Shown here one piece after another: positions 1 through 64,000 of a stretch of DNA of 64,000 nt. How positions within the stretch are numbered: the stretch's first letter is position 1; every line of letters begins with the position of its first letter. Location of the stretch: assembly GCA_963815455.1 (NCBI GenBank), contig CAWFGO010000002.1, positions 576,001 to 640,000 on the forward strand, in the 5' to 3' direction. The notes beneath the pieces were generated by a model. It worked only from the letters and a program-made list of their open reading frames with translations, was not told the origin of the DNA and did not search any database. The stretch is from an uncultured Verrucomicrobiae bacterium (GTDB lineage Bacteria; Verrucomicrobiota; Verrucomicrobiia; Chthoniobacterales; UBA10450). The position numbers and the translations under genes are program-made.

Positions 1-998
1 AAGCCCGGTCGCTCTGAATAACCATTGACGGTACTGCGATGTGATATTGAGTGCCGGCGGCCACGCGCGGATGGCCGAGATTCACAAAGGAATGCGGGTT
101 GGGTGTGTTAGGCCCGTAGATCGATGTGCCCGAGCCCGGAATGAAGAGGGCGCTCTGAGCTCGACGAGACAAATGGCCAGTCGTTGATGAGACCGGGATG
201 GTTGCTGCTACGAGCGTCTTTAAGAAACGCCGCCCCACTTTTGCTTCGTTGCCATTGGCCGAGATGGCGCGGTCGACACTGTAAATGTCGGCCCGATCCT
301 CGTATTTGGCGAAGACAACGATATCGGTCTTGTCATCTCCTGTGCCGGCGAGCATCCAGGCGGTCTTTTCCGCCGCGTCGTTCGACGCGCCCGCGTTGGT
401 ATTGCCGTAGCTGGTTCCAACTTCAAGCCCGCGGAATTATGCTTATAGAAGAAGACGTTAAACACGCCCGCTACCGCGTCTGAGCCGTAAATGGCCGAAG
501 CGCCGTCCTTCAAGATATCGACATGATCGACCAGCTCAAAAGGCAAAGGACCAATGTCCACTGAGGTTCCGCCCAAGGCGGTGCCGTTCAAATTCGGGGC
601 CACGCGCCGGCCATCAACCAACACCAGGGTCTCTTTAGGCGAAAATACCGCGCAGGTTAATTTCCACGCGGCCGTCGCCACCGTTGGAGATGTTTTGGTT
701 GATGCTGAATCCGGTAACGCCGGGAAGTTTCTGCACCAGGTCCGTTGTCGTACGGACACCGATTCGGCGGATGTCTTCCGAGCGATAAGTATCCACCGGA
801 TTCGGCCCGACCTCTTCGGCCGTAGGGATGTTCGAGCCGGTCACGATGACGCGCTCGACTGTGGCTTCGCCACCCGCTGGGGCGGGAGCGGCGGGTTCCT
901 GAGCGAAGGCGCTCACAGCGGTGAGGAAAGGAATTCCAGCGACGACTACGAGAGCCGCGCGAACGAATCCTAACGTTTTAAGGTACGTTGTTGGTCAT
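1..998 (-). CDS. TonB-dependent receptor, N-terminal part (signal peptide, TonB box, plug); frameshifted, runs off the window
   Basis: ORF 635-916 has ERVIVTGSNI and INLRG. The overlapping frame 220-759 continues with TLVLVDGRR and VDILKDGASAIYGSDAVAGV (plug motifs). ATG at 998 follows a GGAG SD. Several 1-nt shifts. Confidence 0.85.
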
Positions 999-1289
999 TA
1001 GTTTCTCCATGGGTTGGGTTAGGTTTGCGCTACCGATTAGTGAAGATTTCAAGGTCTGACAAGGTTTTTTTTCAATTTTTTGAAAATAATTTGAACGGGC
1101 AAGACCGGGGTTTGTCCCCGGCATTCCTCGTTTTTTGCCTTTTTAGCTAAAATCCGAGGGCTTGCCTAGATAAAAATAAAAGAATTTTTAGGCCCTTTTT
1201 TGGGGGCGCTAGGGGCCCGAAAATCACAGCAAAACGTGGAAATTTTTGTTTCGCATGGTCCGCGGCGGGGTGGAAATGAAATAAATTAT

Positions 1290-1670
1290 ATCGGCTCGAA
1301 ACACCGCACAATTAACAACGAATTGAGATCACGATCAAGACGACGATTGCGCCGAACAAGATCAGCCGCAGCCGATTCTGGCGAATGTGTCCAAAGCAAA
1401 ATCCAGCGCGCAGGCGTAAAAAAGAAGAACGGAACCGTGGCGGCGCAAAGCAGTCTGCCGGAGGTGAAATACGGATGTTGGTTTGAAGGCATGGGCCAAA
1501 ATCGAATGCCGATCGAGAGCCAGGGCCATGAACGCTACCAGGGCCCCAAAGCTGAGCAGCGCCAGCCAGGCCCTGACGCTGCAAATCGCGAGCGCACGAG
1601 AAGCGCTGTTGCCGTCAGGCCAAACGTCAGTCAACTCCGGCCAAAATTCTTTTGCGATGCCGAGTTCCAA
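1290..1670 (-). pseudogene. Degraded fragment of a polytopic membrane protein
   Basis: Hydrophobic segments are spread over three frames (LLSFGALVAFMAL / FDFGPC / HPYFTSGRLLCAATVPFF / RLILFGAIVVLIVIS), with no intact ORF. Confidence 0.4.
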
Positions 1671-1788
1671 TTCAAAATGCCCAGTCCCGAAACAATCCCG
1701 AACAAGAAAAACAATGTTCGCCTAGGCTTCGATCGAATCAATCATGAAACCATAAAAAATGTGTGTCTTCGAGTCATATGTGTTCGCC

Positions 1789-3665
1789 CTAAAAGCGTAA
1801 TGGTTCGCCGCGACGAAATAATTCCGCGCAACGGCGCAGACTGTTGGCCATCGATTCGTCTCTATTCGCTTCTGCCATGCGTTCGCCGCGTTCCGCGACC
1901 TCAGCTGCTTCGGTGAAATGATTATTTTCGGCAAGAGCGGCTGCCAACGTGCGCAACGCCCGAGGAGTTTCGCCACCGAATAGAATTGCGCGCTGGGCCA
2001 AGTTCCGAGGCCTCCTTGCCGTCGCGAAATTCGGGATCGGAAGCGGTGGCCAGCACCCAGGCCAGATTGTTGGCCGCGTCAACGTTTTCCGGATCGAACG
2101 ATAGTGTTTGCCGCCAGACCGCGACGGCACTGCGCAGTTCGCCTTTGTTCGCGAGCAGAGCGCCAAGATAATTGCTGGCCTGAATATTGTCCGGTTGAAT
2201 GCTCAGAGTTTCTTGAAAGTGCTCGATCGCGGCGTCGAACTTTCGTTGGCGGGCCAACGCCATAGCCAACCCATAATGCGCGGCCACATTTCCCTCGCGC
2301 AAACTGAGGGCACGCTCGTAGTGTTCGATGGCCGCATCCGTTTGACCGCGAACAAATAGGATTCCAGCCAGGCCTGCGTGAGCGACGTCGTTATCGGGCG
2401 TGACCGCCAAAGCATGGGTCCACAACGCTTCGCTGTCGCGCCAATGTTGTCGTCTGTTGCCAAGACAACATAAACAAGCTGCTAAGAACGAGCACGGCGA
2501 CCGAAGAGAGGACAGCTGCTTGCCGTCGCCATGATTTCGTCAGGTCGCGCACGAGCCACACCAGCATGATGTACAACCCGATTTCCGGAAGATATGTGTA
2601 CCGATCGGCATGTCCTTGCAGGCCCACTTGCACCAGCCCAATCACGGGCAGCAACATGACGCCGTACCACAGCCAACCAGATTAGAATGTACGGATTTTT
2701 CCGGCGCCGCAGGAGGGCGATGATCGTAATGGCGACGAGCACAGTCGTCGTCGCCAGCAGGCGCCAACCCGGGAACCGATTTTCGGAATGAACATAGAAC
2801 GAAATGAGATGGACCGGCCAAAACATCTGCCAAACATAATCAACGTAGCTGACTACGGCGTTGGTAACCCGCCACTGAAACGGCAAATGTTCGGTTGAGC
2901 CGAGCGCCAAATCTTGGGCCACAACGTCGCCAGACAGGAGCCAATCGACAGAGCGAACAACGGAATCTTCTCCGCCAGCAACGTGACAATTGCGGATCGT
3001 GCTGCGGCACGGCCTCTAATAATCTGAGCGGCCAGTAGTCTATTAATAAAGATGATCGGCGTTGTGACCAGCATCGGTTTCGACATCAGGCCGCAGGCCA
3101 GCAGGATCGACATCGCCACGTAACCCCCAATCGACGGCCGCCGAACGTATCGGCCGTAAGCGATCAGCGTGAGCATGAAAAACACGCCACTGAGCACGTC
3201 TTTGCGCTCGGATATCCAGGCGACCGATTCTACTCGCAGGGGGTGAATTGCAAAAACGGCGGCGACGAATGCACTCATCCATAGACTGCCGGTCATTTGC
3301 TCGAGCGCGATAAAAAGCAGGACCGCGGCGACGCTGTGCAGCAACACATTTACGAGATGATGCCAGCCCGGTTGGAGCCCGAACAACTGGCAATCCAGCA
3401 TGTGCGAAATCGTGGTGAGCGGGTGCCAGTTTTGGGAATGAACGTGCGTGAAAGCCCAACCCACGCCGTGCCACGTCAGCCCGGCGTTGACGTGAGCGTT
3501 TTCGATCACGTATAGCGGATCGTCGTAATTGACGAATTGAAATCCAAAGGTCTGCCCAAAGACCGCCCAGGTGATCGCGACAAGCGCGAAGCAGATCGCC
3601 AGTTTCCGATTAAATTTACCGCGCACGATTGCGGTTGAATTAAGATGTGTGCGCGGCTCGCGCAA
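1789..3665 (-). CDS. TMTC-like multi-pass membrane protein with C-terminal TPR repeats (putative GT-C glycosyltransferase); about 4 frameshifts
   Basis: Consecutive ORFs give FVNYDD, NWHPLT, FAIHPLRVESVAWISERKDVLS, SKPMLVT and HADRYTYLP, then TPR repeats and ANNLAWVLAT. Confidence 0.8.
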
Positions 3666-3704
3666 ACGAGATGTCGATCCTGCGGGTTGGAGAGCGGCTG
3701 ATAA

Positions 3705-5009
3705 TCATGCCTTGGGGCCGGCGATTCTAAGAATAGCTGCGCCGATGATTCCGGCGGCCAGCGAGCCGGCAAGGATGCCAAGCTTGGAAGCGGGAACCAG
3801 GCCGCTGTCGCTGAAAGCGAGCATGGCGATGAAAAGCGACATGGTGAAACCGATTCCGGCCAGCCAGGCATAACCGAACAGCGACATCCAGCGAACTCCA
3901 GCTGGGAGATTCGCCAGACCGGACTTCACAGCGACCAACGCGGCGGCCATTATGCCGAGCGGCTTTCCGATAATCAGCCCAGCCAGAATCCCCAGCGCGA
4001 TCGTCGCGTGCTCGATCGGTCCCCCAATTCGAACCCCGGCATTGGCAAACGCGAACAGCGGCATAACGACAAACGCCGAGAAATTATGCAGCGCGTGCTC
4101 CAGCTTGAGAATCGGCGCGGTCACGCCTTCGCTGGCGTGCTCGAGCGAAAAGAGCGTTTCCTGTTGTCCCTTGCTGGTCAAAACGAGGAGGTCGCCGGTC
4201 TCGGTTCGGTCGAATTCGTCCAGCAACCTGCGCGCTTCGCTGGAAAATTCCGCTGCGTTGATTCGGGTGTGGGCAGGAATCGTGAAGGCAAGGATCACTC
4301 CGGCCAGGGTGGCGTGAACGCCCGATTCGTGCACAAAATACCAGAGAAAACCTCCGGCCAACAAATAAGGCCACAAAGGCCGAACGCCCAATCTATTGAG
4401 TCCAATCAACACGACCATGACCGCGGCGGCGGCGGCCAGCGCGCCCCATGCGATGTGGCTCGAATAAAAAAGCGCGATGACGAGAATTGCGCCCATGTCG
4501 TCGGCGATGGCCAGAGCAGTAAGAAAAACTTTGGCGCCGATTGGGGCGCGCGGAGCAATGATATTCAGCGCGCCCAAGGCGAAAGCGATGTCGGTCGCCA
4601 TCGGAATACCCCACCCGCGCGTCCCGGCACCGCTGGTGTTGAACATCAAATAGACCGCAGCGGGCACAATCATCCCGCCCATGGCACAGGCGATCGGAAG
4701 AGTTGCCTGTTTCCGAGACGATAATTCGCCGGCGATCAGTTCGCGTTTTATTTCCAGCCCGACCAAAAGAAAAAACACGGCCATCAATCCGTCATTGATC
4801 CAGTGGTGCAGGCTTAACGAAAGCGTACGATCGACAATGCCAATCGCGAATGATGTTTGCCAGAAGCGCTCGTAACCTTCGGCCCAAGGGGAGTTGGCAA
4901 TGGCCAGCGCTGCTAAACCGAAAACCAACAGAACCAGACCGCCGAAGATTTCAGTTCGAAAAAAGCGCTGAAATATCGTCAGCGGAATCTTCTGCAACGG
5001 GATCGGCAT
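3705..5009 (-). CDS. nhaA: Na+/H+ antiporter NhaA
   Basis: WINDGLMAVFFLLVGLEIKRE, GWGIPMATDIAFALG, LAIADD and GIGFTMSLFI motifs. The ATG at 5009 overlaps the upstream stop. Confidence 0.95.
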   Translation of the reverse strand: MPIPLQKIPLTIFQRFFRTEIFGGLVLLVFGLAALAIANSPWAEGYERFWQTSFAIGIVDRTLSLSLHHWINDGLMAVFFLLVGLEIKRELIAGELSSRKQATLPIACAMGGMIVPAAVYLMFNTSGAGTRGWGIPMATDIAFALGALNIIAPRAPIGAKVFLTALAIADDMGAILVIALFYSSHIAWGALAAAAAVMVVLIGLNRLGVRPLWPYLLAGGFLWYFVHESGVHATLAGVILAFTIPAHTRINAAEFSSEARRLLDEFDRTETGDLLVLTSKGQQETLFSLEHASEGVTAPILKLEHALHNFSAFVVMPLFAFANAGVRIGGPIEHATIALGILAGLIIGKPLGIMAAALVAVKSGLANLPAGVRWMSLFGYAWLAGIGFTMSLFIAMLAFSDSGLVPASKLGILAGSLAAGIIGAAILRIAGPKA

Positions 5010-6296
5010 TACTTGTTGCCCTTGGGATCGGGAGTGACCTGCGCATTCTGTTCGGCAGGTGGATTGTGCCGGTGCCGCCATTTTGGCTCCGGATGCCAAC
5101 CGATCAACGCCAACATGACAACGAAGCCAGCCACATAGGCGACAACAACGAACCATCCGTGCTTCAGCCATCCGCCAACCGAACGCACCTCGGGAAACAT
5201 GCTGGAGAGGGCCACGCCGGCCGACGACCCAAACCAGATCATCGATCCACCGAAGCCCACCGCATAGGCGAGCGGTCCCCAATCGTATCCACCCTGTTTT
5301 AGTGCGAGCGCGGTCAACGGAATATTATCGAATACAGCCGATAAGAAACCGAGGCCGAACGCGGTTCGAGCAGAGGCAGCCGGCAAACGCTCCACCGGCA
5401 TCATCGACGCGATCAGGACGAGCGAGAGCAGAAAGACGGAGGTCTTCAGCGCGCGGGGAAGAATTTCCCAATCGGGGCGGCGCATTCCCGAGGAAACCAG
5501 GATTGCCACCCAAACCGCGGCGCCGATAAATGGAAAATGATCGCTGTACTTCAGGAAACTTCAGATTCACCGTCACGTTTGTTATCATGGCCAGCACCAG
5601 AATCAGGCCGACGATGCCGATTCGCATCCAGTCCACCTGAGTGTGTTCGTGGGCGTGTTCCAGGATCGGCGAATATTTATGTTGTTTAATCGCGGCCGGT
5701 ATCCCGAAGACGAAAAGGGCGACGGTGGCAGCGATGATTGCTTCAAAAACTTGCAAAGGCGAGACGCCGGCAATCCACATCATGGTCGTGGTGGTGTCGC
5801 CTAAAACGCTCCAGGCCCCGCCCGCGTTCGAGGCCGCGACAATTGCGGCCAGATAACCAATGTGGACTTTTGCGCGGAAAAGTTGATGTGCCATCGCGCC
5901 GCCGATTAACGCGGCAGCGATGTTGTCGAGAAAACTGGAAAGAATCCACACGATCACAAGCAGGAGGAAACCGCCCTTCCAATCGTGCGGAAGATATTTG
6001 GGCAGAACCACCGGCAGGTGGCTCTTCTCGAAATGGCGCGACAACAGAGCGAACCCCATCAGCAAACAAAGCAGGTTCACCAGGATGACCCATTCGTGCT
6101 CGAGGTGAGAGGTGAAGCCCGGGATTCCCTGGCCAGTTTTGAAACCGGTGAACAGAATCTTGTAAGTCGCGATTGTCACCAACCCGGTGAGCGCCACCCT
6201 CATCGTGCGATGATGGAAGACCGCGACGCCAAGCAGCGTCAGTCCAAACAAAATGAAATCGATGGAAATGCCGAACACCGCCGGATCTTTCGGCAT
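5009..6296 (-). CDS. Ion transporter superfamily (CitM/NhaD-like) permease; frameshift near 5530
   Basis: LSSFLDNIAAA and SNAGGAWSVLGDTTTTMMW; the C-terminal frame has GFLSAVFDNIPLT and GGSMIWFGSSAGVA. Confidence 0.85.
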
Positions 6297-6461
6297 CGCA
6301 GCAATGGCGTGAGATGGAATGTCCACAATTGATGTTTGTAGCCGGGAAATGTGCCTCGGGCCAGTGCGAACAGGAGAACAGGCCAGGGCGCGCGGCATTT
6401 CCGCAATCGTCAAACGCTGCGCCTCTGGACATTGTGAGGCAACATTCCTACGATAGGCGTC

Positions 6462-7059
6462 ATGTTTGCAGGCCTGATCGAGGATATCGGCAACGTGCTT
6501 TGGATTCGCGGCTACCGACAAAGGGACGGAACTGCAAATCGCCGCGCCGCGCATTGGGAAAAAACTTCGCACCGGAGACAGCGTGGCAGCCAACGGTTGT
6601 TGCCTCACTCTGAGCGCACATCGGGCCGAACAGCTCACCTTCGATCTGCTCCAGGAAACGCTTGATCGCACAAACCTCAAGACGGTCCGGCGCGAAAGCC
6701 CGGTAAATCTGGAGCGCGCGCTCGCTGTCGATGGTCGTGTTGGCGGACACTTCGTCCAGGGCCACATCGATTGCGTCGCGCCGATCGTGGCCTTCGCGGA
6801 AAGCGGCGCCGATTTCCGCCTTGAAGTCGAATTACCCGGCGAATTCGCCCATTACGTCGTCCCTAAAGGATCCATCGCCCTCAACGGGATCAGCCTGACG
6901 GTGGCCGAAGTATTGCCTGCAAGCTTCGTGGTCTGGATCATTCCCCACACCAAGCGCCATACCAACCTCGACCGGGCTCGGGCAGGCGATTCGCTCAACA
7001 TCGAGTTCGACATTCTCGCCAAGTACGTCGAACGGATGTTGCCGAAAACTGAACGCTGA
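6462..7059 (+). CDS. ribE: Riboflavin synthase (alpha chain); frameshift near 6510
   Basis: MFAGLIE N-terminus, then [36 protein letters not shown] and [11 protein letters not shown]. Confidence 0.93.
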
Positions 7060-7071
7060 CTTGTTCTGCCG

Positions 7072-7163
7072 GTCATCCCGAGCGCAGTCGAGGGATCCCG
7101 TGGTGATACGGGAATCTAACGCAACGGGATCCTTCGACTCCGCTTCGCTCCGCTCAGGATGAC
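7072..7163. repeat. REP-like palindromic element (GTCATCC(C/T)GAGCG...GCTCAGGATGAC family)
   Basis: Inverted ends GTCATCCCGAGCG / CGCTCAGGATGAC with inner GTCGAGGGATCCCGT / ACGGGATCCTTCGAC arms. It lies between convergent genes and has a second copy at 10039. Confidence 0.85.
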
Positions 7164-7217
7164 AAGCATTTTCGCTCTCTACTCTACTATATATATATGG
7201 AGAGAGCGTGCGCGAAC

Positions 7218-8609
7218 TCACTTCGCCCCGGAGCCAAAGATCACGGCGGGAACTGTCCGCAGCAAAATCTTGAAATCGAGCGCCGAGCGACCAGTGATCG
7301 ATGTAATCGAGATCGAGTTTTACCCAATCGCCAAAATCGCGCACCTGATTGCGTCCGCTGATTTGCCAGAGACAAGTTAGCCCCGGCTTAACGCTTAAAC
7401 GCCGGCGCTGCGCGGTGTTCTCGAATCTTCTCGACCTCGTACAACGGCAGAGGACGCGGCCCGACCAGGCTCATCTCGCCCATCAGGACATTAACCAATT
7501 GGGGCACCTCATCAAAGCTCGTTCGCCGGAGCCAGTGCCCGAACGGCGTAACACGCGGGTCCGCTTCAACTTTGAATACCGGCCCGCTCATTTGATTAAA
7601 CGGTTCCAGCTCGGCCCGACGCATCTCGGCGTCGTTCGCCATCGAGCGAAACTTGTGCATGACAAATGGTTTTCCGTGCTTGCCCGCCCGGCTTTGGCGA
7701 AAAATGACCGGCCCAGGCGACGTGATCTTTATGATCAAAGCGACAATCGCCATCGGAATCGCCAGGAAAACGAGCGCCACAAACGCGCCAATCCAGTCGA
7801 TGACTTGCTTGATCAGCAAGGTCCAGGAAACATCCGGAGTTGTTCGAAACACGAGCATTGGCCGGCCGCCAAAGGCGTCAAAATCCGGCTTGGCAATCGC
7901 CGTGCGAATGAAGTCGGCCGCTAGCCATGCCGGCACACCCTCGACCTCACAGGCGCCGATCGCTTCCTCGACGCGATTAAGCTGGCTATGGCCGGCGGCA
8001 AAGATGACGCGCGACACGGCGTGCCGATGCATCGCTTCCACCAGATCCGACAACGGCTGCTTGTCGATGTCGATCCTGGCAACGACAGCGATCAACAATT
8101 TCTGCTCCGGCGGAAACGAACTCTCCAGCGCAGCAATATCTTCGGGAATGCCGGCCAGAACACCGGCTCGCGCAGCTCACCCCGCAGGGCTTTCCCCGAA
8201 TCCGACTAACAATAATGCGCTCCTTGATCAGGAGCACCAGCGTTCCGATCAGAATAAAGAGCAACGGCACCGATCGATTGGCCAAGGGTTGCCGGAAGAA
8301 AATAACGCCTGCGCTCACCATGATGCTCAACCCGATCATGGCGCGGACAATCTGGCCGAACGATTTCCATTTTCCCTTGTTAAGCGGCGATTGGTAAAAA
8401 CCTTGCAGCTCCAGAAAGATCGGACCGAACGGCATGATCACGATTAACAGCCAGTGATAATTTCTGAACGGATCGATGGTGTTGCTTAGGGCAAACCATT
8501 CCGTGCTGTAAGCGCGCAAGGTGTGCGCGAGCCAGAGTGAGATGGCCAGAAGGAACGCATCAATGATCTGCTGCAGCTGCGTGTTTAGTTCCTGTCTTTG
8601 TGTGAGCAT
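7218..8609 (-). CDS. Polyprenyl glycosylphosphotransferase (priming sugar transferase, WcaJ/WbaP-like); frameshifted
   Basis: N-terminal TM helices, then [53 protein letters not shown] and [13 protein letters not shown]. Confidence 0.9.
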
Positions 8610-8660
8610 GCTAGAAAAGAGCGTGTTTCCGGCTCCCTAATTTCCAGAATCGCTAAGTAT

Positions 8661-9356
8661 ATGACAATGCCCAGATCGGTCAAAAGCCGCTGCTACATCG
8701 TCGGCGTAATCGCCACGCGCGCCGATTTGCAACGCGCTCTCCGAATGCGCAAGCCGCCCGACCTTTTCGAACTGCGCCTGGACTGTCTCGTCGGGAACCT
8801 CGACGAATTGGAAGCGAAATTGTCGATCTTGTCCGCCCGGGCCAGGCGGACGCCGCTGATCATCACCGCGCGCGACCCGCGTGAAGGCGGCGCCAATAAT
8901 CTCTCCCGGGCTAAACGCCGCAAGTTGCTTTCCCGCTTCCTGCCACGCGCCGGCTTTGTCGATGTTGAGCTGCGGTCGGTGGCGGCTTTCCGCCCCCTTC
9001 TCGAACTCGCGCGCCGGAGAAATGTGCGTCGGATTATTTCGTTTCATGATCTCAAATCCACGCCTGATTCGCGCAGCTTGCGTGCCAGAGCCAGGGCAGC
9101 CAAATCGGCCGGCGCGGACATTTTCAAAGTCGCAACCCGGACCGATAATCCCCGCCAGCTCGCACGTTTGCTCGATTTCATCGCGACCAACGATGTCGAT
9201 GTTGCAATAAGCGCGATGGGTATCGGCAAACTTGGCGCAATATCGCGCATGGCAATTTTGCGCTGCGGTTCCGTGCTCAATTACGCTTCGATCGGTCGAT
9301 CACTGGTCGAAGGTCAATTGTCGATCCAACAATTGCGTTCCGCGCTGGGGCGTTGA
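8661..9356 (+). CDS. aroD: Type I 3-dehydroquinate dehydratase
   Basis: DLFELRLD, LIITARDPREGG, VDVEL, IISFHD, ADIFKVA, MGIGKLGAISR and GQLS motifs. Confidence 0.85.
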   Translation: MTMPRSVKSRCYIVGVIATRADLQRALRMRKPPDLFELRLDCLVGNLDELEAKLSILSARARRTPLIITARDPREGGANNLSRAKRRKLLSRFLPRAGFVDVELRSVAAFRPLLELARRRNVRRIISFHDLKSTPDSRSLRARARAAKSAGADIFKVATRTDNPRQLARLLDFIATNDVDVAISAMGIGKLGAISRMAILRCGSVLNYASIGRSLVEGQLSIQQLRSALGR

Positions 9357-9399
9357 AGATTGCACGCAAGGGACGGAACTGAAGGTGAAAAATGGGTCG

Positions 9400-10013
9400 A
9401 TGAAATTACCTGCCGAAGTGCCGGTGATGCCGCTGCCGGGCGCGGTGCTTTTTCCTTACGCATTGCTTCCTCTTTATATTTTCGAGCCGCGCTATCGCGA
9501 CATGCTCGAAAAAGCCCTGCGCCAGCACCGCATGTTTTGCGTGGCCCTGATCAAGCCGAGTTGCCCCAGTGGTCGGCGCCGGAAGATTTTTTTCACGTGG
9601 CAAGCGTGGGCCTGATCCGGGCCTGCGTCGACCGCGGCGACGGAACGTCCAATCTCATCTTGCAAGGACTCGAGCGGGTTCGCTTCACCAGCTTCGAACA
9701 GGAAGAGCCGTTTCCAATCGCGACAATCGACCGGTTAAAATCCGAGGCGGCCGCCTCTGTCGAAACCGATGCCCTCGGCACAAAAGTCCTGGAGATCTAT
9801 TCCAAGTTCAAAGGCAACGGAAAAAAACTGCCTCCGAAGGTGGATCGATATCTCTCCGATCTGAACGATCCGGAAATGCTGGCCGATCTGGTGACCTCGA
9901 CCTTTGTGAGCGATCCTTTGCGTCGCCAACATGTTCTCGAAGAACTTTCGGTAAACGAGCGGCTCCGCCTCGTCATTCGGTATCTGCAGGAAGAGAACGG
10001 CGCCGCGGCGTAG
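9400..10013 (+). CDS. Lon N-terminal substrate-binding domain protein; frameshift near 9560
   Basis: VMPLPGAVLFPYALLPLYIFEPRYRDM, followed in the other frame by DGTSNLILQGLERV and LEELSVNERL. Confidence 0.88.
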
Positions 10014-10038
10014 GCAAAGGTCATCGACCTAACTACCC

Positions 10039-10164
10039 GTCATCCTGAGCGCAGCGAAGGATCTCGCGCTCGCACTCAAAGGTTCACACAAAACTGAAGC
10101 ATGATCGCATGATTGCTCGTAGCGTTGCTTTCTCCCCGGGGTCCTTCGCTTCGCTCAGGATGAC
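10039..10164. repeat. REP-like palindromic element, same family as 7072-7163
   Basis: GTCATCCTGAGCGCAGCGAAGGA ... TCCTTCGCTTCGCTCAGGATGAC inverted arms, between convergent genes. Confidence 0.85.
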
Positions 10165-10235
10165 AAGTATGCGATGCCGGTTTGTGGCGCCTCGACCCAT
10201 TTCAAACCGTCACCCCGCGGCGAGGGACCTCTCAA

Positions 10236-11399
10236 TTAATCTAAGTTGGCCGCATCGCCCACAATCCGTTGATGTTCCTCCAACAAATAGCGATCCGTCA
10301 TTCCCGCGATGTAGTCGCAAACGGTGCGCTGCAAGCCTTCCTTCTCGATCCGTTTGGCCGCAGCTTCACCCAGCATGGCAGGATCGACCATGTAGGCTTC
10401 GAAGACGCTCCGGAGCATTTCACACGCGCGCTGGTTCACCTCCGCCACCCGTGGATGATAATACACGTTCTTATACAAAAATTTCCGCAGTGCGCGATTC
10501 GCTTCCGCCAGTTCTTCGCTATAACGAATCAGTGGCGCCGGCTGGCGCCGCACGCCGTCGGCACTTTTCACCGCGGCATCGGCGATTGATTTGGCGCTGT
10601 TCGAAACCAGGTCGCGGACTTCTGTGTCAATGATGTCGCGAATAACGAACTTGTGCAGGTCGGGCTCCCGAGCGTCGGGGTAACGGGAAATGACTGCGCG
10701 CAGACTCTGTTGCCAGACCGCGTTCTCCTCCAGTTGCGCAGTGCTCAGGATTTCAAAATCGACCGCATCATCGAGATCGTGGCTGTAATACGTGATCTCG
10801 TCCGCCAGGTCGGCCACCTGCGCTTCTAACGATGGACAACGATACTTCTCCGCCCCTGCTTCCGGCATTTCGTGAGAGAGCTCGTGCTTCTGCAAACCTT
10901 CCCGGACTTCGAACGTGAGATTTAGTCCGGAAAAATCCGGATATGGGTTCTCGAGCAATTCGACCACGCGCAGGCTCTGCTTGTTGTGATCGAAACCGCC
11001 GTGGTCGCTCATGCATTCGGCCAGCATCTCTTCGCCGGAATGCCCGAACGGCGAATGCCCCAGATCGTGCGCCAGAGCGATTGCTTCGGCCAGATCTTCG
11101 TTAAGCGACAATGCCCGCGCGATGGTCCGGCTGATTGATGCAACCTCAATTGAATGCGTCAATCGTGTCCGCAAATGGTCGCCGGTCCCGTTCAAGAAAA
11201 CCTGCGTCTTATATTCCAACCGGCGAAATGCGCGGGAATGAATAATGCGCGCCCGGTCACGCTGAAATTCCGTTCGATAGGCGTGACTCGGCTCGGAATA
11301 TTTCCGGCCGCGGGAATCGCCCGATTTCTGCGCGAATGGAGCGAGAATGGAGCGCTCGGTAGCCTCCATCTGCTCGCGCGTCTTCCAACCTTCGTTCAC
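10236..11399 (-). CDS. dgt: Deoxyguanosinetriphosphate triphosphohydrolase (HD domain)
   Basis: FQRDRARIIHSRAFRRLEYKTQVF, RTRLTHSIEV, HDLGHSPFGHSGE and DYIAGMTDRY. Confidence 0.95.
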   Translation of the reverse strand: MNEGWKTREQMEATERSILAPFAQKSGDSRGRKYSEPSHAYRTEFQRDRARIIHSRAFRRLEYKTQVFLNGTGDHLRTRLTHSIEVASISRTIARALSLNEDLAEAIALAHDLGHSPFGHSGEEMLAECMSDHGGFDHNKQSLRVVELLENPYPDFSGLNLTFEVREGLQKHELSHEMPEAGAEKYRCPSLEAQVADLADEITYYSHDLDDAVDFEILSTAQLEENAVWQQSLRAVISRYPDAREPDLHKFVIRDIIDTEVRDLVSNSAKSIADAAVKSADGVRRQPAPLIRYSEELAEANRALRKFLYKNVYYHPRVAEVNQRACEMLRSVFEAYMVDPAMLGEAAAKRIEKEGLQRTVCDYIAGMTDRYLLEEHQRIVGDAANLD

Positions 11400-11409
11400 G
11401 GCACGATTC

Positions 11410-11790
11410 CTAATCGACTGTCGATCCCCGCGATTCTGGCTTCACCTCTTCCTGCAACCGGCGTTGCGCCCGGCGCGATTCGAGTCGAACCATGAGAAGA
11501 TCGAAAAGGGCAAGGAAAAGCGCGGTCAAAGTCAGCCAGCCGCAGGCGATCCAAAACACCAGAAACCCCAGCGGATGTTCGCGCGGACTGAGCGGGGCCT
11601 CCAGGAATGTCGATCCGGCAAGCACGAGCGCCATCGCAGCGATCAGGAGCGCAATCATCGTCCTGCGGCGCGCCTTCTGATCGCGAATCACGCCACGCGT
11701 GGCATGCACGACGAAGGACGCTGTGCGCAAAGGCTTTTCTTCCGGCTCGGTCACAGTGATGATCGATGCTCGCCGACTCCAGGAATTCAC
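11410..11790 (-). CDS. Small two-TM hypothetical membrane protein
   Basis: ORF with two hydrophobic helices, co-oriented with dgt. The start is uncertain. Confidence 0.65.
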   Translation of the reverse strand: MNSWSRRASIITVTEPEEKPLRTASFVVHATRGVIRDQKARRRTMIALLIAAMALVLAGSTFLEAPLSPREHPLGFLVFWIACGWLTLTALFLALFDLLMVRLESRRAQRRLQEEVKPESRGSTVD

Positions 11791-11852
11791 GCAAGCCTGG
11801 ACGCGCGCGAATCAGCTTCTCAGAAGCCGGGCAAACTGCTTCGATAGGGGCG

Positions 11853-12338
11853 ATGAAGAAAAAGAAATCGCGCGCATTGCGCAAGCCAGCACGGGCTTCG
11901 ACCAGGGCCAGACCGCTCGGGCCGCATCAGAAAGCCGCGCTCCGAAGTGAAGCATTCGCTCGGGCACTGGAGAACGCGCAAGCCAATGCCAGTGATCCCG
12001 AACGGTTGCGCGCGCTCTTTGCCCAGGCAGCCGGAAAAGCTGCGTCCATTCCGCGAGATCCGTTCAAGGAGAACTGGCCGTATCTTCAGGCGATGCTTCG
12101 TCTGGTTCGCGCCCATTCTCGCGGTGATTATCCGCGCCAGGAAATTTCCGACGACGCGTTCCTCTGGATCATCGCCGCGCTGAACTATCTTGTCGATCCG
12201 TTCGATCTGATTCCGGACGACGTTCCATTTCTCGGCTTTGTCGATGACGCGACGGTGGTCGAGTTTGCCGTATCACGAACGCAGCAAACTCTGGACGATT
12301 TCATGATTTGGGAGACAACAAGTTCGCGGTGCGAGTGA
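11853..12338 (+). CDS. YkvA/DUF1232 family protein
   Basis: AALNYLVDPFDLIPDDVPFLGFVDDA signature. Confidence 0.88.
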   Translation: MKKKKSRALRKPARASTRARPLGPHQKAALRSEAFARALENAQANASDPERLRALFAQAAGKAASIPRDPFKENWPYLQAMLRLVRAHSRGDYPRQEISDDAFLWIIAALNYLVDPFDLIPDDVPFLGFVDDATVVEFAVSRTQQTLDDFMIWETTSSRCE

Positions 12339-12344
12339 TATTCC

Positions 12345-12488
12345 GGGGAGCGCAGGCTGCCAGCCTGCTGTCGTCGGCAACTTGCCAACGACGCCACACA
12401 TGCTGTTACAACAAGTTGTTGGTGCCGAACGTTCCAAGGGCTTTTCGGCAAGCTGCCGAAAAGGACAGGCTGGCAGCCTGTGCTCCCC
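12345..12488. repeat. REP-like nested palindrome (GGGGAGC(G/A)CAGGCTGCCAGCCTG family)
   Basis: GGGGAGCGCAGGCTGCCAGCCTG at the left and CAGGCTGGCAGCCTGTGCTCCCC at the right, with inner TCGGCAA..TGCC hairpins. It lies between convergent genes. Confidence 0.85.
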
Positions 12489-12499
12489 AGACCGGGAAA

Positions 12500-13798
12500 C
12501 TACACCATCAGCAATGCCGGATTTTCGAGAAGACGGCGAAGTTCTTTTAAGTACTCCGCGCCGAGGGCGCCGTCAATGACGCGATGGTCGCAACTCATCG
12601 TGATCGACATCGTATGGCCAACTACGATCTGCTCGGATTCATCTACCGCCGGAACTTTTGTGATCTTACCGATCGCAAGGATAAAACCCTGGGGCGGATT
12701 GATCACGGCCGAAAAACTGTCGATGCCCATGCCGCCGAGATTCGATACGGTGAATGTGCCGCCCTGAAATTCCTCGGGCTTCATTCTCTTGTTGCGAGCG
12801 CGTTGCGCCAGATCCTTCGCCGACTCGCTGATCTCGCGCAGAGATTTGTTTTGCGCTGCGCGAATGATCGGCGTCAACAATCCATCTTCGATCGCAACCG
12901 CAATGCCAAGATCGACATCGGCGTATTGCACGAGCGCGTCGCCGTCGAATGAGGCGTTTACCTTGGGAACTTTTACCGCTGCCTGGACCGCCGCTTTCAA
13001 AACAAAATCGTTTACGGTGATCTTGGAGGTATCGCTTTCTTCTCCCGCGGTTTTCAATTCCGCGCGCGCGGCCATGAGCGGTCCGGCGTCGATGTCGATG
13101 GTGAGATAAAAATGCGGAACAGGACCGAGGCTCTCGGCCAGTCGCTGGGCAATGATCTTGCGCATCCCCGAGAGTTGAATGCGGTTTCCTTCGCCGGGTT
13201 TGACTGTAGGCGCGGGCGCCGACCGCGGCTGGGAAGGACCTTTAGCTGCGCCGCGGTCAGCGCCCGCGGCTACAGATCCGGATTTCGCAGCGCCGCGCAC
13301 ATCGGTCTCGGTGACGCGGCCTTCGGGGCCTGTCCCCTTGACGCTGGCAAGATCGACACCGAGCTCCGCTGCAATTCGACGCGCGACCGGCGACGCTTTC
13401 ACTCGCGCCGTCGTGGCATCGGCGTCTCGCCGATGATTATCTTTCGGAACATCGGCCGGAGGCCGATGCCCCTCTTTTTTTGCAGTCGGCGCAGGCTTGT
13501 CAGTTTCCTTTTGCGGTTTCTTCTCTTTCTTTTGTTTCTCGTCTTTTTTGGGCGCTTCCTCGCCTTCCTCACCGATGAACCCGATTCGGTCGCCCACATT
13601 CACCTTCCCGCCTTCTTCGACATAAATTTCAGTAAGCGTTCCGTCCTCGGGCGATTCCCATTCCATCGTAGCCTTGTCGGTTTCGATCTCGGCGATCACT
13701 TCGCCGGCCGAAACTTTGTCGCCTTTCTTTTTCTTCCACGAAACCAGAGTTCCCTCCGTCATCGTGTCGCTCAACTTGGGCATTTGGATCTCAGGCAT
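12500..13798 (-). CDS. pdhC: Pyruvate dehydrogenase E2 dihydrolipoamide acetyltransferase
   Basis: MPKLSDTMTEG, IETDKATME (lipoyl Lys), ASPVARR...GTGPEGRV (PSBD) and DHRVIDGA. Confidence 0.96.
   Translation of the reverse strand: MPEIQMPKLSDTMTEGTLVSWKKKKGDKVSAGEVIAEIETDKATMEWESPEDGTLTEIYVEEGGKVNVGDRIGFIGEEGEEAPKKDEKQKKEKKPQKETDKPAPTAKKEGHRPPADVPKDNHRRDADATTARVKASPVARRIAAELGVDLASVKGTGPEGRVTETDVRGAAKSGSVAAGADRGAAKGPSQPRSAPAPTVKPGEGNRIQLSGMRKIIAQRLAESLGPVPHFYLTIDIDAGPLMAARAELKTAGEESDTSKITVNDFVLKAAVQAAVKVPKVNASFDGDALVQYADVDLGIAVAIEDGLLTPIIRAAQNKSLREISESAKDLAQRARNKRMKPEEFQGGTFTVSNLGGMGIDSFSAVINPPQGFILAIGKITKVPAVDESEQIVVGHTMSITMSCDHRVIDGALGAEYLKELRRLLENPALLMV
13205..13274. repeat. GTAG-type REP doublet inside the pdhC coding sequence
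   Basis: TGTAGGCGCGGGCGCCGACCGCGG ... CCGCGGTCAGCGCCCGCGGCTACA inverted arms. Confidence 0.75.
13413..13472. repeat. GTGGCATCGGC palindromic element inside the pdhC coding sequence
   Basis: GTGGCATCGGCGTCTCGCCGATG ... CATCGGCCGGAGGCCGATGCCCC. The same element occurs in gcvT at 35982-36038. Confidence 0.8.
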
Positions 13799-13805
13799 GG
13801 AAGAA

Positions 13806-13833
13806 GTTGAGAGTTGATGGTTGAGAGTTGAGG
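13806..13833. repeat. Heptamer tandem array (GTTGA..) x4 in the pdhB-pdhC spacer
   Basis: GTTGAGA GTTGATG GTTGAGA GTTGAGG. Confidence 0.8.
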
Positions 13834-13846
13834 GAAGAATCGACAA

Positions 13847-14830
13847 TCACGCGTAACAGACTTTTTTCACGGCGGCCAAGAGTTTGTCGGCGTTTGGCAA
13901 AACGAATTTCTCGAGGCGCTCGTTATAGGGTATCGGCACATCCTCTTGGGACACGCGCATGATCGGCGCGTCGAGCTCGTCGAAAATATTTTTCTGGATC
14001 CGGTAACAAACTTCCGCGCCGATTCCGCAGAAGGGGCGGTCCTGTTCCACGATCACAGCCCGATGCGTTTTCGAGATCGAATCGTAAATCGTTTTCTCAT
14101 CCAATGGCTTGATCGAGCGAAGATCGACAATCTCCGCCGAAATGTCCTCCTCCTCGAGTTGGGCTGCGACCGCGAGCGCAAGATGGACGGTCTGCGCATA
14201 ACAAATGATCGAAACATCGCTCCCTTCACGCTTCACTTCCGCCTGGCCGAGAGCAATAAGGAGCTCCTCGTTCGGCGGTTCGACCATTCCTTTCGAGCTG
14301 TAAAGCAACTCCGATTCGAGGACGAGCACCGGGTTGTCATCGCGCACCGCAGTCTTCAACAAACCTTTGGCATCGCGTGGCGTGGCCGGCGTGCAAACCT
14401 TCAGGCCCGGCACGCTGGCGAAGAAATTTTCGGTGGCGTGGGAATGGGTCGCGCCAAGTTGATGGGCCGGACCATTCGGGCCGCGGAACGTAATCGGAAC
14501 ATTGAATTGGCCGCCCGACATCATGAGCATGTTAGGCGCGTTGTTTACAACCTGATCGAAAGCGACCAGCGAGAAGCTGAACGTCATGAATTCGATGATG
14601 GGCCGCAGTCCCACCATGGCGGCGCCGATTCCCAACCCGGTGAAACCGTTTTCGCTGATCGGCGTATCGATGATGCGTTTCGCGCCGAAGCGTTCAAACA
14701 AACCCTGGCTGACCTTGTAGGCGCCCTGATATTCGGCGACTTCTTCACCCATGAGAAAGACATTCGGATCGCGCTCCAGTTCTTCGGCGAGCGCTTCGTT
14801 GAGGGCCTGGCGATAGGTGATTTCTCTCAT
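13847..14830 (-). CDS. pdhB: Pyruvate dehydrogenase E1 beta
   Basis: MGEEVAEYQGAYKV, DTPISENGF and EFMTFSF. Confidence 0.96.
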   Translation of the reverse strand: MREITYRQALNEALAEELERDPNVFLMGEEVAEYQGAYKVSQGLFERFGAKRIIDTPISENGFTGLGIGAAMVGLRPIIEFMTFSFSLVAFDQVVNNAPNMLMMSGGQFNVPITFRGPNGPAHQLGATHSHATENFFASVPGLKVCTPATPRDAKGLLKTAVRDDNPVLVLESELLYSSKGMVEPPNEELLIALGQAEVKREGSDVSIICYAQTVHLALAVAAQLEEEDISAEIVDLRSIKPLDEKTIYDSISKTHRAVIVEQDRPFCGIGAEVCYRIQKNIFDELDAPIMRVSQEDVPIPYNERLEKFVLPNADKLLAAVKKVCYA

Positions 14831-15804
14831 TCTTGTGCGCCTTTGAAGTAAACGTAGTCGAAAACTTTTTCGACCGGTAGCTCCGGACTTTGCTCGGCAA
14901 ATTTCACTGCCGCGAGCACCGTTTCTTTTGCTTTCTTGTCGATCTTATCGAACTCCTCGTTGGTCAGCTTTCCCTCGCGGGTCAATTGCGCGCGGAAACG
15001 GGTGATCGGGTCGTCCAGTCGATATTTCTCCAGTTCCTCTTTCGTCCGATAACTGGCGGGGTCCGACATGGAATGACCGCGGTAGCGATAAGTGCGAACC
15101 TCGACAAACGCCGGGTGCGGATCTTTGCGGATCGAGCCGGCGATCTCGGCCAGCTTGTCGCGCACTTCGCGGAAACTCATTCCATCGACAATATCGCCGG
15201 GAATATCGTAACCCTCGGCCCGATCGACGATTTGTTTCAACGATGTCGATCTTTGCACGGATGTGCCCATGGCGAAGAGGTTGTTTTCGCAAATGAGAAT
15301 GACGGGCAATTTGTAAAGCGCGATGAGATTGAGCGCTTCGTGGAAAGCGCCTTGATTTATGGCGCCGTCGCCGAAATAGCAAAGCGTCACCCGGTCTTCA
15401 CCGCGATATTTTGAGGCGAACGCCATTCCTGCGGCCAGCGGCACGTGGGCGCCGACAATTGCGTGCCCGCCGTACATGTGATTTTTCTTGTCGAAAAAAT
15501 GCATCGAACCGCCGAGCCCGCGCGAGCAGCCGGTTTCCTTGCCGAAAAGTTCGGCCATGCAGGCGTTGGCGCTGGTGCCGCGGGCCAGAGCGTGGGCGTG
15601 ATCGCGATACGCCGTGATGATGTAATCATCGTCGCGCACCGCCGCGACAGAACCGACCGCAACAGCTTCCTGGCCAATATAAAGGTGGCAAAAACCGCCG
15701 ATCTTCTGCGCTTGATATTGCTGGCTCGCGCGTTCCTCGAAACGGCGGATCAGCAGCATCAGCGCGAGCATCTCGACCTCGTCGCGTGGCTCGGGCCGCT
15801 GCAT
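14827..15804 (-). CDS. pdhA: Pyruvate dehydrogenase E1 alpha
   Basis: GGFCHLYIGQEA, GGSMH, the FGDGA...N TPP motif and YRYRGHSMSDP. Confidence 0.96.
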   Translation of the reverse strand: MQRPEPRDEVEMLALMLLIRRFEERASQQYQAQKIGGFCHLYIGQEAVAVGSVAAVRDDDYIITAYRDHAHALARGTSANACMAELFGKETGCSRGLGGSMHFFDKKNHMYGGHAIVGAHVPLAAGMAFASKYRGEDRVTLCYFGDGAINQGAFHEALNLIALYKLPVILICENNLFAMGTSVQRSTSLKQIVDRAEGYDIPGDIVDGMSFREVRDKLAEIAGSIRKDPHPAFVEVRTYRYRGHSMSDPASYRTKEELEKYRLDDPITRFRAQLTREGKLTNEEFDKIDKKAKETVLAAVKFAEQSPELPVEKVFDYVYFKGAQE

Positions 15805-15811
15805 CGGAAAT

Positions 15812-16399
15812 TTATACGACGCGCGGCAAGGCCGTTCTCGCCTGCGAACGCGCGGGATTTCGGCCAAAGCTCATGCAGATGACAAAAAGAAACGTGAAGA
15901 AAAGATCGCTCACGAGCGAGTTACGGAAAAACATCCAGCTCGGCGTGGCGCCATAAGCCGGCAGACCCACTGTCAGCGCCTGGAGCAATCCACCAAAGTT
16001 CTTCACGTAACCCGGATCGAAGACCCAGGAGACGGTGTTCGTAACCACGTAAAAAACGACGGAGGCTGCGATTGAGGCGGGCAGCAGCGTCTTGAGCGAG
16101 GCGCGATTCTGCAAGAGCAGCCCCAGCCCGCCCACGAGGGCAAACCCGAGATAATGCGAAGCGACAAACGGACTGAGCAACGAAAAGCCGTAGTGCATGT
16201 TGAGCACGACATCCGAAATGAGGAGCGCGATCATCGGAACGGCGAATTTGTATCTCATCGGGAAATAAGCGGCTGCGCAAAGCGCGATCGCGGCGAGCGG
16301 CGCGAAGTTCGACAACCCGGTGGAACCGGAGGTGATCAGAAGCCCCGTCGTGATGCGATAGCCGACGGCCGAAAAAATGAGAAAAAGCGCGGGAATCAT
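15812..16399 (-). CDS. DUF6580-like putative transporter substrate-binding membrane protein
   Basis: NFAPLAAIAL, SVVFYVVTN and FFRNSLVSDL; about 5 TM helices. Confidence 0.7.
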   Translation of the reverse strand: MIPALFLIFSAVGYRITTGLLITSGSTGLSNFAPLAAIALCAAAYFPMRYKFAVPMIALLISDVVLNMHYGFSLLSPFVASHYLGFALVGGLGLLLQNRASLKTLLPASIAASVVFYVVTNTVSWVFDPGYVKNFGGLLQALTVGLPAYGATPSWMFFRNSLVSDLFFTFLFVICMSFGRNPARSQARTALPRVV

Positions 16400-16438
16400 C
16401 GCCAAGACTTTAGCCGTCCCGCGAGATATGCCAAGACC

Positions 16439-16687
16439 TCACTTCGCGGCTGTGAGCATGCGATTGAGTCGCGCCTTGCGCCGCCTGGCCGCGTTGCCGT
16501 GAATGATTCCCTGCTTGGCCGCCTTATCGATCGCGGCAACCGCAGCGCGAATTTGGTTCGGGTCGGGTTTTGTGGCAGCGAGGGCCCGCTTTTGCGACGT
16601 CCGGATATGGCTGAGAACGGAACGGTTCCGCAGGGAGCGACGGAGAGATTGACGAGCGCGTTTGCCGGCGGATTTCGTGTTGGCCAT
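16439..16687 (-). CDS. rpsT: 30S ribosomal protein S20
   Basis: MANTKSAGKRARQ ... IDKAAKQGIIHGNAARRRKARL. Confidence 0.96.
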   Translation of the reverse strand: MANTKSAGKRARQSLRRSLRNRSVLSHIRTSQKRALAATKPDPNQIRAAVAAIDKAAKQGIIHGNAARRRKARLNRMLTAAK

Positions 16688-16717
16688 TCTTGAAAGAAGC
16701 CGTCGAAAGCCCCGGGG

Positions 16718-17407
16718 TCAAGCACCGCGGCCTGAAACGCGGCTGGCCAAGGCGTCCTTGGCTCGAGGTGGCTTAACCTGAGGACGGGCCGACGTCACCC
16801 AATCATCTTTCTCGGCGTCGATTTCTTCAGGGGGTTTGGCCCGCGAACGAGCGGCGTTCTTTGAAACTTTCGGCAACCGGTCCGGGATGATTTGCACCAT
16901 GGTCCCGATGGGAACTTGATTGTATAAAGTCGTGATGTCGCGCGACCGCATCCGGATGCAACCGTAACTGGCCGGCCGCCCGATGGTGCGTTCTTCGGGG
17001 GTGCCATGAATGTAAATGCAGCGATTGTAAGCGTGCACGTTCGAAGCCTCGAGGCCACGCAACCAAATGATGCGGGTCACGATAGGGTCGCGTCCCGGCG
17101 CGTTAGGACGAAGAACTTCTCCCGTCCAGCGACGGTTGTGAAACACCGCGCCCACCGGCACATTATCACCGATCTTTTGCGCAACCTGCAAAAATCCCAG
17201 CGGCGTCGTCATTCTTCCGCGAGAATCGCCCAGGCCGAATTTGGAAGTCGAAACCGGAAAGGTGGCAATTCTTACTCCGTTTTGGAGGAGCATTAATTTC
17301 TGATCCCGCACGCTGACAATGATGCGGTTGTCGGGAATGAAAAAACCTGCGTGCAGTGTCGTGGCGCAGAAAAGCAACCCTAAAACCCCGGCCCAAGAAC
17401 GAAACAT
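16718..17407 (-). CDS. L,D-transpeptidase (YkuD) family protein
   Basis: Signal peptide, TPLG and IYIHGT...SYGCIRM catalytic motif. Confidence 0.9.
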   Translation of the reverse strand: MFRSWAGVLGLLFCATTLHAGFFIPDNRIIVSVRDQKLMLLQNGVRIATFPVSTSKFGLGDSRGRMTTPLGFLQVAQKIGDNVPVGAVFHNRRWTGEVLRPNAPGRDPIVTRIIWLRGLEASNVHAYNRCIYIHGTPEERTIGRPASYGCIRMRSRDITTLYNQVPIGTMVQIIPDRLPKVSKNAARSRAKPPEEIDAEKDDWVTSARPQVKPPRAKDALASRVSGRGA

Positions 17408-17438
17408 CCGGCCCTTCTTACTCGAAAACTGCGCTTTG

Positions 17439-18944
17439 TCACGCAGGAAGTGCGGCCGGGGCCCGGGAGCCGCCGAGAGTGAATTTGGGCCACCACAGGC
17501 CAAGCGACGAAATAGCGACATAAAGAAAGCCGCCTTGGAACATGAGCAGGAAAGGTACCGAAAGGAATTGCTGGTGGACGATGGCGAACCAAACGAAGTA
17601 ACTAAAATAAAGCGCGAAAGCCATCTCGGCGATGGGCAGAAGCGATTTCAACGATTTGTACTTACAATTGCGCCAGGGCTGCGATTTGCGGTCGATGCCG
17701 TATTTGGGGGTGCGCGTAAAATCGGACCTGTGATTAAAGATGGCCTCGAGCACGGCCCGGGCGTTGTTGAGCGACAGTCCGACGCCAAGAGCGAGCAGAC
17801 ACGGGAGAAGAAGAATCTCTTTCATCCACGTACGGGGGTGCAATTCACGCTGCGCGCAAAAATAAAAGACCCCCACTGACACGGAGGCAGCGAGAAAGAT
17901 TGGGATATCCACAAGGAACGTGCGCGCCCAGCCGGGGGCCGGACCGCCCACGGAAGGATGCAACAGGACGCATAGGCAAGCCAGCAGCAGGTAAGCGAAG
18001 TTCGACATCAAATGGCCGGTCGCCTCGATTTTGATCGGCAGCGGCAATCTGCTTCGCCAAATCCTGGGCAAAAGCTTCTTGCACGTTTGAACCGAGCCTT
18101 TGGTCCAGCGATGTTGCTGGGACTTGAAGCCGTTCATGTCCACCGGCAACTCGGCCGGCGTTACGACATCGGAAAGAAAGATGAATTTCCACCCGACTAG
18201 TTGAGCCCGATAGCTAAGATCGAGATCTTCAGTGAGCGTATCGTGCTGCCAGCCGCCGGCTTCTTCAATACAGGAACGGCGCCACAACCCGGCCGTTCCG
18301 TTAAAGTTGAAAAACCGTCCGCTACGGCTCCGCGCCGTTTGCTCCAGAAGCAAATGCCCATCCAGAAACATCGCCTGCACGCGCGTGAGCACGGAATACC
18401 CCCGGTTCAAATGTCCCCAGCGCGTCTGGATCATGCCGACTTTGGGATCGGTAAAGAAATCGATCGTGCGCCTGAGTAAATCCGGCGGCGGGACGAAATC
18501 GGCATCGAGGATGCACACAAACTCGCCCTCGGCGGACTCGAGGCCGGCCGCGAGCGCGCCCGCCTTGAAGCCGGTGCGATCTACGCGATGGATGAGCTGG
18601 ACGTTGAACCCGCGCTGCCGCAGCTCTTTCGTGCACGAGGCAGTGATCTCGCGGGTTTCATCGGTGGAATCGTCCAGGACTTGGATCTGAAGAAGCTCCT
18701 GAGGATAATCCAGTTCGCTCACGGACAGGAGTAGACGTTCGGCCACATAAACTTCGTTAAAAATCGGCAACTGCACCGTTACCTTGGGGAGGCGATCGAA
18801 CCGGCCGGCCGGCACCGGCGCACGCTTCCGGTTCTTAAGGAACAAATAGACAATAAAATAGCGATGGATGCCGTAGGCGGATAGCCCGATCAGCACGCTT
18901 AAGTAACAGATTGTCCAGATAAGATTACCGAGGCTTCCTTGCAT
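17439..18944 (-). CDS. Processive GT2 glycosyltransferase (cellulose synthase-like/CslA-type)
   Basis: VQLPIFNE, QVLDDSTD, GFKAGAL, DADF, TEDLD and QQHRW (QxxRW). Confidence 0.92.
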   Translation of the reverse strand: MQGSLGNLIWTICYLSVLIGLSAYGIHRYFIVYLFLKNRKRAPVPAGRFDRLPKVTVQLPIFNEVYVAERLLLSVSELDYPQELLQIQVLDDSTDETREITASCTKELRQRGFNVQLIHRVDRTGFKAGALAAGLESAEGEFVCILDADFVPPPDLLRRTIDFFTDPKVGMIQTRWGHLNRGYSVLTRVQAMFLDGHLLLEQTARSRSGRFFNFNGTAGLWRRSCIEEAGGWQHDTLTEDLDLSYRAQLVGWKFIFLSDVVTPAELPVDMNGFKSQQHRWTKGSVQTCKKLLPRIWRSRLPLPIKIEATGHLMSNFAYLLLACLCVLLHPSVGGPAPGWARTFLVDIPIFLAASVSVGVFYFCAQRELHPRTWMKEILLLPCLLALGVGLSLNNARAVLEAIFNHRSDFTRTPKYGIDRKSQPWRNCKYKSLKSLLPIAEMAFALYFSYFVWFAIVHQQFLSVPFLLMFQGGFLYVAISSLGLWWPKFTLGGSRAPAALPA

Positions 18945-19136
18945 GGGCTTCGATGGCTGCGCTAAACAGCAGCAAGGGCGACATGATGACGTTTCCCTTG
19001 TCTCCGTCAATTCAAAAAAAAATGCTCTACAAATGGGAGTGACTCCACCACTCAATTATCCGCTCCTATCTTCCCCTTGCTTGAGGCGGCGGTCGGGTTC
19101 ATTGGTGATAAGCCGATTTTTTCGCAGTCAACAGGG

Positions 19137-21618
19137 ATGCAATTGCGAGACATACTTCAGAAGCGGCGGCGCGACCGGTTCGAACGCTTCAATATCGCTT
19201 TCCCGATCCTCCTCGCGGGCTGGGTCCCCTCGATACTAACCCTGGTTGTTTCTTACACCATTCTGACCAAGACGTTGGAATCAAGAATCCTGCGCGACCG
19301 GCAGACTTTTATTCGATTGATCGGCCACCTGGTGGGCGACGATCTGAGCCGGACCGGCGGCATTATCGAATATTACCAAACGTTGCCCGAGATCGCCAAA
19401 ATGCTGACCGGGCCCGACCCACAAATCGCTGCGCAACAGTGGCTCGGATCGGCCTTTTACTCACATCCACGGATCGACGGGATGTTCGTTACAACCCCTG
19501 ATGGTCGCCTCATCGCATCAGTCCCGAACATTCCGGAGATGATGGGCAAGGATTTTGAATCGGCCCTTTGGCGTGAAGAGGCCAAAACATCGAGCGGCGT
19601 ATTCGTCTCGGCCGTCCATCGCCGCTTTCCAGACCAGCGCATGGTGACCGACATCGTCGGCGCGGTGCGGGGCCCGGATCGAGCAATTGTGGGTTATCTC
19701 GGCATCTCGGTGTTGGTGGAGAGAATTGGGCGCCGGCTTTCCACCATCGAGTTTGCCGATCAATCGCTCTGCGAAGTGTTCGATCAGAAGGGCACCGCCC
19801 TTTTCGACAAGGACTTCCGCCCAAATCTGGGGTCCGTTTCGCCGCCGAGTTCGCTTTTAATGGAGGAGATCGGCAAAAGACAGCGCGGCCATTTCGAGCT
19901 CCAGGGAACCGTGTATCTCTTTTAGTCCGGTGGAATCGACGGGCTGGGCAGCGGTCGTGGAGCAACCGAAGGCCGTCGCCTACAAACCGGTGCACGATTT
20001 GCTGGCCCGAATGACTTTCCTCGCCGCCTGGTTGATCGCGCTCACGGGAGTCTTCGCCTGGCTGGCGGGCAAGTTTTACAGGCGGCAGACGGAAGCCAGC
20101 CGGCGAATCGAACGCGAAGTCATTTTCAACGAAAACATTCTGGCGAACATGCCGAGCGGCATCGCGTTTATCGATCCAATCTCGCGTCGATTCCTACAGG
20201 CGAATGAAGCTTTCACCCGAATGGCCCGGCGTTTTGGCGAGCTGCCGGACAATCGCGACATCACGGAAGCAACCTATGACGAGGTTAAGATCGCCCCGGC
20301 AACGGCAATCGAAAAGGTCCTCGCTTCCGGCGCGCCGTTCCAATTGGTCGAGCACCCGATCAAGGACAAAACCGGCATGGCCCACTTTGCGGATATCCAT
20401 CTCATTCGGCTCGAAGGCTCAAAAGGGAATGTGCAAGGCGTGCTCTATTTGGTTGAAGACAAAACCCGCGACATGACTCTGCGTCAGGAGTTGATCGGCG
20501 CGAACGCGGCCAAAGACCAGTTTTTGGCGCTGCTCTCACACGAGTTGCGCAATCCACTCTCGCCTGTGATCGCGATGGTAAGCGAACTCGAGCTGAGCAT
20601 GCCGGCTTCGCCGAGCGTTCGGCAGGCACTCGAGGTTATCCGTCGAAACGTGGAACTGGAAGCGCGTTTGATTGACGACTTGCTTGACGTCACGCGTATC
20701 GCCAAGGGCAAGCTGCAACTCACCTTCGAGATTGTGAGCGTGCACGAAATCCTCCAGCGCGCCTACGAAATTTGCCGCGAAGACATTTCCGCAAAGCAGC
20801 TGGAAACGGAATTCCGGCTTCGCGCCGGCGAAGCCCACGTCGAGGGCGATCCCGCCCGTTTGCAGCAGGTTTTTTGGAACCTAATCAAGAACAGCGTGAA
20901 ATTCACTCCGGCCAAAGGCCGCATTATTATAGAGACGCACAACCCGGCCCCGGAACAGATCGAGATCGGGATAAGCGACAACGGCATCGGCATCGAGCCG
21001 GAGAAGATCGACAAGATCTTCAACGCATTCGAGCAGGGCCAAAGCTCCATCACCCGGCGATTTGGCGGCCTCGGTCTTGGGCTGGCCATTTCAAAGGCAA
21101 TGGTCGACGCGCATGGGGGACGGATCCGGGTCCAAAGTTCGGGCAAGGACAACGGCGCAACCTTTTCGATCACTCTGAAAACTGTGCCGGCGCCGGCGAG
21201 CGCAGGCAATGGAGCGCAAACAACCGAAGCGCCCGCCGCTGGAAGAAAACGGCGCGAGCTCAGACAACGGCGGCTTCTGGTGGTGGACGATCATCAGGAC
21301 ACCTGCACAGGAATGAAATTGATGCTCGAACGCCGGGGCTACGAAATTACCGTCGCCCATTCCGCCGAGCAGGCGGTGGAAAGAGCGCAAAAACAGGATT
21401 TCGATCTTCTGATCAGCGACATCGGTCTGCCCGATCGGAGCGGCTACGAGCTAATGCGCGAATTGCAGAGTAGCAAAGGTCTGCGCGGAATCGCCCTGAG
21501 CGGTTTTGGCATGGAACACGACGTGAACAAAGCCAAGGCCGCTGGATTTTCGGAGCATCTCACCAAACCGATCAACTTCGAGCGGCTCGAGGAAGCGATT
21601 CAAGGCCTGCTGGCGTAG
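19137..21618 (+). CDS. Hybrid sensor histidine kinase (Cache-PAS-HisKA-HATPase-REC); frameshift near 19925
   Basis: TM-periplasmic domain, then LSHELRNPL, NLIKNSVKFT, DNGIGI, GGLGLGL and receiver motifs VVDD / SDIGLP / KP. Confidence 0.92.
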
Positions 21619-21643
21619 AAAATTTTCCGCTTACTCCAAACCG

Positions 21644-21991
21644 TTATCCGCCGGCGGAGATGGCTTTCGATTTGCGTTCTTCCGATTCCTTAAGCTCCCG
21701 GGAAAGTTTTTCCACCCGCTGCCGCATCACTTTTCCGGCCTTGAATTTCACCGTGGCCCGCGAAGGGATCACGAAACTGCTGCCCGGTTGGTTCGGGTTT
21801 CGCCCAACACGAGGCTTGGTCAGGCGCGGCTGAAAAATGCCAAAATTACGCAGTTCCACTGGGACGTTATTGGCCAGGCTATCGGTAATCTTGTCGAGCG
21901 TCCGCTGGACCACGTCGAAGACCTGGTGCTGCACCATCCCGGTCTGATTGCTGATGGCGACCACGATGTCGCGTTTAGTTAGTTTTGCCAT
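21644..21991 (-). CDS. HU/IHF family DNA-binding protein
   Basis: VELRNFGIF, RVGRNPNQPG and VKFKAGK. Confidence 0.92.
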   Translation of the reverse strand: MAKLTKRDIVVAISNQTGMVQHQVFDVVQRTLDKITDSLANNVPVELRNFGIFQPRLTKPRVGRNPNQPGSSFVIPSRATVKFKAGKVMRQRVEKLSRELKESEERKSKAISAGG

Positions 21992-22147
21992 ATCCACCTA
22001 GTAATCGGTCGTCGTCAGCGTTGCGGAGGTCAATAAACAGAAAAAAAATGATGAACTATCGGTGTAACCTCTTCCAATAGAGGCGCAAACGCAACTGCCC
22101 AGCTCTGCTCTGGCGGACCAGGCGCAATTCCCAGGATCTGCGGGAAA

Positions 22148-22582
22148 TCAGTGCGCGGGGGTGAGAAGCCCGAAAAGGCGGCTGATGTGGTAACCGATTA
22201 CGGTTCTACCGGCCAAGTCTTTCCGTTGGGCTTTGAGCTGTCCCTGCACGACGCCAAGTTTGGTGAACACGGTATTCCAATCGGTTTCCAGTCGACGAAC
22301 CTCATCGTTGGTCAACTCGCGAACACCGCGCACGGAAGAGGCGCGCTGCAAGACATTCATCACTTTGCCCGACAACTCGGCCACTACATTCAGTCTCGCA
22401 AAAACGTGCTCGGTCTCTTGCAGGAGATTGGCCCGAGTCTCGGTAAACTGCCGTTCCTGCTCGGTCGAGATAATCGGCCTGGCCTTATCGAGCCCATAGG
22501 TAATGAGGTCGTGCAAACGCTTCCAGTTATCCAATTGAAGCGTGAGCAGGCGCAGTTTTGTTTCGAGCTCCTTATCTTTCAT
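22148..22582 (-). CDS. Hypothetical helical protein
   Basis: 144-aa ORF with a plausible amphipathic sequence, overlapping the upstream gene's end. Confidence 0.7.
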   Translation of the reverse strand: MKDKELETKLRLLTLQLDNWKRLHDLITYGLDKARPIISTEQERQFTETRANLLQETEHVFARLNVVAELSGKVMNVLQRASSVRGVRELTNDEVRRLETDWNTVFTKLGVVQGQLKAQRKDLAGRTVIGYHISRLFGLLTPAH

Positions 22583-23328
22583 TGTGGGATTGCAGGTTCA
22601 CCAGTTCGAGCGTCTCGTCGAGTTTTTGCAGGTTATCGATCAACAAATGGGCCCAGGGACGATCGACGGTTTGCACATGGCTGATGATCCCCTCTTCAAA
22701 ATAAAAGCGGCCTTGCCGCCACCGGAAAAGCTCCGCCACCGCCGCTTCGCCCTCGAGCGATCCGAAAACAGCGTGACGCACAGCTCCCTGCTGCAAATAA
22801 ATTTCGCTCGTCGCCGCGGCTCGACCTGAACGTGAACCGCCCGCTTCGCTGGCTCAGGCAACTCATCTGCAAAATCTCCGCAGCGGTAAATTGATTGAGG
22901 TTGCCGATTAGTGAGTGACACGGATCGATCCCCTCCGCCGTTGTGCCTCCCGGTTTTTCAAGCGAACGAACGAGGCTCCTCAACTCGCGGTCCAGTGCAC
23001 TTGGGCGTTGGCCGCTCAGGATCAAGCCGATCTCCTGTTGCTCGGCCACTGCGGCGATCGTTCCTTCCTCCAGTGCCGGCACCAGGCACGTTATTTTGAG
23101 CGAAGGAAAATGCTGTCTGGCATTCGTCGCTTGTTCCAGCGCCAGCACAGTTTCCCCTTCCACCACAAAAGCATCGAAATTTTCGGTCAATAGCACCGCC
23201 ACGGCCTCGGAAAGCGTTCGCGCGACCCTGACTTCGACTCCGTCGATCATGTCGAGGATGGCCAGCGCATCGTCTTGAAAGACTGGGTCCGCGTTTAAGA
23301 TTAGTAACCGGGTTTCCACGATTGCCAT
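22572..23328 (-). CDS. Receiver-like + DUF4388 domain protein; frameshift near 22810
   Basis: GNLNQFTAAEILQMSCLSQRSGRF, then GAVRHAVFGSLEGEAAVAELFRWRQGRFYF in the other frame (DUF4388 pattern). Confidence 0.75.
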
Positions 23329-23384
23329 AAGCCCGGCGGCTTTAGAGCAGGAACCTTGCCCGCGGCCGGGGTCCAGGCTGTTCC

Positions 23385-24332
23385 CTATTTTCGCCACTCC
23401 CGGCGAGGCGGCGGGGCGGCAAATGCCTCGGGCGCAATCTCGTGCGCCGTCCGGAAATGGACCTTGGCCACCTCCCGCAGCGCTTCCGGGCCACCTTTTT
23501 CCACCACCTTTTTCGCCGTCTCTTTTACGGCAGGCGATATCCCTCGCTCCAAGCTTAAACCGAGCTCCTTGCCCTTGCGATCCAGCCAGTTGATGAAACC
23601 CTCGCGCGCCAGAATCGATGCCCCAGCCACCGCAATGTCCGATTCCGCCTTCGTGCGTTGTTGGATGTCGATCTTGCGCCCGTGCCCAAACAGCGATTGC
23701 TCGATTACTCGCACGTCCGCGAATTGATCCGACAACGACCGCGGACAGTCCGGCTTTTTCGCCAGCAGATTCTCGATTACCCGGGCGTGTCCCCAGCCAA
23801 GCAGCTTGTTGAGATTGCCGAATTTCTCGTAAAGCTCGTTATATTTTTTCGGGCCGATCAGGACTGTCTCGACCAGGCCAAGCGAAGTTTTTCGTATCGT
23901 ATCGGCCAACGCGCGAATCCGTGCATCGGAGGTGATCCGTTTGCTGTCTACAACGCCGGCATCGAGAAGGTTCCGGGCGATCCCACGATCGACATACATC
24001 CCGGCGATTACCAGCGGCCCAAAAAAATCGCCCTTCCCGCTCTCGTCCACCCCGAAATGCGGCTCGAACATTTCCGGCGAATGCACTTCCTCGTAGCCGA
24101 GCTTGGCTTCTCCCAGAATTTTCGGCTCGAGCTCAAATTGCACGAACTCCTCCAGGCCCTTTCCCTGAAGCAGAATCTTGGGTCCCTTCTCGTAAACCGC
24201 CACGCTCAGCTTGTTTTTCTGCGCGAAAAAAATCGTGTAGGGCTTGGGCGAGAATTCAAATCCGAGTTCGTCGAGCAACTCGCGAAGTTTCGTCACCTGC
24301 TCGCTTGTGAGCGCGTGGGTATAGGAATTCAA
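23385..24332 (-). CDS. rnhC: Ribonuclease HIII
   Basis: N-terminal TBP-like domain, GVDESGKGDFFGPLV, DSKR, DQF, KAES..VAGASILAR and KVHF. Confidence 0.93.
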   Translation of the reverse strand: MNSYTHALTSEQVTKLRELLDELGFEFSPKPYTIFFAQKNKLSVAVYEKGPKILLQGKGLEEFVQFELEPKILGEAKLGYEEVHSPEMFEPHFGVDESGKGDFFGPLVIAGMYVDRGIARNLLDAGVVDSKRITSDARIRALADTIRKTSLGLVETVLIGPKKYNELYEKFGNLNKLLGWGHARVIENLLAKKPDCPRSLSDQFADVRVIEQSLFGHGRKIDIQQRTKAESDIAVAGASILAREGFINWLDRKGKELGLSLERGISPAVKETAKKVVEKGGPEALREVAKVHFRTAHEIAPEAFAAPPPRREWRK

Positions 24333-24408
24333 CGCTCAACGCTCAACGTTCAACGCCCAACGTTCAATTATCTTCTGCATTGCCCATAGGGACGTTGGGC
24401 GTTGAGCG
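24328..24408. repeat. Inverted heptamer tandem arrays ((T/C)CAACG(C/T))n ... (CGTTG(G/A)G)n
   Basis: TCAACGC TCAACGC TCAACGT TCAACGC CCAACGT TCAA, then GACGTTGGGCGTTGAGCG 22 nt later. Confidence 0.85.
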
Positions 24409-24510
24409 CTTCGCCCCACGACATCCGAAAATTCCGCTTCCCGCCGCCCCGCTGGCATCGCCGAACCGGCACTTGACCCTTGCTACAGGAAAAAAATCGG
24501 CTTGCCATAT

Positions 24511-24528
24511 ATTAGATAATTATCTAAT
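24511..24528. promoter_or_regulatory. Perfect 18-bp palindromic operator upstream of the ArsR gene
   Basis: ATTAGATAATTATCTAAT is its own reverse complement. It lies just after TTGCCA (24502-24507) and 10 nt before the TTG start. Confidence 0.8.
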
Positions 24529-24538
24529 TATACAAACA

Positions 24539-24814
24539 TTGAACCTCCTCTTTAAAGCCCTCCGCGATCCTACTCGCCGCCGCATCCTCGAAATGCTCAA
24601 GGAACGTGATCTCAACGTGAATCAAATCAGCGAGGCCTTCGCCATGACTACCCCGAGCATCTCTTATCATCTCGATCTGCTTAAACACGCCCGGCTCGTC
24701 TCCGCCCGCAAAAATGGCCAGTTCGTCATTTACTCGCTCGAAACCACCGTGCTCGATGACTCGCTCGGTTGGATTCTTGATCTGATCAAAAAAGGGAAAG
24801 GAAAACGAAAATGA
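24539..24814 (+). CDS. ArsR/SmtB family repressor (SdpR-like)
   Basis: LFKALRDPTRRRILEML, PSISYHLDLLK and KNGQFVIYSL; directly upstream of an SdpI gene. Confidence 0.9.
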   Translation: MNLLFKALRDPTRRRILEMLKERDLNVNQISEAFAMTTPSISYHLDLLKHARLVSARKNGQFVIYSLETTVLDDSLGWILDLIKKGKGKRK

Positions 24815-25473
24815 AGAACAAACTCAACTGGCTCGAGGCAGCTCTGCTGGTCGCGCCTTTTCTCGTTATCGCCGCATTCTGGAACAAACTTCCGGCACGC
24901 CTGCCAGTTCATTGGAATTTGCATGGCGAAGTCGATCGGTGGGCATCGTCGAAACCAATCGAGATTTTTATCTTGCCGCTAATCGCTGTTGGAGTGGTCG
25001 TGCTCCTGCGCGTCGTGCCCCGGCTCGATCCCAAGCTGCGGGCCGGGCAGCAAAACGAACGGACGCCCGCCGTCCTCCAAATCTTGCGGCTCACTCTGGC
25101 GGCTTTTTTCGATCTGATTTTTTTCATCCAAATCGCCACGGCACTGAATTACACCACCGCCGGCGGCCGGGCGATTATCTGGGGCGCGCTTGTTTTGCTT
25201 GCGATCATGGGCAACTACCTGGGTAATTTGCGCCCGAATTATTTTATCGGCATCCGCACACCCTGGACGCTGGAGAGCGCCGAGACCTGGCGAGCGACCC
25301 ATCGGCTCGGGGGACGGTTGATCTTTTTTGGCGCGCTCCTGCTTCTGGCCGCGGAATTCTTTCTCAGCCAAAGCGCATTCGCTTTTCTTTTTGTGACCTT
25401 GATTGTTTTGCTCGTGGCATGGGCATTTTATTATTCCTGGCATCATTTTCGAACGCATGGCGCGACGCACTAG
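24811..25473 (+). CDS. SdpI family immunity membrane protein (DUF1648 + SdpI)
   Basis: LPARLPVHWNLHGEVD and NYFIGIRTPWTLESAETWRATHRLGG. Confidence 0.9.
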   Translation: MKNKLNWLEAALLVAPFLVIAAFWNKLPARLPVHWNLHGEVDRWASSKPIEIFILPLIAVGVVVLLRVVPRLDPKLRAGQQNERTPAVLQILRLTLAAFFDLIFFIQIATALNYTTAGGRAIIWGALVLLAIMGNYLGNLRPNYFIGIRTPWTLESAETWRATHRLGGRLIFFGALLLLAAEFFLSQSAFAFLFVTLIVLLVAWAFYYSWHHFRTHGATH

Positions 25474-26487
25474 ACGCTCTCAGCCGCGGATAGATCCCGC
25501 TCTTTTTCAACGGGAACTTTTTCTCTGGTTTGCGCGCAACGGTCGCCGTCTCCCCTGGCGCAAGACTCGCGATCCCTACGCCATCCTCGTTTCCGAGTTC
25601 ATGCTCCAGCAAACCCAGGTCGCCACGGTCATTCCTTATTATCATGAATGGCTTCGCCGGTTCCCGACTTTCGAAGCACTCGCCCGCGTCTCTGAAAACG
25701 ATGTCCTCCATGCCTGGCAAGGCCTCGGCTACTACGCGCGCGCTCGAAATCTGCATGCCGCTGCAAAGACCGTTGTGGATCGACATCGTGGAAAATTTCC
25801 GCGCCGGATCGCCGAGATCCGCGATCTGCCAGGAGTAGGAAAATACACCGCGAACGCCGTCGCCAGTTTCGCCTTCGACCAATCGGTCCCAATTGTCGAG
25901 GCAAACACCGCCCGGGTCTTGGCCCGACTCTTTGATGTGCGAATACCTATCGATCAAGCCAATGGTCGTGCTGCGCTGTGGGAGCACGCCACCTCATTGA
26001 TCCCAAAGGCTTCTTCTCGAATTCATAATTCGGCGCTGATTGATCTCGGCGCGCTAGTCTGCTTGCCCAAGCCAAAATGCGGGGTTTGTCCGGTCAAAAA
26101 ATTTTGCGGGGCCAGCGACCCCGAACTCCTTCCTCGCAGGAAAAAGCGCCCACGGTTGAAAAACCTCGTCGAGACCCACGCCTTCGTAATCCGTCAGGAC
26201 AAAATCCTGCTCGAACAATCGCGTGGCCGGTGGCGGGGAATGTGGATTTTGCCGCCACGACTGACAGGCACAGGCAATCATCGTGGCAACTAGCAAAGGC
26301 CGATTTCCCCATTCGATCGATCTTTCCTTTTACGCACCATCGGGTGACGCTTCGCGTCTTTCGACAAACTCGACAGAGGACCGACAACGATCAGCGGCAC
26401 TGGTTCCCGATTTCCACTCTGGACTCTGTTCCCGTTCCCTCTCCGCATCGCCGGGCTCTTGTTGCTCTGCTCGGAATTGAACATTGA
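25457..26487 (+). CDS. mutY: A/G-specific adenine glycosylase; frameshift near 26290
   Basis: VSEFMLQQTQV, WQGLGYYARARNL, LPGVGKYTA and the Fe-S motif C..KPKCGVCPV..C; the C-terminus FTHHRVTL is in another frame. Confidence 0.93.
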
Positions 26488-26533
26488 GGGTTGAGCGTTT
26501 CTCTGCGATAACTTTTTCGGTAGCGCGAAATTT

Positions 26534-27409
26534 ATGCGAAGCATGACCGGTTACGGCCGCGGCGAAGCGGATGTCCGCGGCACAAAATTCAGTGTCGAGC
26601 TCAATTCCGTGAACCGGAAGCAAAGTGACATTGTCATCAATGTCCCGCGCGATCTGGCCGAGCTGGAGCCGCGCATTCGTCAGGCGATCAATGAGAATAT
26701 CTCCCGCGGCCGCACCACCGCGATTGTCAATTTTCATGCCGGCGCCAACGGCGCCCGACCGCTCGCTCTCGACACCGAGCTGGCCCGTTCTTATCACGAA
26801 GCGATGCGCGCTCTGCAAAAAGAGTTGAGCGCGCCGGGCGAGATCACCATCAGCACAATTCTTCAGGCGCCCGGCGTAATGCGGGCCCCGGAACAAGTCT
26901 TGAGTGCCGAAGAAGCATGGCCGGCTGTCGATCAAGCTTTGCGCGCCGCGCTTTCCGCGCTGATCAAAATGCGCGAGCGCGAAGGCAAACATCTGGCCAA
27001 AGATTTGATTCATCGCCTCAAGGCCATCCGAAAGACGCTCAAGGAGGTTCGTGCGCTGCACCCGGATGTCGTGAAAAAATATCGCGCTGCGCTCCTGGAT
27101 CGCATTCAAAAAGCCGGGCTGCCGATTGCCACCGATGACGAGCGATTGTTAAAAGAAGTTTCATTCTTCGCCGATCGCTCCGATGTGTCGGAGGAATTAA
27201 CGCGCCTCGAAAGTCACATTGCTCAATTCGCGCACCATCTGCGCCGGACCGAACCGATCGGGCGCACACTTGAATTCATCACCCAGGAGATGGCTCGCGA
27301 GCTGAATACCCTCGGCGCCAAGGCAAATGACGCCGGTATCTCCCAGCGTGTGGTAGCATGCAAGGCGGAGCTCGAAAAAATTCGCGAGCAAATTCAAAAT
27401 CTTGAGTAA
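26534..27409 (+). CDS. YicC/YloC family endoribonuclease
   Basis: MRSMTGYG, SVNRK, EELTRLESH, GRTLEFITQEMARELNTLGAK and EKIREQIQNLE. Confidence 0.94.
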   Translation: MRSMTGYGRGEADVRGTKFSVELNSVNRKQSDIVINVPRDLAELEPRIRQAINENISRGRTTAIVNFHAGANGARPLALDTELARSYHEAMRALQKELSAPGEITISTILQAPGVMRAPEQVLSAEEAWPAVDQALRAALSALIKMREREGKHLAKDLIHRLKAIRKTLKEVRALHPDVVKKYRAALLDRIQKAGLPIATDDERLLKEVSFFADRSDVSEELTRLESHIAQFAHHLRRTEPIGRTLEFITQEMARELNTLGAKANDAGISQRVVACKAELEKIREQIQNLE

Positions 27410-28013
27410 ACAATTCAGTCGTTACGGCATCCTCTTTGTCGTTTCCGCTCCCTCGGGTGCGGGAAAAACAACCCTGGTCGATGCCCTGCGCCAAACGTCC
27501 AATTTCGTTTACTCCGTTTCCTGCACAACGCGTCCCCCCCGCAGCGGCGAGGTCGAAGGCGAAGATTATCAGTTTTTGTCCGCACCCGAATTTCAAGCGC
27601 GCGCCAAAGCCGGCGAATTTCTCGAGCACGCGCAGGTGCACGGCGATTATTATGGAACGCTGCGCCAGCCAGTACTGACGAACTTAAAGGAAGGCGTCGA
27701 TGTCTTGATCGACATCGACACTCAGGGAGCCGCCTCGATTCGCAGCTGCGACAACCCATTTATTCGGGAGGCGTTAACCGATGTTTTCATCATGCCGCCC
27801 GATCTGGACGAATTGCGCCGGCGGCTGAGGAAACGCGGCACCGAAACGAACGAGCAGATCGAACGCCGCCTCCAGACCGCTGCCCGCGAGATGGAACTGT
27901 GGCGCGATTATCGCTATACTATCATCAGCAAATCGATGGAGGAGGATTTGCAAAAGTTTCGGAGCATCATGAGCGCGGAAAGTTATCTGAGTCGCCGATT
28001 GGTCCAAAAATGA
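27402..28013 (+). CDS. gmk: Guanylate kinase
   Basis: SAPSGAGKTT, SCTTRPPR.GE..G.DY and YYGT. Confidence 0.96.
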   Translation: MSKQFSRYGILFVVSAPSGAGKTTLVDALRQTSNFVYSVSCTTRPPRSGEVEGEDYQFLSAPEFQARAKAGEFLEHAQVHGDYYGTLRQPVLTNLKEGVDVLIDIDTQGAASIRSCDNPFIREALTDVFIMPPDLDELRRRLRKRGTETNEQIERRLQTAAREMELWRDYRYTIISKSMEEDLQKFRSIMSAESYLSRRLVQK

Positions 28014-28042
28014 CGTAACGCCCCGGACGCTGTCGATCTCGC

Positions 28043-28666
28043 ATGGAAAGAAACGCAAAACGTAAGCGCGACAAAGCCACTGGGCAGAAAGTGGTCGCGT
28101 TGCGCCGTGGCGCGCGATGCATCGTTCTTGGCGTCACGGGATCGATAGCCGCTTACAAATCCGCCGAGCTGGCGAGCCTGCTCTTTAAACAGGGCCACGA
28201 GATTTTTGTCGTGATGACGAAAGACGCAACGGAGTTCATCACGCCGTTGACCCTGCAAACGCTTTCGAAAAATCCGGTGATGACGAGTTTCTACGATGAA
28301 AAGGAAAACTGGCGCCCGGGCCACATCGAACTCGCCGACCGGGCGAATCTTCTTTTGATCGCTCCGGCCACAGCGAACATCATCGCCGAGCTCGCGCACG
28401 GTTTGGCCGGTCATCCCCTGGCCGCCATCGCTCTCGCCACTCGCGCGCCGATTCTGATCGCGCCGGCCATGAACGGCAAAATGTGGGAGCACCGCGCGAC
28501 ACAAGAGAACGTTGAGAAATTGAAAAAGCGCGGAGCGGAATTCATCGGACCGGAAGAGGGAATGCTCGCCTGCGGCTATGAAGGCGTCGGCCGGCTCTGG
28601 AAAGTGGACGACATCGCGTTTCGAGCCGAACTCATGCTGGCGCGCCAGGAAAATTTGATCGCGTGA
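28043..28666 (+). CDS. coaC: Phosphopantothenoylcysteine decarboxylase (CoaC half of CoaBC)
   Basis: LGVTGSIAAYK, HIELA, APATAN, APAMN and LACG..G.GR. Confidence 0.92.
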   Translation: MERNAKRKRDKATGQKVVALRRGARCIVLGVTGSIAAYKSAELASLLFKQGHEIFVVMTKDATEFITPLTLQTLSKNPVMTSFYDEKENWRPGHIELADRANLLLIAPATANIIAELAHGLAGHPLAAIALATRAPILIAPAMNGKMWEHRATQENVEKLKKRGAEFIGPEEGMLACGYEGVGRLWKVDDIAFRAELMLARQENLIA

Positions 28667-29307
28667 GATTTCTTATCACGGCCGGCCCGACCCGCGAGCC
28701 GATCGACCCGGTTCGTTACCTGAGCAATCGTTCATCCGGCAAAATGGGCTACGCCATCGCCGAAGCGGCAATCGAAGCCGGACACGACGTCGTCTTGATT
28801 TCCGGTCCGGTGAATCTAGATCCGCCAACCGGAGCACAGCTGGTCTCGATCCAGACCAGCGACGAGATGCACGATGCCGTGCATCGACATCTGCCCGCCT
28901 GCGACGTTCTGGTCATGTGCGCGGCGGTGGTCGATTACAAAGCGGCGAACGTTTCAAAGCAGAAAATCAAAAAGCGCGCCGGCGCTTTTTCTCTGGAGCT
29001 GATTCCAACCCGGGACATTCTCGCATCGCTTCCACAGGATCGACAATTTCTCGTGGTCGGTTTCGCGGCGGAAACGAACGACATCGAAAAATATGGGCGA
29101 GAAAAATTGCGCGAGAAAAATTGCGACATCATCGTGGCGAACGATGTGGCGATTGGAATGGAAAGCGATGAAAACGAAGTGATGGTTCTGTTCCAAAACA
29201 GTGAATCGAAGAAAATTTCGCGCGCTCCGAAAAAAAATATCGCGCGCGAGCTCGTAAAAATATTTTTAAATTCGTGCGAAAAACGTTTGACAAAAAATAT
29301 GAGGTGA
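28663..29307 (+). CDS. coaB: Phosphopantothenate--cysteine ligase (CoaB half)
   Basis: LITAGPTREPIDPVRYLSNRSSGKMG and VGFAAET; GTGA overlap with coaC. Confidence 0.92.
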   Translation: MRFLITAGPTREPIDPVRYLSNRSSGKMGYAIAEAAIEAGHDVVLISGPVNLDPPTGAQLVSIQTSDEMHDAVHRHLPACDVLVMCAAVVDYKAANVSKQKIKKRAGAFSLELIPTRDILASLPQDRQFLVVGFAAETNDIEKYGREKLREKNCDIIVANDVAIGMESDENEVMVLFQNSESKKISRAPKKNIARELVKIFLNSCEKRLTKNMR

Positions 29308-29385
29308 TTACTTGACGGGTGTAAGTGAAGTTATTCCCAACTAAAAAATTTCCGCGATTGCGGATTGAAAGGGGGGAATTAGTCG

Positions 29386-29445
29386 ATGGCTAAGAAGAAA
29401 AAGAAAGCAGCAAAGAAAAAATCAGCGAAGAGAAAGAGGCATTAA
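29386..29445 (+). CDS. 19-aa Lys/Arg-rich small protein MAKKKKKAAKKKSAKRKRH
   Basis: ATG..TAA read directly from the sequence, preceded by a purine-rich SD-like GAAAGGGGGG and followed by an intrinsic terminator. Confidence 0.65.
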   Translation: MAKKKKKAAKKKSAKRKRH

Positions 29446-29502
29446 GGCCCAACTCTCGTTAACGACTTCGGAATCTTTCGGAGTCATAACCCCAACCTTA
29501 AC

Positions 29503-29539
29503 CCGGGAGGAGAATTCAGTTTTTCCTCCCGGTTTTTTT
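29503..29539 (+). terminator. Rho-independent terminator
   Basis: CCGGGAGGA...TCCTCCCGG stem followed by T7. Confidence 0.85.
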
Positions 29540-29602
29540 GTACTCAGCCCGCCGTCATTTCGTTGTGCACTTCCCGGCCTTTGTGCGAAATAACCTCTGG
29601 CC

Positions 29603-30349
29603 ATGAAGCATTATCTCGACGCGGCCGAGAAAGCCGCACTCGCCGCGGGCGATCTGCTCCGGGAAAATTTCCACCAGCCCAAGCGCGTGAATCTGGCCGA
29701 GGCGCATGATATTAAACTTGAGATCGATGTGCGGACGCAGGAACTAATCACGCGCCAGCTTCTCAAACAATTCCCGGAACACGCGCTTTACGGCGAGGAA
29801 GGAATCGTCGGCGACAAGGCGAGCGAGCAGCAATGGATTGTCGATCCACTCGACGGCACGGTAAATTATTTCCACGGCATCCCGCACTTTTGCGTGTCGA
29901 TCGCGTTTCGATTGCGAGGCGAGATCGTCGTGGGCGTAATTTACGATCCGATGCGCAACGAAATGTGGTCGGGACAGAAGGGCGAGAAGCCGCGACTCAA
30001 TGGTCGCGAGTTTCGCGTCAGCGAGCGGATCAACCTGGCCGAAGCCGTTATCTCTGTCGGCCTTTCCAAGACCGGCCAGATGATCGATTGCAATCTGCCC
30101 TTGCTCGGCGAGATGGTCCATCGCGTGCGCAAATGCCGCGTGCTCGGCAGCGCCGCGCTGGACATGGCTTATGTGGCCTGCGGGCGTTTCGACGCTTACA
30201 TCGAGCTTGGAATCAGTTTATGGGATATCGCCGCGGGCTGGCTGTTGATTGAAAGCGCCGGCGGCAAGGTCGATCTGAAACCGCGCAAAGATATGAAGGA
30301 CAAATACAGCATCGTCGCCACCAACGGCGTCATCGATCTGAAACTCTGA
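29603..30349 (+). CDS. suhB: Inositol monophosphatase family protein
   Basis: GEE, WIVDPLDGTVNY, GSAALD and WDIAAG. Confidence 0.9.
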   Translation: MKHYLDAAEKAALAAGDLLRENFHQPKRVNLAEAHDIKLEIDVRTQELITRQLLKQFPEHALYGEEGIVGDKASEQQWIVDPLDGTVNYFHGIPHFCVSIAFRLRGEIVVGVIYDPMRNEMWSGQKGEKPRLNGREFRVSERINLAEAVISVGLSKTGQMIDCNLPLLGEMVHRVRKCRVLGSAALDMAYVACGRFDAYIELGISLWDIAAGWLLIESAGGKVDLKPRKDMKDKYSIVATNGVIDLKL

Positions 30350-30831
30350 TGACAACAACTCGATGCGGCATTGGCTACGACATTCATCGTCTGGCCGATG
30401 ATCGACAATTGATTCTGGGCGGGGTGGAGATCGCGCACTCGCACGGACTTGCCGGGCATTCCGATGCCGACGTTTTGTCACACGCGATTGCCGATGCCTT
30501 ATTGGGAGCGATCGGCGCGGGAGATATCGGCCAGCATTTTCCGAACACCGACGAATCGATTCGCGGAATGAGCAGCCTGGACATTTTGCGGCAAGTCGCT
30601 GCGCTTCTGGCCAAAAATAAAGCGCGACCGATCAACGTGGACGCGACGCTGATCGCGGAAGCGCCCAAGATCGCGCCCCACATTTCGGCGATGCGAAAAA
30701 CGCTCGCGGATGCAATCGGCATCTCGGAGGCGCAAGTGAGCGTGAAAGCGACGACAAACGAGGGTCTCGGGTCAATCGGGCGCAATGAAGGCATGGCCGC
30801 GATGGCGGTGGCGACCGTCGAGATGGAGTGA
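30349..30831 (+). CDS. ispF: 2-C-methyl-D-erythritol 2,4-cyclodiphosphate synthase
   Basis: GYDIH, GHSDADV..HA..DALLGA and KATTNEGLG. Confidence 0.96.
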   Translation: MTTTRCGIGYDIHRLADDRQLILGGVEIAHSHGLAGHSDADVLSHAIADALLGAIGAGDIGQHFPNTDESIRGMSSLDILRQVAALLAKNKARPINVDATLIAEAPKIAPHISAMRKTLADAIGISEAQVSVKATTNEGLGSIGRNEGMAAMAVATVEME

Positions 30832-30837
30832 ATTTCT

Positions 30838-32244
30838 TTGCGCTTCTTTAACACTTACTCGCGTCAGCTCGAAGAGTTCGGGGCACGTGACGCGGTTTCG
30901 CGCAAGATCGACATGTACACATGCGGACCGACCGTTTACAGCCGGGCCCACATTGGAAATTTTCGCGCTTACGTATTTGAGGACCTGCTCCAGCGTCATC
31001 TCGAACTGCGCGGCTACAAGGTGCATCGCGTGATGAACATCACCGACGTGGACGACAAAACGATCCGCGGCGCGCGCGAATCGAAAGTTCCGCTGGCAAA
31101 ATTTACCGAGCCGTTCAAGCAGGCGTTCTTCGAGGACATCGACACACTGCGGATCAAGCGGGCCGACGAATTCCCCTCGGCGACCGAGAAGCGTTACATC
31201 GATCGGATGATCGAGATGATCGGCGCGCTCGTTGAGCGCGGTCTCGCCTATCAAGCCGAGGACAAATCGGTTTACTTTCGGATCAACAAGTTTCCCGAAT
31301 ACGGGAAGCTGGCGCATTTCGATCTCACCCAATTGCAATCGACCGGGCGGGTGAAACATGACGAGTACGATAAGGAACACATCGGCGACTTTGCGCTTTG
31401 GAAAGCGTGGGATGAAGAGGACGGCGATGTGAAATGGGAATCGCCCTGGGGACCGGGCCGGCCCGGCTGGCACATTGAATGCAGCGCCATGGCCACAGCG
31501 CTGCTGGGCGACCAGATCGACATCCATTGCGGCGGCGTGGACAACATTTTTCCACATCACGAAGCCGAGATCGCCCAAACGGAAGGCGTCACTGGAAAAC
31601 AATTCGTGCGTTTTTGGCTGCATTGCGCCCACCTGCTGGTCGACGGGCAAAAGATGGCGAAGTCGCTCGGCAATTTTTACACGCTGCCCGACATTCTCGA
31701 AAAAGGATATACCGGCCGCGAAATGCGTTATGCGCTCATGCGCGTCCATTACCGCATGCCTCTCAACTTTACCTGGGAAGGGATGAACGAAGCGCGGGAG
31801 TCTCTTGGACGAATCGACGAGTGGCTGCAACGTTTGCGGGAAATTGCCGGCCGGAAGATCGACAACGGCAAGAGCGACTCGAAGGTCGCCGATCAGTTCG
31901 AGGAAGCGCTAGACGATGACTTGAACGTTTCCGCTGCGTTAGGGTTCCTGTTTGAATCGATCCGCGAAACGAACCGCGCGATGGATCGGGGAAAACTCGG
32001 CGCCGCTTCCGCTCAAGCGTGGTTGCAATGGTGGGAACGAGTGAACCGCGTGCTCGTCCTGGACAAAGACGCACCCGAAGGGATCCCCGCGGAAATCTCG
32101 AAACTGGTGGACGCGCGGATGCAGGCGAGGCTTGCAAAAGATTTTAAAAAAAGTGATGAATTGCGCGACGAATTGAGCGCGCGCGGCTGGACAGTGCGCG
32201 ACACCAAGGACGGCCAGAAGATTACGCAGCGCGCCGGCGCTTGA
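30838..32244 (+). CDS. cysS: Cysteine--tRNA ligase
   Basis: CGPTVY, HIGN, DFALWK, GRPGWHIECSAM and KMAKS. Confidence 0.97.
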   Translation: MRFFNTYSRQLEEFGARDAVSRKIDMYTCGPTVYSRAHIGNFRAYVFEDLLQRHLELRGYKVHRVMNITDVDDKTIRGARESKVPLAKFTEPFKQAFFEDIDTLRIKRADEFPSATEKRYIDRMIEMIGALVERGLAYQAEDKSVYFRINKFPEYGKLAHFDLTQLQSTGRVKHDEYDKEHIGDFALWKAWDEEDGDVKWESPWGPGRPGWHIECSAMATALLGDQIDIHCGGVDNIFPHHEAEIAQTEGVTGKQFVRFWLHCAHLLVDGQKMAKSLGNFYTLPDILEKGYTGREMRYALMRVHYRMPLNFTWEGMNEARESLGRIDEWLQRLREIAGRKIDNGKSDSKVADQFEEALDDDLNVSAALGFLFESIRETNRAMDRGKLGAASAQAWLQWWERVNRVLVLDKDAPEGIPAEISKLVDARMQARLAKDFKKSDELRDELSARGWTVRDTKDGQKITQRAGA

Positions 32245-32254
32245 TTCGCACACC

Positions 32255-32938
32255 ATGTTTGCGCCAGCTGAATTCCTCGATCTCGAACACACGGCCCATC
32301 CGAAACTGTTCGAGGGCCAGACTTACGTTTGGGATGCCCTCAAACAAATTGCGAGCTATTTGCAATTTCGCCTGAAACCGGCCGTACATGGCGAGCTTTT
32401 GGGAAAGCCGTTTGTTGGCAGCGGCGTATTTGTCGGCGAGGGAACGATTGTCGAGCAAGGCGCGGTCTTGAAAGGGCCGGCTTGGATCGGCGCACGATGC
32501 CACATTCGCAGTGGCTGCTACGTGCGGGAGAATGTGATCGTGGGCGATGGCGCGGTAATGGGCAACTCGTGCGAATTCAAGAACTGCATTCTCTTCGACG
32601 AAGCGCAGGTCCCGCACTTTAATTATGTGGGCGACTCTGTGATCGGTTATCGCGCGCACCTGGGCGCGGGCGTGATTCTCTCAAACGTGAAGCTGGACCA
32701 TCGCGAAATCGCCGTGGCTGGACCCGAAGGCAATATCGCCACCGGGCTCAAGAAATTTGGCGCGATCGTGGGCGACCGGACCGAGATCGGCTGCAACGCC
32801 GTGATCAACCCCGGCTCGGTCATCGGGCGCGATTGCATCATTTATCCCGGCGCGAATTTTCGCGGTGTGCTGGCGGCCTCGAGCGTGGTGAAGGTGCGGC
32901 AGCAAATCCAGATCACCAGCCGTCGCGATATGGGATAG
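32255..32938 (+). CDS. GlmU-related left-handed beta-helix acyltransferase (no nucleotidyltransferase domain)
   Basis: Hexapeptide repeats, PHFNYVGDSVIG and KFGAIVGD. Confidence 0.8.
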   Translation: MFAPAEFLDLEHTAHPKLFEGQTYVWDALKQIASYLQFRLKPAVHGELLGKPFVGSGVFVGEGTIVEQGAVLKGPAWIGARCHIRSGCYVRENVIVGDGAVMGNSCEFKNCILFDEAQVPHFNYVGDSVIGYRAHLGAGVILSNVKLDHREIAVAGPEGNIATGLKKFGAIVGDRTEIGCNAVINPGSVIGRDCIIYPGANFRGVLAASSVVKVRQQIQITSRRDMG

Positions 32939-32969
32939 AGGTTCCGCACGCGTCCGATGTCGATCTTCA

Positions 32970-33638
32970 CTAGAAAAACGGATCGACGGATGGCGGTGGC
33001 TTTTTCTTGATCCAGCCGAGTTGATACAGCGCCCGGTCGAACCACGCCGTCTTGCCGGAGTCGAAGATTTTCTTGGCTGACCCAATCCATTTTTGAGCAT
33101 CGGATTTTTTCCCGTGGCCAAACGCCCAGGCGGCCTGCGCATAATAGTAAGCGGGCGTTTCAGTGGGAAAAAGAATCTCGGCATAAACCCGTTTGGCCAG
33201 GGCTTCCTCGTGCCCGCCCAAATAGGCAAGCAAAAGACCAAAGCGGGCGTAGTCCGGCCACATCGGGGATTTTACTTGTATCAGACGCTCGTATTCGTTG
33301 CCGGCTTCGGTGAATTTTTTCTGCGCAAGCAAGGCGTCGGCGTGATGAATTCTGGGAGCAAACGCATCGAACTTGAAGGCATGAGACCCATCGAATGCCT
33401 TTGCTGCCTCTTCGAATTTTCCCTGCTCGAGGTAAACACAACCCCGGAGATCGAGCGACTCCATCGACGGACGGGATGATTTCTCCAAGCGATCGAGGAC
33501 GGCGAGCGCGGCATCGAATTTTCCCTGCTGGAATTGCGCCTTCGCCACGCCTAGCTCGTTTGAGAGTCCGGAAAAGTCTTTCTCGGCAACCAATGGATCG
33601 CTGATCGCGAAAAGCAGCAGTGCGAAAAAAAAGCGCAT
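32970..33638 (-). CDS. Exported TPR-repeat protein
   Basis: Signal peptide and TPR-like helices (LRGCVYLEQGKFEEA, PAYYYAQAAW). Confidence 0.75.
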   Translation of the reverse strand: MRFFFALLLFAISDPLVAEKDFSGLSNELGVAKAQFQQGKFDAALAVLDRLEKSSRPSMESLDLRGCVYLEQGKFEEAAKAFDGSHAFKFDAFAPRIHHADALLAQKKFTEAGNEYERLIQVKSPMWPDYARFGLLLAYLGGHEEALAKRVYAEILFPTETPAYYYAQAAWAFGHGKKSDAQKWIGSAKKIFDSGKTAWFDRALYQLGWIKKKPPPSVDPFF

Positions 33639-33723
33639 GCCGGGGAGTCGCATCAGTCGATCAAATCCGATTCGGCAGCATGGGGCAAGACCTAGTTCGT
33701 GGCCTCAGCGAGTTTCCTGGAAC

Positions 33724-33811
33724 TGGCGGATGGGAGGGGATTCGAACCCCTGGTGCCTTGCGGCACACACGCTTTCCAGGCGTGCACAATAGACCGCTCT
33801 GTCACCCATCC
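33724..33811 (-). tRNA. tRNA-Ser (anticodon GGA)
   Basis: Reverse complement GGATGGG...CACGC CT GGA AA GCGTG, long variable arm, GGTTCGAATCC T-loop and encoded CCA end. Confidence 0.96.
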
Positions 33812-33824
33812 GTTTCAATGCTGT

Positions 33825-33895
33825 TGTAGCGGCCGTCCGCGACCGTCGCGCTAATTGCAGGAAGAATAATGCGACGGTCAGAGACCGCCGCTACA
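33825..33895. repeat. GTAG-type REP doublet
   Basis: TGTAGCGGCCGTCCGCGACCGTCGC ... GCGACGGTCAGAGACCGCCGCTACA inverted arms. Confidence 0.82.
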
Positions 33896-33906
33896 AAAAA
33901 AAGCAA

Positions 33907-34722
33907 CTAAAGCTGTAATCGCCGGAACAGTTCGTCCAGCGGCAATTGGATACCGATGAAAAATTCGCCAAAATCGGCGTACTCGGCGCTGACGGGGTCG
34001 AAACGCATTTCGTAGACGATGGCTTTGATCTGAAATGTATCGCGGGCAAACAGCGTCACCCCCCACTCCGCATCGTCCAGACCGGTCGAGCCCGTGATGA
34101 GCTGCTTTACTTTCCCGGCATACTGGCGCCCGACGCTGGCGTGTCCTTTCATCAACTTGCGGCGCTCATCGTAGGGAAGCGCGTACCAGTTGCGATGTTC
34201 CCCTCGGCGTTTGCTCATATTATAGAAGCAAACGATCGGCCAATCCGGCAGCGTGGGATAAACGCGGTCCTGCCGGTAATGCTTTATCCGGTCGTGAAAA
34301 GCCGCCAACGCCGCTTCCAGTTTGGCCGGATCACTTCTGGTCTCCTGGTCGAGTGTCTGCGTGTATTCCTCCTCTGTCGTGATGTATTCGCTCTCTTCGG
34401 TGAGCGAGAGATAACTGTAAACTGGCGTTAGAACATCGGAGCCCAGCGAAAGCGAAAGTCGCTTCTCGATCCTATTTGCGGTTTGCAGATCGGGCGTAAC
34501 GAGCATGAATCCAAGATCCGCTTTCGGGGTAACCACGCTGAGGGTGAGCAACTGGGTCGAATCCATTGCCCGCACTTCCTGCACGAGCGACGACAGATTG
34601 GTCTTGGCGGCATTTTGCTCCTCTCGGCTGAGCAATTGCCATTGGCTGTGCTCGATCCGGTAAAACAAATGCAAACAATGCCAGCCCGCTTCGGGGACGA
34701 GCGCGGTATTCTTATCGGTCAT
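33907..34722 (-). CDS. hemQ: Coproheme decarboxylase (HemQ/ChdC, chlorite dismutase-like family)
   Basis: GWHCLHLFY, KADLGFM, YSYLSLTE.SEY, CFYNMSKRR...NWY, LMKGH and GSTGLDDAEWGVTLF. Confidence 0.85.
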   Translation of the reverse strand: MTDKNTALVPEAGWHCLHLFYRIEHSQWQLLSREEQNAAKTNLSSLVQEVRAMDSTQLLTLSVVTPKADLGFMLVTPDLQTANRIEKRLSLSLGSDVLTPVYSYLSLTEESEYITTEEEYTQTLDQETRSDPAKLEAALAAFHDRIKHYRQDRVYPTLPDWPIVCFYNMSKRRGEHRNWYALPYDERRKLMKGHASVGRQYAGKVKQLITGSTGLDDAEWGVTLFARDTFQIKAIVYEMRFDPVSAEYADFGEFFIGIQLPLDELFRRLQL

Positions 34723-34763
34723 CGCGCCATTTTAAACCACGAACACAGGATGTCGATACGCAG

Positions 34764-35543
34764 TCACTGCGCCGGCGTTGGCGCTTTCGGCAAATGGGCG
34801 ACGCAATACTCCTCGCCGTCACTGGCAACCCGGAAATCAAGATTCGGGTCGCTTACTTCGGTCGCGCCGCAAACGGCACATTTGTGCAGCGGCTCGGCAT
34901 CAGCGCGAGTATCCGCCTCGAACCGCTTGCGACGAGCCGAGACTTCGCTGCGATGCCTGGCTTGGTAAATGATTTCCGGTCCGAAGAAGAGCAGGTAATT
35001 GCCGAACGCAGCTACCATCGCCATTCGGTACGAATTCCCATTTGTCACAAATCCCAGAAGCAAAAATGCCGCCATGACCCAGGCCACCCATTTGATCTTG
35101 GCCGGCAAAATGAAAAAGATATAGATCACCTGGTCGGGATAAAACCGGGCAAAGGCGAAAAACAACGACGAAATCAGCATCGAGTTTGAGAACTTGGTGC
35201 CGAAGAAGAATGCCGCGACGGTGGTGCCGAGCATGCCGACGAGAAAATAAAGAGTGAGCCGGAACGGACCCCACGCTCGTTCGAGTCCCTCGCCGATCCA
35301 CCACAGAAACCAAAGAACCAGAATGACCCAAATGCCAGTTGTGTTGGGCAGAAAAATGTATGTCAGCAGCCGCCAGAATTCGCCGTGACGGATGCGGACC
35401 GGATCGAGATCGAGAAAGGAAGCGAACCCGGGGTTGAGGAAGACCAACGCGAAAACGAGGGCGGTAAAACCCACGAGGATCCGCGGTAATCCCGGGACGC
35501 CGAGAAAACCAATTCGTCGTTCGAGTTTGTCGAGAAAAGTCAT
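34764..35543 (-). CDS. Rhomboid/Derlin-like membrane protein with C-terminal Cys/His zinc-binding tail
   Basis: GEFWRLLTYIF, LERAWG, multiple TM helices and HKCAVCG...EYC..H. Confidence 0.7.
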   Translation of the reverse strand: MTFLDKLERRIGFLGVPGLPRILVGFTALVFALVFLNPGFASFLDLDPVRIRHGEFWRLLTYIFLPNTTGIWVILVLWFLWWIGEGLERAWGPFRLTLYFLVGMLGTTVAAFFFGTKFSNSMLISSLFFAFARFYPDQVIYIFFILPAKIKWVAWVMAAFLLLGFVTNGNSYRMAMVAAFGNYLLFFGPEIIYQARHRSEVSARRKRFEADTRADAEPLHKCAVCGATEVSDPNLDFRVASDGEEYCVAHLPKAPTPAQ

Positions 35544-35592
35544 TCGCTTGGGGAGCATTGCGCACTCCAATTGCGAAGTCTAGGCTTGGCGC

Positions 35593-36713
35593 GTGAGCGG
35601 CGGCGCAGAAAAACGGACACCACTTTACGACGAGCACGTGCGGCTCGGTGCGCGGATCGTGCCATTTGGCGGCTGGCTGATGCCGGTGCAATACACCAGC
35701 ATCGTCGAAGAACACCAGGCCGTGCGAAACAACCTCGGGATCTTCGACATCTCGCACATGGGGCAATTGATCGTCGATGGAAGCGGCGCCCGCAGCTGGC
35801 TCAACACCATGCTCACCAACAACATCGACAAACTCGATGTCGGCGCCGGCCAATACACGTTTTTGCTGAACGAGCGCGGCGGAATCATCGACGATCTGAT
35901 CGCTTACCGGATCGGCGAAAACAAATTTCTGCTCGTGGTCAACGCGTCTCGCACAGACGAAGATTTCGCCTGGTTGAAAAAGTGGCATCGGCTTCCAGCC
36001 GATGGTCTGGAACAACATCGGCAGGATGCCGATGCCACTACCCTCATCAACCGCAGCGCCGATTTCGGCGGCGTCGCGATTCAAGGACCGCGCGTAGTCG
36101 ATCTTTTCCCGGATTTGCCGCCGCGAAATCATATTGTCGATCTTGAGTGGCAACAGATACCGGTATCCATCGCCCGCACCGGCTATACCGGCGAAGACGG
36201 TGTAGAAGTTTTCTTCCGCGCCCAAGATGCCGCCAAATTTTGGAATCTAGTTTTGGAAAAAGGAAAAGAATTCGGGATCAAGCCGTGCGGCCTCGGCGCG
36301 CGCGACACCTTGCGCCTCGAAATGTGTTACCCGCTCAACGGCTCCGATTTGTCGCCGGAGCGAAATCCGATCGAAGCCGGGCTCGGTTTTTTTGTCGATC
36401 TTACGAAACCCAATTTCATCGGCCGCGATGTCTTGCTGCGAACCAAAGAAAACCGGGCCGCGCGAAAAGCTTGTGCCGTTTCGAATGAAAGAGAAAGGCG
36501 CGCCGCCGCGGCCGCACTACGGCGTTTTCCAAAATGGCGAACGCATTGGCGAAGTAACCAGCGGCACGCTTTCTCCGAGCTTGAACTGGGGCGTGGGCAT
36601 GGCGTATGTCTCGACGCCGCACGCGAAAATCGGCAATCGAGATCGACATCGAAATTCGCGGGCAGAAATTTCCCGCCACCATCGAGAAAAAACCGCTCTA
36701 CAAAAAATCATGA
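35593..36713 (+). CDS. gcvT: Glycine cleavage system aminomethyltransferase T; frameshifts near 36450 and 36635
   Basis: RTPLYDEH, FDISHMG, RTGYTGEDG and GLGARDTLRLE; GEVTSGTLSPSL is in a second frame. Confidence 0.95.
35982..36038. repeat. GTGGCATCGGC palindromic element inside the gcvT coding sequence
   Basis: GTGGCATCGGCTTCCAGCCGATG ... CATCGGCAGGATGCCGATGCCAC; 57 nt. Confidence 0.85.
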
Positions 36714-37087
36714 ATGTTCCCGACGATTTGCTTTACACCGAGAGTCACGAATGGATTAAGCGCGAAGGCGACAACATCCGCATTGGCATTACCGATCATG
36801 CCCAGGCGGAATTGACCGATGTGGTCTACGTCGAGCTGCCGAAGAAGGATCGACAAGTGAACGCGAAAGAAGCAATCGCCGTGGTCGAATCAGTTAAAGC
36901 CGCGAGCGACATCTACGCGCCGGTGAAAGGAACCGTCGTCGATGCAAATAAAGCGCTCGAATCAAATCCAGCGCTCATCAACACCGATCCATTCGGCGAA
37001 GGCTGGATTTTCGTTCTCAAGATCGACAAACCGGACGATCTGAAACACTTAAAAGATGCGGCCGCGTACAAGAAGCAAATCGCGTAA
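36710..37087 (+). CDS. gcvH: Glycine cleavage system H protein
   Basis: YTESHEW, GITDHAQ, VESVKAASD (lipoyl Lys) and GEGW. Confidence 0.96.
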   Translation: MNVPDDLLYTESHEWIKREGDNIRIGITDHAQAELTDVVYVELPKKDRQVNAKEAIAVVESVKAASDIYAPVKGTVVDANKALESNPALINTDPFGEGWIFVLKIDKPDDLKHLKDAAAYKKQIA

Positions 37088-37110
37088 TTCAAGCCATTAC
37101 GCCTGATTGG

Positions 37111-37154
37111 CAGGCGAGACGCCCGCCGGCCCGACAGGCAAGATTCCTGTGCTA
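37111..37154. repeat. Degenerate REP-like remnant ending in CTACA
   Basis: CAGGCGAGACGCCCG ... ACAGGCAAGATTCCTGTGCTACA hairpins between convergent genes. Confidence 0.5.
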
Positions 37155-37162
37155 CAACATTA

Positions 37163-37549
37163 TCAATCTTTGCCGAAGAGGATGTTCTCGACGCCGCGGA
37201 GGACTTCTTCGATGCGCACGGGCGCGGCGAAGAAGCTGTAGCCGCTTAGGATTCCGCCGGAAACCATCTGGCTCTCGGGCTTGAGGCTGCTCAAACGGAC
37301 AACGGGCGTGTCTTTGAGAACGGCGTCGTTGTTGAACTGGCGCTCAAGGATCTGGCCGTCCGGGCTGGTGGGCAGAGTATCGAGCAAGATCAGATCGGGT
37401 TGGAAACCGCGGGCGGTTTGAACTGCCGAGCTGTCATCGTGCTCTTCCTGGATCAGATATTTTCCCGCTTTCTCCAGCGCCTGCCGAACCAGCCGGGTAA
37501 CTCCCGGTTCATGATCGATCAATAGAATTTTTTTTGGAAACTTCATCAT
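37163..37549 (-). CDS. Stand-alone receiver domain protein (atypical)
   Basis: KILLIDHE and PDLILLD; lacks the usual KP motif (reads AAPV). Confidence 0.8.
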   Translation of the reverse strand: MMKFPKKILLIDHEPGVTRLVRQALEKAGKYLIQEEHDDSSAVQTARGFQPDLILLDTLPTSPDGQILERQFNNDAVLKDTPVVRLSSLKPESQMVSGGILSGYSFFAAPVRIEEVLRGVENILFGKD

Positions 37550-37663
37550 AGGTTGATTCGTTCCCAATGAGAGCATCGGATGTGCCACCACTGGGGAGTT
37601 CCCAGCTGGTAAAGAAGTCGCGCTTTTCCCGGGAGCCGCGCTATGCTTAATTGCGAGTTCCCC

Positions 37664-37981
37664 ATGAGCAACAAGCCGAAGCCCGCCGGAACAGAGCCGA
37701 ACTTTGAAAAGGCGATGGATCGACTCGAGGCGATTGTCGAGCAAATGGAGGCGGGTAAATTGCCGCTCGAGGATCTGATTGTCCGTTACGAGGAAGGGAT
37801 GGGGCTGGTAAAAGTTTGCCAGGAACGGTTGGCCAGCGCCGAGCAAAAGATCGAGATCATCGCCCGCAGCAGCGCCGGAAAACCGGTAGTGAAAGATTTT
37901 GAACCGGCGACGGAGACAAACACGAACGATCAGCGAACCGAAAGAGAAGAAAAACAAAATGACGAAGTCAGACTCTTCTGA
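37664..37981 (+). CDS. xseB: Exodeoxyribonuclease VII small subunit
   Basis: FEKAMDRLEAIVEQME.G.LPLE...YEEG..L...C...L..AEQKI. Confidence 0.93.
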   Translation: MSNKPKPAGTEPNFEKAMDRLEAIVEQMEAGKLPLEDLIVRYEEGMGLVKVCQERLASAEQKIEIIARSSAGKPVVKDFEPATETNTNDQRTEREEKQNDEVRLF

Positions 37982-39893
37982 AACGACGACCACGGCAGCG
38001 CCGAAACCTTTGCTACCCGGAATTCATTCGCCTGCGGATATCAAGGCGTTAAGCGAAGAAGACCTGCCCCAACTTGCGCAGGAAGTGCGCGACGAATTGA
38101 TCAAGGTGCTTTCGCAAACGGGCGGGCATCTTGGGCCGAACCTAGGCGTGGTCGAGCTGACGATTGCGCTGCATCGCGTTTTCAACACGCCGCAGGACCG
38201 TTTTGTGATGGACGTGAGCCATCAAGGCTACGTGCACAAAATGCTCACAGGCCGACTGGATCGCATCTCAACGATGCGACAGTTCGGCGGTCTCAACGGT
38301 TTTCTCCTGCGCACAGAAAGCGAGCACGATTGCTACGGCGCCGGGCATGCCGGCACGGCGCTTTCCGCCGCCCTCGGGATGGCAGTGGGCCGGGATCTGC
38401 GGGGTGGGAACGAACACGTTGTGGTCGTGGCGGGTGACGCCGCGTTTACCTGCGGGATCAGTTACGAGGCGCTCAACAATGTGAAAGCGCAAACCAAGCG
38501 TTTCATTGTCGTGCTAAATGACAACGAATGGTCGATCGCGAAAAACGTCGGCGCGATCGCCAATTATCTGAACAGCATCGTGACAAATCCCACCTATGCG
38601 CATTTGCACGACAAGGCGCGCGACTTCGTTCAAGCGATTCTCGGGAGGACCGGCGTGCAGATCGCGCACAAAGTGGAGGAGAGCGTCAAAGGTCTGCTGG
38701 TGCCGAGCGTAATTTTTGAAGAACTTGGGCTGCGCTACTACGGCCCCATCGATGGTCACGATATTCCGCTGCTCACCCGCACGTTCGAATTCCTGAAAAC
38801 GCAGGACGAGCCGGTGTTGCTGCACATTTTGACCAAGAAAGGCAAAGGCTACGAGCCGGCCATCAAACAACCGGACAAGTTTCATGGGCTCGGCAAGTAC
38901 AAGATCGAGAGCGGCGAGACCGCGCCGACGCCGACGCCGACGTATTCGGAGATTATCGGCAAGACACTGGCGAAGTTTGCGGACACGAATCAAAAAATTG
39001 TCGCCATTACAGCAGCGATGCCGAGCGGCACCGGGCTTGGGCATTTCGCCAAGGCGCATCCGGCGCGGTATTTCGATGTTGGCATCGCCGAAGAACACGC
39101 GGCCCTGTTCGCCTGCGGATTGGCTACGCAAGGCTTGACGCCTTTCCTGGCGATCTACTCGACATTTTTCCAGCGCGCCTACGACATGGCGATTCACGAC
39201 ATGGCCATACAAAAATTGAATGTCCGGCTTTGCATGGACCGCGCCGGGTTGAGCGGCGACGACGGCCCGACCCACCACGGTCTGTTCGACATCGGTTATC
39301 TGCGTCACATCCCGAATTGGGTGCATATGCAGCCGAAAGACGAAGATGAATTCGCCGACATGCTTTGGACCATGGCCCACTACAACTCCGGGCCGATCGC
39401 GGTCCGCTATCCGCGCGGTCCCGGAACGGGCGCGCAAATCAAATCGGAGCCGAAGCTGCTCGAGATCGGCAAGGCCGAAGTGGTGCAGCACGGGCGCGAG
39501 GTGGCGATCTTCGGCCTGGGCAACATGTTTGAAGTAGCAGTGGAAGCCGCGCGCAAACTGGAGGAGAAAGGCGTCTCGGTCGCGTTAATCAATCCGCGCT
39601 GGATCAAACCGTTGGACACCGGCACGCTCGAATTTTTCGCGCGTAGCGTCGACATCGTCTGCACGATCGAAGATCACGTTTTGCACAATGGATTCGGCTG
39701 CGCGGTAATGGAGCATTTGCATTCTCAAATGATTAACACGCCGGTGGTGCGGATTGGTTGGCCAGATGAATTCATCGAACACGGCTCGGTTCCGATCCTG
39801 CGCAAGAAACACGGCATTACCGCCGACGCGCTGGTGGAAAAGGTGATGCCGCTGTTGAAGAAAAAAGCCGCGGCACGAACGACGGCGGCGTGA
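37959..39893 (+). CDS. dxs: 1-deoxy-D-xylulose-5-phosphate synthase
   Basis: GGHLGPNLGVVELTIALH, GDAA..NDN, GPIDGH, DVGIAEEHA and DRAGLSGDDGPTHHG. Confidence 0.97.
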   Translation: MTKSDSSETTTTAAPKPLLPGIHSPADIKALSEEDLPQLAQEVRDELIKVLSQTGGHLGPNLGVVELTIALHRVFNTPQDRFVMDVSHQGYVHKMLTGRLDRISTMRQFGGLNGFLLRTESEHDCYGAGHAGTALSAALGMAVGRDLRGGNEHVVVVAGDAAFTCGISYEALNNVKAQTKRFIVVLNDNEWSIAKNVGAIANYLNSIVTNPTYAHLHDKARDFVQAILGRTGVQIAHKVEESVKGLLVPSVIFEELGLRYYGPIDGHDIPLLTRTFEFLKTQDEPVLLHILTKKGKGYEPAIKQPDKFHGLGKYKIESGETAPTPTPTYSEIIGKTLAKFADTNQKIVAITAAMPSGTGLGHFAKAHPARYFDVGIAEEHAALFACGLATQGLTPFLAIYSTFFQRAYDMAIHDMAIQKLNVRLCMDRAGLSGDDGPTHHGLFDIGYLRHIPNWVHMQPKDEDEFADMLWTMAHYNSGPIAVRYPRGPGTGAQIKSEPKLLEIGKAEVVQHGREVAIFGLGNMFEVAVEAARKLEEKGVSVALINPRWIKPLDTGTLEFFARSVDIVCTIEDHVLHNGFGCAVMEHLHSQMINTPVVRIGWPDEFIEHGSVPILRKKHGITADALVEKVMPLLKKKAAARTTAA

Positions 39894-40026
39894 GTGAAGG
39901 ATATTGGCTCGATTTGCTCGTCGAGTCAGGAGCAGTAGGCGAGAAGAAACTCACGAATCGACGAAACCTCGCGATTGACCGCCATTTTTATATCAATTGC
40001 AAAGACCGTGCGATTACGTCTGTAGC
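39891..40026 (+). pseudogene. C-terminal remnant of a four-helix-bundle protein gene
   Basis: EGYWLDLLVESG, then (frameshifted) DETSRLTAIFISIAKT*. This matches the E..YWL.LL...E..EL.AI pattern of the family. Confidence 0.65.
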
Positions 40027-40029
40027 ATT

Positions 40030-40057
40030 TCGTCCTTCATCGCTCATCCTTCATTCT
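40030..40057. repeat. Heptamer tandem array ((T/C)TC(A/G)T..) x4
   Basis: TTCGTCC TTCATCG CTCATCC TTCATTC just before the ATG at 40062. Confidence 0.7.
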
Positions 40058-40061
40058 TTCC

Positions 40062-41087
40062 ATGTCCGCCATCGAAGCTCGTGATCTAACGAAGATTTAC
40101 CGCACCTATCGCAAGGAGCGCGGCCTGTGGGGCTCGATCAAGGGATTGGGCAGGCGGCGCTACGATCAAACCCGCGCGGCAGACGCGGTGTCGTTCAAGA
40201 TTGAAGAGGGCGAGTTCGTCGGATTTCTCGGGCCGAACGGCGCGGGAAAAACAACCGTGCTCAAAATGCTTTCCGGATTGCTCAACCCGACCTCGGGCGA
40301 GGCGCGCGTGCTCGGCTTCGTTCCCTGGGAGCGCCGAAACGAAATGAAACGACAGTTCAGTCTGCTCATGGGTCAGAAAAATGCGCTCTGGTGGGATTTG
40401 CCCGCTCAGGAATCGCTCGAACTGAATCGCGTCATCTACGGAATCGATCGCGATCGTTTCAAAAAAGTGGTGGGCGGTCTGGCCGAACTTCTCGATGTGC
40501 GGGACAAAATGAATGTGATGGTGCGCGAGCTTTCGTTGGGGGAGCGAATGAAAATGGAATTGATATCGGCTCTCATTCACGAGCCGCGGATCCTTTTCCT
40601 GGACGAGCCGACGATTGGGCTCGACGTCGTGAGCCAAAAACGGGTGCGCGAATTTCTGCGCGTCTATAACGAAGAACGCCGGATCGTGACCCTGCTGACA
40701 AGCCATTACATGCAGGACATCGAAGAGCTTTGTCACCGTGTGCTGGTTATCGATCACGGCAAGATTTTCTTCGATGGACCGTTGGACGAGATCATCGACC
40801 GCTTTTCGCTGCACAAAATTCTTAGTCTCACCTTCGACAAACCGGTCACGCGTGATTTTTCGGGATTTGGAGAGGTGATCGAGCAGACTCCGGTTTCGGT
40901 GCAATTGAAGGTTCCGCGCGCCACGGTTACCGAAACATGCCGGCAACTTCTTGAGGCTTGCGACGTGAGCGACATCAACGTCCAGGAAGTCCCCGTCGAA
41001 GAAGTAATTCGCCAGTTGTTTGGAGAACGACAGGAGACCAATCGCGCCGCTGACCTGGCCGATTCAGCAACCGCCCACGCCGATTAA
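40062..41087 (+). CDS. ABC-2 type transporter ATP-binding protein
   Basis: GPNGAGKTT, LSLGERMK, FLDEPTIGLD and TSHYM. Confidence 0.93.
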   Translation: MSAIEARDLTKIYRTYRKERGLWGSIKGLGRRRYDQTRAADAVSFKIEEGEFVGFLGPNGAGKTTVLKMLSGLLNPTSGEARVLGFVPWERRNEMKRQFSLLMGQKNALWWDLPAQESLELNRVIYGIDRDRFKKVVGGLAELLDVRDKMNVMVRELSLGERMKMELISALIHEPRILFLDEPTIGLDVVSQKRVREFLRVYNEERRIVTLLTSHYMQDIEELCHRVLVIDHGKIFFDGPLDEIIDRFSLHKILSLTFDKPVTRDFSGFGEVIEQTPVSVQLKVPRATVTETCRQLLEACDVSDINVQEVPVEEVIRQLFGERQETNRAADLADSATAHAD

Positions 41088-41350
41088 CGCCGAAGAATGG
41101 CTTCCCGCAATTCGTGCACGTAGGCCGGGTTCACTTCGAACGCCGTGACCGGCACTTCAGCCAGGTCGATTTGCTCCTGGAAGGGAATGCATTGAACAAA
41201 GCCGGCGGCCATCAACGCGTTGAGGGTGTCGGCCATATCCTCGGGCTCGAGTCGTGCTAAATCCTGAACCTCCGTCCCAAGCATCGATTCGCCGAAGCCA
41301 ATCGCCCGCACAATACTCGCCTCACGGCCAGTCAGTTTGATCTGACGCAT
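41084..41350 (-). CDS. Small hypothetical protein (winged-helix-like)
   Basis: 88-aa ORF MRQIKLTGRE..., with a helix pattern and LMAAGFV. Confidence 0.65.
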   Translation of the reverse strand: MRQIKLTGREASIVRAIGFGESMLGTEVQDLARLEPEDMADTLNALMAAGFVQCIPFQEQIDLAEVPVTAFEVNPAYVHELREAILRR

Positions 41351-41426
41351 GCTCAATAAAAAGCAGCTTTTATACCGATATTTCCAACGGCCCGACTGAG
41401 ATTTGGCCGCGCCGGGATCGCGCTCA

Positions 41427-42281
41427 TTACCTGCCGAAGCTGGGGAGAATGCTCTTCTCCATCGCGTCCGCGAACGTCGGATATTTCGGAATCCAGCCGG
41501 TACCGCGCAGTTTGGCGTTGCTCACCCTTTTGTTGGTTACACCGCGTTTTTTGCCCGCTGATGTCGATCTTCCGATCGGCGGGACCGGTCTCCCCAGTTT
41601 CCTGGCCAGCCAGCGGTAACATTCGCTTTGCGAGATCGGTTGATCGTCAACCAGGTTGTAAATTTGTCGCCCAGGCGTTTGTCGATCCAGCAACAGGAAC
41701 AACGCAGCGGCGATGTCGTCTCGGTGAACCTGATTAACGAAGTGGTCGTTGTCCGGATCGATCGTCGCTTTGTTTTCCAAGAACTTACTGAGCAACGCAG
41801 ATCGCCCGGGCCCATAAATGCCTGCCAGCCGCGCCACAATTCCGCCACGACCAAGCACGAGCGCCTCTGTTTCGAGCAGTATCCGGCTCGTTTCGCTGTC
41901 CGGTTTGGTTTCGCTCTCCTCGGTCACCCACGACCCGACGTTTTGCCCGTAAACGCTGGTGCTGCTGGTAAAAAGAACGGTCGATCCGATGAAGCGATCG
42001 AGAAGCTGGCGCGCACCCTCCAGATAAACGCGCCGATAAAGATCGACATCGCCACCGCGCGTGCTGGCGCAATGAATTACGGCGTCGAAATTTCCGGGGC
42101 GCGCGCCGACCTGGCGCGAGCTTGTGATATCAACCGCGATCACCGGATAAGGTTTTTCCGAAAGCGCGGTCGCGGTTTTCTCGGAGCTTGTCCAGCCTTG
42201 CACTTCCCAGCCGGATTGATGGAACAAATCCGCCGCAGCCGTACCGACGTAGCCGCACCCAGCAATCAAAACGCGAGACAT
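41427..42281 (-). CDS. NAD-dependent epimerase/dehydratase (atypical SDR)
   Basis: IAGCGYVG, TSSTSVYG, RLAGIYGPGR and KRVSNAKL. Confidence 0.9.
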   Translation of the reverse strand: MSRVLIAGCGYVGTAAADLFHQSGWEVQGWTSSEKTATALSEKPYPVIAVDITSSRQVGARPGNFDAVIHCASTRGGDVDLYRRVYLEGARQLLDRFIGSTVLFTSSTSVYGQNVGSWVTEESETKPDSETSRILLETEALVLGRGGIVARLAGIYGPGRSALLSKFLENKATIDPDNDHFVNQVHRDDIAAALFLLLDRQTPGRQIYNLVDDQPISQSECYRWLARKLGRPVPPIGRSTSAGKKRGVTNKRVSNAKLRGTGWIPKYPTFADAMEKSILPSFGR

Positions 42282-42290
42282 TGTCGATCC

Positions 42291-43016
42291 TTACGCGGCG
42301 GCAGACGCGATCTCGATTTCTTCGAAAACATTCTTCTGGATCGCCCGAACTTGTTTCAAACGAATTAATTCCAGCAGGGCCAGGAAAGTGACCACCACTT
42401 CAACGCGCGAAACCGCCGAGCCAAACAAATCCGAAAAACGCACCGACCCGCCGTCCGACACCCGCTGAAGGATGATCTCGATCTTGTCCGAGACGGAGAA
42501 ATGCTCGCCGAAGATTTCCCGCACATCTTCGCGGGCCTCAACTCGTTTGATCACGATTTGAAAGGCGCTGATCAATTGAAAGATCCCAACTTCTCCGAGG
42601 CGGAGCGGCCCGTCGGCAATCGGTGGTCCGCTTGGTTCCCGGGAAAAGATGCGCTCCTGTTCGAGTTCGCGCACGTGCAGTTGCCCGGCTGCTTCCTTGA
42701 ATTTCTTGTATTCGATCAACTGACGAATCAAATCCCAGCGCGGATCGTCGTCCTCGGCCTCTTCATCGGGCGGTTGTTGATCGGCCGGGAGCAGGCTCCG
42801 GCTTTTCATGTAGATGAGATTTGCCGCCATCACGATGAACTCGCCGGCAATGTCGATGTTCAGTTCCTTGAACGCCTGGAGATATTCGAGGTATTGGCGG
42901 GTGATTCGTTCAATCGAGATCTCGTAGATGTCGATCTCATCGCGTTTGACGAGGTAGAGAAGCAAATCAAGCGGCCCTTCGAAGATTTCGAGCTTAACCT
43001 TGTAATCGGTTTCCAT
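42291..43016 (-). CDS. scpA: Segregation and condensation protein A
   Basis: FEGPLDLLLYL, MAANLIYMKSRSLLP and VTFLALLEL. Confidence 0.95.
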   Translation of the reverse strand: METDYKVKLEIFEGPLDLLLYLVKRDEIDIYEISIERITRQYLEYLQAFKELNIDIAGEFIVMAANLIYMKSRSLLPADQQPPDEEAEDDDPRWDLIRQLIEYKKFKEAAGQLHVRELEQERIFSREPSGPPIADGPLRLGEVGIFQLISAFQIVIKRVEAREDVREIFGEHFSVSDKIEIILQRVSDGGSVRFSDLFGSAVSRVEVVVTFLALLELIRLKQVRAIQKNVFEEIEIASAAA

Positions 43017-43092
43017 ACGTCGCAGTTGGCGATTCTAAGTGCACCTGGATAATTGTCGATGTTATCGCTCGTTTTGATGTTACGAGGCAACC

Positions 43093-43920
43093 GCCCCCAA
43101 TGGGGCGACGAACGTTAGCCGGTGGTGCAAACCACCGGCCACGAAGTATAAGGCATCCCAAGCCCCGGCAGGGGCGCTGGACCCACACACATATGCCATC
43201 AACACATTTGAGTTTGCATTACCACATTGTCTTCGGAACCAAGAATCACGAACCAGTGATCCAGCCCAACTGGTGTCCCAAATTGCATGCTTATCTCGGT
43301 GGAATCATTCGCGCCGCAGACGGAGTCGCCGAATGCGTCGGCGGTGTGTCTGATCATGTTCACCTGCTTGTTGGACTTCGGGCGACACACCGGTTGGCCG
43401 ACGTGCTTCGCGAACTAAAGGCCGTTTCGTCCGGCTGGGTGCACGATGAGATCGGTGCCCGTGAGTTTGCGTGGCAGGAAGGCTATGGCGCGTTCACCGT
43501 GAGCGCCTCTCAACGCGGAACAGTTCGTCGTTATATCGAGCAACAGGAGGAACACCATCGCACCCGCACGTTTCGTGAGGAGTATTTGGAGTTGCTGCGC
43601 CGCAGCGATGTGGAATTTGATGAACGGTATGTCTGATCCGACGCCCCGCTGGGGCTGGTGATCTTATGGATTCTGCAACCGGTGGTTTGCACCACCGGCT
43701 AATATCCAGACGACCCTTCGGGTCTGAATGAGTTCAGATCATTCATGATGGGATCAATTAATTCACTAGCCCCAACCGGGCGTCGCACATTAGCCGGCGG
43801 TGCTAGCCACCGGCCGCGGGATCAATCAGATCCCTAGCCCCAACTGGGCGACGGACGTTAGCCGGTGGTGCAAACCACCGGTGCGCGGAGCGCCAAAGCA
43901 TCAGCCCCGGCAGGGACGAC
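43093..43920. mobile_element. Y1 transposase locus with flanking REP-like repeat array (REPtron-like)
   Basis: Four copies of TTAGCCGGTGGTGC..ACCACCGG (3 direct, 1 inverted), each paired with GCCCC-N3/4-GGG(G)C hairpins, around the tnpA. Confidence 0.8.
43193..43636 (+). CDS. tnpA: IS200/IS605-superfamily HUH (Y1) transposase
   Basis: HIVFGTK, DHVHLL (HUH), FAWQEGYGAFTVS and YIEQQEEHH. No tnpB follows. Confidence 0.92.
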   Translation: MPSTHLSLHYHIVFGTKNHEPVIQPNWCPKLHAYLGGIIRAADGVAECVGGVSDHVHLLVGLRATHRLADVLRELKAVSSGWVHDEIGAREFAWQEGYGAFTVSASQRGTVRRYIEQQEEHHRTRTFREEYLELLRRSDVEFDERYV

Positions 43921-43937
43921 GGATCGCGAGGCGGAAC

Positions 43938-45050
43938 TCAGTCCGGGTATTTTCGATGAACCCAGACGCTGTTCACGATTCCCAGGCCGAACATGATCAT
44001 GAGAACAAACGAGCCGCTATAACTGATGAGCGGCAACGGCACGCCCGTGATCGGTAACATCGAGATGGTCATGCCCACGTTTTGAAAAACGTGGGTGAAA
44101 ATCAACGCAGTGATCCCGATGACGAGAAGCAAACCGAACTGGTCCTCGATAAAAAATGCGACGAACAGACACGTCATGAGAAGCAGGGCGAATGCGCCGA
44201 TGAGAAACATGCCGCCGACGAATCCCCATTGCTCGCCGATGGCGGAGAAAATGTAATCGTTATGCACGGCTGTAGCCGGAAGAAAGCCGAGCTCGATCTG
44301 GGTGTTGGGCGCTTTGAACCCTTTGCCGGCCCAGCCGCCCGATCCGATGGCAATGAGCGACTGATTGATTGCCCAGGCCGACCCTTGTTTGTCAATCGAC
44401 GGGTCGAGGAACGCGGTAATCCGCTGCTGCTGGTACGGTTTCAATCCCAGATGAATTGCGATAGGGATAAAGGCAACCCCGATGAGAATGATGCAGACCA
44501 GGTAGCGCAACGGCAGACCGGCGACGAACAACAACGCGAAAAGCACCGGCACCCAAATGATGACTTCGCCCAGATCGGGCTGCATCAGGATTAACAAACA
44601 CGGCGCGCCGGCGATGGCGCCACAAAGCAGCAGCCGCAGCATCGGATGCATATCGCGGAACTGGCTCAGGAACAGGGCCAGCACCATGATGCCGGCAATG
44701 ACCGCGAGCTGGGCCGGTTGAAAATTGAGCGGCCCCAGATGCAGCCAACTGCGTGCGCCGTAGACTTTCGTGCCCATGAACTTGGTCAGAATCAAAAAGA
44801 AAATGCCGGCCAGATACATCGGCAGCGCGCCCCACCGGATCCAGCGATAGTCGATCAGGCTCGTGATCATGAAAGCGAAGAATCCGACCGCGACCCAGTT
44901 GGCTTGCTTGTGCCAAAAATCCGCCGCCGCCATGTCCTGTCGCATATAAGTGGCGCTGTAAATGGCGATCACGCCGAAGATGGCCAGCGCCATCATAATA
45001 AGAAACAGCACCCAATTGAGCCCAAGCAGCTTCCGGAGGAACGGCGTCAT
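43938..45050 (-). CDS. rodA: SEDS family peptidoglycan glycosyltransferase RodA
   Basis: GARSW, QPDLG, QSLIAIGSGG..GKG, HNDYIFSAIGEQWG and PITGVPLPLISYSGS. Confidence 0.92.
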   Translation of the reverse strand: MTPFLRKLLGLNWVLFLIMMALAIFGVIAIYSATYMRQDMAAADFWHKQANWVAVGFFAFMITSLIDYRWIRWGALPMYLAGIFFLILTKFMGTKVYGARSWLHLGPLNFQPAQLAVIAGIMVLALFLSQFRDMHPMLRLLLCGAIAGAPCLLILMQPDLGEVIIWVPVLFALLFVAGLPLRYLVCIILIGVAFIPIAIHLGLKPYQQQRITAFLDPSIDKQGSAWAINQSLIAIGSGGWAGKGFKAPNTQIELGFLPATAVHNDYIFSAIGEQWGFVGGMFLIGAFALLLMTCLFVAFFIEDQFGLLLVIGITALIFTHVFQNVGMTISMLPITGVPLPLISYSGSFVLMIMFGLGIVNSVWVHRKYPD

Positions 45051-45212
45051 GTCGATCTAATTTCGAAGTGCGAAGATTATACGCGCATTACGTTCCCTGT
45101 CACGTCGAGCCCTCGGGAGCGCCGCCCAAACATCGCCGCGCACCGATCAGCGCTATTCTCAATCCATAATGGAACTAGGCTGAGAAATTCTGTATAATCC
45201 TAGTTAGATCTC

Positions 45213-45547
45213 ATGAATGCTCGGCAAGTATTCTCTGCGGTTGCATCGATTGCGCTTGCCTCGTGCGCTGATCTAGCGCCGGGCAAGTTCTATGTTGATG
45301 GGAAATAGAAGGCGTCTCAGCGAGTGACATTCAAGCCGCGATCGCTGCTGCAAGACGGGGTTTCCTGGGAGCGCACCCTTCGGGACCAGCTTACCGCGTC
45401 CACGTTGTTGGCGCGTACGAAATCGAGGTTCACTTCGGAGAGCATTACGGGCGGGCAGGTCCAGCCGGAGAGGTTTATTATTCGGTAACGCGAGTTCGCG
45501 GGAAATGGCAGGTATCCCGTCTTGAAAGTAGATATGTGGTCTTGTAG
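45213..45547 (+). CDS. Integron cassette 1 gene: putative lipoprotein, about 110 aa, one frameshift near 45300
   Basis: MNARQVFSAVASIALASC (lipobox LASC). A shift at the G-run near 45300 opens EIEGVSASDIQAAIAAARR...VTRVRGKWQVSRLESRYVVL*, which ends just before attC1. Confidence 0.65.
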
Positions 45548-45565
45548 TTGGACCGTTGGCTTCCG

Positions 45566-45688
45566 ATCTAACCAATCGCTCGAGCGAACCGGCACCCGTC
45601 GCGCGTCCACATTTCAGATGACTAAAATAGTTCCAGCCCAAGCGGCGCTCGCTCTCGGTGCCGGTCGCTCAGCTCCATCTCGTTAGAC
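45566..45688 (+). other. Integron attC site 1
   Basis: R'' ATCTAAC and R' GTTAGAC. Arms CTCGAGCGAACCGGCACC / GGTGCCGGTCGCTCAG pair with two unpaired bases. Confidence 0.9.
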
Positions 45689-45690
45689 AT

Positions 45691-46116
45691 ATGCGCACGG
45701 CGATAGCGATGATGTTGTTGGGAGTCACATCCGCATTCGCCAATTCAGGGCCAGACGCAGAACCGATTGATCTCACGAACACGCCTCAGCGAGCGTACCG
45801 CAAGCATGTCGGCAGCTTTGTGACCATTCGGGGGCGCTTCACTCTAAACGGGGTCTTCGGCGCCATGCTTACCGCTAAGCACGGATTTGTCTATATCGTT
45901 AGCCCCTCAATGAAATCATTTGAGTGGGACCGAGACAGTTACGGCCTCCTCGAAAATAAGCGCGTGGCCGTTACCGGCATTTTGCACTTTCAGCCGTCGC
46001 CGCCACATACTGGCGATGACTCGGTAGCTCGGACTCCCGATTATTATTATTTCGAGCTTGCCCATTGTCGGATCGAGCAATTGTTTGGACAAAGCGCGAG
46101 TGAGCATTCCCGATGA
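45691..46116 (+). CDS. Integron cassette 2 gene: secreted hypothetical protein, 141 aa
   Basis: ATG 2 nt after GTTAGAC, signal peptide MRTAIAMMLLGVTSAFA, stop 1 nt before attC2. Confidence 0.8.
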   Translation: MRTAIAMMLLGVTSAFANSGPDAEPIDLTNTPQRAYRKHVGSFVTIRGRFTLNGVFGAMLTAKHGFVYIVSPSMKSFEWDRDSYGLLENKRVAVTGILHFQPSPPHTGDDSVARTPDYYYFELAHCRIEQLFGQSASEHSR

Positions 46117-46117
46117 C

Positions 46118-46248
46118 GTCTAACCAATCGCTTGGGCGAACCGGTCACCCGTCGCGTGTCCACATTTTTCCATAACCAATACCTTTTCACTTCAAGAGTC
46201 GCTCGCTCTCGGTGGCGGTAGCTCATCTCGATCTCGATCTCGTTAGAC
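46118..46248 (+). other. Integron attC site 2
   Basis: R'' GTCTAAC and R' GTTAGAC. Closely similar to attC1 (TCTAACCAATCGCT..GCGAACCGG..CACCCGTCGCG.GTCCACATTT...CGCTCGCTCTCGGTG). Confidence 0.88.
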
Positions 46249-46262
46249 TTTTCAAGAAGAGC

Positions 46263-46970
46263 TTACCTTCGCGCGCCACGTGGATGACTGGCAATGATGC
46301 GGCCGTCTTTCATTTCGTGAATCCAGTCGCAGGCTTCGGCGATGGCGGGGTTATGCGTGGCCAGAAGCAGGGCTTTCTCGCCTTGCTGGACAATTTTTTG
46401 CAGCAGCTCAAACGCCCGCTCGGAATTTGCGGTGTCGAGGTTACCGGTCGGTTCGTCGGCCAGTATCACGCGCGGATCGTTGGCCAGGGCGCGGGCAATG
46501 GCGACCCGTTGTTGCTCGCCGCCGGAGAGATGGCGGCTCGGTCTTCGCAGTTTTTCGCCCAGGCCAACCGCGTCCAATAAGATTGCGGCGCGCTCGCGCA
46601 TTTTTTCCTCGGGTAGACGCGCCAGTTTGCGCATCGGGATCATGACATTTTCCTGGGCGGTAAAATCCTCCATCAGGAAATGGAATTGAAAGATGAAGCC
46701 GATGAACTCGTTTCGCTTGTGGGCCAGCTCGTCGTCGCTCAGGTGCGACATCGGCGTAGAAGCGATTGAGACCTGGCCGGCATCGGGCTGGTCGAGCAAA
46801 CCGAGAATGTAAAGCAACGTGCTCTTGCCGCAGCCGGACGGCCCGACCACGGCGTGAACGCTGCCCGGTTTGAGATCGAGCGAGACACCTCGGAGCGCAT
46901 GGACCCGCTCTTCTTCTTCGCCGAGAAAGCGTTCGAGATCGCGGCAACTGAGACAGGTTTCGCCGTTCAT
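46263..46970 (-). CDS. ABC transporter ATP-binding protein (LolD/MacB-type)
   Basis: [24 protein letters not shown] and ADEPTGNLD. Confidence 0.93.
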
Positions 46971-48205
46971 ACACTCGATCCGCGTAATGTGGCGACCGGC
47001 GGCAGTTCGGCGGCGCGCCGGGCCGGGACATAACTCGCGATGAACACGGCGAGGATCGCGAGCAGCGTTCCCCAAAAATAATGCCGCCAATCCCACACGA
47101 CCAGAAAGTGATCGGCGTAAAGCAATCCGCGGATCCGGATCGGGATGTGCGAAATTCCCACCGTCATCAGCGCGCCGAGCAAACAGCCGAGGAACGATCC
47201 CGCGGCGGCGATCAGCGCGCCCTGCCAGAGAAAAATGGAGGAGATGTCGATCCTCCGGTAGCCCATCGAACGCAAGATCGCGATCTCCTTTACCTTGGCC
47301 AGGACCGACATGGTCAGAACGTTGAAAATTCCGAACCCGGCCAGCAAAATAATCAGCGAGACCGTCACTGCGGCCGAAACGCGCAAAGTGAGAAAAAGCT
47401 GGAGCGTCGATTCTTCCCGCTCCTGCCAGCTGGCCGCGTCGTGCTGAAATAATTGCTCGAAGTGCGCGGCCAGCGCAGGCGCGCGGTCCGGATCGCGCAG
47501 TTTATAAATGATGCTTGATGCACTAAACGGCCTTCGCAGTAGCATTTGGGCGACACGCGCGTGGGCGTAGACGCGAGTGGAATCGATGGCGCCGACCCCG
47601 GCGCGGGCGATGGCCGCCACGGTGAAACGCCAGTACTCGCCGCCGGGCGAAAGCAATTGCACGGTATCGCCAATCCCAGCGCCAAGATTTTCGGCCAGGC
47701 GCGAACCGAGAATCACAGCACTGGTGTTGTTGCGAAAATCGTCAAAGCTGCCGTCAACCAATTGGTGCAGTAGATCGGTCGTTCGCGCGTGGAGAGCCGG
47801 TTCGATCCCGTAAAGATCGATCGTGACGTCTTCAAACCCAGCGCGCGCGCTTACTGTCCCGCGCAACACCGGCGAACACGAAACGACGTTCGAGAATTGC
47901 CGGCTCACACGCATGATTTCACTCGGGTTCGTGATTCCGTCGAAATAGAGCCGGCTATTCGACTTGGGGTTCGAACCTCGCGCTTGCACCATCAGGTCCT
48001 CATAACGCGGACGAAAACGCGACCGAACCACCAGCGCCCCGTTGCTCCCGATCGTGGAGTCGATGAAATATTGGGCAAAGCCTTGCGTCTGCGCTTGCGT
48101 GCCAATGAAAATTCCGACGCCGAAAACGACGCCGCTGAGGCTGAGAAGCAGGGCGCGCTTGCGATGAGTTAAAAACCGCAGCGCAATATATAGCGGCGGC
48201 GTCAC
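46967..48205 (-). CDS. ABC transporter permease (LolC/E-MacB/FtsX-like)
   Basis: 1+3 TM topology, KEIAILRSMG and YVPARRAA. Confidence 0.9.
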   Translation of the reverse strand: MTPPLYIALRFLTHRKRALLLSLSGVVFGVGIFIGTQAQTQGFAQYFIDSTIGSNGALVVRSRFRPRYEDLMVQARGSNPKSNSRLYFDGITNPSEIMRVSRQFSNVVSCSPVLRGTVSARAGFEDVTIDLYGIEPALHARTTDLLHQLVDGSFDDFRNNTSAVILGSRLAENLGAGIGDTVQLLSPGGEYWRFTVAAIARAGVGAIDSTRVYAHARVAQMLLRRPFSASSIIYKLRDPDRAPALAAHFEQLFQHDAASWQEREESTLQLFLTLRVSAAVTVSLIILLAGFGIFNVLTMSVLAKVKEIAILRSMGYRRIDISSIFLWQGALIAAAGSFLGCLLGALMTVGISHIPIRIRGLLYADHFLVVWDWRHYFWGTLLAILAVFIASYVPARRAAELPPVATLRGSSV

Positions 48206-49359
48206 GGCTTCGTCCTGACCCGTGGCATGTCGATCTTGCGCTGCCGGACCGGTTGTCCGGGCCGGAATTTGTCCTGGTCGGACACGATCACCCGATCGCC
48301 TTCGGAAAGTCCGCCCATCGCTTCAGCATAATCCAAAGTCCGATAACCGACCTTGACGGTGCGACGCCGGACGATGTTTCGCCGTACCACCAGAGCTTGA
48401 TCGACCAGCAAGGCGCGCGTCGGCACAAGCAACACATTTTCGTGCGTGCCGGTGATGATGTTCATTTCGCCCGTCATTCCGGCCATCAAATTGTCGGGCG
48501 GATCGTCCATATCGAGCACAACCGTGTAACGCTGCGTCGTCGGGTCGGCCGCAGGCTGAATCGAAGTGACATGCGCGGCAAATGTCCTGGTTTGGTAGGC
48601 GTACAGCTGAACTTTGGCCGGCATTCCCGCTTTCACTTCGCCCACGTCCTCTTCATTCACTTCGCCTCGGACGTAATTCTTGCGCGAGGAAACGGTAAAA
48701 AGCTCGTTGCCCTCCGAGACCACTTCGCCGTCGATGGTCTGAACATTGGTGAGAAGCCCGTCCATCGGCGCCCGAATTTCGGAGTTCTTCATCTGCGCCT
48801 CGGCCTTTTTGCGGGTTTCATCGAGCGCTTCGAGATTTCGATCGCGCTCGATCCGCTCCGTCTCGACCAGGCCGCGCAAACGGTTAACCTCGCTCTTCGC
48901 CTTTTCGTATTCCACCGCCGGCACACTGCCGGTGCCCACGACTTTTTCGAATCGGCGCAAGTTGTCCTCGGCGGCCTTGAGCAATTCCGCAGATGGCAAC
49001 GGCAGCTTGGCCCGTTCGCGCGCGGCTTCCAAATCCGCCGCGGCTTGTTTCAGCTGCCGCGCCGTGGTCTCATCGGCAATGGTCGCGAGCAACTGGCCTT
49101 TCTCGACCCGCTTGCCGATCGCGCCGCGTCCGGCGGCGAATGCTTCGGCCAGTTGAATGAACCCGGAATTTTGCGCGCGCACATGCACCACGAACGCCGG
49201 CTCGATCCGGACCGTGCCGTAAACCGCGGAGATGGCCGTGCCGCGGCGCACCGTGGCCACCTCCGCCACTGGCATCATAAAATAATACGCCAGAGCGAAA
49301 AGGAGCACGAGCGCGGCTCCACCGCCCCACAAAACCGCCTTTGATTCCGGCAATTTCAA
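48202..49359 (-). CDS. Efflux periplasmic adaptor (membrane fusion protein)
   Basis: VEKGQLLA, coiled coil, IRAPMDG, GMTGE and GLSEGDRVI. Confidence 0.9.
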   Translation of the reverse strand: MKLPESKAVLWGGGAALVLLFALAYYFMMPVAEVATVRRGTAISAVYGTVRIEPAFVVHVRAQNSGFIQLAEAFAAGRGAIGKRVEKGQLLATIADETTARQLKQAAADLEAARERAKLPLPSAELLKAAEDNLRRFEKVVGTGSVPAVEYEKAKSEVNRLRGLVETERIERDRNLEALDETRKKAEAQMKNSEIRAPMDGLLTNVQTIDGEVVSEGNELFTVSSRKNYVRGEVNEEDVGEVKAGMPAKVQLYAYQTRTFAAHVTSIQPAADPTTQRYTVVLDMDDPPDNLMAGMTGEMNIITGTHENVLLVPTRALLVDQALVVRRNIVRRRTVKVGYRTLDYAEAMGGLSEGDRVIVSDQDKFRPGQPVRQRKIDMPRVRTKP

Positions 49360-49370
49360 ACTGCTGGGAA

Positions 49371-50735
49371 CTAATGCACGTTTTGGGCGGTGTCTTCGGA
49401 AAATTGAAAATAACGCCCGGTGGCGCGGTCCCATTCTGCCAGGGCAACATTATACTGGTAAATGGCGTTGAGCAGCCCGCTCCGGGTCCCAAGGTAACCG
49501 CTTTGCGTCAGTCGGTACTCGAGCTGCGAGGCCAGACCGCCGGCCAGATTTTCCCCGACGGTGCGTGAGCTTTCGTCCGCCGCTGCGGTAGCCGAGGCCA
49601 GCGAGTTTTGCCGCGCCTCGATTGACTCGAGATCATTGTGTATCCGGGAAAGTTCGCGACTCACGCCTGCCTCCAATTTTCTCAAAGTGATCTCGTTGAT
49701 CTCGCGCGTTGCCCGCTGTTTCCTGGCCGCGCCGATCACTTTGCCGTTATCAATCACGCGCCAGGTATACCCGGCACCACCGCGGACTTCGGAAGAAATG
49801 AAGTCCTCCGTCCGGCGGGTGGAACCTTCGCGATGAATCCCGGTGACCGGAACGTAATGGCCGGAAAGGTTGGCCGTGAGCAACGGATAATAACCCGCTT
49901 CGATGATGCGCTCGTCTTCCCGCGCGGCCCGAACCAGTAAACGCGCGAGCTTGAGATCGGCCCGGCGATCCAACGCGGCTTTCGTTTCCTCTTCAAGATC
50001 GACAGACATCGGCGCGAATTGCAATTCGCCTTCCGGCTCGGGCAACAACGCATCTTCGCCGAGATCGACGCCCATCGCTTCGGCCAATTTCAGTTGGGCT
50101 CCCAGATATGCGCGCCGAGCGCTTTCGATCTGCGGATCGAGTTCGCGCGCTTCCAAGGTCGCGCCGGTGAGCGCGCTGCGGTCGGCCAGACCAGCTTCGT
50201 AACGATCATTCTGGCTCACCACGTTGTCTCCGAGTCGCTGCCGTTGATCTTCTCGCAACGATTGGAGCCCGCGATTGTAAAGCGCAGCGTAAAATGCCAG
50301 ACGGGCCGCGTGAAGCTGTTCCACCGCCGCGACGTTGAGCTGCTGTTCCGCGATGAGAAGATCGACATCGCCGCGCCGGAGCGATGGCGGAATGGCCGCG
50401 TTAAACAATGGCTGACCAAAAGCGCCGCGCACAAAGCCAAAACCTTTCGTGCTTTCGCCCGCGCGTTTGCCACCCTGCACGCCGCCCGGCGCCTGCAACC
50501 TGGCGCTGGGCCAGATGATCGAACGAAGCACCAGGCGTTGACCCGCCGCTTTTTCAAGATTCGATTTCGCCTCCTGAATCGCCGGATTTTTTTCCAGAGT
50601 GGTTTGAAGAACGTTCTCCAGCGTGATGGCCTCGCTATTACTCACCCAACAAAAAATTAGGAGCGGAATAAGCCAGCCACTGGGTGGATCGAGCAGTCCC
50701 CTGCTCGATGCTAAAGTTAGGCGGCGAAGCCGCAT
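49371..50735 (-). CDS. TolC family outer membrane protein
   Basis: Signal peptide, TLEKNPAI, ALDRRADL and YNVALAEWDRATG. Confidence 0.88.
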   Translation of the reverse strand: MRLRRLTLASSRGLLDPPSGWLIPLLIFCWVSNSEAITLENVLQTTLEKNPAIQEAKSNLEKAAGQRLVLRSIIWPSARLQAPGGVQGGKRAGESTKGFGFVRGAFGQPLFNAAIPPSLRRGDVDLLIAEQQLNVAAVEQLHAARLAFYAALYNRGLQSLREDQRQRLGDNVVSQNDRYEAGLADRSALTGATLEARELDPQIESARRAYLGAQLKLAEAMGVDLGEDALLPEPEGELQFAPMSVDLEEETKAALDRRADLKLARLLVRAAREDERIIEAGYYPLLTANLSGHYVPVTGIHREGSTRRTEDFISSEVRGGAGYTWRVIDNGKVIGAARKQRATREINEITLRKLEAGVSRELSRIHNDLESIEARQNSLASATAAADESSRTVGENLAGGLASQLEYRLTQSGYLGTRSGLLNAIYQYNVALAEWDRATGRYFQFSEDTAQNVH

Positions 50736-50800
50736 ATTTTTTAACATCGCCCGGCGGAGCGGTCGATCCACCGACAAAAGGAAATCTCTCGCGCACCGTT

Positions 50801-52195
50801 TCATCGTTTGCTCAATTTCTTCGGCGGACGCGCCAGATCTGTCGCGCGCGGTTCGTTTCCATGTTTCTTCCCGGCGTCTTTGAGCTTCGGCTCGAAATCG
50901 AGTGAAGCTGGTTCACTCGCGCAAGCCCGAGCCAGCCGGGCCAACGCCACGTTGTGCAAGTAGATCGCGCTTAATCGTGTGGTGCGCGTCCGGGTGACAT
51001 CGGACGCCGCCTGCAAGATGTCGAGCTGTGTCCCAAGACCAGCAGAAAGGTTGGTCTTGGCAATCTCCAGGGATTCGTCCGCGGTCTGCACATTTTGCGT
51101 TTCCGTTTCCAGCACACGCTCAGCCTGGTCGAGATCAAAAAAAGCGCTTCGGACTTCCGAGGCGACCGCGCGCCGGGCGGCGTCGAGCGCTTGCACCGCG
51201 GCTTCCCGGCGCGCCCGGGTGGCTTGGAGCCGTCCCTTGGTGGCAAACCCGTCGAACACATGCCAGTTCGCGTTAACACCCACCAGGTAACCATGGTTGA
51301 ATTCCTGGCCTACCGCGGGGTCCCGTTCGTTGTAAACTTCGTAACCGGAAAAAAATTGAACCTGCGGTCGAAGCTCGCTTCGCTCCAGCGTGTATTGTCG
51401 ATCCTGTATCGCAATGTCCTTCTCCCTCGCTTTGATTTCCGGCCGGTTCGCATCCGCCCGGGCGAGGCATTCATTTAGATCGGGATGGCGCGGATGATAT
51501 TCGAGCCGCCCGGAAACTTCGAACGGCGCGTCCGCTGCGGCCGGTTGAAAATCGATCCCGCAAAGTTCTCCAAGCTTTAGGTAGGAATTTTTCAACTGCG
51601 TCTGCGCGTTGATTAGTTCCGGCCGCTCGTTGGCCAGGGCGACTTCGGCGCGGCGAACATTGAGCGTGCCCACGATCCCCGCGCTCAGTCTTTCCTCCTG
51701 GCTCTTGAGTTCCTCATCCAGGACGCGCACCGAATCTTCGCGTACGTGAATTCTGGCGCGGTTCAAAAGCAGTTCGTTGAAGGCAATTCGCACCTCCATC
51801 GCCACGCGATTGGCGATTTCCTGAAACTCGTATTCCTGCCGCTCAATGCTCAGCCGCGCAATCGCCATCTGGCTGGTGACCGCGCCGCCAGTGTAGAGAT
51901 TTTGCAACAGCCGCACCGACGCGTTGTAGTCTTCATCGCGCAGATTTGTTTGCTGCTGATGCTCTCGTTTGTCGAGCAGCCCGGTGGACGTTATCGATGG
52001 AAGGAAACCGGAACGCGCCGTCATCAGATCTCCGCGCGCGGCCTCAATTTTCTTGCGCGCAATCGCTATTTCGGGATTCTGAGTTTGGGCCAGCGCGACC
52101 GCTTGGTCGATGGTATAGACCGGCGGAGCCGCCCGCGATGCAGCCGCCGAAACCACGGCTATAAGCGGCGCAATGACCCATGACTCCAGACGCAT
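50801..52195 (-). CDS. TolC family outer membrane protein
   Basis: AQTQNPEI, ANRPEI, WHVFDGF and GLGTQLDIL. Confidence 0.9.
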   Translation of the reverse strand: MRLESWVIAPLIAVVSAAASRAAPPVYTIDQAVALAQTQNPEIAIARKKIEAARGDLMTARSGFLPSITSTGLLDKREHQQQTNLRDEDYNASVRLLQNLYTGGAVTSQMAIARLSIERQEYEFQEIANRVAMEVRIAFNELLLNRARIHVREDSVRVLDEELKSQEERLSAGIVGTLNVRRAEVALANERPELINAQTQLKNSYLKLGELCGIDFQPAAADAPFEVSGRLEYHPRHPDLNECLARADANRPEIKAREKDIAIQDRQYTLERSELRPQVQFFSGYEVYNERDPAVGQEFNHGYLVGVNANWHVFDGFATKGRLQATRARREAAVQALDAARRAVASEVRSAFFDLDQAERVLETETQNVQTADESLEIAKTNLSAGLGTQLDILQAASDVTRTRTTRLSAIYLHNVALARLARACASEPASLDFEPKLKDAGKKHGNEPRATDLARPPKKLSKR

Positions 52196-52392
52196 TTAGC
52201 TTATCTCCTCACCATGGCTTGCCTTTTTCAACAAAAATCCCTCTGGTTTTTATGGTTATATCAGTTCTTGCGCGCAGGCCAAACTCGGTGCAAACTCCGC
52301 ACTTTTGAGGGTCTACCCTCAACAAAAACCTCTAACTTGATTCTTGCACCCGCCGCTGTGACACGGCTAGCCTTAGCAACCTTAACCCCGAA

Positions 52393-53496
52393 ATGAGAAA
52401 AATTAGAATCGCGATTGTCGGCGTCGGAAACTGCGCCAGTTCACTTGTCCAGGGAATCAATTTCTACAATGGCGCCTCCCCCAATGGCACCAGCGTCGGC
52501 CTGATGCACCGCCAGATCGGCTCTTACAAGCCCAGCGACATCGAAGTCGTGGCCGCGTTCGACATCGACCGGCGCAAGGTAGGCCTCGATGTCAGCAGGG
52601 CGATCTTCTCGCCCCCCAACTGCACTAAGGTCTTCTGCGACAAGGTTAAACTCACCGGCGCGATCGTGAAAATGGGCTGCGTATTTGACAGTTTCGCCCC
52701 CCACATGGCCGAGCAGGACCCGCTCCGCACCTTCCTCCCGCTGGAAAAGGAATCCACCCGCGAGGAAATCATCTCCGAGCTCAAGAATTCCTCCGCCGAA
52801 ATGATGGTCAATTATCTACCGGTCGGCTCCGAGGAAGCGACCCGTTTCTACGCCAGTTGCGCCCTCGAAGCCGGGCTCGGTTTCGTCAATAACATCCCCG
52901 TTTTCATCGCCAGTGATCCCGTTTGGGCAAAGAAATTTGCCGATAAAAATCTCCCGCTGGTCGGCGACGACATCAAAGCGCAGCTCGGGGCCACGGTTTT
53001 GCATCGCAGCATTGTCGATCTTTTCCGCAAACGCGGAGTCAAAGTCGAACGGACCTATCAGCTGAACACCGGCGGCAACACCGATTTCCTGAACATGCTC
53101 AATCGCGCCCGGCTGGCCTCGAAGAAAACTTCAAAGACTGAATCGGTGCAATCGGTCATGGGCGAACGCCTGGCCGACGAGAACATTCACATTGGACCCA
53201 GCGATTACGTTCCCTGGCAGCTCGACAACAAGATCGCCTTTATCCGTGTTGAAGGCCGGCTCTTCGGAAACGTCCCGATGGAACTCGACGTTAAGCTTTC
53301 GGTCGAGGACTCGCCCAACTCGGCCGGAATCGCCATTGACTCCATTCGCTGCTGCAAGCTCGCACTCGATCGCGGGATCGGCGGTGTCCTCCATTCGCCA
53401 TCCGCATTTTTCTCCAAGCATCCGCCCGTCCAGATGACCGACGACGAAGCTCACCGGTGCGTCGAGCAATTCATCCGCGGCGAGCGCGAGAACTAG
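52393..53496 (+). CDS. ino1: myo-inositol-1(3)-phosphate synthase
   Basis: IVGVGNCASSLVQG, NYLPVGSE, GDDIKAQLGAT, YQLNTGGNTDFLNM and DSPNSAG. Confidence 0.95.
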   Translation: MRKIRIAIVGVGNCASSLVQGINFYNGASPNGTSVGLMHRQIGSYKPSDIEVVAAFDIDRRKVGLDVSRAIFSPPNCTKVFCDKVKLTGAIVKMGCVFDSFAPHMAEQDPLRTFLPLEKESTREEIISELKNSSAEMMVNYLPVGSEEATRFYASCALEAGLGFVNNIPVFIASDPVWAKKFADKNLPLVGDDIKAQLGATVLHRSIVDLFRKRGVKVERTYQLNTGGNTDFLNMLNRARLASKKTSKTESVQSVMGERLADENIHIGPSDYVPWQLDNKIAFIRVEGRLFGNVPMELDVKLSVEDSPNSAGIAIDSIRCCKLALDRGIGGVLHSPSAFFSKHPPVQMTDDEAHRCVEQFIRGEREN

Positions 53497-56400
53497 CCGG
53501 TTAGATCTCGCAGACGTTTCCACTCGCGGAATAGTTCGTCCGGTTCAAAGCGGACAATTACGCCGGTTGCTGTTGAATAAAGCGCCGCTTCGACGGGTAA
53601 ATTGGCCATCTCGCTCACTGCTTTCCAATAGGATGCGAGCTGGGGACGATATAATTTACGCAATTCGTCAAGTTCGTTAGGCCCAACGCGATTCGTTTTC
53701 CAATCAAGGATTAACGCTTTGTCGGCCGTCCGATCAATCAGGGCGAGGTCGATCACGCCTTCGAGGCACGTGCGTTCGCTCATTCGCCAGAGAAATTGCA
53801 TCTCTGAATGCGCGGCCAATTCAGCGCGGGAGAGAAGCTCCGAGAAATCCCGGTCGTTCTGCAGGCATAGCAGGAAGAGGTTCCATTCATCCGCGGACCG
53901 CTTCGGTTCTGGCGATGTCATCTGGTGTTTTTCGAAAGTTTGTTTCCATGAAGTTTTGTCACGCCACGATACCCGTTGCATCAAGTCATGCCACCAACGC
54001 CCATACAACGTGGCGGGCGTGTCCGCAGTCGATTGGCCGATGCCGAGCCAGGACGAACGTTCATTGATTTCACCGGCCGGCGCCCGGATGATCTCCTCGT
54101 CGTAGCCGCTCGGATTAAACTTTCGAACGAAGGCTTCTGCGCGTCGTTGCGCTATTTTCAGTCCTTTTCGATCGATCCGCAGAAGCGGTTGCGCATCCAC
54201 CTCGACCGCGCGGGCAGTGGCCAGCTCTCTTGCCTTTGCTGTCTCCTGGCAAGTCCCCGGCTCGAGGCTGAGAGCGTCGAAGTGCGGTTGGTTGATGTTC
54301 TTTTCACCGAGCAGGCATTTCAGTTGCGCGTCGTTTTGCGTGCCTCCACTGGCGCGCGCGAAAATTTCTTCATCAAGCGCGAGGACTAGCGTGTGGCGCG
54401 CGCGGGTAATGGCGACGTAAAGAAGTCGCGCCATCTCCTGACGCACAGCCATCTTGGTCGCGTCGCGGTCCTCGCTTTTGAAATCGTCTTTCGTCAACGC
54501 CACCAGGACTTCGCTCGAACCCGGGACCTTGATAATACTGGGATAACGCGGTGACGGCGGCGGGACATTGCGCGCGAGGAAAGGCAGAATGACGGCCTGC
54601 CATTCCGATCCTTTCGCTTTCTGAGCCGTAATGAGGTGAATGCCTTCGTCGTGCGAACGGCGGACCTCGCGCGGGAGAAGAAAATCGAGGCGCAGCTTTT
54701 CTGCGAAATCGGCGAGTGTGCTGCCGGCGGCCTCGGCCTCCGCCGCGAATGCGAGGAGGCGATCAAGATCGCCTTCGAGATCATCAAAATCTTCCCGTGG
54801 AAGAGCGGTAAGCTTTTGACGTAATTGCGTTTGCTCGACCAAAAATTGTACGGCGTCGAACAGGGCGCGGCCCTCCACTTGTCGCTGCGTTTCGGCGAGC
54901 AAACGAAGCGGCGAAGAAACAATGCCGGTGGCGGCTTGCCGTGCATCTAGTTGAAACCGGCTCCCTTGGCCTTCACAGAAGATCGCAAGATCACGATCCG
55001 CGATGCCGAAGACTTCGCGCAGAACGCCCACGATTTCGTAGCTGTTGCTCGGATCGGCCATGATCGTGCAAAGCGCAGTCAGCCAGGCATAAGCCGGGTT
55101 ATCTCCCCTGAGATCGCTTTCCGATTGCATCGAAACCGGGAGATCGACGCGGCGCAATGCGTTAGCCATGGTGCGGAGCCACGCCTTGCGCGGGCACAGA
55201 ATCGCCACATCGCGCCAGGTGTCGGCGCGCAGGTTCTCGAGTCCCGTCTGTTTGATCCAATCAGCGAGCTCTCTTGCTTCGATCTGCGCCTTGCGATACT
55301 CCTTCAGCTTTTGTCCGGCCGGAAGAAGGCCCGCGCCGAGCGACACGCGAATGACCTGGCCGGGAAGAACATCTTCACGCGGCTGAAGATTAACGAATTT
55401 CACCTGCCCCTCTTTTTCGTTCAGGATATTGCCAAAAATATCGTTCACGAAATCCAGCTGCTTTTGGTCGAGCCGGAACGTGACCGAAAATTCGAGCGTG
55501 TCACCGGCATCGGTTCCAACAAGCGCGTCATGAATGGCCTGGTAATTTTTCAAATCCGCGCGGTCGCGATAGATCGATTGCTGGAAATCGCCCACCATGC
55601 AGAAGTGCCCGGCCCGCGGCGGCGCGGCGCCTGTTTCCAGCCAGCGACCGGTCGCCTGGGGTGGGCGTGCCAGTTCAGCCAGAACCAAGAATTGCACGGG
55701 ATCGGTATCCTGCGCTTCGTCGAGAATCACGCGAAAATTTTCCTCGCGCAATCGTCGGCCGGCGTCGGGATGCTGCAATAATTCGTCGGCCAGAGCGACT
55801 TGGTCCGCGTAGGTGACCAGTCCACGGGCGACGCGAAAATTCCGGAAATCGCGCTGCACTTCCGCGGCCACACAACGGGCCGCGTCGGCTACCCAGCCGC
55901 GCAACGGCGCGAAGATCGCGGTCCACGTTTCCTTGAATTTCTCTGCTTCGCAGCTGCGGATGGGCCAGCGGACAAACTCCCACCCGGATTTGCGACGTGC
56001 CTCCCATTCGGCCAGCTCCGCTTGTGAATCGGTAATCGTGTTGAGCGATCTGCCGGAAGCAACGACGGCGTGAATCCGAGCGGTATCGACCTCGGGACAC
56101 GGGCCGATTTCGGTCGTCGCCGCAAGCAGCGAGCGCGCATTGCGTCCCAGCTCCATGAGTTGCCGCGCCGGCGCGAGGCGAAAGAGCGCTGTGCGCGTTT
56201 CCTCGCTCAGGCTACGCCCGAAGTGATGATGTTGTTGGACGAAAGCCTGCCAGATTTCCTCATCATCTTCCGCTACCAAATCCAGCGGAAAAGGCAGGCC
56301 GAGATGGTGTCCGTGACTCATGAGCAGTTTCATGCAGAAGCTGTGAATCGTGCCGAAGAACGCGCGATTGAAAGCCGCCTGAATATCAGGTGAGCGATGC

Positions 56401-56636
56401 TCTTGGAGAATGCGTTGCCGGGTGCGCTGTTGCATCTCGTCGGCGGCCCGATGCGTGAACGTGACCACGACCAGCTTGGGCAGAATTTCCCGCGCGTTGG
56501 GGCCCCCCGCCAGATGGACAATGCGCTCGGTGATGGCGTAGGTCTTTCCCGAACCGGCAGAGGCGACGACGGAGAAATTGCGATCCAATTCCTCCGCGAA
56601 CCGCCGCCGGGCTGCATGATCGCGCGGTTCGCTCAC
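53493..56636 (-). CDS. addA: UvrD-like helicase/nuclease, AddA-type
   Basis: ASAGSGKT, TFTHRAA, DEAQDT, VGDFQQSIY, KAKGSEW and LLYVAITRAR; C-terminal GVIDL..DWKT..QL..Y nuclease. Confidence 0.88.
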   Translation of the reverse strand: MSEPRDHAARRRFAEELDRNFSVVASAGSGKTYAITERIVHLAGGPNAREILPKLVVVTFTHRAADEMQQRTRQRILQEHRSPDIQAAFNRAFFGTIHSFCMKLLMSHGHHLGLPFPLDLVAEDDEEIWQAFVQQHHHFGRSLSEETRTALFRLAPARQLMELGRNARSLLAATTEIGPCPEVDTARIHAVVASGRSLNTITDSQAELAEWEARRKSGWEFVRWPIRSCEAEKFKETWTAIFAPLRGWVADAARCVAAEVQRDFRNFRVARGLVTYADQVALADELLQHPDAGRRLREENFRVILDEAQDTDPVQFLVLAELARPPQATGRWLETGAAPPRAGHFCMVGDFQQSIYRDRADLKNYQAIHDALVGTDAGDTLEFSVTFRLDQKQLDFVNDIFGNILNEKEGQVKFVNLQPREDVLPGQVIRVSLGAGLLPAGQKLKEYRKAQIEARELADWIKQTGLENLRADTWRDVAILCPRKAWLRTMANALRRVDLPVSMQSESDLRGDNPAYAWLTALCTIMADPSNSYEIVGVLREVFGIADRDLAIFCEGQGSRFQLDARQAATGIVSSPLRLLAETQRQVEGRALFDAVQFLVEQTQLRQKLTALPREDFDDLEGDLDRLLAFAAEAEAAGSTLADFAEKLRLDFLLPREVRRSHDEGIHLITAQKAKGSEWQAVILPFLARNVPPPSPRYPSIIKVPGSSEVLVALTKDDFKSEDRDATKMAVRQEMARLLYVAITRARHTLVLALDEEIFARASGGTQNDAQLKCLLGEKNINQPHFDALSLEPGTCQETAKARELATARAVEVDAQPLLRIDRKGLKIAQRRAEAFVRKFNPSGYDEEIIRAPAGEINERSSWLGIGQSTADTPATLYGRWWHDLMQRVSWRDKTSWKQTFEKHQMTSPEPKRSADEWNLFLLCLQNDRDFSELLSRAELAAHSEMQFLWRMSERTCLEGVIDLALIDRTADKALILDWKTNRVGPNELDELRKLYRPQLASYWKAVSEMANLPVEAALYSTATGVIVRFEPDELFREWKRLRDLTG

Positions 56637-59600
56637 GAGTAGAAGTCCTCCTCATCTTTAACCAGCGCCGGATGGGTGAGCTCCCAACGTTGCTCAAGAA
56701 TGTCCTGCTCCACCGCGAGGGTGGCCAGCGGATAGGCATCGATAAATTGATAGTCGGAGCGCAACGGTCCGTGCAGGCCGAAAACGCCGGTCCGTTGCAT
56801 TTTCGCCAGCTCGGCAAAAATCTCGGCCTCGCTCGAAAATTCATTTCCCGAAATCTGCGGGGCAAATGGCCTAACGCCTGGCGAAAGCAGACTGGCCTCG
56901 GTCTCTCTCGCGCCGAGCGCGCCGGCCGCGATGGAGTAAAGGCCAAGCTGCAGGGCCGTGCGATCGAGCAGCCTCTTCTTGAGGGCGGGGCGGCGGCCAT
57001 CCGCATCCATTTTCCCCGCGAACAGGGCCTTCTTGGCGCCGATTTTGTAATCGATAATCCAAAGATGCTCGCTCGCGAGCGACCCGGCGGATGGCTCGTC
57101 GCGCGCGAGAAGGAGATCGATGCGGCCGCGCAAAGAAAGGGCTTCAGCGTTGACAGGGAAACTGCCTTCGATACTCCATTCCGTGGCCATCCAGGGCCAG
57201 TCGGCCACCGTCGCCAGTTTTTCGGCCAGAACGCGAGCGAGAAAGAGCGCGTGTCGCCAGCCACCCATCCACCAATCGGGCACCGATCTCCCGGCTGCGT
57301 CGCAAAGGCGCTCGATCTCCGAGCGCTTTGCTTTTGCGGCGGCGCATACGCATTCCTCGATTTCGGCAGCCGACGGGAAATGAGCGAATTTCTTCTCTCC
57401 GCCTTGGGCGATAGCGGCGAGCCAGCTGTGCACCCATTTTCCAGTCGAGGTGTTCCAGACATTGTCGCTTTCCTCGGGCGCCTCGACGCCGAGATATTTT
57501 TTCATCCAGACAAGTGCAGGCGCGAGGAGGAGCTGCTCGAAATCGCTCACACTCAAGACGGGAACTGCCGGAGGGTTCGACGAGAACGCGAAGTCGTACT
57601 CTCCGGAGCGTGCAGTCGGATCCCGGCGGGCATCGTAGGCAATCCGCGCCGGCTCGGTTTTCGGCGACGCCGCATCGTTTTTCTTTTTATCGCGCGTCTC
57701 GAGGATCCAGCGACGGGTCCGCATTTGCAGATCGCTCAACGCCGGCTGGGTCAGCGCCCGGCGATACGTTTCCTGATAATGCCGGGTAAACAATTCGCTC
57801 GGGTTCCAAAGACGTTCCGGGGCAGATTCCTGGATCAGACTCGCGGTGAACGCGATTCCCTCAGTGGCTGATTCGAGCAAATTTTGAAATTGCCGCAGCG
57901 CCATCTGTCGCTGCTCGGATGGGCCGAGATAAAGCGAATAGCCATCGCGGACGCTGGTATGTCCCTCGCCCTGGCGGCCTTGTTTTGTGGCCCGGCGGTT
58001 CAGTTGCCGGATACTGCGATTGAATTTTTGAATTTCCTCTTCCCGCGCAAACTCGCCCCGGTCGGGAGGCGGCCAGCTTCCTTCGTTCAATCCAGCAAGA
58101 ATCAGATGGGACCACTCCTGTCCCTGCGCCTGCGGGATGGTCATCAGCTGAACCCGTGCGTAGGGATGATCACCTGCCGGGTCGCGGCCCACGCTGAAGG
58201 TGGAGGCAATTTCTTCCAGCCATCGCAAATACAATGCTCGCGAGAAATCAGCTTTGACCTTGCCGGCCCAGTCGCTGCTTCGACTCGCGACTTCCATCCA
58301 ATGCTGTTTCCAATTCAGCCGCGAAAACGCACTTTTCGTTGCGTCGAGGAATACCGAAAAAGTTGCGTGCGCCGGAAGAAATTCAATCGTCTGAAGCGCT
58401 TTCGCGACCTGTTGATTCCTTTGGTTCGGCTCGTCGGTGCAGAACTTTTGCAAGATGGCCAGGTCGTCGATCAGGACGTCAGCGTAGGCGGAGCGGAGTG
58501 TCCGTTCAAAGCGCTGGAGAGGCACGTCAGGAAATAGCTCGTCGCGATTTCGAAGCGCACCGAGAAATCGAAGGAGCGAATTGACCCGTGGCCCATGCTG
58601 AAGCTGCAACCAAGCGCGCCATTCGGCCGATTCAAACACGCCTGGAACAGGATGCCCGAGCCCATCGCTGTGCGGAATGGCAAACTTTGAAAGCGCGCCG
58701 GCAACCAGACGAGGCAGTGCTCCGCTATCCGGGAAGATGATACCAATATTTGTGCAACTTTTCTCAGCCAGGAATCGCAGACACAACAATGCAATCGCCT
58801 CGGCCTGCTCCGTGGTATCGGCACCGACGACGAACAAGGATGTCGCCCGCGGAACGCCGGTCCCTTTCATCTCCGCCTCGGTAAACAGGCTGTCGCCGAC
58901 TGGATTTGCCGGCCCCGATATCGGTTTCGCTTCGCCAAACCTTTCTTCCCATGTGCCGACCCACGTTTCGTCGATGTCGCGCGCTTCATCGCGCGGATCA
59001 TCGAGAAGGACTGTTGCTTCTTTCGCCGACGTGACTGCCGCCCGGAGGAGAGGCCAGAGCGGCCAGTGCGTGCCGTTAAATCCGGTCACGAGAATATTGG
59101 AAATGATGGGCGGACCGCCACTTGCCTGCTCAAGCGCCTGCCGATCGGCTGTGTGGATCAATTCGAACCCGCAATCCGCGAGTTGCTGTTGAAATCGGGC
59201 CTCCACCTTTCGCAACGCCGGAAGTTCGACTGCCGAAAAATCCCAACCCGCCGCGCCCAGCTGATCGATTGCCCGGAGCAAGTGATCGGGAGCGCGCGCC
59301 ACAGATTTTGCCGCGAGAAAATCGGCTTCCAACATGCGCTTCTCGCGCAGCGTTGGATCTTCCGGGAGTTCCATGCATTCCTCCGCGGCAATCGAGAGGA
59401 GAAGACGTAAATGTTCTCGGAGCGCAAGACGGGTCTCGGTTTGCGCTGCCAGCAGCTCCCGCAGTTCGGCCGGTGCGACGAATCGGATACCGAGAACCGA
59501 CACGCCGTGATCGAGCAGCCGGCTCTTGATCGCGTAAGCATGACTGCGAAGCGGCACCGCCACCAAAGTGGGCAGTTGCTGCTGCCACGCGACGCGACTC

Positions 59601-59677
59601 GCGGCGTCAAACCATGGCGCCAAAACCGATTCCCACGCCGCGGAAGGCGAGCAGCCGAAGTGGAGCGAGACATTCAT
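56633..59677 (-). CDS. AddB-like inactive helicase with C-terminal PD-(D/E)XK nuclease
   Basis: LAGLNEGSWP, LSVS, LRGRIDL, IIDYK and QLGLY; GTGA overlap with addA. Confidence 0.8.
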   Translation of the reverse strand: MNVSLHFGCSPSAAWESVLAPWFDAASRVAWQQQLPTLVAVPLRSHAYAIKSRLLDHGVSVLGIRFVAPAELRELLAAQTETRLALREHLRLLLSIAAEECMELPEDPTLREKRMLEADFLAAKSVARAPDHLLRAIDQLGAAGWDFSAVELPALRKVEARFQQQLADCGFELIHTADRQALEQASGGPPIISNILVTGFNGTHWPLWPLLRAAVTSAKEATVLLDDPRDEARDIDETWVGTWEERFGEAKPISGPANPVGDSLFTEAEMKGTGVPRATSLFVVGADTTEQAEAIALLCLRFLAEKSCTNIGIIFPDSGALPRLVAGALSKFAIPHSDGLGHPVPGVFESAEWRAWLQLQHGPRVNSLLRFLGALRNRDELFPDVPLQRFERTLRSAYADVLIDDLAILQKFCTDEPNQRNQQVAKALQTIEFLPAHATFSVFLDATKSAFSRLNWKQHWMEVASRSSDWAGKVKADFSRALYLRWLEEIASTFSVGRDPAGDHPYARVQLMTIPQAQGQEWSHLILAGLNEGSWPPPDRGEFAREEEIQKFNRSIRQLNRRATKQGRQGEGHTSVRDGYSLYLGPSEQRQMALRQFQNLLESATEGIAFTASLIQESAPERLWNPSELFTRHYQETYRRALTQPALSDLQMRTRRWILETRDKKKNDAASPKTEPARIAYDARRDPTARSGEYDFAFSSNPPAVPVLSVSDFEQLLLAPALVWMKKYLGVEAPEESDNVWNTSTGKWVHSWLAAIAQGGEKKFAHFPSAAEIEECVCAAAKAKRSEIERLCDAAGRSVPDWWMGGWRHALFLARVLAEKLATVADWPWMATEWSIEGSFPVNAEALSLRGRIDLLLARDEPSAGSLASEHLWIIDYKIGAKKALFAGKMDADGRRPALKKRLLDRTALQLGLYSIAAGALGARETEASLLSPGVRPFAPQISGNEFSSEAEIFAELAKMQRTGVFGLHGPLRSDYQFIDAYPLATLAVEQDILEQRWELTHPALVKDEEDFYS

Positions 59678-59702
59678 GGGACGAATGGAACTGATGAGAC
59701 AA
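59676..59702. repeat. 9-mer tandem array (ATG..AC..) x3, downstream flank of the four-helix-bundle gene
   Basis: ATGGGACGA ATGGAACTG ATGAGACAA. Confidence 0.8.
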
Positions 59703-59708
59703 ATTGAG

Positions 59709-60290
59709 CTATGTCGAGCGCCTGCGGCTCTTTTTTGCGCGGTGAGTCAAACGCGCCCGGGTCATCCGCTCGCGGAGACCGCCTTCCTCTAGGAAATCGT
59801 TTTCCAGCCTACGGAGCAGTTGGTCGAGGAGAAAGTTTGCCTGGTGAATCAAGCAAATGAGAATATTTGCCACCACTTCGGGCGGGCGCGTTTCGACATA
59901 CGTCTCATAAGTCCTATATGTCACATCCTCTTTTCTGCCAAGCCTTCGCACAAACAACGCCTCCCGGCAGTTCTTCTCCCAAAGCCGCATCTTTCGCACT
60001 CTTAAAAAATCCAAATAGTCCTCGATAAGTTCTTGCAGGCTGGCTCGAGCCACACCGGTTAACTTAATCTCCGCTTCTTTGGATGTCGCCGAAGCCAAGC
60101 TACCCTCGATAATATTTTGTTTTCCCGAGCGCGCGGCTTGCACCATCTGGTCAACTGTGCGGTCCCGTTTGTCCAAAAACCGCTCGCAGAATCTCACCGT
60201 GGCCTGAAAAACGATCAGCGCTTTTTGGTAAGCAACAAGATCCTCATATCCGCCATGCGGCGGGATAAAACCTTCAGGCTCACCAGGCAT
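59709..60290 (-). CDS. Four-helix-bundle protein with suffix domain (TIGR02436/TIGR04258-like)
   Basis: HGGYEDL.AYQ, RTVDQMVQAARSGKQNIIEGS, VARASLQELIEDY and DFLEEGGLRERMTRAR. Confidence 0.9.
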   Translation of the reverse strand: MPGEPEGFIPPHGGYEDLVAYQKALIVFQATVRFCERFLDKRDRTVDQMVQAARSGKQNIIEGSLASATSKEAEIKLTGVARASLQELIEDYLDFLRVRKMRLWEKNCREALFVRRLGRKEDVTYRTYETYVETRPPEVVANILICLIHQANFLLDQLLRRLENDFLEEGGLRERMTRARLTHRAKKSRRRST

Positions 60291-60317
60291 ATGTCCCATT
60301 TGTCACATAGGTCCCAT
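60288..60317. repeat. Inverted 9-mer tandem array, upstream flank of the four-helix-bundle gene
   Basis: Reverse complement reads ATGGGACCT ATGTGACAA ATGGGACAT ATG. Confidence 0.8.
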
Positions 60318-62189
60318 CTATAGCAACCGTCGCTTATCGCCCACCCGTCGGGTAACGCCATCGCGGTCCAGCAATTCGAGCAACGGCACAATGATTCGCC
60401 GCGATGTTTGCAGTTCCTGGCGCAACTGGCTCACGGTAGCTGCGCCCTGCCCTGAAATAAATCGCGAGATCGCACTTTTCATTTGGGCGAAGGCTGACCG
60501 CGTTAGGAAGGTTTCGGGGACAAGTTCAACAATCTCGCCCTGTTCGATCAAAAATTTCATCGCTTTGCGCGATTCCGGATCGTCTTGCTTTTGATTCGGC
60601 GGATCGAACGGTTTAACCGAGAGACTGGCGACGATCTCCTGCGCGGCGTTCTTAAGCGCGGGCGGCAGCGCCGGAGAATGTGTGCGCAGCGCGATAGCGG
60701 ATCCAACGCGAGCAATATCTTTGCAGGCAAGATCGACAAGCAGGGCGTCGAAAGCCTCCTGCGAAAGGCCGGGAAGTTTTGCGCGCAGGTCGCTCAGTTC
60801 CATGCCAACCCGCTCGGGATACGTTTGATGCTCGGCTTGAACGAATGCGAGGACGCGATCGCGAAGCTCTTGCCACACACCAATATCGGCGGCGATCTTT
60901 CCGTTCGAAAAAATCTTTCCGCGCTGTTGCAGCCGGGTCAGCGCCGCGCCCACTTCCCCGGCACTGAAATGCGATCTGCCCAGCAGATTTTCAGACACGA
61001 TCGCACCGCGGCGCGCGATTTCCGTTTCCAGGCAAGTGTCAACATCTTCAAACGCAGTCGCGCGCGCCGTGAGCAGTTCGCGTTGCGCGTCGCTCCGGAA
61101 TTTTCTTTCGTCCCCATCCGGATCGAGCACGACTCCGCCGGCGATCGTGTGTTGTTCGGAGGGATCTCGCAGAACGAATTGATCGCCGAGAAAGGTGAGA
61201 ACGGGCGAGCCCAGCCGCAGCTGCGCCAGGGCATTTTCCCCGCCGGGCAACGCTTCCCTGTCGAGAAAAATCACTTTTGCCGGCACCCGCGACGTGCCGT
61301 GGTGCAAATAGGCGGACGCGCCGGACTTGAGTGGCGCTGCCCGCCGCAAACGGGGTGATCGGCTTAGAACAACATCAAGCGTTGCAGTCGGCTCGAATCC
61401 TTCAATCGCGACAACGTCGCCACGGACGACTTGTTCGCCGACGGCCACGTCCGGAAGATTGAGTGCCGTGCGCATCCCAGGTCCGGCAAGATCGACATCT
61501 TCCCCATGGGTTTGAATCGAACGGATGCGCGCGGCAAAGTTACGTGGCTGTACAACGACGGCATCGCCGCGACGGAGAGTCCCCCCGGTTAAGGTGCCGG
61601 TCACGACCGTGCCGATTCCGTGAAGCGTGAACACTCGATCGATGGACAAGCGCGGTTTGCCGATGTCGCGCTGCGGTTGCATTCCCGCGAGTTCGACGGC
61701 AAGCGCGCTTCTCAGATCCTCAATTCCTTCGTCGGTTCGAACCGAAGTTGGAATGATCGCAGATTGGGCAAGAGCGGTCCCGTGAAGTTGTTCTCGAATT
61801 TGTCCAGCCACCGAGTCGATGTTCCCCAAATCGCTTTTTGTCAGCGCGATCACTGCGCGTTGAACACCTAAGTATGTCAGAATCTGCAAATGCTCCTCTG
61901 TTTGCGGCATCCAACCATCATCCGCGGCGACAACCAAAAGCGCGAGATCGATCGAGCCAACCCCAGCGATCATGTTGCGGACGAAGTCCTCGTGACCGGG
62001 AACATCGACAATTCCTGCGTGAATGCCTTGGCCGAGATTCAACTCCGCAAAACCGAGGTCGATTGTTATTTGCCGCGCCCTTTCCTCAGGCAGCCGATCG
62101 GGATCAGTTCCCGTCAGCGCTTTGACCAACGCGCTCTTGCCATGATCGACGTGACCGGCAGTGGCGATGATGTAATGACGCGCTGTCAC
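60318..62189 (-). CDS. selB: Selenocysteine-specific elongation factor
   Basis: TAGHVDHGKS, DRLPEE, ITIDLGFA, DVPGHE, MPQTEEH and C-terminal SRRIIVPLLELLD...RVGDKR winged helix. Confidence 0.95.
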   Translation of the reverse strand: MTARHYIIATAGHVDHGKSALVKALTGTDPDRLPEERARQITIDLGFAELNLGQGIHAGIVDVPGHEDFVRNMIAGVGSIDLALLVVAADDGWMPQTEEHLQILTYLGVQRAVIALTKSDLGNIDSVAGQIREQLHGTALAQSAIIPTSVRTDEGIEDLRSALAVELAGMQPQRDIGKPRLSIDRVFTLHGIGTVVTGTLTGGTLRRGDAVVVQPRNFAARIRSIQTHGEDVDLAGPGMRTALNLPDVAVGEQVVRGDVVAIEGFEPTATLDVVLSRSPRLRRAAPLKSGASAYLHHGTSRVPAKVIFLDREALPGGENALAQLRLGSPVLTFLGDQFVLRDPSEQHTIAGGVVLDPDGDERKFRSDAQRELLTARATAFEDVDTCLETEIARRGAIVSENLLGRSHFSAGEVGAALTRLQQRGKIFSNGKIAADIGVWQELRDRVLAFVQAEHQTYPERVGMELSDLRAKLPGLSQEAFDALLVDLACKDIARVGSAIALRTHSPALPPALKNAAQEIVASLSVKPFDPPNQKQDDPESRKAMKFLIEQGEIVELVPETFLTRSAFAQMKSAISRFISGQGAATVSQLRQELQTSRRIIVPLLELLDRDGVTRRVGDKRRLL

Positions 62190-63547
62190 ACTGTGCACGC
62201 CGCCCGAATCGCATCGACTACGAGATCATCCTGGTGCGGGAAAATTGTGCGCAGATCGAGCTTGAAACGATCGTCGGCGATGTAACCGATGACCGGCGGA
62301 CTTGCGGCACGCATGTTCTTTGCGAAATCTACGACCGAACCGTTTCCAGGAAGGATGTCGATGGTAATCGAGGACATGATCGACCGCGGCAATGTCCCAC
62401 CGCCGACCTTGGCTTTGCCTCGCCCGACCGCAATTTGCAGCGGTAGTCCCTTCAACCGCGAAAAAATGGCGGCTGCGCGGGCGCGCAGTTCATCTTTAGA
62501 AATCTGCAACAACGCGAGCGCCGGGATTTCGCCACTCGATTGATTGAGATGAAGATCGACGGTGGATTGCAGCGCGGCCAGGCAAAGTTTGTCGCAGCGC
62601 AGCGCGCGAAACAACGGTTCGCGTCTGAGCGCGGCAACGAAGCGCCTTTTCCCGGCGATGATTCCCGCCTGCGGTCCACCGAATAATTTATCGCCGCTGA
62701 AACAAACGAGATCGGCCCCGTTCTTCAACGCTTCGGCCGGCGTCGGCTCGTGTTCGTCAACTCCCAGTCGTTCCGATTCAACGATCGCGCCGCTTCCCAA
62801 ATCCTCCACGAACGGGACGCGCTTCTTTCGCGCGAGCGCAACGATCTCCGCCGATGAAGGCGATTCCACGAAACCGCTCATGAAAAAATTGCTACGGTGA
62901 ACTTTCAGAATCATTGCGGTGTCGCGTCCGATAGCGCGCGCATAATCGTTCAACGTGGTCTTGTTGGTCGCCCCGATCTCGCGCAGTTTGCCGCCGGCCG
63001 CTTCGATGATTTCCCCAATCCGAAAACCGCCACCGATCTGGACCATTTCACCCCGCGAGACGACAACATCGGATTTGGTCCTGGTAAAATGCTGCACGAT
63101 CAGAACCAGCGCGGCGGCGCAGTTATTTACGATGGCAACTGCTTCGGCGCCGCACAGTACGGCAATCGCATTCTCGATGTAGACGCCACGCTTGCCGCGT
63201 CCGCCCGTCACGAGATCGAATTCGAGATTCGAGTAACCGGCACCGGTCTCGGTGAGCGCACGAATTGTCTCCGGAGCGAGCGGCGCCCGCCCGAAGTTGG
63301 TATGAATGACGATGCCAGTCCCGTTGATAACCGGTTGAACGCGTCCGGCTCGAAGTTCCTCGAGCGAGCCGCGGACAAGATCGACAATGGATTCGACCGC
63401 GGGAACTTTCCCCCCGGCCCGAATGTTTGAAAGCTGGCGGCGAACAAGATCGACAACCAACGGACGCGGCAAGTCGATCGGCCCCATCGCGTCCAGCACT
63501 TTGGTGACCGCTGGAATATCGCGCCGCGTTGCTATTCGCTTATGCAT
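62186..63547 (-). CDS. selA: L-seryl-tRNA(Sec) selenium transferase
   Basis: VINGTGIVIHTNFGRAPL, VNNCAAA, SRGEMVQIGGGFRI, KVHRSNF and FSGDKLFGGPQAG. Confidence 0.96.
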   Translation of the reverse strand: MHKRIATRRDIPAVTKVLDAMGPIDLPRPLVVDLVRRQLSNIRAGGKVPAVESIVDLVRGSLEELRAGRVQPVINGTGIVIHTNFGRAPLAPETIRALTETGAGYSNLEFDLVTGGRGKRGVYIENAIAVLCGAEAVAIVNNCAAALVLIVQHFTRTKSDVVVSRGEMVQIGGGFRIGEIIEAAGGKLREIGATNKTTLNDYARAIGRDTAMILKVHRSNFFMSGFVESPSSAEIVALARKKRVPFVEDLGSGAIVESERLGVDEHEPTPAEALKNGADLVCFSGDKLFGGPQAGIIAGKRRFVAALRREPLFRALRCDKLCLAALQSTVDLHLNQSSGEIPALALLQISKDELRARAAAIFSRLKGLPLQIAVGRGKAKVGGGTLPRSIMSSITIDILPGNGSVVDFAKNMRAASPPVIGYIADDRFKLDLRTIFPHQDDLVVDAIRAACTV

Positions 63548-64000
63548 AAGAGCGGCTCCCTCGCCGAAACAACTTTGCCGATCACTGCGGCACAAGGCAC
63601 CCGACGCCGTTTCAAAAGGTTCCGCACTTTCTCCCAGCGGCTCGGCTTCACGCACAGAAGCAAGCCACCGCTGGTTTGCGCGTCGGTAAGGAGAATTCGT
63701 CGGATCGAAGACGTTTTTCCCCAATCGACAATCTTGTTCGCAGCTTTCAAGTTGTCGCTGCTACCCCCAGGAATACAATCGCGTCCGATCAACTCGAAAA
63801 CTTCTTTGTCGATGGCGGGAACTTGATCTGCGGAAATTTCAGCACTCACCCCGCTGGCCCGGCACATCGATCCGAGATGACCGAGCAATCCAAATCCGGT
63901 GATGTCGATCGCGGCTCGAATCAGGTCGCGTTCCGCCAGATCCGCGCCCACAGAATTAATTTTTGTCATGAGCGAGATGGTTTTCGCCGCCAGCGCGCGC
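63532..64000 (-). CDS. selD: Selenide, water dikinase, C-terminal part
   Basis: DITGFGLLGH and DAQTSGGLL; directly upstream of selA. Confidence 0.92.
   Translation of the reverse strand, partial: RALAAKTISLMTKINSVGADLAERDLIRAAIDITGFGLLGHLGSMCRASGVSAEISADQVPAIDKEVFELIGRDCIPGGSSDNLKAANKIVDWGKTSSIRRILLTDAQTSGGLLLCVKPSRWEKVRNLLKRRRVPCAAVIGKVVSAREPLLCISE

Follow-up and report, generated by a model that had tools for sequence, protein, structure and literature searches.

Organization of the locus

The window, a stretch of 64,000 nucleotides of DNA from an uncultured Verrucomicrobiae bacterium, contains a four-helix-bundle gene in the junction between selB and an addB-like gene, the latter followed by an addA-like helicase gene (Table 1). 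The gene is bracketed by two arrays of 9-mers in inverted orientation, here termed the 5' and 3' arms, and bears a third array, overlooked in the initial annotation, in frame within its coding sequence. The gene and both arms make up a unit of 642 bp, the termini of which, ATGGGAC and GTCCCAT, constitute a perfect 7-bp inverted repeat. The sequence, the profile scores and the HMM matches confirm the initial annotation in that a four-helix gene between inverted 9-mer arrays fills the selB-addB gap, and the terminal repeats of the unit are as it described them.

Table 1. Features of the selB-addB region (coordinates within the window)
Feature	Coordinates	Strand	Evidence
selB, upstream host gene	60318..62198	-	TIGR00475, 324.7 bits
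5' arm: three 9-mers, consensus ATRGGACYT, then ATG	60288..60317	-	profile score 28.0
Four-helix-bundle gene, TIGR04258/TIGR02436, 196 aa (193 from the second ATG)	59709..60299	-	HMM matches and structure model
Internal array: in-frame 9-mers, sense of the 5' arm	59897..59926	-	profile score 29.0
3' arm: three degenerate 9-mers, inverted orientation	59676..59704	+	profile score 18.2, predicted fold
addB-like gene, PD-(D/E)XK nuclease, downstream host gene	56633..59677	-	PF12705
addA-like helicase gene, after the addB-like gene	53493-56636		addA/recB models below cut-off

The stop codon of selB (60318-60320, minus strand) directly abuts the 5' arm, which lies in the selB frame and includes a mini-ORF of 4 codons (60317-60303); both candidate starts of the four-helix gene, at 60299 and 60290, are located within this arm. 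At the opposite end, the last two bases of the 3' arm are the AT of the addB start codon, and the arm is pyrimidine-rich on the mRNA, with no purine-rich ribosome-binding site visible. The 9-mer unit is nearly palindromic, and the two arms are 72% complementary over 29 nt. No direct repeat that would represent a target duplication was found at the ends of the unit, and, as initially stated, no transposase motif is present, none of the transposase families having been detected at the locus in the Pfam and NCBIfam scans. Rfam has no matches in 58500-61500, and the locus lies between selB and addB, not inside an rRNA gene. The promoter scan yielded no sigma-70-like sites, and three terminator-like sites against 1.5 expected.

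The surrounding region (53493-63724) is a mosaic: compared with the same-genus genome G001, selA is 80% identical, selB 58% and addB 44%, and addB is 65-68% identical to its counterparts in G009, G018 and G034. Elsewhere in the window, an empty inverted pair of heptamers (24329-24412), a solo heptamer array (13805-13832) and a Y1 (HUH) transposase-like gene without flanking arrays (43211-43546) were observed.

The four-helix-bundle protein

The encoded protein is a member of TIGR04258 (83 bits against a cut-off of 40, residues 140-188) and of TIGR02436 (30.4 bits against 24), and falls short of the gathering score of PF05635 (23S_rRNA_IVP; 29.1 bits, E 1.2e-6, against 33.8). No catalytic family was detected in it by the Pfam and NCBIfam scans. 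The structure model (pLDDT 86.5) is a four-helix bundle of Xcc0516/Avd topology, the predicted order of elements being helices 1-3, an insert of some 40 residues, helix 4 and a further helix at the C terminus. The top fold matches of the model are Xcc0516 (2GSC; Z 15.4, rmsd 1.5, 110 residues aligned) and BT_0352 (2RLD; Z 13.4). The relationship of the fold to that of Avd, proposed in the initial annotation, is borne out by the comparison with 4DWL and 8UB7 (Z 11.4-11.8 at 10% identity), the Avd Z-scores being in the range of common helical bundles, with unrelated bundles ranking close behind. Foldseek returned no match at E<=0.001, its top five rows being Xcc0516, and the sequence search of solved structures gave a chance-level match only (E 0.98). 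The prediction of a four-copy complex (score 0.02) was counted neither for nor against oligomerization. By analogy with its relatives, the protein likely forms a homopentameric Avd-like ring; Avd itself is described as a pentamer with an RNA element bound (10.1101/2023.10.23.563531).

The repeat arrays and the array within the coding sequence

The 7-mer terminus alone is common (271 copies in this genome). The arrays were evaluated with a 9-mer profile whose training set consisted of flanking sequences of other genomes only, and the control maximum, over 132 windows, was 4.7, to be compared with the scores of the three arrays in Table 1. Across the genome the profile has 6 matches, all of them located within or next to the two TIGR04258 genes; with its columns shuffled, the profile gives 1-5 matches genome-wide, so that the signal resides in the location of the matches and not in their count. 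The present locus fails the unsupervised inverted-array test applied below because its arms are too degenerate, and the evidence at this locus is provided by the profile and by folding instead.

The internal array encodes a predicted tyrosine-rich helix that is part of the insert between helices 3 and 4; the TIGR04258 and TIGR02436 models describe the protein only, whereas here an insert is partly encoded by the repeat. In a comparison with synonymous recodings that follow the codon use of the respective gene, the array is retained at the nucleotide level in the gene of the present locus (p 0.013), in all four selB-linked genome copies (p<0.05) and at synonymous sites in 15/15 closest relatives, which come from six phyla. 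At p<0.05 it was detected in 33/91 genes, with about 5 expected; the kin among these genes are not independent, and distant relatives mostly lack the array. The tyrosine codons have a TAT:TAC ratio of 104:51 in the array segment versus 221:314 elsewhere. A small hairpin is predicted for the array. Three loci (L069, L070 and L079) have the internal array and no flanking arrays, which points to the internal array being a site read by a protein and not a pairing partner.

The second TIGR04258 gene of this genome (C1:1594560-1595180, L065) is the only paralogue and is 59% identical; it has a variant of the 9-mer in both orientations upstream and an inverted array downstream, with no conserved internal array. 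Longer TIGR04258 relatives were observed at L061, L062 and L068, two of them with a C-terminal cysteine-rich tail. A different 9-mer lies upstream at L062 and L068, and in each of the three the linker of the protein contains a low-complexity repeat that matches.

The 9-mer across phyla

The best 80 relatives in species genomes represent many phyla, at 55-74% identity, and 73 of them have enough flanking sequence for analysis. The 9-mer is present on at least one flank at 51 of these 73 loci (both flanks at 17, neither at 22) and in none of 132 control windows, the loci being related and the counts therefore not independent. The neighbours of the cassette are unrelated among loci, and include EngA, a ligase, ETF, SecD, DXP synthase, type I restriction subunits and others (same-strand ORFs only, 78 of the 139 neighbours being scanned). 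Taking the longest ORF as a crude call for each neighbour, the upstream one shares the strand of the gene in 56/70 cases and the downstream one in 35/69. The initial annotation considered the locus a small, possibly mobile module; the self-contained unit of gene plus arrays at many unrelated loci fits this description, but the copy at hand is old and has not been recently mobile, as detailed below. Among viral contigs, one relative was found.

Matches to the 9-mer pattern were found in 17 of 61 genomes. All five genomes with at least four matches have a TIGR04258 gene, and in three of them most of the matches belong to the arrays of the gene itself; no match is present in 8 of the 14 genomes that carry the gene, and 11 genomes that lack it have one or two. 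The unpublished genomes G003, G008 and G015 enter the tallies only, and no conclusion rests on them. In G042, the TIGR04258 gene of which is array-flanked, there are 57 matches; in the 20 regions viewed, the arrays are intergenic and of mixed orientation, often located after stops or between convergent genes. The present genome has no solo 9-mer arrays despite its two TIGR04258 genes. A locus of G042 (L206, C2:2131506-2133602) resembles a composite element, in which the four-helix gene and an ORF labelled by eye as dehydrogenase-like lie between inverted 9-mer arrays that are near-identical and separated by about 2 kb.

Array-flanked four-helix genes in this and other genomes

There are 20 TIGR02436 matches in this genome, at 19 loci. 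Collecting these genes genome-wide, a check proposed in the initial annotation, gave a positive outcome: 15 of the 19 four-helix genes pass the unsupervised inverted-array test, as do 2/2 GxxExxY genes, versus 9 of 1246 other small called genes. Each four-helix locus has its own repeat unit of 6-10 bases. The same association was found in relatives, for which 80 of the listed TIGR02436 loci were taken and 77 were usable: arrays are present upstream in 68, downstream in 69 and on both sides in 60, compared with 15 of 178 distant flanks. Arrays at two-sided TIGR02436 loci, 10 of which are from the present genome, are inverted rather than direct in 67/70 cases. The two GxxExxY (TIGR04256) genes in inverted arrays are located at G000 C2:225057-225491, where the arrays are of 10-mers and the gene is split over two frames, and C1:134415-134760. 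Four four-helix genes look broken by a frameshift or early stop, with both arrays kept (G000 C1:895307, C3:356613, C3:619977 and C3:722821).

These data bear on one rival explanation, that of an ordinary host gene beside functionless repeats made by slippage. It would account for the 22 relatives that have no flanking array at the threshold and for the degeneracy of the arms at the present locus, which fails the unsupervised test; it is difficult to reconcile with the same 9-mer unit recurring across phyla, the synonymous-site conservation of the internal array, the prevalence of inverted orientation and the excess of array-flanked four-helix genes over other small genes, and is considered very improbable.

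A periodicity scan of the genome revealed 471 arrays, 265 of which have a period of 7, 8 or 10. An inverted partner lies within 1.5 kb of 83 of the 265, versus 2 at distant control sites, and 38 are inside called genes, which by simple gene calls make up 83% of the genome. Short inverted pairs are empty in 34 rows, and all 17 rows (16 loci) of inverted pairs with a gap of 300-620 nt enclose a four-helix or GxxExxY gene. Solo 7/8/10-mer arrays are not nearer to starts than the within-gap null (41 versus 45.6 of 149), nor is their adjacency to starts or stops above the null. The similarity of the proteins weakly predicts the type of array (Mantel rho 0.22, p 0.002, n 90), a correlation that is also explained if the gene and its arms share descent.

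This arrangement is reminiscent of REP/RAYT systems, in which a gene for a HUH (Y1) transposase lies between inverted copies of a repeat, the repeats are palindromes of 20-40 bases, and they also occur dispersed and as empty pairs. A RAYT-like explanation would be that the four-helix protein recognizes the arrays in DNA form, either double-stranded or folded into hairpins, and acts together with an enzyme of the host or of a helper in seeding and maintaining the dispersed arrays, the three arrays of the present locus being operator or end sites. The near-palindromic unit, the numerous matches of mixed orientation in G042 next to an array-flanked TIGR04258 gene, the inverted pairs that are either empty or enclose a four-helix or GxxExxY gene, and the Mantel correlation are consistent with this explanation. 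However, the gene is not a Y1 gene, no catalytic family was detected in its product, the units are tandem and of 6-10 bases, and none of the 16 Y1-transposase matches in this genome has flanking arrays; dispersed copies of the flanking 9-mer, many in G042, are lacking here despite two genes, the Mantel result also fits shared descent, and the register of the arrays relative to the start codons is left unexplained. DNA recognition of this kind appears somewhat unlikely.

The selB-addB junction in relatives and the age of the insertion

An addB match is present in 36/61 genomes. Twenty addB regions were viewed, 18 of them with the selB end, among which three are filled (G022, G024, G035) and 15 empty. 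Nine metagenome loci include two filled alleles (L318, of which L322 is a cut-off copy, and L321), four empty alleles with addB, and two loci without addB in view. Arrays surround the selB stop in 5/5 other filled alleles measured and in 1/21 empty alleles. In all six selB-linked copies the 3' array extends into the start codon of the following gene, and in five of them its last unit keeps exact 9-base phase; the gene that follows is addB, at 43% identity, or recC, the latter replacing addB downstream of selB and the cassette in G022.

The search for empty junctions suggested initially did reveal empty alleles, but the accompanying claim that removal of the unit would restore TAG-ATG and place selB directly against addB is not supported: none of the 19 empty selB-addB junctions reads TAG-ATG, and the distance from the stop to the position of addB residue 1 ranges from 10 to 76 nt. 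The 5' arm abuts the stop only in the present genome, and overlaps the coding tail of selB in G024, G035 and L321. A module that is precisely inserted and excised, such that its removal as DNA or its looping out as RNA restores the junction, could be invoked on the basis of the perfect 7-bp termini, the gap filled exactly at this locus, the predicted stem (see below) and the existence of empty alleles. Apart from the absence of TAG-ATG and the uniqueness of the 5' geometry, the distance of the compared relatives and the single origin and age of the cassette argue against such a module, which we regard as the most improbable of the explanations considered. The nearest full selB stretches are 41-51% identical. 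In the metagenome scan, which yielded 10 loci, the nearest full matches are 45-50% identical, so divergent that the breakpoints of the insertion cannot be mapped from them.

A single clade (support 92, not starred) unites the proteins of the six filled alleles. The filled genomes mostly group in the selB tree and scatter over three strong clades in a quick addB tree; judging from these trees, the cassette follows selB among relatives. Comparison of the four genome copies gives an identity of 75-80% for the protein, versus 54-60% for selB, and of 0.39-0.50 at 4-fold sites (0.27-0.31 expected), which are thus near-saturated. The single clade and the near-saturated synonymous sites indicate one old insertion behind selB, and, by these sequence comparisons, the cassette is such an insertion maintained under purifying selection. 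Recent homing at the selB site is ruled out by the near-saturated 4-fold sites.

In the 96%-complete genome G010 (L159/L035), which has an empty allele and in which no TIGR04258 gene was found, a lone arm of the 5' type ends at the addB start and may be a deletion scar. In many empty relatives (loci L022-L050), an extended -10-like motif can be seen by eye 6-7 nt upstream of the start of addB. We take it to resemble a leaderless promoter; alleles with a short spacer and filled alleles do not clearly show it.

Predicted pairing of the arms in RNA

The arms are predicted to form a stem of 21 pairs, interrupted by internal loops (7+3+3+8), which masks the AU of the addB start, with probabilities above 0.9 for most of the paired bases. 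The region as a whole is not unusually stable as RNA (z -1.57; 1/20 shuffles as good). The internal array was considered as a competitor for the 3' arm and rejected, the predicted pairing being 0. The energy of arm pairing is -27.4 kcal/mol at the present locus, -20.6 in G024 and -9.8 in G035, and against non-cognate arms the own arms rank 6 of 22 (-27.4 versus -24.8). Over the 23 two-sided loci compared, predicted pairing is stronger between cognate arms than between arms swapped among loci (-29.2 versus -20.6 kcal/mol, permutation p 1e-4). A looser flank-to-flank count, which includes bases outside the arms, gives 55 pairs here, 47 in G022, 25 in G024 and 23 in G035. Pairing of the arms in the mRNA, as put forward in the initial annotation, is plausible at this locus, but is not well conserved at the selB site, and looping back to TAG-ATG finds no support.

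Like intervening sequences (IVS), the unit has terminal inverted repeats, here predicted to form the interrupted stem. In Coxiella, an IVS in the 23S rRNA contains the S23p ORF within a 28-bp stem, is excised by RNase III and has heptamer repeats before the ORF (PMC4990558). An mRNA version of this element, in which the paired arms would be cleaved by RNase III and the cassette removed, splitting the selB and addB messages, with the protein secondary, would draw on this precedent in the same protein family, on the RNase III gene (rnc) encoded in this genome, on the better pairing of cognate arms across loci and on the inverted orientation at two-sided TIGR02436 loci. However, the stem here is interrupted, compared with 28 nearly perfect pairs in Coxiella, and is weak in G035; two-sided arrays occur at just 17 of the 73 subfamily loci; the protein is under strong selection; the internal array is left unexplained; and genome-wide variants of the repeat could also make cognate arms match. 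Excision of the cassette from the message by RNase III is judged unlikely.

Relation to known systems

The best reading of the locus is that of an IVS-type guest cassette which, by the tests run, is neither an rRNA IVS, nor an insertion sequence, a diversity-generating retroelement (DGR) or a RAYT. With the ORF-bearing 23S rRNA IVS of Coxiella it shares the protein family, the inverted terminal repeats and the short tandem repeats before the start codon; it differs in its host, a protein-coding operon, in its short, interrupted stem, in the presence of an internal array, and in that the protein is under purifying selection rather than decaying. Unlike an insertion sequence or MITE, it has no transposase and no target duplication, and its sole paralogue is the divergent gene described above. 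The bundle is similar to that of DGR Avd, with the low identity noted, but the genome, which is 90% complete, yielded no match to a reverse transcriptase (PF00078), neither a template nor a variable repeat was seen, and the neighbours are selB and addB.

Short tandem arrays that end at start codons have also been described in Beggiatoaceae, where heptamers (TAACTGA) are located mostly just before start codons and an RNA-binding regulator has been proposed (PMC4679880); the units there are of 7 bases, and the terms "helix bundle", "S23" and "intervening" do not occur in that paper. Eighteen genes of the four-helix family have been reported in cas loci (PMC3936711). No description of a gene-plus-array system was found in the literature covered, which lies mostly outside subscription journals.

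Proposed mechanism and implications

The arrays lie over both start codons and within the gene, the 9-mer accompanies its protein subfamily across phyla, and the cassette entered the junction behind selB once, long ago. The explanation that we tentatively favour, at somewhat less than even chances, is that of an old resident guest cassette, the Avd-like-ring protein of which binds its own repeats in the mRNA, limiting its own synthesis and keeping addB translated. The protein would form an Avd-like ring, and the ring would bind the 5' and internal arrays in the mRNA; ribosomes leaving selB would reinitiate in the 5' arm and open the stem; and, with the repeats covering the start codons, the bound protein would limit its own synthesis while the next gene would be kept translated. 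The cassette may reach new loci rarely, through some agent. Binding of the repeats by the encoded protein, one of the options raised in the initial annotation, would agree best with the data. Such reading of the mRNA is supported by the occurrence of the 9-mer at subfamily loci and its absence from control windows, the unrelated neighbours, the array kept at synonymous sites, the start-codon register, the conservation of the protein and its fold. The mixed orientation of the solo arrays in G042, the null result for solo arrays, the weak stem in G035 and the middling rank of the own arms against non-cognate ones argue against it, and the near-palindromic unit makes RNA and DNA recognition indistinguishable from sequence.

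Taken alone, the present locus is of more modest interest, as an old, stable copy and not an active element. A broader proposal, possible although doubtful, is that four-helix (and GxxExxY) genes head undescribed protein-repeat systems, in which each subfamily is a ring-shaped binder of one short tandem repeat, moves as an array-armed cassette and seeds or controls hundreds of dispersed arrays of 7-10-base units between bacterial genes, the 9-mer subfamily having a binding site in its own coding sequence. The finding itself connects an orphan protein family, for which structures have been solved, with the short tandem arrays common in bacterial intergenic regions, both so far unexplained, and names a candidate ligand, namely the three 9-mer arrays, one of them kept at synonymous sites within the gene. 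If the binding is specific, these proteins would be natural readers of repeats, diverse in specificity, and would likely be ancestral or sister to DGR Avd and to the intervening sequences of rRNA.
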